Of a stretch of DNA of 57,195 bases, positions 1 to 57,195 are shown one piece after another; within the stretch, counting starts at the first letter, position 1, and every line of letters starts with the position of its first letter. A program made the translations under genes and the position numbers. Source of the stretch: a virus. Lineage: Duplodnaviria > Caudoviricetes. A model generated the notes under the pieces. That model was not told the origin of the DNA, made no database searches, and saw nothing but the letters and a program-made list of their open reading frames with translations. Location: the IMG/VR virus record IMGVR_UViG_3300016667_000411, positions 1 through 57,195 of that record; one strand, given 5' to 3'.

Positions 1-1410
1 AGTGGTAGTGCGCTGACGTTTGATGGCACGAATCTGGGATTTGGTGGAACTGGTCAGCGCATCACTGGCGACTTCAGTAATGCGACGCTGGCAAACCGGG
101 TTATGTTCCAGACAAGCACGACAAATGGGAACACCGGCCTTGCGGCAATTCCGAATGGGACAGGCAATAGCACCGGGATGCGGCTCTTCAATTCCTCGGA
201 CATCACAAACTCTGCCGGGCTTTTTGTTGTTGCTGGAACTGACGCATCTATCCAGTCCATCATCACCGGCACCGGCACTTACCTGCCAATGACCTTCTAC
301 ACAGGCGGCTCCGAAAGGATGCGTCTGGATACGTCAGGGAATTTGGGCATCAACACAAGCTCGGCTGGAAGCAAACTTACTGTGTTGGGAACGGGTAGTT
401 TTTACGCTTCAACTAACGCAAACACTGGCAGCGGCTACGGCTTCACCCTTACTGGTGCAAACAGCAAGTCTTCTGCATCTGATAACACCAGCCTTGCGTT
501 GTTTTCCAACGATGCGCTTGCGTCCAATCCTCTTACGCTTGCAATGAGTTTGGTTGGTAATGCAACCGTTGCAAACGGCTACGCTTACCTACAAGCCAGT
601 GAATACGGCACTGGCAACTGGCGCAGCATCGCATTGAACCCCAGCGGCGGCAACGTCGGCATCGGGACGAATTCAATCCAAGGAAAATTTAATGTCGCCA
701 GTGGACGGTCTTTCTTTGGCGCAAACAGCGAAACATATTCCGTTGCTGTTGGGTTCACGCAATCTCGCGTGGCTTCAGGGCAGGTCTATTACATCGGAGC
801 CACAGATAGCGCAACGCCTGCTATTGTGTTTAGCAATGCGGCCGGAACCGAACGCGTCCGTATTACCGACGGCGGTGATCTGCTGGTGGGAGGGACATCA
901 GGCTCTGGGCGGCTCAGCGTGTTTGGAAGTGGTACAACACCGCTCACTTGGACGACCATTCTTTACGACTCAGGCGGGAACCAAATGTTTTCGCAAAGGG
1001 ATGACGGCGCGATTTATTTGGGGGCGAAATCCGCATCACCATATAACCTTACAACTTCTAATGCAGCGAATGCCCACTTAGCAGCAGACGGCTTTCTATA
1101 CCGCAGTACATCGTCGCTGAAATACAAGCGCGATGTTCAGGACACCGAGCATGGCTTAGCCGAAGTGCTGGCACTGCGTCCTGTCACTTACAAAGGCAAA
1201 TCAGCGGCTGACGGCGATACCGTGTTTGGCGGCTTGATCGCTGAAGAAGTTCATGAAGCAGGTTTGACCGAGTTTGTCCAATATGCAGAGGACGGCAGCC
1301 CTGATGCTTTGGCATACGGCAACATGGTTTCACTCTGCATCAAAGCCATTCAAGAACAGCAAGCCATCATCGAACAACTCAAGGCACGTCTTGATGCCGC
1401 AAACCTCTGA
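1..1410 (+). CDS. Tail fibre, C-terminal part, with peptidase S74-type intramolecular chaperone; continues from 56545..57195
   Basis: Frame is open from base 1. It has 'ERMRLDTSGNLGI' and 'GGNVGIGT' fibre repeats and a C-terminal 'SSLKYKRDV...LRPVTY...GLIAEEV...IKAIQEQQ' S74-like domain with a coiled coil. Confidence 0.9.
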   Translation, partial: SGSALTFDGTNLGFGGTGQRITGDFSNATLANRVMFQTSTTNGNTGLAAIPNGTGNSTGMRLFNSSDITNSAGLFVVAGTDASIQSIITGTGTYLPMTFYTGGSERMRLDTSGNLGINTSSAGSKLTVLGTGSFYASTNANTGSGYGFTLTGANSKSSASDNTSLALFSNDALASNPLTLAMSLVGNATVANGYAYLQASEYGTGNWRSIALNPSGGNVGIGTNSIQGKFNVASGRSFFGANSETYSVAVGFTQSRVASGQVYYIGATDSATPAIVFSNAAGTERVRITDGGDLLVGGTSGSGRLSVFGSGTTPLTWTTILYDSGGNQMFSQRDDGAIYLGAKSASPYNLTTSNAANAHLAADGFLYRSTSSLKYKRDVQDTEHGLAEVLALRPVTYKGKSAADGDTVFGGLIAEEVHEAGLTEFVQYAEDGSPDALAYGNMVSLCIKAIQEQQAIIEQLKARLDAANL

Positions 1411-1421
1411 AAGGAAAAATC

Positions 1422-1772
1422 ATGAGCGCAACTATTAACTGGACTGTTACTGCCATGGACTGCTACCCGCAGGCCGATGGCGAAACCGACGTTGTGTTCA
1501 CCGTGCACTGGACCTGCTCCGGAGCCCAGACCATCAACGGCAAAACCTACAACGGCTCTGTGTACTCCACCTGCGCCGTGCCAGCCCCCACGGGCTCGGC
1601 ATTCACGCCCTACGACCAGCTCACCGAAGCCCAGGTCCTCGGCTGGATCTGGGCCAACGGCGTGGACAAGGCTGCCACTGAAGCCGCTGTCGCGCAGCAG
1701 ATCGCCAACCTGATCAACCCGCCAGTGATTACTCCACCGCTGCCGTGGGCAGTGTCCGCTGCGCAAGCATAA
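1422..1772 (+). CDS. Tail-fibre-associated conserved phage protein (116 aa)
   Basis: AAGGA RBS. 'VVFTVHW...FTPYDQLTEAQVLGW...PPLPW' pattern typical of genes following S74 fibres. Confidence 0.7.
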   Translation: MSATINWTVTAMDCYPQADGETDVVFTVHWTCSGAQTINGKTYNGSVYSTCAVPAPTGSAFTPYDQLTEAQVLGWIWANGVDKAATEAAVAQQIANLINPPVITPPLPWAVSAAQA

Positions 1773-1826
1773 TTGATACGGGCCAAGCCTCTCGGCCCTT
1801 GATGAGAGGCAACTTTTGGAGAAAAC

Positions 1827-1988
1827 ATGGAACTGACACTTAAGCTGACAGTTGAGGAAATCAACGCGATTCTGCAGGTGATGGGAGACCTCCCCACCAA
1901 GACTGGCGCCTATCCTCTCGTGATGAAGATCAAGGCTCAAGCAGACTCGCAACTGCCAAAACAGGAACCTGAGAAGAAGGACGAGTGA
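1827..1988 (+). CDS. Hypothetical protein (53 aa, not in ORF track)
   Basis: GGAG RBS. Translates to MELTLKLTVEEINAILQVMGDLPTKTGAYPLVMKIKAQA...; its stop overlaps the next start. Confidence 0.8.
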   Translation: MELTLKLTVEEINAILQVMGDLPTKTGAYPLVMKIKAQADSQLPKQEPEKKDE

Positions 1989-2302
1989 TGTACGACGAGG
2001 GAATGCACCTAGCCAAGAGCGACAATGCCCATCTGGACAAGCGCTTTGACGAGATTCTTGTGGAGCTCCGCAAGATCAATGGCGCATTCCCTCGCAACGA
2101 CGACGGAAGCGTCGACTTCGATGGCCACAAGAAGTACCACGAGGAGATGATAGAGGCCGCTAGGGCTCAAACCGAGTTCTGGCGTGAGCTACGCCTTGAC
2201 ATCGCGAAAAAAGGTGTCTGGGGGCTTCTGATCATCGTCTGTGGCCTTGTTCTTGTGGGGATCACTGCCAAGCTTGGCATCAGCGGAACAGGAGTCAAAT
2301 GA
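1985..2302 (+). CDS. Membrane protein of the lysis cassette (holin/antiholin-like)
   Basis: One C-terminal hydrophobic helix (GVWGLLIIVCGLVLVGI); coupled to the next gene. Confidence 0.5.
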   Translation: MMYDEGMHLAKSDNAHLDKRFDEILVELRKINGAFPRNDDGSVDFDGHKKYHEEMIEAARAQTEFWRELRLDIAKKGVWGLLIIVCGLVLVGITAKLGISGTGVK

Positions 2303-2829
2303 TGGCCATACCAGCGTTTCTTGCTCCACTACTTGCCCAGGGCCTCAACCTCCTGGGCAATGCTGCTTTGGCCAAGGGAAAAGAGTGGGTCGAAGAGAAG
2401 ACGGGCGTCAAGCTGCAGCCCAACATGTCTGATGATGACCTGCTCAAGCTGCGCCAATACGAGATGGACCATCAGGAGGAGCTGCTTCGCCTCCGCATCG
2501 AAGAGAACAAGCTTGACATCGAGATATTTAAGGAAGAAGTCAAGGACCGTGAGTCCGCAAGAGAACGGGACGCTTGGTATGTGAGGGCTGGACGCCACAA
2601 CTACCGAGCCGACCTGATGTTCGTGCTGGCTGTTGCCATGATTGGCGTTCTCGTGTGGATTGTCTGGAAGGACCCGTCCATCAACGAATACGTCAAGGGC
2701 ATCTTCACACTGGTTTTGGGCCGCTTCCTTGGCTACCTGGACAACATCTACAACTTTGAGTTCGGCACGACGCGCGGCTCCAAGGACAAGGATGCGACCA
2801 TCAAGCAACTGACAGGAGGCGACAAATGA
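2299..2829 (+). CDS. Putative holin
   Basis: 'DRESARER' followed by two hydrophobic segments and 'FEFGTTRGSKDK'; lies directly upstream of the endolysin. Confidence 0.7.
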   Translation: MMAIPAFLAPLLAQGLNLLGNAALAKGKEWVEEKTGVKLQPNMSDDDLLKLRQYEMDHQEELLRLRIEENKLDIEIFKEEVKDRESARERDAWYVRAGRHNYRADLMFVLAVAMIGVLVWIVWKDPSINEYVKGIFTLVLGRFLGYLDNIYNFEFGTTRGSKDKDATIKQLTGGDK

Positions 2830-3167
2830 GCCTGGTTGCTGAACAAGCCGAGTTCATGAAGGACGTGGCCAAACTGATCAACTTCTGCTTTGAACAGGGC
2901 TGGGTCATCACAGGCGGCGAGCTGTTTCGCACTGCTGAGCAGCAACTGATCCACTTCAACGCAGGTCGCAGCAAGGTCCGCGCAGGTGGAACCCACATGA
3001 AGCGCTGCGCGATTGACCTGAACTTTTTCCGTGACGGCAAGCTCGTCTGGGACAAACAACAATTGGCGCCGATCGGAGCCTACTGGGAAAGCTTGAACCC
3101 CAAGAATCGTTGGGGTGGCAACTTCAGAAGCTTGGTCGATGTGCCTCATTTTGAGAGGAACGTCTGA
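2826..3167 (+). CDS. Endolysin, peptidase M15 family
   Basis: 'RTAEQQ', 'THMKRCAIDL' and 'WGGNFRSLVDVPHFE' zinc-peptidase motifs. Confidence 0.88.
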   Translation: MSLVAEQAEFMKDVAKLINFCFEQGWVITGGELFRTAEQQLIHFNAGRSKVRAGGTHMKRCAIDLNFFRDGKLVWDKQQLAPIGAYWESLNPKNRWGGNFRSLVDVPHFERNV

Positions 3168-3820
3168 TGCCAGCAGCAATGACCTTCACGACGCTGCAGA
3201 ACGATGTTCGCAGCTATCTTGAGCGAGGTGGTTCGGCTGCCACCGATCCCCTGGTCTATGCCCAGATTCCGAACCTGATCACGCTTGCCGAGCGCCGGAT
3301 CAGCCGTGACCTCAAGATTCAAGGCTTTCAGACAGTCGTCGTGACTAACCTGCAGGCCGGTGTGGCTGTCCTGGCCAAGCCTGATCGCTGGCGTGAGACC
3401 ATCAGCATGAACGTGGGGACGGGCAACCAGAACAACACGCGCAGCCAAGTGTACCCTCGGTCGTATGAGTACTGCCGCATGTACTGGCCTGATGAGACTC
3501 AGCTGGGAACACCTGAGTTCTATGCCGACTACAACTACACCAACTGGCTGGTCGTGCCAACGCCGGATTTTGCATACCCCATCGAGATCCTGTACTACGA
3601 GCTGCCAGCCCTGCTTGACGAGAACAACCAGACGAACTGGCTCACTGACTACGCTCCGAACTTGCTGTTGTACGCAACCCTGCTCGAGGCCACTCCGTTC
3701 CTCAAGAACGACGAGCGCATTCCAATCTGGCAAAACATGTATGCCATGGCTGCCCAGGCCCTGAATGGTGAAGACCTGAAGAAGATCTTGGACCGTGGCG
3801 CCGTGAGAAACGAGGCCTAA
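3167..3820 (+). CDS. Head-tail adaptor / tail tubular protein
   Basis: 'IPNLITLAERRISRDL' and 'TNWLTDYAPNLLLYATLLEA' adaptor-like motifs; position in the structural operon. Confidence 0.7.
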   Translation: MPAAMTFTTLQNDVRSYLERGGSAATDPLVYAQIPNLITLAERRISRDLKIQGFQTVVVTNLQAGVAVLAKPDRWRETISMNVGTGNQNNTRSQVYPRSYEYCRMYWPDETQLGTPEFYADYNYTNWLVVPTPDFAYPIEILYYELPALLDENNQTNWLTDYAPNLLLYATLLEATPFLKNDERIPIWQNMYAMAAQALNGEDLKKILDRGAVRNEA

Positions 3821-3821
3821 T

Positions 3822-5012
3822 ATGACTGTCTACACCAACATCTTCGGCGGTACCAACATCAGCCCATCGACGGTCAGCTACGCTGCCGTCACTCTGACTC
3901 AGAACACGCAGTTTGACTGGCCGCTTGAGACGGCTCCATCGACGAACCTGATGGCGACGATCATGGACATCACGTCCACGACGCCAAACCTCGTCATGAC
4001 GCTGCCGAGCGCCCTTGAGGCATCCAATGGCCAGACCGTCCTGATCAACAACGTTGGGTCTGAGACGTTCATCGTTCGCGACTATCAGGGCAACCAGATC
4101 GTCGCGCCTGTAAGCGGATCCGTGTGGCAGATCTACCTGACCAGCAACACAACGACTGGCGGGACATGGGAAGCCTTCTTGTACGGCGCCCAAGTGTCGA
4201 CGGCCAACGCAGCAAGCTTGGCAGGAACGGGCTTGATTGCCTTGGGCAGCTTGCTATCCCTGGCCATGCCTGTCACCCAGTTCAACGGCAACTACACGGC
4301 TGGTGTGGCCGATCGCGCCAAGACCTTTGTGTGGACTGGCGGAGCTGGCGTCTTGTCGCTGACGTCGGCAGGCACTCTTGCCAACAACTGGTTCATCAAC
4401 GTCCGCAACGAGGGCACTGGAGCCCTTGTCGTCGATCCGGCAGGGTCCCAGCAGATCAACGGGTCTGCCGACCTGACATTCCAGCCGGGCGACTCTGCAA
4501 CGATCTTCACCGACGGAATTGCGTTCTACACGATCGGCTACGGCCAATCGCCCGTGTTCGCATTCGACTACACGTCGATCAACATTGCGGGCTCTGGGGC
4601 CTACACGCTCAGCGGTTCTGAGCTCAACCGGATTGCCTACAACTTCACGGGTACCCTGACCGGCAACCGCAGCGTCATCGTGCCCCCGACAGTTCAGCAG
4701 TACTGGGTGGCCAACAACACAACTGGCCCTTACACCTTGACCATCAAGACGGCTGCTGCAAGCGGCACGACGGTGAACCAGGGGGCCAGAACCATCATGT
4801 ACTGCGATGGCACCAACGTCGTCACTGCAGACACTGGCGGCGTGTCTGTTCCAATCGCCATCAGCGAAGGTGGTACTGGAGCCACGACTGCCGGCAACGC
4901 CTTGATCAACCTTGGCGGCACGGCAACAGGCATCGCAATCTTCACGGCAGCTTCCCAGGTGGCTGCTCAGGTGGCCATTGGCCTTGATCCCATCCAAGGC
5001 GGAACCTACTGA
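3822..5012 (+). CDS. Virion structural (tail) protein
   Basis: G/T/A/N-rich beta-type sequence, ends in GGTY, coupled to the nozzle gene. Confidence 0.7.
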   Translation: MTVYTNIFGGTNISPSTVSYAAVTLTQNTQFDWPLETAPSTNLMATIMDITSTTPNLVMTLPSALEASNGQTVLINNVGSETFIVRDYQGNQIVAPVSGSVWQIYLTSNTTTGGTWEAFLYGAQVSTANAASLAGTGLIALGSLLSLAMPVTQFNGNYTAGVADRAKTFVWTGGAGVLSLTSAGTLANNWFINVRNEGTGALVVDPAGSQQINGSADLTFQPGDSATIFTDGIAFYTIGYGQSPVFAFDYTSINIAGSGAYTLSGSELNRIAYNFTGTLTGNRSVIVPPTVQQYWVANNTTGPYTLTIKTAAASGTTVNQGARTIMYCDGTNVVTADTGGVSVPIAISEGGTGATTAGNALINLGGTATGIAIFTAASQVAAQVAIGLDPIQGGTY

Positions 5013-6661
5013 TGGAAACAACCCCGGTCATCATCAGGTCGCAGCCGGGCATCAAGCGCGACGGTACGAAGTTCGAAGGCGACTTCTACGTCGACGGCCA
5101 ATGGGTGCGCTTTCAACGCGGACTGCCTCGCAAGATTGGCGGCTACACGGCCATCAACCGCTACCTGTCTGAGATCAGCCGGGGCATCAAGACCTACACT
5201 GAAAACGGAGGGACTTACTTCCACTCCGGGTCTGCCAGCTTCATCGAGCGCTTCGTCATCGATGGCCAAGGAGCCACTAGCCTCGTCATCAACCGTACGC
5301 CACTGACCCTGAACGCCAATGAGGCCAACAAGTGGCAGTTCGACGTCATGTATGACAGCTCAGGGATTCCTCCTGTCAACATGCTGATCGCTCAGGTGGC
5401 GCCCAACGGCAATTGCATTTGCAACAACGTTGGCGGTCAGCTGTTCGTGGGCGAACTCACAGGGACCTCGGCTCTCCAAGAAGTCACGGTCTTCCCTGCT
5501 GGCGCCAACATCACCGGCGGTGTCTGCGTGCTGCATCCCTACCTGACGTATTTCGGAACGGACGGCTTTCTGGGATGGTCTGTTGCTGGTCAGCCGACGA
5601 ACCTGACAGGCGTAGGCGCTGGGAATGCTCGCATTGCTGCCCAGAAGATTGTCAAGGGCCTGCCTCTTCGTGGTGGTCCTGGTAACGCGCCAGCTGGCTT
5701 GTACTGGTCTGCAGATGCAGTGATTCGCTGCTCCTTCGTGGGCGGCAACTCGGTCTTCCAGTTTGACACGATCAGCAGCAACTCAAGCATCCTGAGCCCC
5801 AACAGCGTCATTGAGTACGACGGCCAATACTTCTGGGCCGGGACAGACCGCTTCCTGATGTTCAACGGCGTGGTGCGGGAGATTCCCAACAACCTGAACA
5901 TCAACTACTTCTTTGACGGCCTCAACAGGGCGGCCTCGCAGAAGGTCTTTGCCTACAAGATTCCCCGGTACGGCGAAATCTGGTGGTGCTATCCAAGGGG
6001 CGATGCCACGGAGTGCACCCATGCCGTGATCTTCAACATCAAGGAGAACACGTGGTATGACACCGAGCTGCCCAACGGCGGAAGGTCTGCTGGAGAATTC
6101 TCGCCTGTCTATGCTGCCCCTTTGCTGACCGGGGTCAAGCAGGCCGCTTTCCGCCCCAACTACCGGGTCACCGAGAACGGCGACATCCGAATCACCGAGG
6201 AAGGTGATGAGCGAATCGTCGAGGCTGAGGAAGGTTTCTTGGTCTGGCAGCACGAAAAAGGCACCGATGAGGTCGACGGCCAGTTCATCACGGCCATCCC
6301 GTCTTGGTTTGAGACTGCCGACATGAGTTTCCTGGTCGGCGGCAATCCGCGCAACAAGTGGATCCGGGTTGAGATGATCGAGCCTGACTTCGTGCAGTCC
6401 CAGAACATGACTGTCCAGCTGACCGGGCGAGCAAACGCCAAGGCTGGCGAGGTCAAGGGCCCTGAGCGGATCATCTATGACCAGCCATCCACACCGTACG
6501 AACAAGTCGTCTGGTTCAAGGAAGAACGCCGCGAGCTCAGGCTCAAGTTCACCTCGAACACGATCAACGGCGACTACCAGATGGGCCAGGTCATCGCCCA
6601 CATTGCACCTGCCGACGGCAACGTTCTTGGTGCAGTTGCTGACGAAGAGGGTTCCGCGTGA
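5012..6661 (+). CDS. Tail nozzle / P22 gp10-like DNA stabilisation protein
   Basis: 549 aa with 'QPGIKRDGT...WVRFQRGLPRKIGG' and 'GEIWWCYP'; beta-propeller-like composition; upstream of the ejection proteins. Confidence 0.7.
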   Translation: METTPVIIRSQPGIKRDGTKFEGDFYVDGQWVRFQRGLPRKIGGYTAINRYLSEISRGIKTYTENGGTYFHSGSASFIERFVIDGQGATSLVINRTPLTLNANEANKWQFDVMYDSSGIPPVNMLIAQVAPNGNCICNNVGGQLFVGELTGTSALQEVTVFPAGANITGGVCVLHPYLTYFGTDGFLGWSVAGQPTNLTGVGAGNARIAAQKIVKGLPLRGGPGNAPAGLYWSADAVIRCSFVGGNSVFQFDTISSNSSILSPNSVIEYDGQYFWAGTDRFLMFNGVVREIPNNLNINYFFDGLNRAASQKVFAYKIPRYGEIWWCYPRGDATECTHAVIFNIKENTWYDTELPNGGRSAGEFSPVYAAPLLTGVKQAAFRPNYRVTENGDIRITEEGDERIVEAEEGFLVWQHEKGTDEVDGQFITAIPSWFETADMSFLVGGNPRNKWIRVEMIEPDFVQSQNMTVQLTGRANAKAGEVKGPERIIYDQPSTPYEQVVWFKEERRELRLKFTSNTINGDYQMGQVIAHIAPADGNVLGAVADEEGSA

Positions 6662-6885
6662 TCACGCAGCCCGTTATAATCGGCCTCAGGGACTGGGCAG
6701 ACCAGGTGATTTTGGACCTGGACGATTACAGTCCCCTTCAGAGGCTAGACGATGAAACACAGTGGCAACAGTGGGGCTTGCAGTTCTGCGTTATCTCGGG
6801 ACTGAGCCAGAAAAACCCGCCGAATCCCTATGACTTCACCGACTGGCGCACGTGGGCCGAACGCTTTGTACAGGTGGTGTCATGA
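6658..6885 (+). CDS. Hypothetical Trp-rich protein (75 aa)
   Basis: GTGA/ATGA overlaps on both sides; 'WQQWG...PPNPYDFTDWRTWA'. Confidence 0.75.
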   Translation: MITQPVIIGLRDWADQVILDLDDYSPLQRLDDETQWQQWGLQFCVISGLSQKNPPNPYDFTDWRTWAERFVQVVS

Positions 6886-7172
6886 CAGACCAAGATTTTC
6901 TCAAGCTGCTGCACGAGGTAGCTAAAAAAGCCAAGCCGTTTCACAACGAGCTTCTTCCGATTGAAACCATGGATCAAGAGCTGACTGACGTCGGCCTTGA
7001 CAGCCTAGACCAGCTGATGTGCACGGTCTACCTCTGCGAGATTTACGACGTGGAGGATGAGAAAAGCAAGGAGATGCTGGTCAAGACTCCACGCGAGTGC
7101 CTTGACTTCCTGACCCAGTGGGGTCGCCGACAGCCCTCGAGCCTCGAAGAGGCGGTTGGGATGATCAAATGA
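6882..7172 (+). CDS. Acyl carrier protein-like protein (96 aa)
   Basis: Small acidic protein with 'LTDVGLDSLD' phosphopantetheine-attachment motif; adjacent to a ketosynthase. Start taken at the ATGA overlap. Confidence 0.85.
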   Translation: MTDQDFLKLLHEVAKKAKPFHNELLPIETMDQELTDVGLDSLDQLMCTVYLCEIYDVEDEKSKEMLVKTPRECLDFLTQWGRRQPSSLEEAVGMIK

Positions 7173-8290
7173 GGATCTTCCTGACCTACGGGCGCACGGT
7201 GTCAACAGAGGACACCGAAATCTTCCAAAACCACCCGTTTCCGCAACGGATTCACTGGTTCAAAGACACTTATGCCCGGGTCAAGACCGGGCTTTTCTGT
7301 CCCCCTCATCTCGTAGCCGAAAAGATCCTGACTCCTGACACCCTGAAGACTCTTCGGGACACGCAGCCTGGCAAGACAGCCTTCCTTCTGGCCTCCGGGA
7401 ACAGCAACTTTGCTGCCGAGGGCCACAAGATGAAGGTCGAGAACGAGCTCTCGTACAACTACAAGATCCTCCCCCTGTCCCTGACCCAGATCTATGCTGG
7501 CAGGATTGCCGCGCAGTGCGGAGAGATTGACCACACGGCCACTGATGCCACCGCCTGCACCTCGAGCCTGAAGGTTTTGATGGACGTGCAGACCCTGATC
7601 AAGTTCTACGGTTTCGACAGGGTCATCGTGCTGGCCGTCGAGGACCAAGTCAACAACATGACTCTCCAGTTCTTTGGAGAAGCCAAGGCGACCCTGACAG
7701 AAAGCATGGCCGAGACTCACCAGGTGGTCCCCAGTGCATTCGATGGGCGCAACTTTGGGTTCTACATAGGCCAGGGTGCTGCATTGGCCGTATTTGAGTC
7801 AGAAGAGGCCGTCAAGCGCTCAGGGCTTGAGGTCACGGCTGAGCTGGTCTCGGCCTACACGGCCACCGAGGTCCTGACCAACACGATCGGCCAACGCGAA
7901 GACGGCCAGGGGTTTGTCAGGGCGATTAACGGAACGCTTGAACTTTGTCAAATTCGTCCAGAACAAATTAAAATCGTGAAGACTCATGGGACGGGGACAA
8001 AGTCCAACAACGCGGCCGAAAAAGCTGCTCTGGACTCCACCCTGAGTGGGTTTGTAGCGACATCGTATAAGCAGCGAATCGGCCATACGATGGGAGCGAG
8101 CGGACTCTTAGAGACCCTCTTGCTGTTCAAAGATTTGGAGAAGGGCATTGTGCCTGAGATCCTCAACCGAACAGAGAGGGACGACCGGTACCTCTCACAT
8201 CCTGTTGAGGCTCCGGATGGCATGGTGCTCAGTTTGAGTGCAGGCATGGGGAATGTCTTCAGCGCCGCACTGTTTAACGTGAGGATCTAA
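7169..8290 (+). CDS. Beta-ketoacyl-ACP synthase (FabB/FabF-like, 373 aa)
   Basis: Catalytic motifs 'TACTSS', 'HGTGT' and 'KQRIGHTMGASG', plus 'GQGAA' and 'SAGMG'. Confidence 0.92.
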   Translation: MRIFLTYGRTVSTEDTEIFQNHPFPQRIHWFKDTYARVKTGLFCPPHLVAEKILTPDTLKTLRDTQPGKTAFLLASGNSNFAAEGHKMKVENELSYNYKILPLSLTQIYAGRIAAQCGEIDHTATDATACTSSLKVLMDVQTLIKFYGFDRVIVLAVEDQVNNMTLQFFGEAKATLTESMAETHQVVPSAFDGRNFGFYIGQGAALAVFESEEAVKRSGLEVTAELVSAYTATEVLTNTIGQREDGQGFVRAINGTLELCQIRPEQIKIVKTHGTGTKSNNAAEKAALDSTLSGFVATSYKQRIGHTMGASGLLETLLLFKDLEKGIVPEILNRTERDDRYLSHPVEAPDGMVLSLSAGMGNVFSAALFNVRI

Positions 8291-8292
8291 TC

Positions 8293-8748
8293 ATGCCCGT
8301 TGTCGATAGCAAACAGCAGATGCTCCCCGTCGGGGATGTGCTCAAAATCGCTGCTGAAAATACCAAGAGCGAATACCCCGTCGAGTTCGTCTACGCGACC
8401 TTCGTCAAAGAGGTCCAGATGCCCGGGAGCAAGTTCCTCCGCTATGGCAACACGATCTATGTGATCCACGGCTCCGAACGCGAACCTCGCAAAGGCATGT
8501 TCCGCGCCCTGAATGCGGACACTGCCGAGAATTTCATGGCTTCTGGTTTCCAGTTTGTCGTTGATGCCTACAAGGCCGGCTTCGACACTCTTGTCACTCA
8601 GTTCAGAGACCAGAGCCTCATCAACATCTTCCGAAACGTCGCAAAGAATCCGCCAAACCCTGGCATGGGCTACAACGTCCAGATGCTGGGCAACGGTGAA
8701 TACCAGGTGGCTTTGCAACTTGGAACACCTCGTGGAGGAGCTAGATAA
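8293..8748 (+). CDS. Hypothetical protein, possibly acyltransferase (GNAT)-like
   Basis: 151 aa alpha/beta pattern in the slot between nozzle and first ejection protein. The ORF is solid; the function is inference only. Confidence 0.45.
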   Translation: MPVVDSKQQMLPVGDVLKIAAENTKSEYPVEFVYATFVKEVQMPGSKFLRYGNTIYVIHGSEREPRKGMFRALNADTAENFMASGFQFVVDAYKAGFDTLVTQFRDQSLINIFRNVAKNPPNPGMGYNVQMLGNGEYQVALQLGTPRGGAR

Positions 8749-10841
8749 TGAGCGCAGTTGTCGATTTTGTTTCTGACGTCGTTGGAGGCGTCGTTGAGGC
8801 CGTTGGCGATGTGGTTGAGTCCGTCGTCGACGTTGTCAAGGACGTTGGTCGCGCGATCGATGACTACGTCATTCAGCCCATCCTAGATGACCCACTGACC
8901 GCTGTCGCCACGATGGCTGGTGCGGCTTTCTTAGGTCCTGCCATTGCCCCGATGCTTGGTACTGGCCTTGGAGCTGCGACAGGCTACGTGGCCACAGGCC
9001 TTGGAGCTGCCGCCGGTAACACGGCGGCTGGCCTGGCGCAAGGCGAAGATTTTGATGAGGCTGTCAAGGGCGGTCTGCTTGCTGGCGTTACCGCTGGCGC
9101 AACATCTGCTGGTTTTGATTACCTCACAGGAGGTGGTGCTTGGGCTCCTGAAGCTTCTGCTCCGGCTGCTCCTGGCTATGACACGGCCGCCATGGACGCG
9201 CTTGTCGACGACATCATGGCAAGGCCAGATGTTCCAGGAGGTGCTCCTGTAGCAGAGAGCTTCCCAGTTGCTCCACAACCAACTATAACCAGCACCGACC
9301 TTCCTCCGCTGACCTCAGTTGCTGATGATGCCCTGACTGGCGGAACTTCTGGAACTGCAGCTGCTTCTGCTGATCCTCTTGGCGACTTCATCGCCCAACT
9401 GCCTGGCATGACCGATGATGCTGCGGCTGCTGGCGCTGGATCCTCTGCAATCTCCGGTGTTCCTGAGGTCCCAACCAACTACTTGCTCGATGGCGTCAAG
9501 TTCCCGTCGACCCAGGGACTCAAGGTTCCTGAGATCAGCCTTGATGCGCCAATCCCACGTGACCTGATGGGGAACGTGGATTACAGCCTGACTGCCGGCA
9601 TGGACTTCACAGGTCCTGGCCTGCAAATGCCAAGCTCGCCAAACATCAGCAGCATGGGTGGTGGCCAAGGCTTGACAGTTGACGTTGCTGGCCTGCCTGA
9701 GTTCACCTACGGCATGGACAGCATTGATCCTGCCATGCGTGGTATGAGCGATTCTTGGGTCGGTGACAATGGCCAGTTGTACGGACTCGAGCAACCTGGC
9801 GGCACACTGAGCCAATACGGGGTCACTCCAACTCCTGACGTCATCAACTATCCTTCTACGTCAGCTGCAGTAACCGATACAAGGACTCTGGGTGACAAGC
9901 TCAAGAACTTTGAGTTCGGCGACATCAGTATGGGCGACATCGGCAAGGCCGCAATCGGCTACGCTGTGGAAAACCCGTTGACAACGCTGGCCGCTGTGAC
10001 ACTTGCTGGCGGTGTGCTTGGTGGTGCTGGTGGTCCTCCTGCAGGAACAACTGGCCCCAACCCTGGTGGTACTCGCGACGAGAATTTCACTCGCCCAATG
10101 GACATGTACAACTACATGCGTGAGCAGCAGCAATATGGTGGCGACATCTACGGCTATGGCACGCAAGGTGGCGAGCATAAGTTCTTCACTCCTTCCCGCT
10201 TTGAACCCGTGCCAATTCCAACTCCAGCCAAAGTCGGTGGCCTGATCCAGTACAAGCAACGCTTGGCTGCTGGCGGTGTGGCTCAACCGCAAATGCCGCA
10301 AACCCCTCAGCGAGGCATGGACCCACGTCAAGCCGCAATGGCAGCAATGCAACAGCGAGCTGCTATGGCTAAGCGTCAAGGTGCTCTTGCTCAAATGCAA
10401 GGCGGTATGCCTGGTGGCATGGGAGGCCAAATGCCTCCTCAAGCTCAGGGCGCAATGCCTGGTGGCATGCCCGGCGGTATGCCTGGTGGCCAGATGCCCC
10501 AGCGTCGTCAAGGCCCGATCAACCGCAACCCCAAGACTGCCTACTACCAGTATGGGACACCTCCTGCCATGGCAATGGGTGGTCTCAACATGGTCCGCAG
10601 CATGAACGTGGGCGGTGGTGCAGACGGCCGCTCTGACGATGTTGATGCCCTGCTCAGCGACGGTGAGTACGTCATCGACGCCGAGACCGTGGCAATGCTC
10701 GGCAACGGGTCATCTGAGGCCGGTGCAAGCCGCCTTGACCAGATGCGCGAGCAAGTCCGCAAACACAAGGGCCAGAACTTGTCCAAGGGTAAGATCAGCC
10801 CTGATGCCAAAAGTCCTCTGGCCTACCTGAAGGGAGCCTGA
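8748..10841 (+). CDS. Internal virion / DNA ejection protein
   Basis: Amphipathic N-terminus, Gly/Ala hydrophobic segments, low-complexity middle, C-terminal 'DGRSDDVDALLSDGEYVIDAETV'. Confidence 0.7.
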   Translation: MSAVVDFVSDVVGGVVEAVGDVVESVVDVVKDVGRAIDDYVIQPILDDPLTAVATMAGAAFLGPAIAPMLGTGLGAATGYVATGLGAAAGNTAAGLAQGEDFDEAVKGGLLAGVTAGATSAGFDYLTGGGAWAPEASAPAAPGYDTAAMDALVDDIMARPDVPGGAPVAESFPVAPQPTITSTDLPPLTSVADDALTGGTSGTAAASADPLGDFIAQLPGMTDDAAAAGAGSSAISGVPEVPTNYLLDGVKFPSTQGLKVPEISLDAPIPRDLMGNVDYSLTAGMDFTGPGLQMPSSPNISSMGGGQGLTVDVAGLPEFTYGMDSIDPAMRGMSDSWVGDNGQLYGLEQPGGTLSQYGVTPTPDVINYPSTSAAVTDTRTLGDKLKNFEFGDISMGDIGKAAIGYAVENPLTTLAAVTLAGGVLGGAGGPPAGTTGPNPGGTRDENFTRPMDMYNYMREQQQYGGDIYGYGTQGGEHKFFTPSRFEPVPIPTPAKVGGLIQYKQRLAAGGVAQPQMPQTPQRGMDPRQAAMAAMQQRAAMAKRQGALAQMQGGMPGGMGGQMPPQAQGAMPGGMPGGMPGGQMPQRRQGPINRNPKTAYYQYGTPPAMAMGGLNMVRSMNVGGGADGRSDDVDALLSDGEYVIDAETVAMLGNGSSEAGASRLDQMREQVRKHKGQNLSKGKISPDAKSPLAYLKGA

Positions 10842-10842
10842 T

Positions 10843-12546
10843 ATGGGAATCCTTGACTTCCTGTTCCAGGGCAGTCCACCCCAGTCGGTCACGACATACG
10901 GCGAGACCACAACTGACCTGCCCACCTGGTATAGCGATTACACGCAGGGCCTGATCAGTCGGGCCAATGCGATTGCAGCCGAACCGTATCAGGCCTACAC
11001 GCAGCCAAGAATCGCGCCACTGGACTACGGGCAGACGCAGGCGTACAACAAGACGTTTGGGTTGGAAGGCCAGTACACGCCGACGATGAACGCGGCGATC
11101 TACTCAGCCACCCAAGGGGGTCAAGGTAGTGCGCTAGGCCAAGCTCAACCGTACTTTCAACGGGCTGAGACCTACAACCCGTATGCGGCAGCGACTCCTC
11201 TCCTTGGAGAGGCCAGCAACTACTTGCGTCAGCAAGTTGGTGACACCAGCGCCCTTGCCCAGCCGTATTTTGGTCAGGCCTCAAGCTTGGTCGGTACGGG
11301 GACTCAGGGCACTGCAGGCCTTGCAAGCCCGTTCTTGAACTTGGCTTCGCAGCAAACGGGTCAAGCAGGTCAGGCAGTCGCAGGCCAAGCTGCTCCGTAC
11401 TTGCAGCAGGCTAGCGCAGGCACAACTGCGGCAGGCATGGCCGACACGGCAGGACTGGCAAGCCCCTACATGCAGCAGGCTGGAGCGCTAGCTGCTCGTG
11501 GAGCTCAGACAGGTTTGGGTGGCATCGAAGAGTACATGAACCCCTACCAAGAGCAGGTGATCAGCCGCATTGGTGAACTGGGCCAACGCAATCTTCGCGA
11601 GAACCTGCTGCCAGAGATTCAAGACCGTGCGATTGCCGCAGGTCAATTCGGAGGCAGCCGCCAAGGCGAAGCTATTGGCAGAGCGCTTCGGGATGTCCAG
11701 GAGTCCACTCTGGCAGCCCAGAGCCAAGCTCTGCAGCAAGGCTACACCCAAGCTGGTCAGCAGCAAGCTGCAGATCGCGCTCGTCAGCTTCAAGCCGCTC
11801 AACAGCAGGCCCAGTTTGGTCAGCAGGCTGCTGGTCTTTCGGCTGCCGATTACCAGCGGCTCTTGGCAGCATCTGGCCAGCAAGCTCAGATCGGTCAATC
11901 ATTGGCAGGCCTCAGTGCAGCTGATCAACAGCGACTTCTGTCTGCTGCGGGTCAACAGGCGGCCATTGGTCAAAGCATGGCAGGACTGACGGGTGCTGAC
12001 TATCAGCGCATGCTGGCTGGGGCCCAACAGCAAGCCGCCATGGGCCAAGCAGCCGCAGGCCTTGAAGGTGCAGACCTTGCACGGTACGGCCAGGCTGGTT
12101 CTCAGCTGGGAGCCCTTGGCCAGCTGTATGGCCAGCTTTCCAGCTCGACGGCCCAACAGCTTGCGAACCTTGGTCAGCAGTCCGGGGCCCTTGCCGGCCA
12201 GGACTACACCCGTCAGCTGCAGGCTGCTCAGCAGCTTGGCACGCTGGGCCAACTGCAACAGTCCATGGGCCTCCAGAACATTGGGGCCTTGGAAGCTGCT
12301 GGCGCCATGCAACAGCAACAAGGACAACGAAGCTTGGACCAGGCCTATGCGGACTTCCTGGCACAGCGCGAGTACGACCGGAACAACATTGCCTTCCTCA
12401 ACGCTGCGATCCGCGGCTTGGAGATTCCAACGTCCACGTCCACCCAGTCGACTGGCCCTGCAAGCGTGTACCAACCATCGCCACTGTCTCAACTGGCTCA
12501 GGGTGCTGCAAGCATCTACGGCTTCAAGAAACTGTTCGGCGGCTAA
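10843..12546 (+). CDS. Internal virion / DNA ejection protein (Gln/Ala-rich)
   Basis: 'YMNPYQEQV', 'AGQFGGSR', helical Q/A repeats and a hydrophobic C-terminus. Confidence 0.75.
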   Translation: MGILDFLFQGSPPQSVTTYGETTTDLPTWYSDYTQGLISRANAIAAEPYQAYTQPRIAPLDYGQTQAYNKTFGLEGQYTPTMNAAIYSATQGGQGSALGQAQPYFQRAETYNPYAAATPLLGEASNYLRQQVGDTSALAQPYFGQASSLVGTGTQGTAGLASPFLNLASQQTGQAGQAVAGQAAPYLQQASAGTTAAGMADTAGLASPYMQQAGALAARGAQTGLGGIEEYMNPYQEQVISRIGELGQRNLRENLLPEIQDRAIAAGQFGGSRQGEAIGRALRDVQESTLAAQSQALQQGYTQAGQQQAADRARQLQAAQQQAQFGQQAAGLSAADYQRLLAASGQQAQIGQSLAGLSAADQQRLLSAAGQQAAIGQSMAGLTGADYQRMLAGAQQQAAMGQAAAGLEGADLARYGQAGSQLGALGQLYGQLSSSTAQQLANLGQQSGALAGQDYTRQLQAAQQLGTLGQLQQSMGLQNIGALEAAGAMQQQQGQRSLDQAYADFLAQREYDRNNIAFLNAAIRGLEIPTSTSTQSTGPASVYQPSPLSQLAQGAASIYGFKKLFGG

Positions 12547-12561
12547 GACAAGAGGTAGACC

Positions 12562-15500
12562 ATGGCATTTCCAGAAGACGACTTCGAAGATGGCGACCAG
12601 GACACTGGAGGCGGTGGTGTTCGCGCCGTCGCAGACACTTCTGGCTACACGTCTCGCACGGCTTCCAATCCATACACCAAGGACCTTCAAGACCTGCTCT
12701 CGAAGTACCTGGAGCAAACTGACCGCCAAGCCACCGAAAAAGAGCGGCTTCTGGACGAGGCTCGCCAAAAGATCATGGCAAGGTCTGCAGGTCCTAGCGA
12801 CGCAGAAGTCGCCTTCAGGATCGCTGCTGCCTTTGGCAAGCCCACTCGTACCGGTAGCTTTTTTGAGACCCTGAGCGGTGTCAACGAGGCAACTGCAGGC
12901 GTGCTTGGCGAAAAGCGCAAAGCATCTCAGGAACTCGAAGACCTCAACCTGAAGTACCGCCTGGCCGGCATGGACGCCAAGTCTGAAGGCATGAAAGGCA
13001 AGCTGTCGGCCCTGTCGACCTTGGCCCGTTCTGTGCCCAAGGACAAGGTCCCTGAAGTCGTGGCGATGCAGCAGATCGTCGACGATCCAAACGCATCTGA
13101 GTCTGCCAAGAAGACGGCTCAGGCCCGCATCACCTTCTTGACCACTCGCTCTGGTGGCCAGGGGACTGAGATTGACCGGCTTGTCGAGAAGATCAACGAC
13201 CCCAACACACCTGCTGATGCCAAGCGCATGTATCAGGCTCGCTACAACAAGCTGGTCCACATTGCGCCGAGCGGTACTGACGCTGTCGCAAGCAAGCCTC
13301 AGTCGCCGCAGGGCCGTATTGCAGCGGACGAAGGCTTGAAGCCGGGGACTCCTGAGTACAACAAGCGCGTCCAGACCCTGGTTCAGCAAGGCCAGAACAA
13401 GCTGTCTCCGACCGAGATGAAGATGCAGGACGAGCTCAAGGACCGGGTTGCTGCTGGTCGTGAGGTCGTACTGAACCTTGACAAGGCCCTGAAGCTGAAT
13501 GACGTGGCCTATGAGGGATCAACGGCAGGAGCCCGTGAGGTTGCTGGCCGCCTGGTTCCTCTGGTTCGTAGCAGCGAGGCCCAAACAGCCACTGCCGAAC
13601 TCGAGAACCTGATCTTGGGCAACGCGCTGAGCCAATTGAAAGTGATCTTCGGAGCAGCTCCAACTGAAGGCGAACGCAAGATCCTGGTCGACTTGCAAGG
13701 CTCAATCAACAAGCCGGCAGCTACCCGCAAAGTCATCTGGGAGAATGCCCAAAAGGCAGCCGCCCGCCGACTCAAGGACAACCAGCAGCGCCTGAATGAT
13801 CTTGTCTCTGGTGCATCGGCTCGTCGTGCTTCTGAAGAGCCAGAAGGCCAAGCAGACGGGGGCCCCGTCAAGATGGCTGATGGCGGCCTGACCATGGCCA
13901 ACATTGGCCGTGCCGTAGGCCAAGGCCTTGGTTTTGGCTTTGGAGACGAGGCCGTGGCCAGGGTTCGTGCGAAGATGGAGGGGCGCCCCTACGAAGACGT
14001 GCTTCGTGAAGAGCGTCAGGCCTATGAGCAGTTCAGCAAGCAGTACCCTGTGACGGCATTGGGCACCGAGCTGGTCTCAGGAGCTATTCCGACCATTGGA
14101 GCCATGTTTGTTCCAGGCGGCCAGGCAGCCTCTGTTGTTGGCGGGGCACGCATGGCTCAAGCCGCACAGAAGTTCGGCTCGATCCTTCCTCAGTTCATGA
14201 AGGGTCAGATGGGCAAGGCAGCCGCTGTTGGTGCTGGCACAGGAGCAATCTCTGGAGCCGGCACTGCGACCGAAGGCGAACGCGGTCAAGGAGCCGTGAC
14301 AGGTGGCCTCACTGGCACTGTTGCTGGTCCTGTGGTTGCCAAGGGCGCTGACATGGCGATTCGTGGCGGCAAAGCTGTGAAGAATGTCTTCAAGCCCTCT
14401 CCGATGACGGTTGAGGATCGAGCCACCGAAAAGGTGTTGCAGGCCATGGGCCGCGACGAACTGCAACCTGCTGACGTCAAGGCTCGCATGGATGCTGACC
14501 GTGCCCTGGGGGTCAAGTCCACCCTGATGGACGTCACTCCATCGACTCAGTCGCTTGGTGAAGCTGTGGTGACCCTGCCTGGTCCCGGCCGCAAGACGCT
14601 TGGCGGTCCTCTGGGCGAGCGCTTGGAACAGGGCCGCGACGTGGTTGGTCAACGTGCCAGCCAGACCCTGGCCAAGGGTCAAGACTTCACAGCAACCGAA
14701 GACAGCTTGATGGGCCGCCTTCGCTCCAACGCCAACAACCTCTACGACAAGGCCTATGCCCACGGCTCTGTTGACGATACCCGCATCCTCAAGGTCTTGG
14801 AGGACGACACCTTCAAGAGCGCCTTCAAGGAGGCTCAACGCATTGCCGCCAAAGAAGCCAGGGCTGCCGAGCTTCGCGGGGAAGATCCTAGCCGCTTCAA
14901 GCTGGGTGACATCTATGACCTGGACGATCAGGGCAACATGGTCAGCGTCGGCAAGATTCCCGACGTGCGGACCCTGGACTACATCAAGCGCGGCATCGAC
15001 GCACTCATCGACAAGGGCTACAAAGGCGAAGGCATGGGCAAGGCAGAAGCCAATGCGCTCAAGGACCTTCGCAAGGCCTTCGTTGGCGTCATCGACGAGA
15101 ACGTGCCTGAGTACGCAGTGGCGCGTTCCAAGTATGCTGGCGACATGGAGGTTCTTGACGCCTTGCGCCTGGGCAAGGACGAGTATCTGACACCGAAGAT
15201 GCTGCCTGAACAAGCTCGCAAGCTGGTCGCCGGCATGTCTGATGCAGAAAAGGACGCCCTGCGTATTGGAGCCGCCCAGTCGATCATGACCAAGATCATG
15301 GATGCTCCCCAGCAGGTCAATGCCGCCCAGCGCATCATCGGAGCCCCTGCAACCCGCAAGCGCCTTGAGGCCTTGTTCGACAACCCTGCCGAGTATCAGG
15401 TGTTCGAGGCTGCCTTGAAGCGCGAAGCCGAACTGTTCCGCAATGCCCAAGAGGTCATTCGCAACAGCCGGACCGCCAACAAGCAAGAGGCCATCGCTGA

Positions 15501-15876
15501 CCTCAAGCGGTCCACCAACATCCTAGACGTGGCTGGTGAAGCAGTGAACATTGCAACAGGGTCGCCTGGCTCTGTGGTCAGTCGCGTCTTGAAGTACCTG
15601 CAGGCTCGCGCGTCCCTGGACGAGAAGACCGCAGGCGAATTGGCCAACATGCTGAAGTCCAGCACGCCGCAAGAGATCGACTCAGTCATGAAGCGCCTTG
15701 AGGCAGGAGCAGGCCGCATGGCCCAGGACCAAGAGCGAGCCGCGACCCGCATGAAGGTCATCTCTGGCTCCGTGGGCACAGCAGCTCCAGAAGGTCGGAG
15801 CACTGACACTGAAGAAAAAGCCCCGGAAGAAGATGACGAAGCCAGAATCGAGCGCATCCTCCGGGAGAACCAGTGA
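12562..15876 (+). CDS. Large internal virion / ejection protein (1104 aa)
   Basis: Long helical protein; 'GQGLGFGFGDE' and Gly/Ala-rich segment; position in the ejection cluster. Confidence 0.7.
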   Translation: MAFPEDDFEDGDQDTGGGGVRAVADTSGYTSRTASNPYTKDLQDLLSKYLEQTDRQATEKERLLDEARQKIMARSAGPSDAEVAFRIAAAFGKPTRTGSFFETLSGVNEATAGVLGEKRKASQELEDLNLKYRLAGMDAKSEGMKGKLSALSTLARSVPKDKVPEVVAMQQIVDDPNASESAKKTAQARITFLTTRSGGQGTEIDRLVEKINDPNTPADAKRMYQARYNKLVHIAPSGTDAVASKPQSPQGRIAADEGLKPGTPEYNKRVQTLVQQGQNKLSPTEMKMQDELKDRVAAGREVVLNLDKALKLNDVAYEGSTAGAREVAGRLVPLVRSSEAQTATAELENLILGNALSQLKVIFGAAPTEGERKILVDLQGSINKPAATRKVIWENAQKAAARRLKDNQQRLNDLVSGASARRASEEPEGQADGGPVKMADGGLTMANIGRAVGQGLGFGFGDEAVARVRAKMEGRPYEDVLREERQAYEQFSKQYPVTALGTELVSGAIPTIGAMFVPGGQAASVVGGARMAQAAQKFGSILPQFMKGQMGKAAAVGAGTGAISGAGTATEGERGQGAVTGGLTGTVAGPVVAKGADMAIRGGKAVKNVFKPSPMTVEDRATEKVLQAMGRDELQPADVKARMDADRALGVKSTLMDVTPSTQSLGEAVVTLPGPGRKTLGGPLGERLEQGRDVVGQRASQTLAKGQDFTATEDSLMGRLRSNANNLYDKAYAHGSVDDTRILKVLEDDTFKSAFKEAQRIAAKEARAAELRGEDPSRFKLGDIYDLDDQGNMVSVGKIPDVRTLDYIKRGIDALIDKGYKGEGMGKAEANALKDLRKAFVGVIDENVPEYAVARSKYAGDMEVLDALRLGKDEYLTPKMLPEQARKLVAGMSDAEKDALRIGAAQSIMTKIMDAPQQVNAAQRIIGAPATRKRLEALFDNPAEYQVFEAALKREAELFRNAQEVIRNSRTANKQEAIADLKRSTNILDVAGEAVNIATGSPGSVVSRVLKYLQARASLDEKTAGELANMLKSSTPQEIDSVMKRLEAGAGRMAQDQERAATRMKVISGSVGTAAPEGRSTDTEEKAPEEDDEARIERILRENQ

Positions 15877-18800
15877 TGAGTGAACTGAACAAACTGAAGC
15901 AGAAGTACGAAGACGGTGGGAAAGCGGAGAAGATCAAGGGCCTTACGAAGTCGCTTAAGGGCGAGGCTTCGATTGGCCCGATCCCGAGAAGCAAGGCTGC
16001 TGAATTCATGGGCGATACGGTTGCCGGGGCCATCAGGTCGGCGCGTGGAGCTCTTTCGGGTGAGGTTCCTCTCGTCGGCGGGACGGTCGGCGAATGGATC
16101 TTTGGTCAGGCGCCTGAGGCGCTTGAAGATTGGTCTTACGGTTTCGGTCCCGTTCGCCTTGGTCGCACTGACGTTGCTGGTCCTGCTGGTGCTCTCTATG
16201 GCATGAAGGTCGATGACCGCCTGCTCGATGTGGCAGGAGCCGCTGAGCTTCCCTACCTGGCCGGCAAGATGGGAGCCAAGGGAACTGTTGCAGCCTCCAA
16301 GCGCCTGATGGACGCCATCAAGGGCCGCGCCGAGCCAGAGCTCCAGACCTTGCAGCAGAAGTATGCTGGTGGTGGCCGCGTTGGCCGCTTCATCTCAGCT
16401 GTCGACAAGGCCATTGACACCCTGAAGCAAAAGAAGGGCACGGGCGAGCAGATCCTGAAGCAGATCGAAGCTACTCCTGGCGTGAAGCAGGAGGAGCTGA
16501 AATACCGTGGCCTGACTGACATCAAGAACCAGCCCAAGGTCACTCAGGAAGAAGTCAAGGCCAAGGCAGCCAAAAAGCCTGCTCCGATTCCGAAGCGCAC
16601 CGTGCTTGGCGAGAACGTTGGCGTTCCAGAAGACTACAAGCCCAAGATTCCAGAAGTCCATCAGCGCCTGCTCGATGAGTACGGCATTGAGCCAGTGGTC
16701 AATCCAGACGACAGGACCATGATGGGCTTCCACCACATCGACACAGGCGAGATTGCCGATGCTGACCTGATCAAGCAGATGCCCCCTGACGAGATGGGCT
16801 TCCCTGTTCGTCCTGACGGCACGATGGATCCTCAAGCTGCAGAGGACTATCGCAACCTCAAGCGAGCCGTTGACCTTGCTGAACGCCAATTCCAAGTCGA
16901 CTTGGCCAAGTACCAGCCCAAGTTTCAGCGCTACAGCCAACCAGGCGGCGAGAATTATCGCGAGGTTCTTGTCACGATGCCTGAGCCTTCTGAGACTGGA
17001 CAGTTCCGCTCCAGCCACTACGACACGCCAGACATCTTGACTCACTTCCGAGTCAGCGATCGCGTTGGCCCCAACGGCGAAAAGGTCCTGTACGTTGATG
17101 AGATCCAGTCTGACTGGCATCAAAAGGCCCGTGACGTTCGCAAGAACTACATCAAGGAGCAGCTGAGCCTTGCAGAGAACGACATCCACAAAAAGGCCGT
17201 TGAGGAAGCTGCTCAAAAGCTTGGCTCCACTGAAATCACAGACAAGAGCCTGAAGGAGCTTGAGCGCATCAAGTCCCGCATGCGCAGGGAAATGAAGGCA
17301 GAGCTCGAGAAGACGACTCCAAAAGAGATCGGCTATGCCACTGCAGAAGATGCAGCGAAGATCAAGGAACTGGACGCCAAGATCGCTCGCCTCAACAACG
17401 AGGGCCCGACGATGGAAGAGTTGGCCGACTACTTCCAGCCCGGCAAGATCGTGAAGGGCTACGGCGGGACCGACAAGGTCTTGTCCTTCAACCCACGCGA
17501 TGGCGACTGGTCCGTGACTGTCATCGAGGTCGATCCTAGAACCGGCGAGCCTGCCAGGAATGCGCGGCCCAGGACCCACTCCACTTCTCCAGGCATGGAG
17601 ATGCGCCAGCAGCTTCTCAACGAGAAGCGCCAGTATAGCGACAAGGTCCCTGATGCCCCGTTCAAGGACACCTGGCACGAGCTGGCTGTCAAAGAGATCA
17701 TGGACATTGCAGCCAACGAGGGCTACGCCAAGGTCGCTTTCAGCCCTGGCATCGAGCAGATCAAGCGGTACACCAATGAGATGCGCAAGGCCATTGATGA
17801 GATCAAGTTTGTGCCGACGCCTGACGGTGGCGTGACGATCAGTGGTCTCAAGGATGGCAGCTCTGTGTTCAGCGGCAACACGCTTGACGGTGTTTTCACG
17901 TCAGGACCTGCCCAAGGCAAGACTATCTCCGAGGTCCTTGGCTCAAACATCGCGAAGCAGATTGACGAGCAGCTTCCGTCCATCTCTTCTGGCAGCCGTG
18001 TCACGACAGAAGAAGACATTGCAGCCCTTGCCAACAAGATCATGGACTCAGATGATGACTATGAGTTTTTAGACCTGGCCCAAGAGTACACCGACACCAT
18101 GGCCATCGAGAACCTCAGGAACCGTGGTATCACGTCAAGAGCAGCCAACTTTGATGACCTGATGGTCGAAGAAGGCGATCGCATCCAGAGCTTCGCAGTT
18201 GAAAAGGCTGCTCGCGAGTTGGCCGAAAGACGCCTCGCCATGTCTGGTGGCGAAGGTTTGCCGTCTCCGGGTTCCATCAAGGGAGAAGACCTGGCCGTCG
18301 GCGGCGAAGGCATGAAGTCGTTTTACGACAAGCGCCTGCCTGACTTCATCCGCAAGTATGCTGGCAAGGAGTTTGGGGCCCCTTCGGACTACATGGACAT
18401 CACGATGGCTTCTCCGAAGACCAAAAAGCCCACGGAGCGCGAGATCCGCGAGTTTATGCACCAGATCGGGGACGCGGACGACGAAGAGCTGATGATCAGG
18501 ACTCAAGACTTAAACACCCGTATGGCCAGAGAAGCCCTGGAGGAAATGGGGATTCGCGAAGCAGATGACCCAACACACTTTGACGATCAGCTGTGGAATG
18601 TCATGGACGAGTTCCAGGACAGGGCCAGGGAGCAAGCCGCTAGGGAGATAGCTCTCGAGCGTCTGAACTATGCAGAACCTGGCGCAAAGATGCGTGCTTT
18701 CACCGTTGACGTGACTCCGAAGATGCGGGAACGGATCACCACGGAAGGCCAGAAGCTCTTCGCGGTTCCTCCCGCCATCGGAGCCGTGCCAGCAGCCCAA

Positions 18801-19379
18801 GAGCTCATAGCCCCGGTTCCAGCCCAACCAGCTACCCAGGAACAGGTCCAGGAACCCCAGGATGAACCCCAGGGCTTCCAGAGTGGTGGGAGAGTAGGTT
18901 TGGCAAGGGCAGCATCCGAAAAGCTCCTACGGGTCCTCCATGGGTCACCTACCAAGGTCACCCCTGACGCGCAGCGCGTGATGGACGTCACGACAGATCC
19001 GGGCTACGCGATCAAGCGCGGCCAGGACAAGATGCTGGGCCAATCTGGACCCCCGATGGTCAACAAGTTCGACATCCCAGAGGGCCGCCTCCTGAAGTTC
19101 GAGGAACAGTACAGCCCAGAAGACATCGCCCTGATGCGGCGGTTTTTCAACAAGCTGCCAGAAGGTCAAGCCCTGAAAGGCGAAGACATCTGGGACCTGG
19201 CCCACGGAAAAGACGTGGTCATGGAGGGTGTAGCCAAGGCAGGCGGCTTTGCTGGCTACCAGAGGCCCAACACGGGAGCCTACGGCAAGGGCGACTGGTA
19301 CCGGATCGTAGAGCCAGAACAGCTCAAGCGCGGCAAAAAGAAGGGCGGACTGGCCCAGGCCTTCCCAAAATCCCTATAG
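15873..19379 (+). CDS. Large polyvalent-type virion protein with C-terminal ART-like module
   Basis: 1168 aa; 'DEIQSDWHQ', 'PDAPFK' and 'GMKSFYD' motifs; C-terminal 'VLHGS...TTDPGYA...PEQLK'. Confidence 0.6.
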   Translation: MMSELNKLKQKYEDGGKAEKIKGLTKSLKGEASIGPIPRSKAAEFMGDTVAGAIRSARGALSGEVPLVGGTVGEWIFGQAPEALEDWSYGFGPVRLGRTDVAGPAGALYGMKVDDRLLDVAGAAELPYLAGKMGAKGTVAASKRLMDAIKGRAEPELQTLQQKYAGGGRVGRFISAVDKAIDTLKQKKGTGEQILKQIEATPGVKQEELKYRGLTDIKNQPKVTQEEVKAKAAKKPAPIPKRTVLGENVGVPEDYKPKIPEVHQRLLDEYGIEPVVNPDDRTMMGFHHIDTGEIADADLIKQMPPDEMGFPVRPDGTMDPQAAEDYRNLKRAVDLAERQFQVDLAKYQPKFQRYSQPGGENYREVLVTMPEPSETGQFRSSHYDTPDILTHFRVSDRVGPNGEKVLYVDEIQSDWHQKARDVRKNYIKEQLSLAENDIHKKAVEEAAQKLGSTEITDKSLKELERIKSRMRREMKAELEKTTPKEIGYATAEDAAKIKELDAKIARLNNEGPTMEELADYFQPGKIVKGYGGTDKVLSFNPRDGDWSVTVIEVDPRTGEPARNARPRTHSTSPGMEMRQQLLNEKRQYSDKVPDAPFKDTWHELAVKEIMDIAANEGYAKVAFSPGIEQIKRYTNEMRKAIDEIKFVPTPDGGVTISGLKDGSSVFSGNTLDGVFTSGPAQGKTISEVLGSNIAKQIDEQLPSISSGSRVTTEEDIAALANKIMDSDDDYEFLDLAQEYTDTMAIENLRNRGITSRAANFDDLMVEEGDRIQSFAVEKAARELAERRLAMSGGEGLPSPGSIKGEDLAVGGEGMKSFYDKRLPDFIRKYAGKEFGAPSDYMDITMASPKTKKPTEREIREFMHQIGDADDEELMIRTQDLNTRMAREALEEMGIREADDPTHFDDQLWNVMDEFQDRAREQAAREIALERLNYAEPGAKMRAFTVDVTPKMRERITTEGQKLFAVPPAIGAVPAAQELIAPVPAQPATQEQVQEPQDEPQGFQSGGRVGLARAASEKLLRVLHGSPTKVTPDAQRVMDVTTDPGYAIKRGQDKMLGQSGPPMVNKFDIPEGRLLKFEEQYSPEDIALMRRFFNKLPEGQALKGEDIWDLAHGKDVVMEGVAKAGGFAGYQRPNTGAYGKGDWYRIVEPEQLKRGKKKGGLAQAFPKSL

Positions 19380-19538
19380 GGTATTTCTAGGACCAAAACT
19401 AAGAGGATCAGTACAACCTGTTTTCGGTGCGCGCCATCTCCTGCTTTAGGAACGAGCGAACGATACTCTCTAGAGTTCTTTCTTGTACCAATACACTCTG
19501 TTTTCGTCCTAGAATTCATCTATAGGGGTTTTGGCTCG
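19365..19538. repeat. Palindromic non-coding element, copy A
   Basis: Arms 19365-19398 and 19501-19534 are reverse complements at 28/34 positions; the core matches 40514-40603. Confidence 0.9.
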
Positions 19539-19560
19539 CCTGGCCCTGGAGGCTGGTAAC

Positions 19561-19620
19561 TGTCCCAGCCCAAAAATTTTTGCAAAAAGCCGCGCGGTGC
19601 GCGGTTTTGCGCCCTATAAT
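19561..19620 (+). promoter_or_regulatory. Putative early promoter
   Basis: TATAAT at 19615-19620 upstream of an AGAAAGGAG RBS; the upstream ~55 nt resembles 34348-34407. Confidence 0.65.
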
Positions 19621-19665
19621 CGCATCAAGCACAGCGTGTTGCGGTGCTACCAGAAAGGAGAAAGT

Positions 19666-20652
19666 ATGTCGCACGAAGTCGAGACTATGGCGTATGCCAA
19701 TGAAGTTCCCTGGCACGGTCTGGGTGTTCCTGTTTCCTCTGACCTCACACCGGCCCAGATGCTGGATGCTGCAGGTCTCAACTGGCGCGTCGAGCGCAAA
19801 GGCCTTTGGGTCGATGGTGTTGACCACCTGCTGAACAGCCACTACGCGCTGGTTCGCGATACCGACCAGAAGATCCTTGGCGTCTGCGGTGGCGAGTATC
19901 AGCCCACTCAGAATGCCGACGTGTTCGAGTTCTTTGACCGGTTTTGCAAGGCCGGCGACATGAAGATGGAGACTGCCGGATCCCTGTCTGGCGGCAAGCG
20001 CGTCTGGGGCCTGGCCAAGATCAACGGCGGCTTCATGCTGGGCGGCAAGGACGAAGTCGAGGGCTACATCCTCCTCGACAACCCCCACATCTGGGGCCGC
20101 AGCCTGCAGATCCTGTTCACCCCGATCCGCGTGGTTTGCAACAACACCCTGACCGCAGCGCTCCGCAACAACACGAACCAAGAGAACACGTTCAGGATGT
20201 CGCACGACCGCGCGTTCGACGACCAGATCAAGCAGCAAGCTGCTGAGAAGGTTGGTTTGGCCATGAAAGCCCTGGACGTGTTCAAGGACAAGGCCGAGTT
20301 CCTGGCCGGCAAGCGCGCCAAGGACCAGAAGGTGCTGGAGTTCTTCAGCAACCTGGTGAACCCTGACCTCTACCAGACCGCTCAAGAGATGAGCGAGGAC
20401 GGTACCGTGAACCGTGCTGACCTTGGCCGCACAGTCAACAGGCTGTTCGACATCGTCAACACCCAGCCCGGTGCTGACCTCAAGACTTCTGCCGGTACCT
20501 GGTGGGGCGCCTTCAACGCCGTGACGTACTACTACGACCACGTCGCTGGAACGGATCAAGACAAGCGCCTGACAAGCGCGTGGTTTGGTTCGGCAGCTAC
20601 CCGCAAGCGCCAAGCTCTCGACCTTGCTGTCGAGTTCGCAGAAGCAGCCTGA
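19666..20652 (+). CDS. DUF932 / TIGR03299-like phage-plasmid protein (328 aa)
   Basis: 'PWHGLG', 'ETAGSL', 'TPIRVVCNNT' and 'GTWWGAFNAVT'; strong RBS before ATG 19666. Confidence 0.88.
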   Translation: MSHEVETMAYANEVPWHGLGVPVSSDLTPAQMLDAAGLNWRVERKGLWVDGVDHLLNSHYALVRDTDQKILGVCGGEYQPTQNADVFEFFDRFCKAGDMKMETAGSLSGGKRVWGLAKINGGFMLGGKDEVEGYILLDNPHIWGRSLQILFTPIRVVCNNTLTAALRNNTNQENTFRMSHDRAFDDQIKQQAAEKVGLAMKALDVFKDKAEFLAGKRAKDQKVLEFFSNLVNPDLYQTAQEMSEDGTVNRADLGRTVNRLFDIVNTQPGADLKTSAGTWWGAFNAVTYYYDHVAGTDQDKRLTSAWFGSAATRKRQALDLAVEFAEAA

Positions 20653-20657
20653 TCCAC

Positions 20658-20684
20658 GGGCCCCCGAAGAGGGGGTCCCCTTTA
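20658..20684 (+). terminator. GC-rich hairpin, possible weak terminator
   Basis: GGGCCCCC-GAAGA-GGGGGTCC followed by a short T run just after the stop codon. Confidence 0.45.
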
Positions 20685-20715
20685 TCTTCCATCTTCCATT
20701 CACAGGAGAAAACAA

Positions 20716-21576
20716 ATGGCAAACGCCAGAGGCAAGCACATCGACAACACGCACCTCAGCATCGACCAGGCTGAAGAACGCGGCTTCATCCATCGCGACT
20801 ACATCGCCCACTGTCTGCGCTGGACCCACGTGGCCAAGTGGATGGGCAAGCCAGAAAACCGACGCGACTGCAAGCTGCTCGACATCGGCTGCGGCAAGGA
20901 CGTACCACTGGCCAAGATGCTGATGACAAGCCGCTTGGCTTCTGACGGCCTTGAGTACATCGGCATTGACTACAACAAGCTCGAGATGCCCAAGGCCTTC
21001 GAGAACACCAAGTTCAAGCCCACCCTGATTGGCAACGTGGCCTTCCCAGACTGCCAGCTGCCCCATGAGAAGTTCGACGTCATCACATGCTTCGAGGTGC
21101 TGGAGCACGTCGAGCCTCTGCACGCCTACAAGATGATCGAGGGGATCCGTGACCGCCTGTCCGCTGACGGCATGGCCTTCATCAGCACCCCTGTCTACGA
21201 CCCCAAGGTGGGAGCAGCTGACAACCACGTCAATGAGATGACCTACGAGGTCATGCAGGTCTTGCTGCACAAGGCAGGACTGCAAGTTGATGCTCACTTT
21301 GGCACGTTCGCCAGCATCAAAGACTACAAGGAGATGATTGAAAAAGATGACTTGGATGCAATCTTCAGCCGCCTGCGTGATTACTACGACAGCAATTACC
21401 TGGCAACTATCTTTGCCCCGCTCTATCCCCACCGCGCTCGCAACGTGCTGTGGCGAGTCAAGCTGCCCAATACAGCGGAGATGTTCGAAGCTCCGAAGCT
21501 TGCTGGACTTACTCAACCACTCTCCAGCAGCGACCAATGGCAACCCCTCTTTGATTACCTTGGAGAAGGAGCGTGA
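20716..21576 (+). CDS. Class I SAM-dependent methyltransferase
   Basis: 'LLDIGCG', 'GIDY', 'FDVITCFEVLEHV' and 'ISTP'. Confidence 0.88.
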   Translation: MANARGKHIDNTHLSIDQAEERGFIHRDYIAHCLRWTHVAKWMGKPENRRDCKLLDIGCGKDVPLAKMLMTSRLASDGLEYIGIDYNKLEMPKAFENTKFKPTLIGNVAFPDCQLPHEKFDVITCFEVLEHVEPLHAYKMIEGIRDRLSADGMAFISTPVYDPKVGAADNHVNEMTYEVMQVLLHKAGLQVDAHFGTFASIKDYKEMIEKDDLDAIFSRLRDYYDSNYLATIFAPLYPHRARNVLWRVKLPNTAEMFEAPKLAGLTQPLSSSDQWQPLFDYLGEGA

Positions 21577-22145
21577 ACGTGAGCCAGCTTAACAACAGCA
21601 TCCAGTTCAACATGCCTCAGCAGGGCGACCTTCCCACAGAAGTGCTTCGCCTTGACAAGGACGGTTTTCACCTGAATGGTGAGCTCATTGAGGACGGCGG
21701 CAGGGCCTACGTGCTCTTCATGGAGTGGCTCGATTGGGCTCACTCCGAAGTCAAGCCAGACCTCTTTGGCATGGTGGCTGCCTTCCATCAGAAGTACGGG
21801 CTGCAGCCGACAAATGGTCCTGACTTTCCTGTCGAGGACATCTGGAAGCTCAAGAACCTCCACATGCAAGAAGAGCTGGACGAGATCAGAGCCAGTGCGA
21901 TCAACGGAAACCTTGAGGAGTACTTTGACGGCCTGATTGACCTGATCTACGTCGCCCTCGGGGCTGCTTACCTGGCAGGCCTACCGTTCAACGAGGGATT
22001 CAGGCGGGTCCACGAAGCCAACATGAAAAAGATCAGGGCAGAGAGGCCAGAAGATAGCAAACGCGGATCCGCCTATGATATAGTGAAACCTGAGGGATGG
22101 CAGCCACCGACGCTGACCGACCTCATCAGAAAGGAGAAAGCATGA
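21573..22145 (+). CDS. MazG-like / PRA-PH nucleotide pyrophosphohydrolase
   Basis: 'EELDE...DGLIDLIYV...VHEANMKK...IVKPEGW' all-alpha NTP-PPase pattern. Confidence 0.85.
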   Translation: MNVSQLNNSIQFNMPQQGDLPTEVLRLDKDGFHLNGELIEDGGRAYVLFMEWLDWAHSEVKPDLFGMVAAFHQKYGLQPTNGPDFPVEDIWKLKNLHMQEELDEIRASAINGNLEEYFDGLIDLIYVALGAAYLAGLPFNEGFRRVHEANMKKIRAERPEDSKRGSAYDIVKPEGWQPPTLTDLIRKEKA

Positions 22146-23152
22146 AAGGTTTAGTCGTCATTGACGGCTGCGATGGGACTGGCAAGACAACGCTTGCCCA
22201 AGCTCTTTGCAAGCGCTTCAATGGTGTCTACATGCACAACACCTACCGCTGGCCGAAGAAGATGCCGCTGTATCACACAGCAGCCCTTCATCGTGCACTG
22301 AAGCTGTCGCGTGAAAGGCTTGTCGTCATCGATCGCTTGTGGATGAGCGAAGCCATCTATGCCGACGTGTATCGTGGTGGCAGTCCATGGCCTCACATGG
22401 GTCGCATCATGGACCGCATCGTGCGTCGCTTCTGTGGCCTGTACATCATCACCCAATCTCCCAAGGGTCATCGCGAGCGCTTTGAGGAACTGAAGTCAGA
22501 GCGCAAGGAGATGTACGACGACGTCGACCAGGTGCGCATCCGCTTTGACATGCTGTTCGAAGGTGGCTTTGACGTTCACGATCGCGACTATGCACAGCAG
22601 CTGTCTGTCCATGGCATGCGCCATCGCAACGACGTGCTCCCCTATCGCTACGACGTTGAAGGTCAAGACCTAGACATCTACTGCGACATGGTGGCCTCTG
22701 TCATCGAGAATCGCCAGATGCGTCAGCTGCCAGAAGCCTTGCGCCTCGAGCACGAGAACTTTGCTGGCTACCTTGGCGAAGCGAAGATCATCTTCGTTGG
22801 CGATCAAACCAACAGCAAGCTTCGCGCGATCAACTGGCCGTGGTACGACTTCGGCAACAGCAGCGAGTTCTTCGCAAGCCACTTGCATGACATGCTGTTC
22901 GATGAGCAGCAGGCCATCTACATCAACGCCAACAGCCCCAACGGCGGCTTGCACATCAATGATTGCTTGCGCATGCAGCCATTCTTGAAGGTCATCGCGC
23001 TTGGTGAAGCAGCTAGCAAGACCCTGAGCTACTACTGCCTCGTCAAGCATCAGACCATCATGCATCCGTCGTACGCCAAGCGATTCAACAAGGCCAGCGA
23101 ATTCAAACAACAACTTCAAGGAGCCGTCAATGCAGTCCTCCAACAGCACTAA
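22142..23152 (+). CDS. dNMP kinase-like P-loop protein fused to a UDG-superfamily-like domain (336 aa)
   Basis: 'DGCDGTGKTT' and 'IDR..SE..Y' kinase motifs; C-terminal 'IIFVGD', 'VIALGEAA' and 'HPSY'. Confidence 0.75.
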   Translation: MKGLVVIDGCDGTGKTTLAQALCKRFNGVYMHNTYRWPKKMPLYHTAALHRALKLSRERLVVIDRLWMSEAIYADVYRGGSPWPHMGRIMDRIVRRFCGLYIITQSPKGHRERFEELKSERKEMYDDVDQVRIRFDMLFEGGFDVHDRDYAQQLSVHGMRHRNDVLPYRYDVEGQDLDIYCDMVASVIENRQMRQLPEALRLEHENFAGYLGEAKIIFVGDQTNSKLRAINWPWYDFGNSSEFFASHLHDMLFDEQQAIYINANSPNGGLHINDCLRMQPFLKVIALGEAASKTLSYYCLVKHQTIMHPSYAKRFNKASEFKQQLQGAVNAVLQQH

Positions 23153-23927
23153 TGTGGCGTGGCAATCGCTGCTTCACATGGTCATGAAGCACGGCCATGA
23201 GACCAGTCCACGAGGCCAGCGGACCAAGGAGCTGCTTGGCATCAAGTCCACAGTGGACATGCGAAACCCCGTCATCACCATCAAGGAGCGCAAGCTTGGC
23301 TACAAATTCATGGCTGCTGAAGCCGCTTGGATCATGTCTGGCGACAACCGTGTCAAGACGATCGCGCCGTACAGCAAGGCCATCAGCAACTTCTCTGATG
23401 ACGGCATCTTGTTCTTTGGCGCCTACGGACCACGCATTCGGGATCAGCTGGGCCATGTGGTCAAGAGCTTACGCGACGACAACGATTCGCGTCAAGCCGT
23501 CATCACCATCTGGCGCAGCAACCCCCGTCCATCAAAAGACATCCCTTGCACCATCAGCTGCCAGTTCATGATTCGCGGCGGCAAGCTGCATTGCTTCATG
23601 AACATGCGGTCGAGCGACGTGTGGCTTGGAGTTCCGTACGACTGGTTCAACTTCAGCATGTTGAGCCTTGGCGTCTGCTTGCTGCTCCGTGATGTTGGCG
23701 TCAACGTCACGCCAGGTCTGCTTCACTTCTACGCTGCCAGCCAACACATCTATGAGCCCAACTTCGAGGGCGCAGAGCAGTGTCAGGACGGCGAGATTCT
23801 TGGTTCAACCAGGCTCTTCAACATCGAGGAATTCATCGACTACGACCATCTGGTCACAAGTCTTTGGGCCATTGCCGATGGTCAACTACCTTTGATCTTG
23901 GAGAACCGCAATGTCAAGGATGACTAA
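23130..23927 (+). CDS. Thymidylate synthase homologue, probably dCMP-directed (hydroxy)methylase
   Basis: 'GAYGPR', 'SRQA', 'DIPCT', 'MRSSDVWLGVPYD' and 'SQHIYE'; Asp at the ThyA Asn177-equivalent position. Confidence 0.85.
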   Translation: MQSSNSTNVAWQSLLHMVMKHGHETSPRGQRTKELLGIKSTVDMRNPVITIKERKLGYKFMAAEAAWIMSGDNRVKTIAPYSKAISNFSDDGILFFGAYGPRIRDQLGHVVKSLRDDNDSRQAVITIWRSNPRPSKDIPCTISCQFMIRGGKLHCFMNMRSSDVWLGVPYDWFNFSMLSLGVCLLLRDVGVNVTPGLLHFYAASQHIYEPNFEGAEQCQDGEILGSTRLFNIEEFIDYDHLVTSLWAIADGQLPLILENRNVKDD

Positions 23928-24345
23928 AGATGAGTACTTTTCGAACATGGCTCAACTCGTCAGTCGGCGAGCTACGTGCGCGCGGAGGTCTGTTGGCTGC
24001 GTACTTGTATCTGGTCGTGGGCATGTGCTCGCTACTGGCTATAACGGCCCTCCTAGTGGCAGTGATCATTGCATCGATTCTCCTTGCCCCGGCGCATCTT
24101 ATCCGTCGGGCGCTGGACTGGAACGATGCGAGGCGATCCATGCGGAACAGAACGCTCTACTCCAATGTCGAGACATCTTCCAAATCGAAACGGCGTATGT
24201 GACCACGTTGCCTTGCATGACATGCATGAAGCTGCTGCTGAACACCAGCTGCAAGCGAATCGTGTACCTGCAAGACTATCCCCATCAAGAAGCAAAAGAA
24301 CTTTGGACACGCAATGGACGCGAACTCATACAGGCCGCCATCTAA
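23911..24345 (+). CDS. dCMP deaminase
   Basis: 'TCARRSVG', 'TGYNG', 'HAEQNA' and 'PCMTC'. Confidence 0.92.
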   Translation: MSRMTKDEYFSNMAQLVSRRATCARRSVGCVLVSGRGHVLATGYNGPPSGSDHCIDSPCPGASYPSGAGLERCEAIHAEQNALLQCRDIFQIETAYVTTLPCMTCMKLLLNTSCKRIVYLQDYPHQEAKELWTRNGRELIQAAI

Positions 24346-26176
24346 CTTTCCCGACCTCAGCAAGGCTGGTCGCATCGCAATCGACTGCGAGACGCGTGAC
24401 CCCAACCTGATGACCAAGGGTCCTGGTGGCGTGCGCCGTGACGGGTACATTGTGGGCTTCTCTGTTGCGACAGACGACGGCTTTGCAGAGTATTTCCCCG
24501 TGCGTCACGAGGCTGGTGGCAACCTGAATCCTGAGAACGCCTTCGCTTGGTTGAAGGACCAGATGAAGACAGACGTGCCGAAGGTTGGGGCCAACATCCC
24601 ATACGACTTGGAATGGCTGCTGACAGAGGGCGTCAAGGTCAATGGGCCCAAGTACGACGTGCAGGTTGCCGAGCCGCTGCTCGATGAGGACCGCATCACC
24701 TACAAGCTTGATGCCTTGGCTGAGTCATACCTCGGTGAGCACAAGGACGAGTCTCGCATGATCGAGGCAGGGGTACGTCGTGGCATCAAGCCAGCGGAGA
24801 TTAAGGGAAACCTCTGGCGGCTGCATGCCGGTGAGGTGGCCGACTATGGCCACAAGGACGCCGACCTGCCGATCCGTATCTTCGCCCAGCAGGAAGTCTT
24901 GCTACACGACGAGAAGCTCTGGGACCTGTTCATGCTGGAGACCCAGATCATTGACGTGCTGGTCGCGATGCGCCAGAAGGGAGTTCGCGTCGATGTCGAC
25001 CTCGCCAAGCGCGTCAAGGCTCAGTTACTTGACGAGCAAGAGCAGCTGATGGACAAGCTGAAGAAGGTTGCAGAGCGGTCCATAGACATCTGGTCTGGTG
25101 ACGATATACAGGCAGCCTGTGATGCTCTGAAGCTGGATTACCCAAAGACTGAAAAGGGGAATGCGAGCTTTGCTGCTGAGTTTCTTGAAAGTGCTGATCA
25201 TGAATTTTTCTCCTTGATTTCGAAGGCCCGCAAGCTTGACAGGGCCGGTGGAGTATTTATCGACAGCAAGATCATTCAGATGGAAAGCAACGGCCGCATC
25301 TATCCTGAGTGGCGTCAGGTGCGGAACGACAAGGGTGGTACCAAGTCAGGTCGCTTTGCGTCTGCGAACCCGAACATGCAGCAGGTCCCAGCTAGGGATC
25401 CGGTGCTGGCTCCGCTGATTCGCTCGATCTTCATCCCTGAAGATGGCCACCAGTGGGGCGTGTTCGACTACTCTCAGCAGGAGCCTCGTGTCACCGTGCA
25501 TTACGCCTACCTGCGGGGCTTTGCAGGAGCTGAGGCAGCCCGCAAGCGCTACATTGAGAATCCAGACACGGACTATCACCAGCTCGTCGCAGACATGGCT
25601 GGCATCAAGCGCAAGGAAGCGAAGTCGCTGAACCTGGGCTTGGCATACGGCATGGGGAAGGCTAGGGCTGCTAGCCAACTGGGTCTGCCACCAAAGGAAG
25701 CCGAGAACGTCTACAACCAGTATCACGCCAACGTGCCGTTCATCAAGGCGCTTGGCGAGGAGTGCACGCGCATCGCTACCAACCGCGGCTACGTCAAGAC
25801 GCTGCTGGGACGGCGCCGGAGGTTCCAGCTGTTTGGGCCACCAAAGTACAGCCCTGGCCTGATCCCACTCAGGAAGGACTTGGCTGAAGAGAAGTACGGG
25901 CTGCCGCTCAAGCGGTACTTCGTCCACAAGGCCATGAATGCCGTGATTCAAGGATCGTCGGCAGACATGATCAAGCAGGCGATGGTGAACCTGTTCAAGA
26001 AGGGCGAGGTCCCGCATCTGACGATCCATGACGAATTGGACTTCAGCATCCGTGACCTTGATCATGCAAGGATGATTCGTGAAGAGATGCTCACATGCGT
26101 GGATTTAGAAGTGCCATTGAAAGTAGACTGCGAACTTGGTTCAAACTGGGGGAACGCAGTGGAGGTTCAGCTATGA
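24314..26176 (+). CDS. polA: Family A DNA polymerase (3'-5' exonuclease + polymerase)
   Basis: 'IDCET' exonuclease motif, 'SGRFASANPNMQQ', 'DYSQQEPR', 'KSLNLGLAYG', 'IQGSSAD' and 'IHDEL'. Confidence 0.96.
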   Translation: MDANSYRPPSNFPDLSKAGRIAIDCETRDPNLMTKGPGGVRRDGYIVGFSVATDDGFAEYFPVRHEAGGNLNPENAFAWLKDQMKTDVPKVGANIPYDLEWLLTEGVKVNGPKYDVQVAEPLLDEDRITYKLDALAESYLGEHKDESRMIEAGVRRGIKPAEIKGNLWRLHAGEVADYGHKDADLPIRIFAQQEVLLHDEKLWDLFMLETQIIDVLVAMRQKGVRVDVDLAKRVKAQLLDEQEQLMDKLKKVAERSIDIWSGDDIQAACDALKLDYPKTEKGNASFAAEFLESADHEFFSLISKARKLDRAGGVFIDSKIIQMESNGRIYPEWRQVRNDKGGTKSGRFASANPNMQQVPARDPVLAPLIRSIFIPEDGHQWGVFDYSQQEPRVTVHYAYLRGFAGAEAARKRYIENPDTDYHQLVADMAGIKRKEAKSLNLGLAYGMGKARAASQLGLPPKEAENVYNQYHANVPFIKALGEECTRIATNRGYVKTLLGRRRRFQLFGPPKYSPGLIPLRKDLAEEKYGLPLKRYFVHKAMNAVIQGSSADMIKQAMVNLFKKGEVPHLTIHDELDFSIRDLDHARMIREEMLTCVDLEVPLKVDCELGSNWGNAVEVQL

Positions 26177-26574
26177 AGGAAAGCCAGTTCTGGGCTCTCG
26201 TCAAAGGCAAGCTGCTGGGCGACGTTGAGCGCATGGAGAACGCTTTGACTAGGGGGACTCCTGACGTCAACGGTTGCTTTGAGGGCCATGAGTATTGGCT
26301 GGAGCTCAAGGTGCTGGATGACAAGGGCCGTTGTGAGTTGCGTCCTGAGCAGTACCTGTGGCATCGCAAGCGTCAGGAGCATGGTGGCCGCGTGTTTGTC
26401 CTGGCCCGCAACGACAATCTCCTGAAGCTGTATCAGGTGCAGAGGAACATGGAGATGCACGAGCTGTGGGCGTGCTCAAAGCCGTTCCAATGGGACAACA
26501 TGAATAGCCTGATTTTTTCCGTTCCTCCGTTTTGCACGGAGATGAAGGTCATCCACTGTGGAGAGATGCAATGA
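26173..26574 (+). CDS. PD-(D/E)XK nuclease (resolvase / VRR-NUC-like)
   Basis: 'GTPDV...WLELK...LRPEQYLW...GGRVFV'. Confidence 0.8.
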   Translation: MKESQFWALVKGKLLGDVERMENALTRGTPDVNGCFEGHEYWLELKVLDDKGRCELRPEQYLWHRKRQEHGGRVFVLARNDNLLKLYQVQRNMEMHELWACSKPFQWDNMNSLIFSVPPFCTEMKVIHCGEMQ

Positions 26575-26891
26575 CAGTTTACGTCGTACAAGAGAGCCCG
26601 AAGTTCAACATCCTGCCTGCTGCAGAGTATGGTGAGCTGAAGACACTACTGCCGCCTGGTCAGGTTACCCTGTCCACGGCCCCAACGATTCGAGCGCTGC
26701 GTGACAAGCTGCGTTCGTTCTCGGACAGCGATTTCCTGCTGGCTATTGGTGACCCCATTGCCATCGGTTTGTCCGTAGCGGTTGCCGCCAATTTCAACGG
26801 TGGCAAGATCAAGATGCTCAAGTGGGATCGCCAAGAGCATCGTTACTACGCCATTGAGGCGGATTTGAATGGAGTCAGAGCAAATGCTTGA
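26571..26891 (+). CDS. Hypothetical protein (106 aa)
   Basis: ATGA overlap; 'VYVVQE...DFLLAIGDP...LKWDRQ'. Confidence 0.75.
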   Translation: MTVYVVQESPKFNILPAAEYGELKTLLPPGQVTLSTAPTIRALRDKLRSFSDSDFLLAIGDPIAIGLSVAVAANFNGGKIKMLKWDRQEHRYYAIEADLNGVRANA

Positions 26892-27435
26892 AGACATGTT
26901 GGCCGACAGTCGATCAATGCCAAGCGATGACGGTCTGAAGAAGATCAGTCGTTTAGCCGAAGCCTTGATTGACAAGGAAGAGGAGATCAAGGAAGCGGAG
27001 ACGCGACTGAAGATCATGAAGGAACAACTGAAGGACATCGCAGAAAAGCAGCTGCCAGATGCGATGGCCGAGGTTGGGATGGCGAAGTTTGCGCTCACTG
27101 ACGGCAGCGAGGTGACCGTCAAGCCGTACTACTCCGCCAAGATAGGTGATGAGAAGCGTGAGGAGTGTTTTGGCTGGTTGCAAGACCATGGCCACGAAGC
27201 ACTGATCAAAGACGAGGTCTCGATCGCCTTTAATCGTGGAGAGCATCAGAAAGCCGAGGAGTTCAAAGCCCAGCTGGAACAGCAAGGCATCGAATACTCT
27301 GGCAAGATGGGTGTTCACCCACAGACTTTGACGGCATTCGTCAGGGAACAAGTGGAAAGCGGTGCCGAATTTCCACTTGAACTTTTCAACGTGTACATCG
27401 GCCAAATTGCTAAAGTGAAAAGGAGCAAAGCATGA
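26869..27435 (+). CDS. Conserved replication-module protein
   Basis: N-terminal coiled coil and 'VHPQTLTAFVRE'; precedes the SSB-like gene. Confidence 0.7.
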   Translation: MESEQMLEDMLADSRSMPSDDGLKKISRLAEALIDKEEEIKEAETRLKIMKEQLKDIAEKQLPDAMAEVGMAKFALTDGSEVTVKPYYSAKIGDEKREECFGWLQDHGHEALIKDEVSIAFNRGEHQKAEEFKAQLEQQGIEYSGKMGVHPQTLTAFVREQVESGAEFPLELFNVYIGQIAKVKRSKA

Positions 27436-28199
27436 GCAAGAAGAATGAGGTGGCTGTGCAGCAGCCGAACCTGCCCGTCGCATTTGCAGACGACATGATG
27501 GCCGATGCAGGACTCGGCTTCGAGAACGTCAGCGCCAACGACGTTGCAATCCCGTACCTGAAGATCCTTCAGGCACTGTCTCCGGAGTTGCGTGGTCAGA
27601 CCAAGGTCCCCGGATCGGAAGAAGGCCTGGTCATCAACACCGTGACGCAGCAGCTGATGAAGGAGTTCCGTGTCATCCCCTGCGCATTCAAGAAGAGCTA
27701 CGTCGAGTGGACTCCTCGTGAAGCTGGTGGTGGTTTGGTCAAGGAGCACATGGATGAAGCCATTCTGTCCAAGACCAAGAAGAATGAGCGCAACCAGGAC
27801 GTGCTGCCCAACGGCAACTTGATCGTCACGACCTCCTACCACTACGTGCTGGTCTTGACTGAAGGCGGCTTCGAGCGCGCTGTCATGGCCATGAGCTCGA
27901 CGCAGCTGAAGAAGAGCCGTCGTTGGCTGGGCCAGATGATGGGCCTCCAGGTCCGCGTTGGCGACAAGTCGTTCACTCCTCCGCCGTTCAGCCACAGCTA
28001 CCATGTGGGAACCGGCATGGAGACCAAGGACACCAACAGCTGGTTTGGCTGGATCATCAACGATCCGGTCATGATCACTGACAAGAACCTGTACGAGACC
28101 GCCAAGAAGTTCGGTCAAGACGTGACCGCAGGCCTTGTGAAGGTTGCCGAGCCGCCGCAAGACGGCGTGGTTGAACCCGAAGACGAAGTGCCGTATTGA
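27432..28199 (+). CDS. Putative single-stranded DNA-binding protein
   Basis: 'IPYLKILQALSP', 'MSSTQLKKSRRW' and an acidic tail ending 'EDEVPY'. Confidence 0.6.
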   Translation: MSKKNEVAVQQPNLPVAFADDMMADAGLGFENVSANDVAIPYLKILQALSPELRGQTKVPGSEEGLVINTVTQQLMKEFRVIPCAFKKSYVEWTPREAGGGLVKEHMDEAILSKTKKNERNQDVLPNGNLIVTTSYHYVLVLTEGGFERAVMAMSSTQLKKSRRWLGQMMGLQVRVGDKSFTPPPFSHSYHVGTGMETKDTNSWFGWIINDPVMITDKNLYETAKKFGQDVTAGLVKVAEPPQDGVVEPEDEVPY

Positions 28200-28213
28200 T
28201 CGGAGCACCCAGC

Positions 28214-28444
28214 ATGGACATCAAGAGCATCTTTCCTATGCTGGGTGCGAACATCGGCCATGTCGATGGACGCAACCCAAGCGCAACGAAGAAAGGCCCT
28301 GGCCGCAAGTCAGTGGCTGGACACAAGAAGGGCAAGCGGGGAGGCCCCAAGCGCTACATGAAGCGCGTGGAAAACCAGACCCAACAGTCGCAAACTGCAA
28401 ACGTCACAAACACGCCGTTGAAGGCAGCAACACGAGGAGGCTGA
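28214..28444 (+). CDS. Small basic hypothetical protein
   Basis: GGAG RBS; Lys/Gly-rich; fills the gap between coupled genes. Confidence 0.55.
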   Translation: MDIKSIFPMLGANIGHVDGRNPSATKKGPGRKSVAGHKKGKRGGPKRYMKRVENQTQQSQTANVTNTPLKAATRGG

Positions 28445-28445
28445 C

Positions 28446-28745
28446 ATGAAGTTCGGAGACGCAATCGAGGCCCTCCAGAAGGGCTTCAGGGTCACTCGAG
28501 AGGGTTGGAATGGCAGAGGCATGTTCCTTGTGCTTGCAGGTGGCTACAAGGTCAAGAAGGAAGACCTGAGGCCTGGTGGTCCTATCAACGCAGCCTTCCT
28601 CGAATCCCGGGGGCTGGAGGAGATGGAGATCCTGCCTCACATCGACATGTGGACAGTGAATGCTCACGGCAGGCAAGCCTACCTTCCTGGTTGGTTGGCT
28701 TCGCAGACAGACATGCTGTCAGACGATTGGATGATCGTCGAGTAA
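28446..28745 (+). CDS. DUF2829 / Tad2-family protein (anti-Thoeris sponge family)
   Basis: 'FGDAIEAL..G.RV.R.GWNG.GMF' and 'GWLASQTDMLSDDW'. Confidence 0.88.
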   Translation: MKFGDAIEALQKGFRVTREGWNGRGMFLVLAGGYKVKKEDLRPGGPINAAFLESRGLEEMEILPHIDMWTVNAHGRQAYLPGWLASQTDMLSDDWMIVE

Positions 28746-28747
28746 GT

Positions 28748-28774
28748 GGCCGGGGGCTGAGGCCCCTGCCTTTT
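28748..28774 (+). terminator. Putative intrinsic terminator
   Basis: Imperfect GC hairpin followed by TTTT directly after the stop codon. Confidence 0.5.
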
Positions 28775-28796
28775 GAACAAACAGAAAGAGAAGAGT

Positions 28797-30320
28797 ATGC
28801 TTGCACAACGATTCATGGCTTTATACGCCGGGCACTCAGGGGCCTACGGTACCTATGACATCGATGGCAAGAATACCGGCCTCAAGGTCCAGGGGACAGC
28901 CGTCACGAAAAGAGCAGCTGTTACTGAGCAACTCTGGGAAGGACATCTCTCGGGGACAAAGGGGATCGGTATCGTGCCGATCAGAGAGGACAACACATGC
29001 CTCTTTGGTGCGATTGACATTGATGAGTACAAGAACTATGACTTGAAGGAAGCGGTCGAGGCTTGCAAGCGAGCCAAGGCTCCTGTTGTGGTGTGTCGCA
29101 GCAAGTCTGGTGGCGCCCACGTCTACATGTTTTTCTCGGAGCCCATACCGGCTGCTGACGTCAAGCGCAAGCTGGCCGAGCTGGCCTCGGTCCTTGGGCA
29201 TCCGACCAGCGAGATCTTTCCGAAGCAAGACACTGTCTTGACTGAGCGCGGCGATGTTGGCAACTGGATCAACATGCCGTACTTCGAGAGCCATGCGACC
29301 AGCCGTTATGGGGTGGCCGAGTCAGGGGCTCCGATGACGCCTGAAGAGTTCTTGGAGTTCGCAGAGCCGCTGCGGATGACAAGGGCCCAGTTCATCAAGC
29401 TCAAGTTCAATGAAGCCAAGACCAAGCGGAAGCAGTTCAAGGATGCTCCTCCATGCCTTGAGAAGCTAGCTCAATCAGGATTTCCTGAAGGGACCCGCAA
29501 CAATGGTCTGTTCAACCTGTGCGTCCTGGCGCGCAAGATGAAACCCGATGACTGGCAGCCGATCGTGATGCAGATGAACATCGACGTCATGGATCCGCCA
29601 CTGTCAGAATCAGAGGTCATGGGCGTCATCCAGTCCATGCAGAACAGCGACTACCAGTACACGTGCAGCAGGCCTCCGATCCGCCAGCACTGCAACGCTG
29701 GTATCTGCCGCATGCGCAAGTACGGCGTGGGCATCCAGTCAGGTGCTCCACGGCTGTCTAGCCTCAGCAAGTACAACACAGATCCTCCAATCTGGTTCCT
29801 TGACATGGACAACGGAGCCCGCTTGTCGCTGTCAACAGAGGACTTGCAGAACCAGTCAGGCTTCCAGAAGCGGTGCATGGAGGCCATCAACTACATGCCG
29901 CCCAAGATGAACATGAGCCAGTGGAATCAGATGATTCAGGCTCTGCTGCAAGATGTGGTCATCATCGAGGCTCCTGAGGATTCAACACCCAAAGGCCAGT
30001 TCATCGAGCTCTTGGAACGCTTCTGCACAGGCAAGGCGCAGGCCAAGCACCTTGACGAGATCTTGCTGGGCAAACCGTTCCACGACCAAGACGAGAATCG
30101 CCACCTGTTCAGGCTGGCCGACTTCATCAATTTCCTTGACAAGCAGAAGTTCAAGGAGTTCAAGCTCAACCAGATCAGCAGCTCGATTCGCGACTACGGT
30201 GGCGAGACACACACGTACCGCCTGAACGGCAAACGAGCCACGGTTTGGTCAGTCCCTGCGTTCTCGTTCCAGGACAAGGGCCATCAGACTCCTGACTTCA
30301 GCGGAGGCAGCTTGATATGA
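28797..30320 (+). CDS. AEP-type primase with PriCT-like domain
   Basis: 'GAIDID', 'RSKSGGAH', 'EIFPKQ', 'GNWINMPY' and 'EGTRNNGLF'. Confidence 0.85.
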   Translation: MLAQRFMALYAGHSGAYGTYDIDGKNTGLKVQGTAVTKRAAVTEQLWEGHLSGTKGIGIVPIREDNTCLFGAIDIDEYKNYDLKEAVEACKRAKAPVVVCRSKSGGAHVYMFFSEPIPAADVKRKLAELASVLGHPTSEIFPKQDTVLTERGDVGNWINMPYFESHATSRYGVAESGAPMTPEEFLEFAEPLRMTRAQFIKLKFNEAKTKRKQFKDAPPCLEKLAQSGFPEGTRNNGLFNLCVLARKMKPDDWQPIVMQMNIDVMDPPLSESEVMGVIQSMQNSDYQYTCSRPPIRQHCNAGICRMRKYGVGIQSGAPRLSSLSKYNTDPPIWFLDMDNGARLSLSTEDLQNQSGFQKRCMEAINYMPPKMNMSQWNQMIQALLQDVVIIEAPEDSTPKGQFIELLERFCTGKAQAKHLDEILLGKPFHDQDENRHLFRLADFINFLDKQKFKEFKLNQISSSIRDYGGETHTYRLNGKRATVWSVPAFSFQDKGHQTPDFSGGSLI

Positions 30321-31813
30321 GGCCCAAGCTGATCTTGGGGCCACCCGGAACCGGCAAGACGACGACGCTCATGAACATCGTGGAGTCGCTGCTGGAGAAG
30401 GGCGTCAAGCCTGATGAGATTGGCTTCATCAGCTTCACCAAGAAGGCAACAGCAGAGGCGAGGGACAAGGCCCGACTTCGCTTTGGTTTTTCCGCAGACG
30501 AGATGCCGTTCTTCCGCACGATCCACAGCCTTGCATTCAGGCAGCTTGGACTCAGCAGGCAGCAGGTCATGCAGAACAGCCACTATCAGGAGTTGGCAGA
30601 TGAGATCGGCATAGAGATCACAGGCCGTGCAAACACCGAAGACGGCACGATGACTGGCATGGCCAAGGGCGACAAGCTCAAGTTCCTAGAAGGCATGGCA
30701 AGGATCCGCTGCGTCAGCCTCAAGCAGCAGTGGGAGGAGGCAGCAGATGACGACATCGGCTGGTATGAGCTCGATCACTTCTCACGAAGCCTGATGGAAT
30801 ACAAGAACGAGATGGGCCTGATCGACTACACAGACATGCTCGATCAAATGCGGCTCAGCGGATTTTGCCCACGGCTCCGGGCATTGCTGGTCGACGAGGC
30901 ACAGGACTTGTCCAAGCTTCAGTGGGCCGTCGTAGAAAGGATGATGAAGTATGCAGACGAAGTTTTTATCGCTGGGGACGACGACCAAGCCATATTTCGA
31001 TGGGCTGGAGCAGATGTGGACCACTTCATCGGCCTCGACGGGGACGTACGCGTGCTCGACCAGTCTTACCGAATTCCATCCGTCGTCCATGACTTTAGTT
31101 GGGGAATCATCAATCGTGTGCAGCGTCGGCGGGACAAACAGTTCCGTCCGGCTGCTCACACGGGGACTCTCAATTACCACAACGACATTGAACATGTGGA
31201 CATGAGCCAAGGAACATGGCTGCTACTAGCCAGGAATGTCTACATGCTCAGGGAATTGATTGACCTATGCCATCGTGAGGGCTACGCATACGAGAGCTCT
31301 GGGGTATCTCCTCGTAAGTCTGAGGCATTGTTTGCTATCAGGGCCTGGGAGCGACTCAGGAAGGGCGAGTCCATCAGCGGCGAGATGGCCAAGATCGTCT
31401 ATGCCCACATGAGCAAGCGGATGGTCGAGCACGGCTACAAGGAGCTGAAACAGCTGACAGAGGATCAGGTAGACCTCGAGCTTCTGGTCCAGAAGTACGG
31501 GCTGAAGACACGGGCCATCTGGCATTTGGCCTTGGACAGGATCAGCGACGAGGAGAAGGAGTATTTTCTGGCAGCCCTCAGGCAAGGCGAGTCTTTGACA
31601 GGGGAATCTCGGATCATCATCAGCACGATCCATGGCAGCAAGGGTGGTGAAGCCGACAACGTCCTGCTGCTCAGCGACATCAGCCCCAAGACCTACGCCA
31701 GCTATCAGGAAAACCAAGACGACGAGGCAAGGGTGTTCTACGTGGCAGCAACCCGAGCAAAGAAAAACCTACACATCATCATGCCGCGCACACAACGCTA
31801 CTTTGAACTATGA
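30317..31813 (+). CDS. SF1 UvrD/Rep-like helicase
   Basis: 'GPPGTGKT', 'DEAQD', 'GDDDQAI', 'TIHGSKGGE' and 'YVAATRA'. Confidence 0.95.
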   Translation: MRPKLILGPPGTGKTTTLMNIVESLLEKGVKPDEIGFISFTKKATAEARDKARLRFGFSADEMPFFRTIHSLAFRQLGLSRQQVMQNSHYQELADEIGIEITGRANTEDGTMTGMAKGDKLKFLEGMARIRCVSLKQQWEEAADDDIGWYELDHFSRSLMEYKNEMGLIDYTDMLDQMRLSGFCPRLRALLVDEAQDLSKLQWAVVERMMKYADEVFIAGDDDQAIFRWAGADVDHFIGLDGDVRVLDQSYRIPSVVHDFSWGIINRVQRRRDKQFRPAAHTGTLNYHNDIEHVDMSQGTWLLLARNVYMLRELIDLCHREGYAYESSGVSPRKSEALFAIRAWERLRKGESISGEMAKIVYAHMSKRMVEHGYKELKQLTEDQVDLELLVQKYGLKTRAIWHLALDRISDEEKEYFLAALRQGESLTGESRIIISTIHGSKGGEADNVLLLSDISPKTYASYQENQDDEARVFYVAATRAKKNLHIIMPRTQRYFEL

Positions 31814-32136
31814 ACAGAGAAGACATCAAGAACATGATGCAAGAAGCCGGGCTCAAGGCTCCTGCGAGAGGCGACTTCATCTTTATCCACTGGGACCAGA
31901 TAGCCATGCTGCTCGAGCACCAGCGCAAGGCTTGGCTACAGCTGTTCACAGATCCAGAGAACCAGCCAACCCAGTATGGCACGGTGACCGTGGAATACAT
32001 GGAGAAGTTCATGGCAGCCGAGCGCCAGATGGTCGTTGACTCGCTCAGGAAGCAGGCTGAGCTGGCAGCAGACGATTACGACCGCCGGTGGGCTCTGGAG
32101 ATGGCCGCAGCAGTTGCAGCAAGGGGACAAAAATGA
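31810..32136 (+). CDS. Hypothetical protein
   Basis: ATGA overlaps on both sides; 'TDPENQP' motif. Confidence 0.7.
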   Translation: MNREDIKNMMQEAGLKAPARGDFIFIHWDQIAMLLEHQRKAWLQLFTDPENQPTQYGTVTVEYMEKFMAAERQMVVDSLRKQAELAADDYDRRWALEMAAAVAARGQK

Positions 32137-33569
32137 TCGACTACAAGTACAAGACCAAGCCCTTCGCCCATCAGGACGAGGATTTCAAGCGCAGCCGGGA
32201 CATGGACGAGTTCGCCCTGTTCTGGGAGATGGGCCTTGGCAAGACCAAGACCACGATCGACACGGCAGCATGGCTGTATGCGACAGGCAAGATTGAGGCT
32301 GTGTTCATCCTGGGCAACAAGGGCTCGTATCGCAACTGGGTGACCAAGGAGTTGCCAGAGCACATGCCTGACTACGTTCAGTGGGTCGGGACCTATTGGG
32401 ATTCGGCAGCGAACACCGAGCTCAAGAAGAGCTACGACATGCTGCTGATGCCGATGGAGCAGCTGAAGATCTTCGTCATGAACATCGAGGCCTTGGCCTT
32501 TGACCGCAGCTACAAGATCGCAGAGTCCTTCGTCAACTGCCACAAGACCCTGATGATCGTGGACGAGTCGACGACGATCAAGAACCGTGACGCCAAGCGC
32601 ACGAAGGCTTGCGTGAAGATCGGGAAGCGCGCGAACTACAGGCGGATCCTGACAGGGTCACCAGTGACCAACAATCCTTTGGACCTGTTTAGCCAGGCCT
32701 GGTTCCTGAATCCCCACTTGCTGGGCTGCACCAGCTACTACACCTTCAGGGCCAAGTATGCCGAGATGGTCAAGATCACAGCTGGCAACCGAGCATTCAC
32801 CAAGATCAAGGGCTACAAGAACCTCGATGAGCTGACCAGGTCGATCCAGCGCTGGTCGTCACGCCGCACCAAGGACGAGTGCCTTGACCTGCCTGAAAAG
32901 ATCTACCAGTTCTATGAGGTCGAGCTGACTGACGAGCAGAAGAAACACTACAAGACGCTGCGTGAGAAGGCCATGGCAGAGCTTGAAGGCCAACTGGTGT
33001 CGGCTCCCATCGTGCTGACCAAGCTGCTCAGGCTGCATCAGCTGGTCTGCGGTCACTTGACCACGGACGACGGCAAGGTCATCCCGATCGAGAACAACCG
33101 GATCAAGGCGCTCATGGAAGTCCTTGATGAGGCCAGCGGCAAGGTCATCATCTGGGCCAACTACAGATCAGACATCCAGGCCATTGAAGATGTGCTGACT
33201 GAAGAGTACGGCAAAAAGGCTGTCGTGTCATACTTCGGAGACACATCCAATGAAGATAGGCAGGAGGCCGTCCGTAGATTTCAGTCAGACCCCGAGTGCC
33301 AGTATTTCGTCGGCAACCCGCAGACCGGCGGCTTCGGCATCACGCTCACAGCCGCCACCAACGTGGTCTACTACAGCAACAGCTACAACCTGGAGCATCG
33401 GCTGCAGTCAGAGGACCGAGCCCACCGCATCGGCCAGAAGCACGCGGTGACGTACGTGGACTTGATTTGCCGGAAGTCCGTCGACGAGAAGATCGTCAAG
33501 GCGCTGCGCGACAAGCGGCAGCTGTCTGCCCAGGTGCTGGGCGACGAATGGAAGGATTGGCTCCAATGA
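32133..33569 (+). CDS. SNF2-family (SF2) helicase
   Basis: 'EMGLGKT', 'VDES', 'LTGSP' and 'QSEDRAHRIGQ'. Confidence 0.95.
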   Translation: MIDYKYKTKPFAHQDEDFKRSRDMDEFALFWEMGLGKTKTTIDTAAWLYATGKIEAVFILGNKGSYRNWVTKELPEHMPDYVQWVGTYWDSAANTELKKSYDMLLMPMEQLKIFVMNIEALAFDRSYKIAESFVNCHKTLMIVDESTTIKNRDAKRTKACVKIGKRANYRRILTGSPVTNNPLDLFSQAWFLNPHLLGCTSYYTFRAKYAEMVKITAGNRAFTKIKGYKNLDELTRSIQRWSSRRTKDECLDLPEKIYQFYEVELTDEQKKHYKTLREKAMAELEGQLVSAPIVLTKLLRLHQLVCGHLTTDDGKVIPIENNRIKALMEVLDEASGKVIIWANYRSDIQAIEDVLTEEYGKKAVVSYFGDTSNEDRQEAVRRFQSDPECQYFVGNPQTGGFGITLTAATNVVYYSNSYNLEHRLQSEDRAHRIGQKHAVTYVDLICRKSVDEKIVKALRDKRQLSAQVLGDEWKDWLQ

Positions 33570-33763
33570 AGGTGACTCATTACCACTTAAGCGGGCCCGT
33601 CAAGGGTTTGTGGAAGCAGCACGCAATCGTAGGCCGTGAGAAGAACAAGCTGGCCCCATTGGTCTACTTGCAAAGACCAAAATGGATCAAGGATGACGAA
33701 GTCTGGAGGAAGATTGTCGGCTCAGTGCAACTGCGGTTGCGGCGAAATCTTGAGGTGAAGTAG
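33566..33763 (+). CDS. Hypothetical protein (65 aa)
   Basis: ATGA overlap with the helicase stop; 'PLVYLQRPKW'. Confidence 0.65.
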   Translation: MKVTHYHLSGPVKGLWKQHAIVGREKNKLAPLVYLQRPKWIKDDEVWRKIVGSVQLRLRRNLEVK

Positions 33764-33840
33764 GTCCGAGGCTTCCACTCGGTGCGGGGTCAAACCGGTC
33801 AGGTGGCCCCTCTGCCTTGGTCAATCCCCAAGGACTTTCG

Positions 33841-33917
33841 TGGTCGGAGCGGCAGGATTCGAACCTGCGACCCCCTGCTCCCAAAGCAGGTGCACTACCA
33901 GGCTGTGCTACGCTCCG
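33841..33917 (-). tRNA. trnP: tRNA-Pro (TGG)
   Basis: The reverse complement folds as a cloverleaf: CGGAGCG acceptor, CCTGC-TT-TGG-GA-GCAGG anticodon arm, GGTTCGAATCC T-arm, encoded CCA. Confidence 0.97.
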
Positions 33918-33922
33918 GAGGC

Positions 33923-34114
33923 TCAGTCGGCCTTGACACGCATGAAGAACTCGAGGAACGTGTTCGAGTCCATCGTCCGGATTGCAGATCCTGGGAAGTA
34001 CTGGTCAGGCCAGCCTTGCTCCTTGTCCTTGAGAATGTACAAGCGCATGTCGTTGTCGTACTCAAGGCTCATGCCGTTCTCGCCGGCGATCTTCTTGGCT
34101 ACAGCTACTCGCAT
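33923..34114 (-). CDS. Hypothetical protein (63 aa)
   Basis: GAAAGGAG RBS before MRVAVAKK...; ends 5 nt before the tRNA. Confidence 0.75.
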   Translation of the reverse strand: MRVAVAKKIAGENGMSLEYDNDMRLYILKDKEQGWPDQYFPGSAIRTMDSNTFLEFFMRVKAD

Positions 34115-34303
34115 GGGTAAGCTCCTTTCAAGGGGGCATTTTACTTCGCACTGCTGCAGTGCGCGCAAAACGGGGACATCCCAAGCCATGTTTTTGATCC
34201 TCTGACCAGGCGGCTGGAACCTTGGCCATGCCGGGACTCACGACGTGGTCCCCAGGGACACAGAAAGGGCCGGCGAATAGGAATCAATGGGCAAGCCTGT
34301 CCC

Positions 34304-34338
34304 GGGTCCTCTGGGATCATTCTGGAGGACCCACTTTT
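34304..34338 (+). terminator. Hairpin / possible terminator
   Basis: GGGTCCTC...GAGGACCC stem followed by ACTTTT. Confidence 0.5.
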
Positions 34339-34347
34339 GCTAGTACT

Positions 34348-34407
34348 TGTCCCTGACTAAATTTTTTGCGTCAAAAGCGCGCGACCTCGCGGAACGCGCT
34401 CTACAAT
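34348..34407 (+). promoter_or_regulatory. Putative early promoter (second copy of the motif)
   Basis: TACAAT at 34402-34407; upstream sequence similar to 19561-19620; followed by AGAAAGGAGAAAG RBS. Confidence 0.6.
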
Positions 34408-34451
34408 CTATCCATGCACCAACCCCTGGGGCATACAGAAAGGAGAAAGTC

Positions 34452-34637
34452 ATGGGCAACGAATACCAGATCATCGTGCGAGTCACCAACAACTATGGAG
34501 CCCGCGCCGTTTACCCCGTCTGCGCAACCGCTCAGATCTTTGCTGACATTGCAGGCACCAAGACCCTGAAGCCGGAGACTCTGGCCAAGGTCAAGGCTCT
34601 CGGCTACGAAGTGGTCGTTCAGCCGGAGGTGCTGTGA
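34452..34637 (+). CDS. Hypothetical protein (61 aa)
   Basis: Strong RBS; 'NYG...YPVC..A..FA.IAGTKTL'. Confidence 0.8.
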   Translation: MGNEYQIIVRVTNNYGARAVYPVCATAQIFADIAGTKTLKPETLAKVKALGYEVVVQPEVL

Positions 34638-34810
34638 TGAGCAACATGAGCTACTGCAGATTCCAGAACACGCTGCCAGACTTGGTCGACTGCCAAGAGC
34701 ACATCTACGACGAGCTCAGCAGCCACGAGGAGCATGCTCGCAACGAGCTGATTGCCACCTGCATCGAGATCCTTGAAGCACTGGGCTATCGCGTGGAGCT
34801 AGTATCATGA
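34637..34810 (+). CDS. Hypothetical protein (57 aa, not in ORF track)
   Basis: GGAGG RBS; MSNMSYCRFQNTLPDLVDC...; overlapping start and stop on both sides. Confidence 0.8.
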   Translation: MSNMSYCRFQNTLPDLVDCQEHIYDELSSHEEHARNELIATCIEILEALGYRVELVS

Positions 34811-35550
34811 CCCGCACAGTCTGGACACGCGACGAGAAGCGGCAGATCTTTGAGAACGCTCAGGCCATCTGCCTCACGAACCCGAGGATCGGCAACAAGG
34901 CACTGCTGACCGAGGCCCAACAGGTCCTGCCCATGGACCGCCGGATCAAGGTGACCGACCAGCGGGTCTTCTCCTACAAGGACAGGCTCAACGCCGCGAG
35001 GGCCGATGCCGAGTTGATGCTGCGCAACGTGCCGCCACCGGTTGCAGAAGAACCTGCGCCACAAGAAGAGCCGCGCAAGCTAGATACGCTTGGCCAAGTC
35101 TTTGAGCTGTTCGTTGACGCCCTCGCTGACCGCATCATCAGCAAGATGATCGCTGCCAAGGAAGAGCACGAGAGGCAGAACGTGTCAGAGGTGGCTGGGC
35201 GCAGGCTCAGCGAGCTGTTCGGCTCTGATCCGATGGAGGACTTGGACCGGGTCTTTGACAGCCTGTATCCTGAGAAGAAGCGCAAGACCACGGCCCTCAT
35301 CATTGGCCTGAATGGCCAGCAGATGGAGTGCATCCGTAAGTCGCGACCCGACATAGATTTCAAGTTCTTGTCAGCTGAAGACGCGCTGAGCCACACGGTG
35401 AGCGTCAGGGACCACACGTTCTTGATGACCAAGTTCATCAACCACTCGGTGCAGAACAAGTACCGCAAGCATCCCAACCTGCACTACGTCAACGGTGGCG
35501 TCAGCGAACTCAAGACGCTGATGCATGGAATCTTTAAGGAGGCCGTATGA
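34807..35550 (+). CDS. Hypothetical protein (247 aa)
   Basis: Coupled ORF; alpha/beta C-terminal domain. Confidence 0.8.
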   Translation: MTRTVWTRDEKRQIFENAQAICLTNPRIGNKALLTEAQQVLPMDRRIKVTDQRVFSYKDRLNAARADAELMLRNVPPPVAEEPAPQEEPRKLDTLGQVFELFVDALADRIISKMIAAKEEHERQNVSEVAGRRLSELFGSDPMEDLDRVFDSLYPEKKRKTTALIIGLNGQQMECIRKSRPDIDFKFLSAEDALSHTVSVRDHTFLMTKFINHSVQNKYRKHPNLHYVNGGVSELKTLMHGIFKEAV

Positions 35551-35735
35551 AATCATTGCTCAAACGCTTTGCCGTGTTCCTGATTCAGGGGACCATTGGC
35601 CTCGTCTTCGTGCTGTTCACTCTGCTGATGCTGGTCGAGTGGATGGCTGGCTGCGGCGAGACCTACATCGACGCTAAGGGCGTCAGACACAACCACGAAT
35701 GCATCTTCATCAACCAACCAAAGGACCCGAAATGA
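35547..35735 (+). CDS. Small membrane protein, possible lipoprotein
   Basis: Basic N-terminus, hydrophobic helix, then MAGC. Confidence 0.6.
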   Translation: MKSLLKRFAVFLIQGTIGLVFVLFTLLMLVEWMAGCGETYIDAKGVRHNHECIFINQPKDPK

Positions 35736-36004
35736 CCGACCAACAGACCATTGACCTTGACCGGGTCGTGACCAGCTCGTACACCGCCACCTTCACGCCG
35801 ATGCCTGTCGGCGACCTGTCCTTGATGGACGGCAAGGTCATGTACAAGTATGCGCCAAAGGCCGACATCACCAACATTGAGTTGGCGCACCTGATGCACC
35901 TGTGGATCGCAGCCATGTCAGCCGGCCGCCACTACGTGCAGTATGACTATTGGAACTTCGTCCAGAAGCATGGGCTGGAGCGCCACTTCGAGGAGCAGAA
36001 ATGA
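35732..36004 (+). CDS. Hypothetical protein (90 aa)
   Basis: ATGA overlaps on both sides. Confidence 0.7.
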   Translation: MTDQQTIDLDRVVTSSYTATFTPMPVGDLSLMDGKVMYKYAPKADITNIELAHLMHLWIAAMSAGRHYVQYDYWNFVQKHGLERHFEEQK

Positions 36005-36408
36005 ACTTGTTCAACGAGACCCCCAAGATGTATGGCGAGCAGAACCAGCTTGGCCAGCCTGAAGCCTTTGCAAAGATGATGGCGCACCGTGAGCAGATGG
36101 CCATGAACGCCTACAGTCCAGACCACAAGGCCATTGCAGGAGCCTCCCAGATCAAGGGACAAGACCAGGGCACGGTGACCATTCAGCTGCGGCAGCTTGA
36201 GAAGAACGTGGCCATGATGAGTGAGGCCATTGAGATGCTGCGCAGCAAGCTGTCTCCTATATTGGAAGCCGTGCCTGAACGTGACAAGAACCCTGCCCAA
36301 AAGCCGCCAGCAACGAGCGAGATGGCTGGCTTCATCAGCAGGCTCAATGATGTGCTGACTGATCAGGTCTACCGTGTGCGAAGCTTGACTGAAGGAGTCG
36401 ATCTATGA
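36001..36408 (+). CDS. Hypothetical protein (135 aa)
   Basis: GAGGAG RBS; ATGA overlaps. Confidence 0.7.
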   Translation: MNLFNETPKMYGEQNQLGQPEAFAKMMAHREQMAMNAYSPDHKAIAGASQIKGQDQGTVTIQLRQLEKNVAMMSEAIEMLRSKLSPILEAVPERDKNPAQKPPATSEMAGFISRLNDVLTDQVYRVRSLTEGVDL

Positions 36409-37013
36409 AATTCCGCAAGAAGCCCGTCGTCATCGAGGCGACTCAATGGTTCAAGATGGGTGACCACCCGGCCGTTGGGCACAACGGCTCTGAGAAAGGG
36501 ATCATCCAGACGCTTGAAGGACCCATGACCGTGAGCCCAGGCGACTGGATCATCACTGGGGTCAAGGGCGAACACTACCCATGCAAGCCGGACATCTTTG
36601 AGGCGACGTATGAAGCTGCCGAGCCAGCTCCTGTCAAGGCGCAGTGGTGCTACAGCGTCAACGAGGAGAACTACTACGGGTCTCACGACACGGAGGCCGA
36701 AGCTCATGGCGAAGCCCAGCAGCATCTGCATTACGACATGGAAGTTGGCGACACGGCGGAATACTGGGTGGCAAAGGTCAAGGCTGCCGAGGAATTCTTG
36801 ACGGCCCAATGGGTCGGCCAGTCTATTGCTGACAGCATGGAAGATTGGCTGGCTGATGAGATCGGATGGGATGATCGCCTCGTCGAGTTGAGTGCAACTG
36901 AAGCCATTGAGCTTGGCCAGATGGTCATCTCATACATCAGGAAGGTCGATGGCTTCAGGGCTTACGGAATCGCAGAGCCTCAGAAGCACACGTACACGAA
37001 GGAAGAAGAGTGA
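36405..37013 (+). CDS. Conserved phage protein (PGDYG-like N-terminal domain) fused to a second domain
   Basis: 'FRKKPVVIEA.QW...TLEG...SPGDWII.G..GE.YPCKPDIF..TYE'. Confidence 0.75.
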   Translation: MKFRKKPVVIEATQWFKMGDHPAVGHNGSEKGIIQTLEGPMTVSPGDWIITGVKGEHYPCKPDIFEATYEAAEPAPVKAQWCYSVNEENYYGSHDTEAEAHGEAQQHLHYDMEVGDTAEYWVAKVKAAEEFLTAQWVGQSIADSMEDWLADEIGWDDRLVELSATEAIELGQMVISYIRKVDGFRAYGIAEPQKHTYTKEEE

Positions 37014-37216
37014 ACCAACTTAGACCCACCATGGCAAGGGGAAGTCCAAGGGGCATGGCAACGGCCAAGCTGCCCAGGGATGCGATTCAGTTCGTTGAGA
37101 CCGAGGCCATCGACATCTTCATCACGATGACCAATGGTGGCTGCACGTTTCAACAAGCCCTTGCTGCCATCTTCATGAGCGGCATGAACTTGGCAAAGAC
37201 ATTGGAGGAGTCATGA
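37010..37216 (+). CDS. Hypothetical protein
   Basis: Coupled small ORF. Confidence 0.6.
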   Translation: MNQLRPTMARGSPRGMATAKLPRDAIQFVETEAIDIFITMTNGGCTFQQALAAIFMSGMNLAKTLEES

Positions 37217-37443
37217 ACGTCAAGTTCACCACGGTTCGCCGCAAGAATCTTGAAGGCAAGGCTTGCGTCGCGCCGTTCATCAACGACTGGAATGTGTGGG
37301 ACATACCAGAGAAGCAATGGACACCAGCCATCCAAGACGCCATCGCCAGAGCCTTCTACATCGGAGCTAGGCTCATGAGAGACGAGTACCAGAAGCATCA
37401 CCCGGTCATCCCAGAGTTTCCGGAGTGGAAGGAAAAGTCATGA
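37213..37443 (+). CDS. Hypothetical protein
   Basis: GGAGG RBS; ATGA overlaps. Confidence 0.7.
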   Translation: MNVKFTTVRRKNLEGKACVAPFINDWNVWDIPEKQWTPAIQDAIARAFYIGARLMRDEYQKHHPVIPEFPEWKEKS

Positions 37444-37778
37444 AGCTTCCAAGGCTACCAGCAGCAGGCAGCATTCTCGAAGCCAAGTACACGCCGAAGC
37501 AGATGAAAGACTACGCAACAAAGGCCATCACCATGAGCAAAGCAGAAGACATCGCAGAACTGGAGCACGAGAACAAGCTTCTCAGGGCCCGCAACGAGAG
37601 ATTGGAGAAGGAGCTGGCAGCAAGGCCCAAGGTCACGAGTGAACTGCTCTTGACCGTGGCCTGCGCAGGACTGTCTCCTGACCAGCATGACCACTTCATG
37701 GCGATGTCAGAACACCAGCCTGACATCTACGAGCACCTGGCCAATGCGATCAACAGGAGGCTTGAGGAGAAGCCATGA
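37440..37778 (+). CDS. Hypothetical protein (112 aa)
   Basis: ATGA overlaps; coiled coil 'ENKLLRARNERLE'. Confidence 0.7.
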   Translation: MKLPRLPAAGSILEAKYTPKQMKDYATKAITMSKAEDIAELEHENKLLRARNERLEKELAARPKVTSELLLTVACAGLSPDQHDHFMAMSEHQPDIYEHLANAINRRLEEKP

Positions 37779-38362
37779 CCACACAACACACTGACAGAGA
37801 ACTGATGCAGCTGGCGCTGGAGGCGTTGGAAACTGGTGGGTGGAATAAGACTACCGCAGCCATCACCGCCCTGCGCGAGAGGCTGGCGATTGAAGCCATT
37901 GACGCACTGGCCGAGCAGCCAGCACAGCAGGAAAAGGACGCACTTGCCGTTGACCAGATTTTCAAAGGAGTGCCCCGGCGCAAGCTGGAGCGGCTACTGG
38001 CTGACGGTTGGCGCATAAACGGCGTGAGCATTGAGCGCACCGAAGCTGATGGAACATCAAGGCGCGGCGCGGTCACTGGTGGCGGCATGGTGCTGTGGTG
38101 GAATCAAGAGCAGCCAGCACAGCAGCAGGAGCCGGTGGCGTGGATGTATGACTGCGGAGGCGGTGGGAGGATGTACGCGGAAGAGTTAGATGGCGTACCC
38201 GGATGGACGCCCCTCTACACATCCCCACCAGCAAGCAAGCCGTGGGTGGGGCTGACGCAGCAAGATATCGACATCGCCTTTGATGACACACAAGAAGGTG
38301 GTGGTTTCAATGAGTTTGCCCGCACCATCGAAGCCAAGCTGAAGGAAAAGAACAATGGATGA
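37775..38362 (+). CDS. Mosaic hypothetical protein
   Basis: 'LALEALE', 'QEPVAW', 'PLYTSPP...WVGLT' and 'IEAKLKEKN' motifs. Confidence 0.75.
   Translation: MTTQHTDRELMQLALEALETGGWNKTTAAITALRERLAIEAIDALAEQPAQQEKDALAVDQIFKGVPRRKLERLLADGWRINGVSIERTEADGTSRRGAVTGGGMVLWWNQEQPAQQQEPVAWMYDCGGGGRMYAEELDGVPGWTPLYTSPPASKPWVGLTQQDIDIAFDDTQEGGGFNEFARTIEAKLKEKNNG
37913..38125 (+). repeat. 18-nt exact direct repeat GAGCAGCCAGCACAGCAG (37913-37930 and 38108-38125)
   Basis: Read directly; the copies are 195 nt apart and in frame. Confidence 0.9.
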
Positions 38363-38483
38363 GGGTTATTACTGCGTGGTCTGCGGCAAGTTCTTGCCAG
38401 CCGATGAGGACGGCGTAATCGTGCATGACGATTTGCCACACCCAGCAGACATGACTTTTGACGAAGAGGAAAAACCGCAATGA
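38355..38483 (+). CDS. Hypothetical protein (42 aa, CxxC)
   Basis: MDEGYYCVVCGKFLP...; overlaps both neighbours. Confidence 0.65.
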   Translation: MDEGYYCVVCGKFLPADEDGVIVHDDLPHPADMTFDEEEKPQ

Positions 38484-38680
38484 CACCGAAACAGATCAAC
38501 GACCTCAAGAAAGAACACAACGCTGCATTAGAAGCTGGGCAAGAGCTTTACGCGCAAGTGATGAAGTTGCACAAGCAATGCCTTGACTTGCAAAGACAGA
38601 TCAGCGCCGCAGAAGGTCCGGACTACGACCCAATCCCATTGATATTTGGTGACGGATTTTGGATTGACCCTGACTTATGA
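38480..38680 (+). CDS. Hypothetical protein
   Basis: GAGG RBS; ATGA overlap. Confidence 0.65.
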   Translation: MTPKQINDLKKEHNAALEAGQELYAQVMKLHKQCLDLQRQISAAEGPDYDPIPLIFGDGFWIDPDL

Positions 38681-38714
38681 GCGTTATCAAAACCAAGCTG
38701 CGGGAGAAGAACGC

Positions 38715-38990
38715 ATGACAGTCAGATGCAAGGTCTGCAGGACGAGAAGGGCGACGTTCACGAGTCTGCTGCAACACGTCAAGGAGAGTGGCCACCGGAA
38801 GCCGTGTCAATGCTCCGGGTACCACTATCCCCACAGGCCAGGCAGTCCTTGCTGCGACCAGGATCCTCGGGCCCCGTATCTGCGGGCCGTGAGGGCTGGG
38901 GAGATGGACATGGCTGATGCCCTGATCGAGATGGCTTTCGACGGCATTGGCGGCAAGATTTCAAAACCGGGCGATCCCTGCCCATTCTAG
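38715..38990 (+). CDS. Cys/His-rich zinc-finger-like protein (91 aa)
   Basis: 'CKVC...HVKESGH' and 'CQCSGYHYPHRPGSPCC'. Confidence 0.7.
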   Translation: MTVRCKVCRTRRATFTSLLQHVKESGHRKPCQCSGYHYPHRPGSPCCDQDPRAPYLRAVRAGEMDMADALIEMAFDGIGGKISKPGDPCPF

Positions 38991-38999
38991 GAGAGAAGC

Positions 39000-39248
39000 A
39001 TGGAAATACAGATCGACGAGCGGGCTCTGATGGAGCCGAATGCGACAGACGAGTTCATCGTGGTCAACCGGAAAGGACTGGAGCAGGTCTTGCAGCTGGT
39101 CAACACGATCACGCTGGGGGACTATGCGGTCAGGGTAGACCCGCAGGCCAAGAAGGTGGTCATCTTCCACGAGTCTGGAGAAGGTGGCGAGTTCAACTTT
39201 GAGAAGTTTCACGACCACGTCGCGGCCTTCTACAAAGAACACTTTTGA
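39000..39248 (+). CDS. Hypothetical protein
   Basis: AGGAG RBS; 82 aa. Confidence 0.7.
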   Translation: MEIQIDERALMEPNATDEFIVVNRKGLEQVLQLVNTITLGDYAVRVDPQAKKVVIFHESGEGGEFNFEKFHDHVAAFYKEHF

Positions 39249-39264
39249 GGATCGGAGGTTTAAG

Positions 39265-39441
39265 ATGCCGTGGTGCGTGGCTTGTAAACAGGAATGCCAG
39301 GTCGTCGACATGGACTTCGGCATTGGGGCCTACGAGTACTGGGGAATGCGGGGTGTCCATCAGGACATCCAGGCAGTGTCTAGTTGCTGCGAGGATGATT
39401 GGACAGATGAAGCACCAGAAGAGGAGAACGATGATGACTGA
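39265..39441 (+). CDS. Hypothetical protein (58 aa)
   Basis: GGAGG RBS; 'CVAC...DFGIGAYEYWG...SSCC'. Confidence 0.75.
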   Translation: MPWCVACKQECQVVDMDFGIGAYEYWGMRGVHQDIQAVSSCCEDDWTDEAPEEENDDD

Positions 39442-39495
39442 CGTCATTCTAGGGGTTCTGGCGGGTATCCTGGCTTGGCTGCTGGGAGGCGGCTG

Positions 39496-39588
39496 ATGGC
39501 GGACGACAAGCCCTGGTACAAGGATTGGTTCCTTTGGGTCATGGTCATCACGACGGTGGTGGCGAACGTTTGGACGTGGCTGCTATGA
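39496..39588 (+). CDS. Small membrane peptide (30 aa)
   Basis: GGAGG RBS; MADDKPWYKDWFLWVMVITTVVANVWTWLL; coupled on both sides. Confidence 0.5.
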   Translation: MADDKPWYKDWFLWVMVITTVVANVWTWLL

Positions 39589-39851
39589 CCGAATGCTGCA
39601 ACCACAACTGCAATCAGGGCAGGACCTGTCCGCTCCGCACAAAAATGGAGGACTTCCATGAGCTCGATCTTCAACTCGGAGACGCCCTTGCCGAAAATCG
39701 ACGCCTCGAAGCTGAGAATCGAAGGCTCAGGCAAGCGCTTCAGTACGCTGCAAGAGTATGTGAGCTGGCCATTCGGGAAGAAGGATCCGGAACTGGTCAG
39801 GCGGTTCTACGCCGGCCAAGAGAAGGCCAGGAAAAAGAGTGCAATGACTGA
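39585..39851 (+). CDS. Hypothetical protein (88 aa)
   Basis: 'CCNHNCNQGRTCPLR' N-terminus followed by a coiled coil. Confidence 0.65.
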   Translation: MTECCNHNCNQGRTCPLRTKMEDFHELDLQLGDALAENRRLEAENRRLRQALQYAARVCELAIREEGSGTGQAVLRRPREGQEKECND

Positions 39852-39923
39852 TGCGCCAGAGGCCCCATTCTGAGGTATACTGACCCTGCTGGAAATTAGC
39901 AGTTGCCAGCATCCAGTTGAATT

Positions 39924-39949
39924 GAGGGGCTTTCAGGCCCCTCTTTTTT
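39924..39949 (+). terminator. Intrinsic terminator
   Basis: GAGGGGC-TTTCAG-GCCCCTC followed by six T. Confidence 0.88.
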
Positions 39950-39977
39950 CTTTACGCAGTGCGAGGCCCAGCCCTTG

Positions 39978-40424
39978 CTATTCCTCGTCCGCATGCTCGC
40001 GGACCCTGCAGCCCAGCTCGACCGGATCCATCTTCAGGTAAGACTTGACGGCGTCCCGACGCTTCTGGCTCTTGGGGTTGCCGCACGATGGGCAAGCGTG
40101 ACCACACACCGTACAAAAAGCCTGAGGACTCTCGAAAGCGCGGATGACCCGACGCTTGTGCTCTTCCTTGCAATGGTCGAGCCACTTGGTCTTCCAACCA
40201 CGCAGCGCGATGAGCTCGTCGATCTTCTCGATGACATGATTCGTGACCTTGCGGCCCTTGATGGCATTGAAGAACGTGCCGCGAGACAGGTCTAGGCCAT
40301 CTTCGGCTTCACGGTCATAGAGCCGGCTGATATTCGGCTGGCCGGTTCCGTACTCGCTGACCCAGATCAGGATCTTGATGGTGTCTAAGTCGAGTGCCGA
40401 GGTTGCTTCTACAGGACGTGACAT
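39978..40424 (-). CDS. Putative transcription regulator (HTH-like plus zinc ribbon)
   Basis: AAGGAG RBS; 'LSRGTFFNAIKG' recognition-helix-like segment; 'CTVCGHACPSC'. Confidence 0.55.
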   Translation of the reverse strand: MSRPVEATSALDLDTIKILIWVSEYGTGQPNISRLYDREAEDGLDLSRGTFFNAIKGRKVTNHVIEKIDELIALRGWKTKWLDHCKEEHKRRVIRAFESPQAFCTVCGHACPSCGNPKSQKRRDAVKSYLKMDPVELGCRVREHADEE

Positions 40425-40487
40425 GGTTGCTCCTTGGTTCAGGGAGTTAGATTATATATTGAGAATGCAAGGGATGCAGCAAATTGT

Positions 40488-40654
40488 CAAAACGCTATAG
40501 ATAGATTTCAGAGCCAAAACAAAGAGGATCAGTACAGTCTGTTTTCGGCACGCGCGATCTTATACTATCGAGCGAACGATATACTCTAGAGTTGTTTCTT
40601 GTATAGATCCACTTAGTTATGGCTAAAAAATATGCATATAGGGATTTTGGATCG
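40488..40654. repeat. Palindromic non-coding element, copy B
   Basis: Blocks of 41/47 and 32/35 identity to copy A; the outer arms are imperfect reverse complements. Confidence 0.9.
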
Positions 40655-40720
40655 ACCAGTGTACGTGTTCTCGCGGTTTGATCTACAATAGAGGTCACAC
40701 AGAATGCAAGGAGTACAGGT

Positions 40721-41044
40721 ATGCCATTCCAGAAAGGAGTGAAGCCAGAAGGCTCCGGACGCAAGAAAGGCACGCCGAACAAGCGAAATGTCCTGCGCCA
40801 AGAGACCTTCGACCGCATCGTCGAGAAGCACGGCGATCCCCTCGAAGCATTAGCAGAGATGGCTTTTGACCCGAATCATGACCTTTTGGTGCGCAAAGAC
40901 TGCATGAAGGAGCTGGTTCAGTACGGCTACGCCAAGAAGAAGTCGGTCGAGATTTCCGGTCCTGACGGCCAGCCTCTGGAGGTCCGGTTCCAGCTGATCG
41001 AGCAGATCACCGGGCTGATCGAGAAGTTGAACGGCAGCAAATGA
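40721..41044 (+). CDS. terS: Terminase small subunit
   Basis: 'FQKG...GRKKGTPNK' N-terminus; coupled to terL. Confidence 0.75.
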   Translation: MPFQKGVKPEGSGRKKGTPNKRNVLRQETFDRIVEKHGDPLEALAEMAFDPNHDLLVRKDCMKELVQYGYAKKKSVEISGPDGQPLEVRFQLIEQITGLIEKLNGSK

Positions 41045-42519
41045 TCCTGTCGCCTGCTGAGCTGACCGCGATCCAGGCAAATCTGGCTCAGTTGGAGCTG
41101 GACGACCTGGCCATGTTGGCTTGGCGGCTCAAGTGGAAGGCCACAGCTCGCCCAGAGCAGATGACGCCGGCCGGTCTCTGGAACGTCTGGCTGATCCTGG
41201 CTGGACGCGGCTTTGGCAAGACGAGGACCGGAGCCGAGGACATCGCCTGGTACGCTGCAACCAACCCAGGTGTCCGCTGCGGGGTCATCGCACCGACCTC
41301 TGGTGACGTCAGGGGCGTGTGCTTCGAGGGCGAATCAGGCATCATGAGCCTGCTGCCCGACAACATCGTGGACAACTACAACCGGTCCATCGGCGAGATC
41401 ACCCTGAAGAACGGGGCATCGATCCGTGGCTTCTCGGCTGAAGAGCCCAGTCGTTTGCGCGGTCCCCAGTTCCACCGCGTCTGGTGCGACGAGCTGGCTG
41501 CCTGGCAATACCTTGACGAGACCTGGGACATGATGCAGTTCGGCCTGCGCCTTGGCGAGCATCCACAGGTCGTGGCCACCACAACCCCGAAGCCCTTGGA
41601 ACTGATCCGGAAGCTCATCAAGGAGGCCGAGAGCAAGAAGGGCAAGGTCATCGTTACACGCGGGTCGACCTACGACAACGCAGCGAACCTGGCCAAGACT
41701 TTCCTTGAGCAGATCACGCAGTACGAGGGAACCCAGCTCGGTCGCCAGGAGATCCATGCCGAGGTCATCGACCCTGAAGAGTCCGGCATCATCAAGCGCA
41801 GCTGGCTGAAGCTCTGGTCCAAGGACAAACCGCTGCCGTCCTTCGAGTACATCGTCATGAGCCTTGACACGGCCTTCAGCGAGAAGACCACGGACCGCAA
41901 GAGCCACGACCCTGACTACACGGCTTGTTCGGTCTGGGGCGTGTTCAGGCATGAGAAGAAGCCAGCCTTCCTGCTCCTGGATTGCTGGCAAGACCGCCTT
42001 GGCATGCCGGACCTCATCGACCGGGTCAAGAAGGAGATGGTCGTGCGGTACGGAGATGACGACATGAAGCCCGTCATCAAGCCGCTGGTCGGTCCCAAGC
42101 AGTCCTACCTGGTCGGCAAGGCGCCTGACCTGCTGGTCATCGAGGACAAGGGCTCAGGGATCAGTCTCCGCCAGATGCTGGCCCGTGAGGACATCCTGGC
42201 CTACCCGTACAACCCGGGCAATGCCGACAAGCTCCAGCGGCTTCACGCGGTCTCGCATTTATTTGCACACGGACACGTTTGGGTTGTAGAATCTGACAAA
42301 CGGCCTGGGAATCCTCGTTCCTGGGCTGACCCTTTAATAACTCAGCTCTGCAGTTTCCACGGAGAAGGCTCGATCAAGCATGATGACTTTGTTGACAGCA
42401 CGACGCAAGCGCTCAGGCTCTTGGCCGACCGCAACGCGCTCTCCGTCACCAAGGCCGTGCCCAAAGGTCCTGTGGAGCGAGAGAACAAACCGCGGCTAGT
42501 CAATCCCTACGCTGCCTGA
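41041..42519 (+). CDS. terL: Terminase large subunit
   Basis: 'AGRGFGKT', 'LRGPQF', 'WCDE', 'TTTP', 'SLDTA' and 'HDDFVDS'. Confidence 0.96.
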   Translation: MILSPAELTAIQANLAQLELDDLAMLAWRLKWKATARPEQMTPAGLWNVWLILAGRGFGKTRTGAEDIAWYAATNPGVRCGVIAPTSGDVRGVCFEGESGIMSLLPDNIVDNYNRSIGEITLKNGASIRGFSAEEPSRLRGPQFHRVWCDELAAWQYLDETWDMMQFGLRLGEHPQVVATTTPKPLELIRKLIKEAESKKGKVIVTRGSTYDNAANLAKTFLEQITQYEGTQLGRQEIHAEVIDPEESGIIKRSWLKLWSKDKPLPSFEYIVMSLDTAFSEKTTDRKSHDPDYTACSVWGVFRHEKKPAFLLLDCWQDRLGMPDLIDRVKKEMVVRYGDDDMKPVIKPLVGPKQSYLVGKAPDLLVIEDKGSGISLRQMLAREDILAYPYNPGNADKLQRLHAVSHLFAHGHVWVVESDKRPGNPRSWADPLITQLCSFHGEGSIKHDDFVDSTTQALRLLADRNALSVTKAVPKGPVERENKPRLVNPYAA

Positions 42520-42531
42520 CCGGAGAACTGA

Positions 42532-45069
42532 ATGGCTGAACAAGACAACCAAGGCGAATACGTCGAACTCCCGGACGAGGACAGCGATGTCGAAGACACC
42601 GAGGATGGTGGCGCACTGGTCACGCTCGACACGTCAACGCCGCCTGGTCAGACCGAGTTCTACGCGAACTTGGCTGAGTCAATGCCAAGCTGGGAGCTAT
42701 CGAACCTTGGCACCAGCCTTGCTGAGCTGATCGAGAAGGACAAGGAAGCTCGCAAGCGTCGCGACGAGCAATACGAAGAAGGCCTGCGCCGCACGGGCCT
42801 CGGTGATGATGCCCCAGGCGGTGCGTCATTCACTGGCGCCAGCAAGGTCGTTCACCCGATGCTGACTCAGGCATGCGTGGACTTTGCTGCTCGCGCCATG
42901 AAGGAGATCTTCCCGTCTGACGGACCGGCCAAAGAGAAGATCATTGGCGAGCCCACGCTTGAGAAGGTCGAGAAAGCCCAACGCATCACGCGCTACCTGA
43001 ACTGGCAGATGACCAAGCAGATGCCTGAGTTCAGGGCAGAGCTTGAGCAGCTCATGACGCAGCTGCCATTGGGTGGTGGTCAGTATCTCAAGATCACTTG
43101 GGACCCGAACAAGAAGCGTCCGGTCCCGATGTTCGTGCCCATCGATGACGTGTACCTGCCCTTTGCAGCGACCAACTACTACACGTCTGAGCGCAAGACC
43201 CATGTCCAGTACCTGACCAAGATCGAGTACCAGAAGCGCGTCGATGCAGGCATGTACCTTGACGTCGACCTGCGTGTTGACCCGATGCCTCCTGAGGAGT
43301 CCAAGGCCCAGAAGGCCAACGACAAGATCGAGGGACGAGCCTCCACTGGTTACAACGAAGACGGCCTGCGAGTCGTGTTCGAGTGCTACGTGCTCATGGA
43401 CATTGGCAATGGCGACGGCTTGGCTCCGTACATCATCAGCATCGACAAGAACACGCAGCGAATCCTGAGCATCTATCGCAACTGGGAAGAAGAGGACGAG
43501 ACCAAGCAGGAAATGTACTGGATGGTCGAGTTCCCGTTCGTGCCTTGGCGCGGGGCTTACCCGATCGGCATGATCCACATGATTGGTGGCCTGTCAGCTG
43601 CGGCCACTGGAGCCTTGAGAGCGCTGCTCGACTCAGCCCACATCAACAACTTCCCTGGCCTGCTGAAGCTCAAGTCAGGAGCTGGCGGCCAGACAGACCG
43701 TGTTGACCCAACCGAGGTCAAGGAGATTGAAGGCAGCTTCGGTGCTGACGACATCCGCAAGGTCCTCATGCCGATGCCGTACAACCCGCCAAGCCCAGTG
43801 CTGTTCAGCCTGCTCGGCTTCTTGGTTGACGCCAGCCAACAGGTCGTCAGGACCACGTTCGAAGAGCTGGCCGACAGCAACGCCAACACCCCAGTCGGTA
43901 CAACCCTTGCCCGCCTTGAGCAGGGCATGGTCGTGTTCTCAGCCATCCATGCTCGCATGCATGATGCCATGGCTCGCGTGCTGAACCTGCTGTTCCGCCT
44001 GAACAAGACCTACCTTGAAGAATCGGAAGTCATTGACGAGACTGGCGAGCTGCTGGTCCGCCGCAAGGACTTCGAAGGCCCGATGAATGTCGTGCCTGTC
44101 TCTGACCCCAACATCTTCAGTGAAGCCCAGCGCTTTGCCCAGGTGCAGGCCGTCATGGCCCGAGCCGAGAAGATGCCGCAGCTCTACGACATCCGCAAGG
44201 TCGAAGAGATGTTCCTCGAGCGGCTCAAGATCCCGCAGGGCAAGGACCTGCTGGCTCCGAAGCAGCAACCGCTTGAGCTGAACGCAGTGAACGAGAACAT
44301 TGCGGCCACGATGAAGCGGCCAATTGTCGCTTTCCCTGAGCAGGACCACCTCGCCCACTTGCAGGTGCACCTGGACTTCATCACGAACCCCATGTTCGGC
44401 GGCAACAAGATCATCGGCATGCAAGCCGTGCCGTTCTTGCTGGACCACATCAAGGAGCACATGGTCCTGTGGTACGCCAACCAGATCTTCAACGAGGCCT
44501 CTGACGCAGCCCAAGTCGACATCGGCGAGATTCAGAAGGACGCGACCACCGAAGAGAAACAGGCCCTGGACCGCATGCTGGCAGCAACCAGCCAAGTGGT
44601 CAACAAGCAGGCGCAGGAGACGTTCAGCGAGATTCCTGCCATCATCCAGCAGACCATCGAGATGCTGCAGCAGATGCAGCCGCCGCCTCAGATGCCTGCA
44701 GATCCTCGCGTCGAGGTCATGAAGCAACAGGTCGAGCAACGTGCTCAGAAGGACCAGGCAGATGCCCAGTTCAAGCAGCAGAAAGCCCAGACCGATGCTC
44801 AGCTCAAACAGGCCGAGATGCAACTTCGCAGCCAAGAGCGTCAGATGGCCCTGCAGCAACAGATCCAGACGCTGCAAGCCGAGCTGCAACGTGAGCAACT
44901 GCGTCAGTCTGCCGAAGACCAGCGCACACGGGCCGAGATCGAAGCGCGCTTGGCCATGAACGAATCCGACAACCAGACTGCCAAGCAACTGGCAGCTCTG
45001 GAGATTGCGTCGGGCAACCGAGTCGGTGTCTCAACAGGCACAGGCATCAACCCCAACCCACGTCCATAA
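42532..45069 (+). CDS. Portal protein
   Basis: 845 aa directly after terL; 'HPMLTQACVDF', 'PVGTTLA' and a long C-terminal coiled-coil barrel. Confidence 0.9.
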   Translation: MAEQDNQGEYVELPDEDSDVEDTEDGGALVTLDTSTPPGQTEFYANLAESMPSWELSNLGTSLAELIEKDKEARKRRDEQYEEGLRRTGLGDDAPGGASFTGASKVVHPMLTQACVDFAARAMKEIFPSDGPAKEKIIGEPTLEKVEKAQRITRYLNWQMTKQMPEFRAELEQLMTQLPLGGGQYLKITWDPNKKRPVPMFVPIDDVYLPFAATNYYTSERKTHVQYLTKIEYQKRVDAGMYLDVDLRVDPMPPEESKAQKANDKIEGRASTGYNEDGLRVVFECYVLMDIGNGDGLAPYIISIDKNTQRILSIYRNWEEEDETKQEMYWMVEFPFVPWRGAYPIGMIHMIGGLSAAATGALRALLDSAHINNFPGLLKLKSGAGGQTDRVDPTEVKEIEGSFGADDIRKVLMPMPYNPPSPVLFSLLGFLVDASQQVVRTTFEELADSNANTPVGTTLARLEQGMVVFSAIHARMHDAMARVLNLLFRLNKTYLEESEVIDETGELLVRRKDFEGPMNVVPVSDPNIFSEAQRFAQVQAVMARAEKMPQLYDIRKVEEMFLERLKIPQGKDLLAPKQQPLELNAVNENIAATMKRPIVAFPEQDHLAHLQVHLDFITNPMFGGNKIIGMQAVPFLLDHIKEHMVLWYANQIFNEASDAAQVDIGEIQKDATTEEKQALDRMLAATSQVVNKQAQETFSEIPAIIQQTIEMLQQMQPPPQMPADPRVEVMKQQVEQRAQKDQADAQFKQQKAQTDAQLKQAEMQLRSQERQMALQQQIQTLQAELQREQLRQSAEDQRTRAEIEARLAMNESDNQTAKQLAALEIASGNRVGVSTGTGINPNPRP

Positions 45070-45079
45070 GGAGACCACC

Positions 45080-45241
45080 ATGGAAGCCATCAACTTGCAC
45101 AAGCAATTGGCCATGGGCAAACCCTACCCAACGTCCATTCAGGGCAGCGGGAAGGATCCAGCCCCAACCCCAGCTCAGCCCAAAGCTGACTACAAGAAGA
45201 TGCCCAAGATGCAGGTCCAAAAAACCGGCAAGGGCAAATAA
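45080..45241 (+). CDS. Small basic hypothetical protein (53 aa)
   Basis: AAGGAG RBS; 'INLHKQLAMG'. Confidence 0.7.
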   Translation: MEAINLHKQLAMGKPYPTSIQGSGKDPAPTPAQPKADYKKMPKMQVQKTGKGK

Positions 45242-45442
45242 GTGTTCGACCGGATCTTCGCAAAGATCGACGCCGAGAAGGCGCGCATTGCTCATGAGGC
45301 CATGGCGCAGAAGTTCGGCGAAGGCAAGGACATCAGCTACGAGACAGGCAGACAGCAGGGCGTGTACGCAGGCCTTGACAGAGCCAAGCAGCTGATCGAG
45401 CAGCTTTTGCGAGATCAAGACGAGCGTGACTCAAAACTTTGA
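45242..45442 (+). CDS. Hypothetical protein
   Basis: Small helical ORF 'Y....G...GL..A' upstream of the GroES-like gene. Confidence 0.7.
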   Translation: MFDRIFAKIDAEKARIAHEAMAQKFGEGKDISYETGRQQGVYAGLDRAKQLIEQLLRDQDERDSKL

Positions 45443-45461
45443 ACAGCATACGGAGAAGCGA

Positions 45462-45881
45462 ATGCTACTTGAAAACCCCATCAGCCTTTCCTACGACTCA
45501 CTTGATGACGCGTTCCCTGCGGTCGATCCTGGCATAGTCCCCTTTGGCAGCCGCGTCATGGTTCAAATTCGTAGGGCCAAGGACCGCACGAAATCCGGCA
45601 TCTTCATCCCTGAAGAGGCCCGCAAGACAGAAGCCAGCAACACCCAGGTCGCCAAGGTCGCGGCCATTGGACCGTTGGCTTACAAGAATCGGAACACCAT
45701 GGAGTCCTGGCCCGAGGGCAACTGGTGCAAGATCGGGGACTTCGTCCGCACCCCGAAATATGGCGGCGATCGCTGGACTGTCAAGTTCAACGACGAGGAG
45801 ATTGAGTTCGTGATCTTCAACGACCTGGACATCATTGGCAAGGTCACAGCAGATCCGACCACGATCAGGGCATTCATCTAA
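45462..45881 (+). CDS. groES: GroES-like co-chaperonin
   Basis: 'PFGSRVMVQ...TKSGIFIP...KVAAIGP...GDFV...KYGG...NDLDIIG'. Confidence 0.88.
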   Translation: MLLENPISLSYDSLDDAFPAVDPGIVPFGSRVMVQIRRAKDRTKSGIFIPEEARKTEASNTQVAKVAAIGPLAYKNRNTMESWPEGNWCKIGDFVRTPKYGGDRWTVKFNDEEIEFVIFNDLDIIGKVTADPTTIRAFI

Positions 45882-45900
45882 CTGCTGAAAGGAGCAGGCA

Positions 45901-46872
45901 ATGGCAGAAAAACAAGGAGAGACTCTCCTCATCGAGGACGACGAAGACCAACAGAAAGGCAAGCCTCAGGACGTCGAGTTCGTACCTGTCGAGACTAGCG
46001 ACAAGGACCGAGACGACGACCATGAAGACGACGATGGAGAGGATACTCGGCTGTCGGAAGACAACGAGGACCGCGAGGAACTCCGTCGCAAGCGCCGTGA
46101 AGAGAAGCGTGAGCGTGCCGAGCGCCGCAAAGAGGCAATTGCTCGGGACAAGAAAGAGCTCGACTTCCTGAGGCAGCGCAACGAGGACCTCGAGAAGCGG
46201 ATGATGGCGGTCGAGAAGACCACCGTCCACAATGTCATCTCGAACATCGATGTCCGGCTCAACGAGAAGCTGGCCGAAATCCGTGCCGCAGAAAGAATCA
46301 TGGCTCAGGCCGTCGAAGCCGGCAACGGCGAAGACGTGGCCAAGGCCCTGCGGATCCGTGACGAGGCCATGAAGCAGGCTCAGCAGCTGCAGGTCATGAA
46401 GCACCGGCAGACCGAGCAGGCCAAGCAGATCCAAGAGCGACCAGCAGCTCCAGACCGCGAGATCGCGAACTACGCGAAAGAGTGGGTGGACAAGAACCCC
46501 TGGTACGATCCAAATGCACGGACTGAAGAATCCAAAATCGTTCTTGCAATCGATCAAACCCTCGTGGAAGAAGGCTATAATCCAAAATCAGAGGAGTATT
46601 GGCAAGAGCTGGACAAGCGTGTTGCCAAACGCCTGCCACACGTAAAAGGAGGCGGGGACAATGACGATGGCTATTCTCGTGGGGGTCGCAAGGGCCCGCC
46701 TGTTGGTTCAACCAGGGACCAAACGCCGCCGTCTTCCCGCCAACAAGTCTACATCTCCCCAGAACGGAAGCAAGCCATGATTGATGCTGGCGTCTGGGAA
46801 GATCCCGTCCTACGTCAACGCTACTTGAAACAGTACGCGAAGTGGGACCGTGAAAACAATTCAACTCGCTGA
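45901..46872 (+). CDS. Putative capsid scaffolding protein
   Basis: Acidic N-terminus, coiled coil, 'WVDKNPWY'; upstream of the capsid genes. Confidence 0.7.
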   Translation: MAEKQGETLLIEDDEDQQKGKPQDVEFVPVETSDKDRDDDHEDDDGEDTRLSEDNEDREELRRKRREEKRERAERRKEAIARDKKELDFLRQRNEDLEKRMMAVEKTTVHNVISNIDVRLNEKLAEIRAAERIMAQAVEAGNGEDVAKALRIRDEAMKQAQQLQVMKHRQTEQAKQIQERPAAPDREIANYAKEWVDKNPWYDPNARTEESKIVLAIDQTLVEEGYNPKSEEYWQELDKRVAKRLPHVKGGGDNDDGYSRGGRKGPPVGSTRDQTPPSSRQQVYISPERKQAMIDAGVWEDPVLRQRYLKQYAKWDRENNSTR

Positions 46873-46885
46873 AAGGAGTGAGAAA

Positions 46886-47419
46886 ATGACTGATGAAAGA
46901 TTGAAACGAACCGCTGACGTCTCGCGACAGTCTCGAGCAGCCACTGATCGTGCAGTGACTGAGAACCGCGCTATCAGCGACGACGACCGCGTTGAGATGT
47001 TCAGATCTCAATTCTTTCAGGACGCGCTTCCTGATCTACCGAAGTTGCCCGGATACCACACCTGCTGGTTGACGACCACTAACCCCCGCGATTCCATTCA
47101 ACAGCGAATTCGCCTGGGGTACGAACCCATTAAACCCGAAGACGTGCCTGGCTGGGAGTACATCACCGTCAAGACAGGCGAATGGACGGGGTTCATTGGC
47201 GTCAACGAGATGCTGGCCTTCAAACTGCCAATGCCGCTGTATCAGCGCTACATGGCTGAAGCCCACCATGATGCTCCAGCACGTGAAGACGAAAAGCTCA
47301 CGGCCGTTCTTGATTCCATCAAGGACCAGGCTGCAGCAGCTGGTGGTCGAATCATCGAGGGCGATGGTATGCAGGACTTGCGCAACAACCCCCATCGTGG
47401 AGTCTTCGAAGAATCCTGA
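46886..47419 (+). CDS. Conserved head-module protein (177 aa)
   Basis: AAGGAG RBS; 'PGYHTCW...GYEP'. Confidence 0.7.
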   Translation: MTDERLKRTADVSRQSRAATDRAVTENRAISDDDRVEMFRSQFFQDALPDLPKLPGYHTCWLTTTNPRDSIQQRIRLGYEPIKPEDVPGWEYITVKTGEWTGFIGVNEMLAFKLPMPLYQRYMAEAHHDAPAREDEKLTAVLDSIKDQAAAAGGRIIEGDGMQDLRNNPHRGVFEES

Positions 47420-47454
47420 TGGGATCCGCCCATTCTCTTATGAGGAACTGACAA

Positions 47455-48018
47455 ATGTCTTCTACCAGTGCACCCTTTGGCTTCCAGCCGGTGTACCACG
47501 CAAGTGGTTTCGTCCGGCCAGCAGCCTTCACGCTGGCGAACAATGCTGCAGTCACTCTGTTGCTCAACCAGCCTGTCAAGATCAGCTCTGACGGCGTGGT
47601 GGTACCAGCGACTGTTGGCGACCCGTTCGTCGGCACTTTCCAAGGCGTTGAATTCACCGATGGCGATGGCCGTCGTCGTGTTTCCAACAAGTTTCTGGCC
47701 AACACGCCAGCGACCGACATCACGGCCTACATCACCATTGACCCCACGATCGTTTACCAGATCCAGGCCAATGGCAGTGTGAACGTGACCAACATCGGCA
47801 ACCAATTCGACTTCGGCAACATCACCTCGGGTAGCACCGTGACTGGTTTGAGCCAAGCTGTGTTGGACACCGCTTCGGTCGTCACTTCAGGCAGCACCGC
47901 CCAAATGCGCGTTATCGGTATCACTCCTGGTCCCGACAACAACTGGGGCGATGCGTTCACCATTGTTCAGGTGCAGATTTCCGAGCACCAGAACGTGGCC
48001 ACCATCAACGCTTACTAA
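47455..48018 (+). CDS. Putative capsid decoration/cement protein
   Basis: 'APFGFQPV...GTFQGVEF...DPTIVYQIQ'; directly upstream of the major capsid gene. Confidence 0.6.
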   Translation: MSSTSAPFGFQPVYHASGFVRPAAFTLANNAAVTLLLNQPVKISSDGVVVPATVGDPFVGTFQGVEFTDGDGRRRVSNKFLANTPATDITAYITIDPTIVYQIQANGSVNVTNIGNQFDFGNITSGSTVTGLSQAVLDTASVVTSGSTAQMRVIGITPGPDNNWGDAFTIVQVQISEHQNVATINAY

Positions 48019-48030
48019 GGAGGCTAAAAA

Positions 48031-48945
48031 ATGGCTGTCCCAATGCGCAGTACGGACTTTCGGTCCATTGTTGAGCCCATCCTTAACGAAGAGTTCGATG
48101 GCCTCTATGACCAGCGCGCCGATGAATGGAAGCAAGTATTCAACGAGCGTCAAGGTATCCCCCGCAACTACCACGAAGAGCCCGTGCTCTACGGTTTTGG
48201 TGCGGCTCCTGAACTTCCTGACGGCATGCCGGTCACCTACCAATCCGGTGGTGTCCTGTTCAATGCTCGCTACGTCTACAAGGTCTATGGTCTGGCTTTC
48301 GCCCTGACCAAGGTCCTCGTGGAAGACGGCGATCACATTGCCATCGGTCAGACCTACGCCAAGCACTTGGCTCAGTCGCTGATCGAGACCAAGGAAACTC
48401 TGTGCGCCAACATCCTGAACCGTGCCTTCAACGGCTCGTACACCGGTGGTGACGGCGTGTCGCTCGTGAATACGGCGCACCCGATCGCTTCTGGCACGTT
48501 CAGCAACCAGCTGACCACTGCTGCCAACCTGTCGCAGACCTCTCTGGAACAGATGCTGATCCAGATTCGTCAAGCTGTTGACAACAACGGCAAGCGCATC
48601 CGCCTGACTCCCGAAAAGCTGGTCGTGAGCCCAGCCAACGTGTTCCAGGCCGAAGTGCTGCTGAAGTCTGTCCTGCGTGCAGGTACTGGCAACAACGACA
48701 TCAACCCCATCAAGTCGATGGGCATGTTGGGTGGCGGCCAAGCTAACCTGTCTCGTCTGACTTCGAACACCGCTTGGTGGGTGAAGACCGACGCGAAGGT
48801 CGGCCTGCAGCTGATGATGCGTCGCAAGCTCGAGAAGAGCATGGAAGGTGATTTCGAAACCGACTCCATGCGCTACAAGGCGACCGAGCGTTACATCCCA
48901 GGCTGGACTGATCCACGTACCGTGTACGGTACCCCGGGTCTGTAA
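48031..48945 (+). CDS. Major capsid protein
   Basis: 304 aa; 'GFGAAP', 'GGDGVSL...HP', 'EGDFETDSMRYKATERY..GW.DPR'; strong RBS and a downstream hairpin. Confidence 0.88.
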   Translation: MAVPMRSTDFRSIVEPILNEEFDGLYDQRADEWKQVFNERQGIPRNYHEEPVLYGFGAAPELPDGMPVTYQSGGVLFNARYVYKVYGLAFALTKVLVEDGDHIAIGQTYAKHLAQSLIETKETLCANILNRAFNGSYTGGDGVSLVNTAHPIASGTFSNQLTTAANLSQTSLEQMLIQIRQAVDNNGKRIRLTPEKLVVSPANVFQAEVLLKSVLRAGTGNNDINPIKSMGMLGGGQANLSRLTSNTAWWVKTDAKVGLQLMMRRKLEKSMEGDFETDSMRYKATERYIPGWTDPRTVYGTPGL

Positions 48946-48952
48946 GCCCAAA

Positions 48953-48985
48953 CGGGGAATCGGCTTCGGTCGGTTCCCCGATTTT
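48953..48985 (+). terminator. Putative intrinsic terminator after the capsid gene
   Basis: CGGGGAATCGGC-TTCG-GTCGGTTCCCCG followed by ATTTT. Confidence 0.75.
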
Positions 48986-49020
48986 CCAACCTTTGTCAAG
49001 CTTTTCAAGGAGAAGACAAA

Positions 49021-49767
49021 ATGCCTCAATTTTCCGATGACCTCTTCCTGGGTACTGCCATCACTGAGATGGGCATGACCATTCAGGGCGACCCCTCGCC
49101 GATGTCTCAAGGCGTGGGCCCTCTTGGCCGCATCTACGTCTGGGACGTGGTTCCGCTGACCAAGCAAACCAACAACATCTCTGCTGCCGCCTCGTATGCA
49201 GGTGCTGGCAGTGCAACTCTTGCTGCTGGAACCGGCACGACCGCCGTGACCCTGGCCAACGGCCAAGCAGCCATTCAGCTCGACTGCCCTCGTGCAGTGA
49301 GCATCACCATCGGTGCTGGCACCATCACTGACCGGGCTGTGACCATCAGCGGTTTTGACGTCTACGGCCAAGCCATGTCTGAAGTGATTCAGACCGGCAC
49401 GACTCAGTCGACCACCGTGAACGGCAAGAAGGCCTTCTTCCAAGTGACCGGTGCAACTGTTGCTGGAGCCGTGGGTGGTACCGTTGCCATTGGCACCACG
49501 GACATCCTGGGTTCGCCTGTTCGCATCACTGATGCAGGCTACATCGCTCGCAGCGGTTGGGCCGGCGCACTGGCTGATGACGCAGGCACCTTTGTTGCTG
49601 CAGTGACCACCACGGCCACTACGACCAGCGGTGATGTGCGTGGCACCTACGTGCCGTCGTCTGCACCTAACGGCACCCGCCGCTTGGTGATGGGCATCCT
49701 GCTGCCAGCTCTTGCAACCGGTCCGAATGCTACTCGTACGGGCGCCTTGGGTGTAACCCAGGCTTGA
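49021..49767 (+). CDS. Virion structural protein
   Basis: T/A/G-rich; 'ATTTSGDVRGTY.PS'. Confidence 0.7.
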   Translation: MPQFSDDLFLGTAITEMGMTIQGDPSPMSQGVGPLGRIYVWDVVPLTKQTNNISAAASYAGAGSATLAAGTGTTAVTLANGQAAIQLDCPRAVSITIGAGTITDRAVTISGFDVYGQAMSEVIQTGTTQSTTVNGKKAFFQVTGATVAGAVGGTVAIGTTDILGSPVRITDAGYIARSGWAGALADDAGTFVAAVTTTATTTSGDVRGTYVPSSAPNGTRRLVMGILLPALATGPNATRTGALGVTQA

Positions 49768-49773
49768 TGAACT

Positions 49774-49797
49774 GCCGGGGCCAGTCCCCGGCTTTCT
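49774..49797 (+). terminator. Possible terminator
   Basis: GCCGGGG-CCAGT-CCCCGGC followed by TTTCT. Confidence 0.55.
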
Positions 49798-49814
49798 AAC
49801 CATAGGAGAAAAGC

Positions 49815-50435
49815 ATGAGACCAATTCAGATCATCACGCCGAGCTTTGCTGCGGCCGTCACCGACTCGGTGGCTGCTGCTCAAACGCTTGGTGCTGCTGG
49901 CGACCTCACTCTGGTCTCGCCCACCGTGACGCTGGATCCTCCTTGCTACGTGACCATCACTTCAGTCGGCGACGAAACCGGCGTGAACTTCACAGTCACT
50001 GGCACTGGACCATCTGGCCAAACTCAAAGCGAGACGCTTGCTGGCGGCAACGCTGGCACGGTCACGACTGACCTGACGTTTGCAACGATCACCTCGATCA
50101 GTGCAGACGCGGCCACGTCTGACGACGTCGAAGTCGGCAACGCCCAATCTGGCTACAGCGCCTGGATGCCTCTTGACATCTACACGCCGAACCAGGTGAC
50201 CAGCATCTCTGCCTCTGTCAACGGCACCGTGGACTACTCGATTGAGTACACCAACGAGGACCCGTTCGACAACAGCTTTGTGCATCAGGCCGTTGCCCAT
50301 CCTGACTCGACCTTCACGACTTGCGCAGTTGACCACACGGCGTTCACCACGACGCTGATGAGGGCTGTTCGCTACGTCATCAACTCTGGCGATGGCACGA
50401 TTCGTCTGACCATCACCCAACAGTCGACGGCGTAA
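49815..50435 (+). CDS. Virion structural protein
   Basis: Thr-rich beta-type sequence; AGGAG RBS. Confidence 0.7.
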   Translation: MRPIQIITPSFAAAVTDSVAAAQTLGAAGDLTLVSPTVTLDPPCYVTITSVGDETGVNFTVTGTGPSGQTQSETLAGGNAGTVTTDLTFATITSISADAATSDDVEVGNAQSGYSAWMPLDIYTPNQVTSISASVNGTVDYSIEYTNEDPFDNSFVHQAVAHPDSTFTTCAVDHTAFTTTLMRAVRYVINSGDGTIRLTITQQSTA

Positions 50436-50437
50436 CC

Positions 50438-50998
50438 ATGGCAAACGTCAAGATCACAGACCTCACGGCAGGCACAACGCTCGTCGGTACCGAACTGTTC
50501 GAAGCGGTTCAGTCCGCTGGCTCAGTCAAGCTCTCGTCAGACCAGATCAAGTTCTTCTGCAACGAAGACCCCACGCTGGTCATCAGCGACAACGCGACCA
50601 ACACCCCGTCAACAGCGGTGGTGTTGCAGCACACGTCGTCTGCTGTGGTAGCTCCTGGCATCGGCGTGCGTCTTGACTTCGAGTGCCAGACGGCATCATC
50701 TAACAACGAGATCGGGGCTCGCATCGAGGCCGTGGCGACTAACGTCACCTCTGGCACCGAAGCATTTGACCTGATCATCAAGCTGATGACCGGCGGCGCT
50801 CTGCCAACAGAAGCTGCCAAGCTCACGAGCACGGGTGTCTTGTCCATCACTGGCGACCGGATGATTGTGGCTGATACCCACACGCCGGCTTCAGCCAATG
50901 ATCCTGGGACGGCCGGCACGATTTGCTGGGACAGCAACTACATCTACGTCTGCATTGCGACCGACACCTGGAAACGGGTGGGGATCGGCACATGGTAA
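50438..50998 (+). CDS. Fibre-like structural protein
   Basis: 'ANVKITDL' N-terminus; C-terminal 'GTICWDSNYIYVCIATDTWKR'. Confidence 0.65.
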   Translation: MANVKITDLTAGTTLVGTELFEAVQSAGSVKLSSDQIKFFCNEDPTLVISDNATNTPSTAVVLQHTSSAVVAPGIGVRLDFECQTASSNNEIGARIEAVATNVTSGTEAFDLIIKLMTGGALPTEAAKLTSTGVLSITGDRMIVADTHTPASANDPGTAGTICWDSNYIYVCIATDTWKRVGIGTW

Positions 50999-51303
50999 AC
51001 GACCACAAGTTCGGCAAGAACGGTCAGACCGTGTTCGTGGCCAAGGGTGGAGCTGTCTGGGCCCGCAAGGAAGGACAAAATCCCAAGGGCGGGTTGAACC
51101 AGAAGGGCCGAGATGCCTACAACAGGCAGACAGGCGGCAATCTCAAGCCGCCTGTCTCTGCCAAGCAAGCAGCAAAGAGCCCCAAAGCTGCAGGCCGCCG
51201 CGACAGTTTCTGCGCGCGGATGTCCGGCATGCCGGGTCCAATGAAAGACGACAAGGGCCGGCCAACTCGGAAGGCCCTTGCGCTCAAAAAGTGGGATTGC
51301 TGA
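50992..51303 (+). CDS. Basic conserved phage protein (DUF6321-like)
   Basis: 'NPKGGLNQKGR...SFCARM...ALKKWDC'. Confidence 0.7.
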   Translation: MVNDHKFGKNGQTVFVAKGGAVWARKEGQNPKGGLNQKGRDAYNRQTGGNLKPPVSAKQAAKSPKAAGRRDSFCARMSGMPGPMKDDKGRPTRKALALKKWDC

Positions 51304-51304
51304 C

Positions 51305-51502
51305 ATGATCGGACAAAAAATGGCCTTCAAGCGTGGAGGCAAAGTAAAAGCACCTTGGGATAAGCCAAGGCCAAAGGACCTGCCAGCCTCAAAACCTCTC
51401 TCGCCTGCTGCAAAAGCTGGCGCCAAGGCAGCCGCAAAAGCAGCCGGACGCCCCTATCCCAATCTCGTTGACAACATGCGGGCAGCCGCGAAGAGGAAAT
51501 GA
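51305..51502 (+). CDS. Small basic conserved phage protein (65 aa)
   Basis: 'AGRPYPNLVDNM'. Confidence 0.7.
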   Translation: MIGQKMAFKRGGKVKAPWDKPRPKDLPASKPLSPAAKAGAKAAAKAAGRPYPNLVDNMRAAAKRK

Positions 51503-51503
51503 C

Positions 51504-52373
51504 ATGGGAAAATCACTGAAATACGGCGAGTTTTCGTTCGCTGCGCCAAAACAGCGTCCAACCACTGGCTCCTACAGGTCCACCAAGGGCATCTCGAAGG
51601 CCACCTATGACCAGCCGCATGCCATGAAGGCTGGCGGTTATGCCAAGGGCGGTGCAAAAAGCGCCCCTAAGTCCGTCAAGCGTGAGCCGGAAGCCATCGT
51701 CCGCAAGGAAGTGGCCCTCCTGAAGAAGGCAGGGGCCCCAAAGGCCATCGTCGAGCACGAAGTGCGTGAAATGAAGGCCCCCGCCGAGATGAAAAAGGGC
51801 GGAAAGGCCTGCTACGCTGAAGGCGGCAAGGTCAAGATGCAGAAAAAGGTCGGCAAGGTCATGTCCGAGTTCAAGGAGGGCACCCTCCACTCAGGCAAAG
51901 AGGGCCCGGTGGTCAAAAACCCCAAGCAGGCCATTGCAATTGCCTTGTCCGAGGGCCGAAAAGCAGTGAAAAAGGCCGGTGGCGGTCAAGTCGCTGCCCA
52001 GGGATTGGCCAGAATGCAAAAAGACGAGGCAAATGAGGACGTCCTGTCCGAACTGAGCCGGAAGTACGGTTCTGCCATCACCGAAGGCGAACGGGCAAAG
52101 GCCACCCAGGGCGTTCGTGAGATGGACATGATCAGGAAGGCCCAACAGGCTGATCAGGCTGTTCGTCAAAAGTCCAGAATGATGGAAACCGAAGAACAGT
52201 CCCGCATGAAAGGTCCTCAGAACTACGCAACAGGCGGTTCCGTTGAGTCCAAGCTGAAAAAGCATGCCAGCATGCCGGCCAGCCAAGCTCATGGTCCAGG
52301 AGCTGCTGCGAAGCTCAAGAAGGGTGGCGTGCCGACGTTCTCGAAGGTACCAAAAATTGGACAGATGAAGTAA
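51504..52373 (+). CDS. Lys-rich protein with repeated GG motifs and a DUF6496-like segment
   Basis: 'KVMSEFKEGTLHSG...KQAIAIALSE'; several xxxGG motifs. Confidence 0.7.
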   Translation: MGKSLKYGEFSFAAPKQRPTTGSYRSTKGISKATYDQPHAMKAGGYAKGGAKSAPKSVKREPEAIVRKEVALLKKAGAPKAIVEHEVREMKAPAEMKKGGKACYAEGGKVKMQKKVGKVMSEFKEGTLHSGKEGPVVKNPKQAIAIALSEGRKAVKKAGGGQVAAQGLARMQKDEANEDVLSELSRKYGSAITEGERAKATQGVREMDMIRKAQQADQAVRQKSRMMETEEQSRMKGPQNYATGGSVESKLKKHASMPASQAHGPGAAAKLKKGGVPTFSKVPKIGQMK

Positions 52374-52440
52374 AATTCAAGCAACCATACCGGGTCTGCC
52401 GAATCGGCACACCGATTTCAACTAACAAGGAGCAGGTCCG

Positions 52441-53427
52441 GTGGCAACTTCAGGCACTGTAAGTCAGACGGTTTTCAACACACGCAAGGTCGTTGACCAT
52501 GCGTTCCGTCGTTGCCGTCTGCCGCCTGAGGGCGTTGGCTCGGAGCAGCTTCAGGTTGCTCTTGAGCTTCTCTATCTGATCTTGAGCGGTTTGGCCAATC
52601 GAGGCCTGCAGCTCTGGTGCATTGAGCGCTACCTGATGCCGTTGTACACGGCTCAGGGCCTGATCGAGATGCCAGAAGGCATCGTTGACATCCTCAACAC
52701 CAATCTTCGCACTCTCCAGCAGGTCAGCGGCACCACGACTCAAACGTCGACCGCCGTGACGACCCAGTTCAGCACCCAGACCCAAGTCACCAACATCGGC
52801 GTGCTCTGGTCTGGCGCTTCGACCTCCGTTGTCTTCGAAACATCTCCAGATGGCTCCACCTGGACCCAGGTTGGATCCGAGAGCAACCCGAATGCGTCAG
52901 CCAATACCTACACATGGTATGACATAGAAGGGTCCCTAGCGACCCTCTATTTCAGGGTGCGATCCACTTCAGGCAACTTGAACGCCACCAACGTCTTCTT
53001 GGGCAACACGCCCACAGAGATTCCGATGGCGCGCCTGAACCGCGACGACTACGTGAACCTGCCCAACAAGCAGTTTCAGGGCCGTCCTCTGCAGTTCTGG
53101 GTGAACCGCCAGCTGAACAACCCCATCCTGTATCTGTGGCCTGTGCCGTCAGACCAGTTCACGACAGCCCAAGTGGTTGTCTGGGTCAAGCGGTACATCA
53201 TGGACGTGGGCACGTTGACCCAGGAGATTGAGGTTCCGCAGCGCTGGTATGACGCCATCGTGTACGTGCTGGCCTCTCGCCTTGCTGAAGAGATTCCGAC
53301 GGTCGATCCGCAGATGATCTCTATTCTGGACCAGAAGGCGCAACGTGCTCTGCTTGAAGCCGAGAACGAGGAGCGCGACGACAGTCCGATCTACCTGACA
53401 CCCAACATTGCGGTCTACACACGATGA
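52441..53427 (+). CDS. Virion structural protein (adaptor-like)
   Basis: AAGGAG upstream; 'ATSGT', 'ANRGLQLW', 'LPNK..QGRP.QFW' and 'LYLWPVP'. Confidence 0.7.
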   Translation: MATSGTVSQTVFNTRKVVDHAFRRCRLPPEGVGSEQLQVALELLYLILSGLANRGLQLWCIERYLMPLYTAQGLIEMPEGIVDILNTNLRTLQQVSGTTTQTSTAVTTQFSTQTQVTNIGVLWSGASTSVVFETSPDGSTWTQVGSESNPNASANTYTWYDIEGSLATLYFRVRSTSGNLNATNVFLGNTPTEIPMARLNRDDYVNLPNKQFQGRPLQFWVNRQLNNPILYLWPVPSDQFTTAQVVVWVKRYIMDVGTLTQEIEVPQRWYDAIVYVLASRLAEEIPTVDPQMISILDQKAQRALLEAENEERDDSPIYLTPNIAVYTR

Positions 53428-53723
53428 GCATCTGGCTTGACACACGCGGCAACACCACGCTGGGCATCGGCGTGTGCGATCGCTGCCGCCGGAAGATGTC
53501 GCTGGACGCCCTGTATTCGGACCCGAACTCTCCAGGCCTTCGCGTTTGCAAGGACGACCTTGACGTGCTGGACCCGTACCGCTTGCCTGCTCGTCAGCCC
53601 GACCAAATTACCCTGCCCTTCGTCAGGCCAGATGCTCCGATTGGCACCAATCCGGCTGGCTTGATCACGGAAGACGGCAACGACTTCCTGATCGGCAACA
53701 ACGATGAGTACCTGACGCCATGA
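53424..53723 (+). CDS. Conserved small protein with CxxC...C
   Basis: 'CDRC...GLRVC...D...RPD'; ATGA overlaps. Confidence 0.7.
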   Translation: MSIWLDTRGNTTLGIGVCDRCRRKMSLDALYSDPNSPGLRVCKDDLDVLDPYRLPARQPDQITLPFVRPDAPIGTNPAGLITEDGNDFLIGNNDEYLTP

Positions 53724-56548
53724 CAGTCCCATCAAACCTCATACCGACGCTGATCACAAGCCTGCCAGTCGCCCCGGTTCCAACACCGACGGCGACAATG
53801 GTCTGCGTGATTGGCGGCGTGACATACCAGGTCCCGTTCATCGACCTGCAGTCAACCATCTCCGTTCCGGCCAGCCGCACCATCAACACTGGTGGAGGAC
53901 TGCAAGGCGGTGGTGACCTTTCTCAGAACCGTACCCTGAGCATCGCTACGGCCGGCGTGACGACAGACAAGCTCGCAACGACTGGCGTCGTGGCCGGCAC
54001 GTATGGATCTGGGACCCAGATTCCTGTGGTGACAGTAAACGCCCAGGGCCAGGTCACGAGTGTCACAGAGGCCTCCCTGGTGGTTTCTGGGTATGTTCCT
54101 GACACCAGGCAGATCATTGCAGGCACCGGTTTGAATGGTGGTGGCAACCTGCAGGCCGACAGAACCCTGAACGTCGACTTCTCGAACACCAACCCGCTTC
54201 CTGTTGGGTCTGCGGCCCCTGGGTCTAGTAACGCGGCTGCTCGTGAGGACCACGTTCACCCTGCGATTGACCTTGCCGACGCGACCGAAGTCACCGGCAT
54301 CTTGCCACTGAATCTTGGCGGTACTGGTAACCAAATCCTGAACAACGTCAACGGGGCAATCTGGTGGAATGACGGGACCGGGTTTGCACAGACAGTTCAG
54401 GGAAACCTTGGACAGGCACTGATCTCTGGCGGCAACGGAGCCCCTAGCTGGGGCAACGTGTTGGTCATGGCAAACCAGCCTGCCAATTACATCTATGCCG
54501 GGCCTGTTTCTGGCGGCCCTGGGGCCACTTCGTTTAGGCCCATGGTCAACGCAGATGTGCCGTCGACCCTGACCGGTAAGACTCTGGTCAATCCTGTCAT
54601 CTCCAGCATCATCAACACCGGCACGCTCACTCTGCCCACGTCGACTGATACGCTTGTTGGACGGAACACGACTGACACCTTGACCAACAAGACGATCAGT
54701 GGTTCAAACAACACGCTGAGCGACATTGCCAACGCCTCGTTAACAAACAGCTCCGTCACGTACAACGGGGTCAACGTTGCTCTTGGGGCGTCTGGCACAA
54801 TCACAGCCAACACAACAAATGCCTTAACTGTTGGCACTGGGCTGCAGCTAAACTCCGGCTCTACTTTTGACGGATCAGCTGCCAAGACCATCAGCATCGA
54901 CAGCACCGTTGCAACGCTGACCGGCGTCCAGACACTGACTGGCAAGACGATCAACGGTCCAGACAACACACTGACCAATATCGGCAATTCCAGCCTGGTC
55001 AACTCTGCTATCACTGTCGGCACTACGTCGATCTCTCTCGGGTCTAGTAGCCTGACACTCGGCGGCTTGACATCTGTCACGGTCACCCAAAATCCTTCGA
55101 CAGACTACCAGCTGGCCACCAAGCTCTATGTTGACACGGTGGCCCAAGGCCTTGACGCCAAGGCTTCTTGTGTCTACAGCACGACCAACAACATCAGCTT
55201 GTCTGGCCTGGCAACTCAGGCAGGTGGCGATTGGGCTAGCTCACTGACCGCAGGCGACCGCATCCTGGTCAAGAATCAGTCGGCTCCTGCAGAGAACGGC
55301 ATCTGGATTGCTGATGCGGCTGCTTGGACCAGGGCTCCGGACATGAATGATTGGGCGGAGGTTCCCCACGCCTTCACATTCATCCAGGACGGCGCGACGC
55401 TTGCAGACACCGGTTGGGTGTGCACTGCAGCATCGACTGGCACCATTGGCGTGACTGCCATGCCATGGACCCAGTTCAGTGGGGCCGGTACCTACTTGGC
55501 TGGCACTGGCCTGACCTTGACAGGCAACACGTTTAGCATCACCAACACCGGGGTCTCTGCAAACACTTACGGATCAGCGTCTGCTGTGCCGGTATTTGCG
55601 GTCAACGCGCAAGGCCAGATCACCAGTGTCACAAACACGACGATCGCCATCACAAACAGCCAGGTCAGCGGGTCAGCAGCTTCTGGAGCCAACAGCGACA
55701 TCACCAGCCTGTCTGGTATCACTGGCGGCATCTCGACACCTGACTTTGTGCAGTTTGATACAGCAGCCACAGTTACTGATGCTGCAGGCAAGCTCTACTA
55801 CAACAATGACAACATGTTCCAGACGCTGGCCTTCCAGATGGATGGAGCCATTGTCCAGCACATTGGTGAAGAGCTTTACTACCGAGTTAAGCTGACTGCA
55901 CCTGCTACTAAGGGCCAGGTGTTGATGTTTACAGGGACCCTTGGATCATCTGGTGGCCTTAAGGCAGCCCCTGCTACAGGACTAACTCCTGAACAAGCTA
56001 GTTACGTTTTAGGTCTTGCTGCCCAATCAGGCACCACAAATGATTGGATTACGGTCACGTCATTTGGTGAAGTACGAGGCATCAACACAACAGGTGGAGT
56101 TGAAGCTTGGACACAAGGCCAATTGCTCTACTACAACCCATCTGTCGCCGGTGGCTTAACTGATACCAAGCCAACTGCACCAAACGCCATTGTCATCATG
56201 GCAGCCGTGGTTCACGTAGGAACAAGCAATGGTATCTTGTTCGTCAGGCCTACTTATGGCTCAGTCCTTGGGGGCACTGACGGCAACGTCCAGTTTGGTA
56301 CCTTGAACAACGGCGACGTCATTGTTTATGATAGTGCCGATGTTCGTTGGGAAAACAGAGCCCAGTCGACCTTGGCCGTAGGAACCGCAACAAACCTTGC
56401 AGGTGGGGTGGCAGGAGCCTTGCCCTATCAAACCGGTGCCGGAGCGACAAGCTTCTCGGCAGCAGGGACGAGCGGACAATTTTTGATTTCCGGTGGGACC
56501 GGTTCACCCACGTGGACTGACACCATTCCTGGAGGAACTTACGCATGA
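53720..56548 (+). CDS. Tail fibre / structural protein (942 aa)
   Basis: 'GLQGGGDL', 'GTYGS...VNAQGQ' and 'TLTNKTI' repeats; 'GDRILVKNQ...ENGIW'. Confidence 0.8.
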   Translation: MTVPSNLIPTLITSLPVAPVPTPTATMVCVIGGVTYQVPFIDLQSTISVPASRTINTGGGLQGGGDLSQNRTLSIATAGVTTDKLATTGVVAGTYGSGTQIPVVTVNAQGQVTSVTEASLVVSGYVPDTRQIIAGTGLNGGGNLQADRTLNVDFSNTNPLPVGSAAPGSSNAAAREDHVHPAIDLADATEVTGILPLNLGGTGNQILNNVNGAIWWNDGTGFAQTVQGNLGQALISGGNGAPSWGNVLVMANQPANYIYAGPVSGGPGATSFRPMVNADVPSTLTGKTLVNPVISSIINTGTLTLPTSTDTLVGRNTTDTLTNKTISGSNNTLSDIANASLTNSSVTYNGVNVALGASGTITANTTNALTVGTGLQLNSGSTFDGSAAKTISIDSTVATLTGVQTLTGKTINGPDNTLTNIGNSSLVNSAITVGTTSISLGSSSLTLGGLTSVTVTQNPSTDYQLATKLYVDTVAQGLDAKASCVYSTTNNISLSGLATQAGGDWASSLTAGDRILVKNQSAPAENGIWIADAAAWTRAPDMNDWAEVPHAFTFIQDGATLADTGWVCTAASTGTIGVTAMPWTQFSGAGTYLAGTGLTLTGNTFSITNTGVSANTYGSASAVPVFAVNAQGQITSVTNTTIAITNSQVSGSAASGANSDITSLSGITGGISTPDFVQFDTAATVTDAAGKLYYNNDNMFQTLAFQMDGAIVQHIGEELYYRVKLTAPATKGQVLMFTGTLGSSGGLKAAPATGLTPEQASYVLGLAAQSGTTNDWITVTSFGEVRGINTTGGVEAWTQGQLLYYNPSVAGGLTDTKPTAPNAIVIMAAVVHVGTSNGILFVRPTYGSVLGGTDGNVQFGTLNNGDVIVYDSADVRWENRAQSTLAVGTATNLAGGVAGALPYQTGAGATSFSAAGTSGQFLISGGTGSPTWTDTIPGGTYA

Positions 56549-57195
56549 CGACCATTCTGACCAAGAAAAAGGACACCAGCGGTGCACCCGCCCCAGGTGA
56601 CCTGACCAATGCAGCGGGCGGCGCAGAACTGGCCGTCAACACTGCAGACAAGCGCCTGTACACCAAGAACAGTGGTGGCAACGTTGTTGAGATCGGGACA
56701 AACCCAACGATCTTGAACATCGACAACATCCAGATCGACGGCAGCACGATTAGCAGCACGAATACCAACGGCAACATCAACCTGACCCCTAACGGAACAG
56801 GAGCCGTTGTTGTCAGCAAGATGCAGGTGACAGGTGCACTTCAACTCGACGGCAACATCACCGTCGGTGATTCTTCGGCTGATACCCTGACCATCAACAG
56901 CACGATCACCAGCAATCTGCTGTTCACCGACAACACCTACGACATCGGTGCGTCGGGTGCCACGCGTCCTCGCAACCTGTTCCTGGCTGGCAGCGGCACC
57001 ATTGGCGGCAACGTAACGACTGCGGGGCGCGTGATTGTTGATGACACGACCGACTCCACCAGTGCTACGACCGGCTCCATCCAGACTGACGGCGGCCTGG
57101 GTGTGGCCAAGGCCTTGTTCGTCGGCACCTCCGTCACGATCAATGGTGGCACCGCCAACGGCGTGGCCTACCTGAACGGATCCAAAGTCCTGACC
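56545..57195 (+). CDS. Tail fibre, N-terminal part (runs off the window, joins 1..1410)
   Basis: ATGA overlap; 'ELAVNTADKRLY'; 217 open codons to the last base, ending '...GTANGVAYLNGSKVLT'. Confidence 0.9.
   Translation, partial: MTTILTKKKDTSGAPAPGDLTNAAGGAELAVNTADKRLYTKNSGGNVVEIGTNPTILNIDNIQIDGSTISSTNTNGNINLTPNGTGAVVVSKMQVTGALQLDGNITVGDSSADTLTINSTITSNLLFTDNTYDIGASGATRPRNLFLAGSGTIGGNVTTAGRVIVDDTTDSTSATTGSIQTDGGLGVAKALFVGTSVTINGGTANGVAYLNGSKVLT

Follow-up and report, generated by a model that had tools for sequence, protein, structure and literature searches.

A phage operon for a probable T4-like replacement of cytosine by 5hmC or a derivative, with a methyltransferase and a UDG-like domain as additional parts

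The window (i.e., the whole stretch of 57,195 nucleotides analysed here) is a 57-kb environmental phage record rated 100% complete, and its plus strand carries an operon of five genes that runs directly into the gene for PolA (Table 1). According to the first-pass annotation, overlapping genes code for a SAM methyltransferase (MTase), a MazG-like protein, a kinase fused to a UDG-like domain, a homologue of thymidylate synthase (TS), and a dCMP deaminase, and continue into PolA; all five genes were confirmed at the positions given there. From the MTase to PolA, successive genes overlap by 4, 4, 23, 17, and 32 nt, and a GGAG-type site precedes each of the five operon genes, while PolA is without such an upstream site. 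Much of this arrangement recurs in viral loci collected with the MTase as seed: of the 65 loci with room, 61 had the MazG-like gene directly 3' of the MTase, 42 had PolA after the deaminase, and 31 had the DUF932 protein upstream of the MTase. Neither ThyX, a second TS, nor any other source of dTMP was found in the window, and the same was true of DHFR; a ThyX match was present in only 5 of 44 related records, with 4 of these over the cut-off. Likewise, Pfam detected no glycosyltransferase family among the 58 window ORFs scanned, in line with the first-pass annotation, which had recognised none.

Table 1. Genes and domains of the operon and its immediate neighbours in the window
Feature	Coordinates	Strand	Evidence
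DUF932 protein (context; frequently conserved upstream neighbour)	19531..20652	+	PF06067 E 7e-46
Class I SAM-dependent methyltransferase, 286 aa, first operon gene	20716..21576	+	PF13489 E 1.6e-13
MazG/PRA-PH-type all-alpha NTP pyrophosphohydrolase, 190 aa	21573..22145	+	PF01503 E 4.4e-10
dNMP (dTMP-kinase-like) kinase domain of fusion	22142..22717	+	P-loop, VIA-align
UDG-superfamily (family-4-like) domain of fusion	22718..23152	+	VIA-align, Foldseek, PF03167 in relatives
TS homologue, 265 aa	23130..23927	+	PF00303 E 1.8e-23
dCMP/dCTP-type zinc deaminase, 144 aa	23911..24345	+	PF00383 E 1.2e-20
PolA, family A DNA polymerase with 3'-5' exonuclease domain	24314..26176	+	PF00476 E 4.3e-58, PF01612 E 2.7e-6

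The TS homologue scores 83.5 bits with PF00303 (cut-off 24.3) and conserves the catalytic C146 together with R21, R126, and R166, features that place it in the superfamily only; R126 and S167, a feature of deoxyribose-specific enzymes (PMC5175136), are both retained. Its translation contains RSSDVWLGVPYD, as the first-pass annotation had pointed out, and the final Asp of this motif falls in the column of E. coli ThyA Asn177, which was placed by a HMMER alignment to S. aureus TS and a MAFFT alignment with E. coli ThyA. The rule invoked there, by which Asn at this position goes with dUMP and Asp (N177D) with dCMP as substrate, is correct and used in the literature (passages of PMC8670742 and PMC13326640). 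At ThyA positions 143/146/147/165/169/177, the window enzyme reads D-C-T-M-D-D, identical to the 5hmdCMP synthase T4 gp42, and the same six positions are L-C-H-Q-D-N in ThyA and RB69 td, N-C-P-L-D-D in the enzymes of the 5mC-type phages PaMx74 and AXL1 (used here as 5mC-type references, standing in for the tested Xp12 enzyme), E-C-T-M-N-D in the 5-hydroxy-dCMP synthase RB69 gp48, and D-C-N-N-D-N in the dUMP hydroxymethylases of SPO1 and SP10. This signature recurs among the relatives: of the 73 TS rows taken from viral loci with the kinase as seed, 69 read D-C-[T/S]-M-D-D, and all 66 TS matches from 78 MTase-seeded viral loci have the gp42-like pattern. An acidic residue 143 correlates with a hydroxymethyl product, a rule that its authors themselves call a correlation (in the part of PMC13326640 drawn on here), and which is imperfect, since the 5mC-type reference enzymes carry Asn at this position and not a bulky hydrophobic residue. 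From its signature, the window TS is predicted to be a dCMP hydroxymethylase (5hmdCMP synthase).

Comparisons over the whole protein also separate the window TS from ThyA. All eight NCBIfam ThyA equivalogs remain under their cut-offs (best 70.8 vs 327 bits), and in a sequence search of the PDB the top match was the CMP 5-hydroxymethylase MilA (E 1.4e-22; best ThyA 2.4e-16), with window Asp143 aligned to an Asp of MilA in the pairwise alignment. At the sequence level, overall identity (22% to T4 gp42 and 27% to PaMx74) is no guide to enzyme type. The phylogeny that had been proposed as a check was run as a quick maximum-likelihood (ML) tree: the window TS falls into a 66-row clade (support 99) distinct from ThyA and from the PaMx74 and AXL1 enzymes, which join ThyA (SH-aLRT 96), while its relation to gp42 is an open polytomy formed by the window clade, the T4 gp42 group, and others, with a gp42 branch length of 6.09. 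In the same tree, RB69 gp48 stands on a separate long branch. This counts against the reading of the window TS as a gp48-type 5-hydroxy-dCMP synthase, with 5-hydroxycytosine in the DNA serving as acceptor for further groups, which would account for D177, T147, M165, and the acidic residue 143 that both enzymes have in common. We consider this reading very improbable, as the D169N change that goes with the 5-hydroxy product (according to a portion of PMC13326640) is absent, Asp169 being kept in the window and in 69 of 73 kinase-linked relatives, and as the Pfam scan of 58 ORFs returned no glycosyltransferase family.

Asp177 is likewise common to the window TS and the 5mC-type enzymes, and a system of the Xp12 type has therefore to be weighed, in which the TS makes 5-methyl-dCMP, the DNA carries 5mC, and the deaminase turns part of the 5mC pool into thymidine nucleotides, so that the phage could dispense with dUMP and with a separate thymidylate synthase. 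Passages of a recent preprint (bioRxiv 10.1101/2024.12.05.627091) describe such deamination as the route of Xp12-type phages, and they report a linked deaminase selective for 5mdCTP as well as 5mdCMP synthesis by five of the seven D177 TS enzymes with a linked deaminase, which are known here by description, not sequence. TS-D177, PRA-PH, dCMP deaminase, and PolA, the neighbourhood that the window has in cis, are reported to co-localise in the modified-cytosine metavirome contigs obtained by MetaGPA (sections of PMC8670742 and of the same preprint). Further points of likeness to the Xp12/Pamexvirus 5mC system are the adjacent homologous MazG (MazG homologues adjoin the TS in AXL1, PaMx74, and also AXL3) and complete replacement of C as the presumed aim; in addition, the lack of ThyX or a second TS in this complete record, together with a deaminase in cis with the sole TS, is an Xp12-type layout and counts against a 5hmC pathway. 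On the other hand, positions 143/147/165 are D/T/M in the window as in gp42, versus N/P/L in PaMx74 and AXL1, whose enzymes cluster with ThyA in the quick tree and away from the window clade. In AXL1, which is related to Xp12, a DHFR gene lies next to that of the TS (PMC9206674), unlike in the window; hydroxymethylation yields THF, and DHFR is thus not required (PMC5175136). PaMx74 and AXL1 also differ in having no homologue of the window kinase at E<=1 despite their MazG homologue, and the gene list of AXL1 shows no MTase of the window's family adjoining the TS. Overall, we regard an Xp12-type system as unlikely. The first-pass annotation had left two interpretations side by side, and the first, a modified cytosine supplied through the kinase with the pyrophosphatase clearing the competing dNTP, is the best supported and can be narrowed to a hydroxymethyl product; the second, deamination of methyl-dCMP to dTMP, needs a methylating TS, which the window signature does not favour, and is thus less likely than 5hmC.

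The MazG-like protein matches the nucleotide pyrophosphohydrolase family phrog_671 (E 1.1e-22) and PF01503 (40.3 bits vs cut-off 21.3), and is a putative dCTPase. The deaminase matches the dCMP deaminase family phrog_174 (E 3.6e-38) and PF00383 (73.7 bits vs cut-off 25), with the zinc-binding HAE and PCxxC motifs in its translation, although the ComEB equivalog scores 89, under its cut-off of 219. Its substrate may be dCMP or 5hm- or 5m-dC nucleotides, as the sequence alone is compatible with each.

The ORF of the kinase-UDG-like fusion opens at 22097 and the gene ends at 23152, with homologues of 330-336 aa and a GGAG site pointing to a start at 22142. Its two-domain nature, noted by the first-pass annotation, is upheld by an AlphaFold2 model (pLDDT 93.8), the N-terminal part of which (residues 1 to ~195) matches dTMP kinases and YorR (VIA-align Z 13.0-13.6). 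The kinase P-loop GCDGTGKTT is present in the translation, and the Pfam and NCBIfam dTMP kinase models match this domain weakly, all below their curated cut-offs (PF02223, 24.9 vs 27, with the P-loop alone matched; TIGR00041, 29.9 vs 83.25); the domain is a putative 5hm-dCMP kinase. Residues 193-336 match the family 4 UDGs 4zbx and 1ui1 (VIA-align Z 12.8; rmsd 2.9 and 2.6, respectively; 139 residues), and Foldseek retrieved 1l9g (E 3.9e-5). PF03167, the Pfam UDG model, gives no match to the window's own domain and matches 8 of 15 relatives at E<=1 (best 3.9e-5). An alignment of 15 sequences revealed the conserved motifs VG(D/E)..N.K...WP(F/W)...NSS and HP(S/A)..RF, of which G(D/E) and HP presumably sit where UDG motifs A and B lie. 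Family 4 UDGs bind a 4Fe-4S cluster through four conserved Cys; the 15-sequence alignment contains no invariant or near-invariant Cys. In none of 160 loci did the UDG-like domain occur without the kinase; it is always fused to it and belongs to the proposed pathway.

T4 replaces its cytosine by means of the gp56 dCTPase, the gp42 dCMP hydroxymethylase, the gp1 dNMP kinase, and the cd dCMP deaminase, and the same four activities (i.e., dCTP removal, dCMP C5 hydroxymethylation, dNMP kinase, and dCMP deaminase) can be assigned tentatively to the window genes. As the TS signature (D143/T147/M165/D169/D177) is that of gp42 and unlike those of PaMx74/AXL1, RB69 gp48, and ThyA, we interpret the operon as a pre-replicative pathway like that of T4, which probably makes 5hmC or a derivative. 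From the gene content, order, and overlaps, the folds, the signature, and the conservation of the cassette, all of which are observed, we infer the substrates and the final base as follows. The MazG-like pyrophosphatase would convert dCTP to dCMP, clearing away the canonical competitor and at the same time supplying the substrate of the next step, in which the TS homologue would transfer the methylene of CH2-THF onto C5 of dCMP, with subsequent hydration to 5-hydroxymethyl-dCMP. The dTMP-kinase-like domain would then phosphorylate 5hm-dCMP, host NDP kinase would complete 5hm-dCTP, and the adjacent PolA would incorporate it, resulting in phage DNA with 5hmC or a derivative instead of C. The deaminase, like T4 cd, would turn some of the dCMP into dUMP, on which the host thymidylate synthase could draw. 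A dedicated dNMP kinase beside the TS, by analogy with T4 gp1, would count for such a 5hmC pathway. The proteins are not close relatives of those of T4, however: besides the low TS identity given above, the window MazG protein has no match in T4, and the profile of the window kinase gives only marginal P-loop matches there (E 0.005 and 0.015). The window differs from T4 also in having no phage td/ThyA, ThyX, or glucosyltransferase, in its organisation as one overlapping operon, and in the addition of the SAM methyltransferase and of the UDG-like domain on the kinase. Replacement of C by a 5hmC-type base is a known kind of anti-restriction strategy, which would here come with two accessory parts.

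Among cultured phages, Stenotrophomonas phage AXL3 (gp31-gp27) and Pseudoxanthomonas phage PW916 have the same order of MTase, hydrolase, long 'thymidylate kinase', TS, and dCMP deaminase genes. Their TS is 49% identical to the window TS with the same signature, and the AXL3 kinase matches the fusion profile across positions 4-319, while the MTase shows only about 33% identity. Unlike the window, both phages encode ThyX, so that their dTMP supply does not depend on the TS homologue, and their PolA is not adjacent to the cassette. AXL3 DNA resisted 35 of 37 restriction enzymes and was cut only by TasI and Tru1I, at A/T-only sites (PMC7504290); the putative modification of these phages is deduced from genes and, for AXL3, restriction resistance. 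The AXL3 paper annotates the cassette as an ordinary dTMP pathway (PMC7504290), and the automated names 'thymidylate synthase' and 'thymidylate kinase' would agree with nucleotide salvage, in which a dUMP-specific TS fed by the deaminase and a dTMP kinase serve a canonical DNA. This can hardly be upheld, given that the window TS has none of the ThyA residues Asn177, Leu143, His147, and Gln165, that the ThyA equivalogs score far under cut-off, that AXL3 has ThyX too, and that its DNA withstands enzymes whose sites contain G/C. The comparison with AXL1 also counts against an Xp12-type system, for which the ThyX of the AXL3 subclade would be redundant: KpnI and Eam1105I partly cut the presumed-5mC DNA of AXL1 (PMC9206674), and both were included in the AXL3 panel, where neither cut (comparison of PMC7504290 with PMC9206674).

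The earlier reading of the operon gave the MTase and the UDG-like domain no role. No description of either as a part of such a pathway was found in the literature searched: the main text of PMC8670742 nowhere mentions 'methyltransferase' or 'kinase', and in the passages of bioRxiv 10.1101/2024.12.05.627091 covered here, 'methyltransferase' concerns Dcm, DNMT3a, and archaeal enzymes, not an MTase of the window type, and 'kinase' denotes T4 gp1. Within the operon, these two parts are the most interesting and the least well explained. The MTase translation contains the motif LLDIGCGKD, and Foldseek with its AlphaFold2 model (pLDDT 87.2) matched only generic class I MTases for small molecules and RNA. 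The family is virus-specific (95-100% viral clusters; 1632 homologues at E<=1e-5), and 66 of the 78 MTase-seeded viral loci contain a TS homologue, in every case with the gp42-like pattern. The MTase is strictly linked to this type of TS and belongs to the proposed pathway, and a methylated derivative of 5hmC as the final base is possible, if doubtful.

The IMG/VR record is rated 100% complete at 57,195 bp, and its large ORFs lie on the plus strand. Five overlapping genes running into PolA had been described at 20716–24345 in the first-pass annotation, and both the overlaps and the Pfam matches bear this out: neighboring genes share 4, 4, 23, and 17 nt, the last of them overlaps PolA by 32 nt, and a GGAG-type ribosome-binding site is present for all five operon genes and absent for PolA. 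The kinase most likely starts at 22142 rather than at the first ATG of its ORF (22097), because its homologues measure 330–336 aa. A megablast comparison of the first 25 kb with isolated phages gave a sole match, 394 nt long and to Caulobacter phages, and thus no cultured phage closely related to this one as a whole.

Features of the window, with positions and Pfam matches
Feature	Place	Coordinates	Strand	Pfam
Class I SAM methyltransferase	Operon gene 1		+	PF13489
MazG/PRA-PH pyrophosphohydrolase	Operon gene 2		+	PF01503
P-loop kinase with long C-terminal extension	Operon gene 3	22142 (start)	+	
Thymidylate synthase (TS) homologue	Operon gene 4	23130–23927	+	PF00303
dCMP-type deaminase	Operon gene 5		+	PF00383
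DUF932 protein	Directly upstream of methyltransferase	19531–20652	+	
Beta-ketoacyl synthase-like ORF (390 aa)	Amid virion/tail genes	7118–8290	+	PF02801 (E 1.6e-16, C-terminal); PF00109 (E 5.1e-8, N-terminal)
Three Pam3 gp32-, gp33-, and gp34-like proteins	Downstream of PolA and a small resolvase or helicase-like ORF	26532–28199	+	PF23992; PF23984; PF23977
ORF with Thoeris anti-defense 2-like domain (99 aa)		28446–28745	+	PF11195 (E 2.8e-21)
845-aa ORF		42532–45069		No match
Cpn10/GroES-like co-chaperonin ORF	Between 845-aa ORF and capsid-region ORFs	45426–45881	+	PF00166 (E 8.2e-11)

Alignment of the TS homologue confirmed the string RSSDVWLGVPYD, whose final Asp stands where E. coli ThyA has Asn177, as had been noticed earlier. 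The references were E. coli ThyA, RB69 td, T4 gp42 (5hmdCMP synthase), RB69 gp48 (5-hydroxy-dCMP synthase), SPO1 gp29 and the SP10 TS homologue (both labeled dUMP hydroxymethylases in this comparison), and the enzymes of phages PaMx74 (NC_028809) and AXL1 (OL674541), which served as 5mC-type stand-ins for the Xp12 enzyme; the intron-split halves of T4 td were excluded. According to the consulted part of a study of such enzymes (PMC13326640, NAR 2026), N177D brings in dCMP as substrate, an acidic residue 143 accompanies hydroxymethylation, and D169N marks 5-hydroxy-dCMP synthases; under these published rules, residues 143, 169, and 177 make the window TS a predicted dCMP hydroxymethylase. Its best solved relative by sequence was the CMP hydroxymethylase MilA (E 1.4e-22), which outranked every ThyA, and all NCBIfam ThyA equivalogs scored far under their own cut-offs. 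The window TS also keeps Ser167 and Arg126, as found in deoxyribose-specific enzymes (PMC5175136, consulted part).

Residues of TS homologues at selected positions (E. coli ThyA numbering)
Enzyme	143/146/147/165/169/177
ThyA, RB69 td	L-C-H-Q-D-N
PaMx74, AXL1	N-C-P-L-D-D
T4 gp42	D-C-T-M-D-D
RB69 gp48	E-C-T-M-N-D
SPO1, SP10	D-C-N-N-D-N
Window TS	D-C-T-M-D-D

The operon as a whole probably serves to replace cytosine in the phage DNA by 5hmC or a derivative of it. The competing explanation is a route of the Xp12 type, in which DNA carries 5mC and deamination of 5mC nucleotides supplies thymidine nucleotides. Overall identity of the window TS (22% to gp42, 27% to PaMx74) does not discriminate between these two enzymes. 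A maximum-likelihood tree was built by the quick method after removal of the truncated rows L014_1, L070_1, and L041_1. In it, the 5mC-type enzymes grouped with ThyA (support 96), apart from a 66-row clade that holds the window TS (support 99), which argues against the Xp12-type route; the tree gives no resolved order among the window clade, T4 gp42, and the SPO1-type and RB69 gp48-type enzymes. Thymidylate supply can be read both ways. The window encodes a single TS and no ThyX, a ThyX match occurred in only 5 of 44 related records (4 above the cut-off), and a deaminase in cis with a sole TS is the layout of 5mC-nucleotide deamination in the consulted part of a preprint (bioRxiv 10.1101/2024.12.05.627091), where 5 of 7 TS enzymes assayed from such contigs, which may or may not belong to the window clade, made 5mdCMP. 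Each of these points favors the Xp12-type route, whereas the cultured phages with the same cassette, Stenotrophomonas phage AXL3 and Pseudoxanthomonas phage PW916, encode ThyX besides it, which we counted for 5hmC. The neighbors of the TS also bear on the choice: a kinase lies beside it, unlike in PaMx74 and AXL1, where a MazG homologue is present and a homologue of the window kinase is absent, and the T4 enzyme is likewise accompanied by a dedicated kinase, again a point for 5hmC. No DHFR was found in the window, unlike AXL1, where DHFR adjoins TS (PMC9206674), a further point for 5hmC, as hydroxymethylation regenerates THF (PMC5175136, in the part consulted). Finally, and likewise in favor of 5hmC, AXL3 DNA resisted 35 of 37 enzymes, KpnI and Eam1105I included (PMC7504290), whereas the DNA of AXL1, a close relative of Xp12 studied in the same laboratory, was partly cut by both (PMC9206674); in PaMx74, C is wholly replaced by 5mC (consulted part of bioRxiv 10.1101/2024.12.05.627091). 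Taking both sides into account, we regard the Xp12-type route as unlikely. Two interpretations had been offered at first pass, and of these a modified cytosine is the likely one, probably derived from 5hmC, while a uracil-free thymidylate route has become the less likely. Hydroxymethylation by this cassette would predict that the G/C modification of AXL3 derives from 5hmC and not from 5mC.

The cassette is abundant in environmental viromes, with no fewer than 2019 clusters of TS homologues counted at E<=1e-10. A kinase-fusion profile found 213 relatives in IMG/VR, and among the best 80 loci the gp42-like pattern D-C-[T/S]-M-D-D occurred in 69 of 73 TS rows, the four exceptions being a canonical ThyA, an N143 variant, a gp48-like enzyme, and a truncated row. 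With an MTase profile (190 relatives, 78 new loci among the best 80 taken), TS was found by HMM search in 66 of the 78 loci, several of the other 12 ending close to the MTase, and all 66 enzymes had the gp42-like pattern, including some just 25–31% identical to the window TS; these kinase- and MTase-seeded counts are not independent, because some contigs occur in both sets of loci and near-duplicates are present. Across the 65 MTase-seeded loci in which 3 kb or more of sequence follows the MTase, a tblastn search detected MazG in 61, the deaminase in 59, TS in 56, and the kinase in 43. The MTase accompanied 35 of 41 fused kinases vs 13 of 38 short ones (Fisher p 3e-6, relatedness ignored). An obligate dependence of the MTase on the UDG-like domain was considered and rejected, since 20 of the 78 MTase-seeded loci have TS but no kinase of the window family within reach.

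Individual loci showed further variation. Locus L036 has Asn143 in an otherwise gp42-like TS; the TS of L077 reads E-C-T-M-N-D, is RB69 gp48-like and a predicted 5-hydroxy-dCMP synthase, and adjoins a 446-aa kinase ORF; and L016, a jumbo phage on an IMG/VR contig of 222,710 bp, has two TS homologues, one of canonical ThyA type (L-C-H-Q-D-N) and one gp42-like (D-C-T-M-D-D), with a fused kinase and an MTase homologue beside them. The DUF932 gene stood upstream of the MTase in 31 of the 65 MTase-seeded loci. A search for 20716–26176 listed 24 sequencing runs, all as contigs, and besides the possible source run, 8 contained no less than half of the sampled words of the segment; these were freshwater, aquatic, wastewater, and shrimp-gut metagenomes produced by several studies.

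The kinase-UDG-like fusion recognized at first pass was upheld by an AlphaFold2 model built from 45 sequences (pLDDT 93.8). Residues 1–~195 superpose on dTMP kinases and B. subtilis YorR/BSU20280 (Z 13.0–13.6), and residues 193–336 on two family 4 uracil-DNA glycosylases, 4zbx (rmsd 2.9) and 1ui1 (rmsd 2.6), at Z 12.8 over 139 residues, with T. maritima UDG ranked top by Foldseek for the latter part. Pfam UDG was reached by 8 of 15 relatives of this domain (best E 3.9e-5) and not by the window copy, and a search of PDB sequences with a profile of the C-terminal domain returned two chance-level matches alone (E 0.42 and 0.53); the fold, together with the Pfam matches of relatives, thus suggests a kinship with UDGs. 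A VG(D/E)..N.K...WP(F/W)...NSS block and an HP(S/A)..RF block are kept, and the domain alignment contains no conserved cysteine. The domain occurred apart from the kinase in 0 of 160 related loci, and no description of a UDG-kinase fusion was found in the literature searched.

The MTase belongs to a virus-specific family with 1632 homologues at E<=1e-5 and a mean column identity of 55% (43 sequences). Its matches by PDB profile search and Foldseek were mixed (UbiG, protein-lysine MTases, Hen1, cap N7-MTase, CmoM, and sugar and phosphoethanolamine MTases), and the generic class I fold does not reveal the substrate. As a gp42-like TS and MazG are its constant partners, we propose a 5hmC-type substrate; the most economical idea from gene linkage is that this is either a hydroxymethyl-dC nucleotide or 5hmC within DNA. 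The same linkage makes a methylated 5hmC derivative, e.g., 5-methoxymethylcytosine, a tentative candidate for the product. It is conceivable, if speculative, that the MTase methylates 5hmC (as nucleotide or in DNA) while the UDG-like domain is the base-recognizing module of the same pathway. No report of a natural methylated 5hmC or methoxymethylcytosine DNA base, or of such an MTase, was found in the literature searched; the words "methyltransferase" and "kinase" do not occur in the main text of the MetaGPA survey of modified-cytosine contigs (PMC8670742), and the consulted part of the preprint (bioRxiv 10.1101/2024.12.05.627091) mentions unrelated methyltransferases only. If the MTase does modify 5hmC, its product would be a novel DNA base in nature and its reaction a novel enzyme activity, and the base would be widespread, given the size of the MTase family.

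In function, the operon matches the T4 scheme (dCTPase, dCMP hydroxymethylase, dNMP kinase, and dCMP deaminase, activities that we infer for the window). Unlike in T4, the genes form one operon ahead of PolA, and the proteins are unrelated to those of T4 or distant. Complete replacement of cytosine is one main way for phages to escape restriction and other DNA-targeting defenses, and such systems are a source of reagents for epigenetic sequencing. The pathway core is already known, since a D177 TS with PRA-PH, deaminase, and PolA as neighbors is a published mark of cytosine-modified viral contigs (PMC8670742 and bioRxiv 10.1101/2024.12.05.627091, consulted parts) and the cassette is present, though misannotated, in AXL3 and PW916. 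In the literature searched, no description was found of the strictly linked MTase or of the kinase-UDG fusion.

Several other genes of the window were also observed. The ORF with the Thoeris anti-defense 2-like domain is likely an anti-Thoeris sponge within the replication module, as judged from its domain match, and the three Pam3-like proteins form a trio. The position of the co-chaperonin ORF is given in the table, as is that of the beta-ketoacyl synthase-like ORF, which one would not usually expect among phage structural genes.
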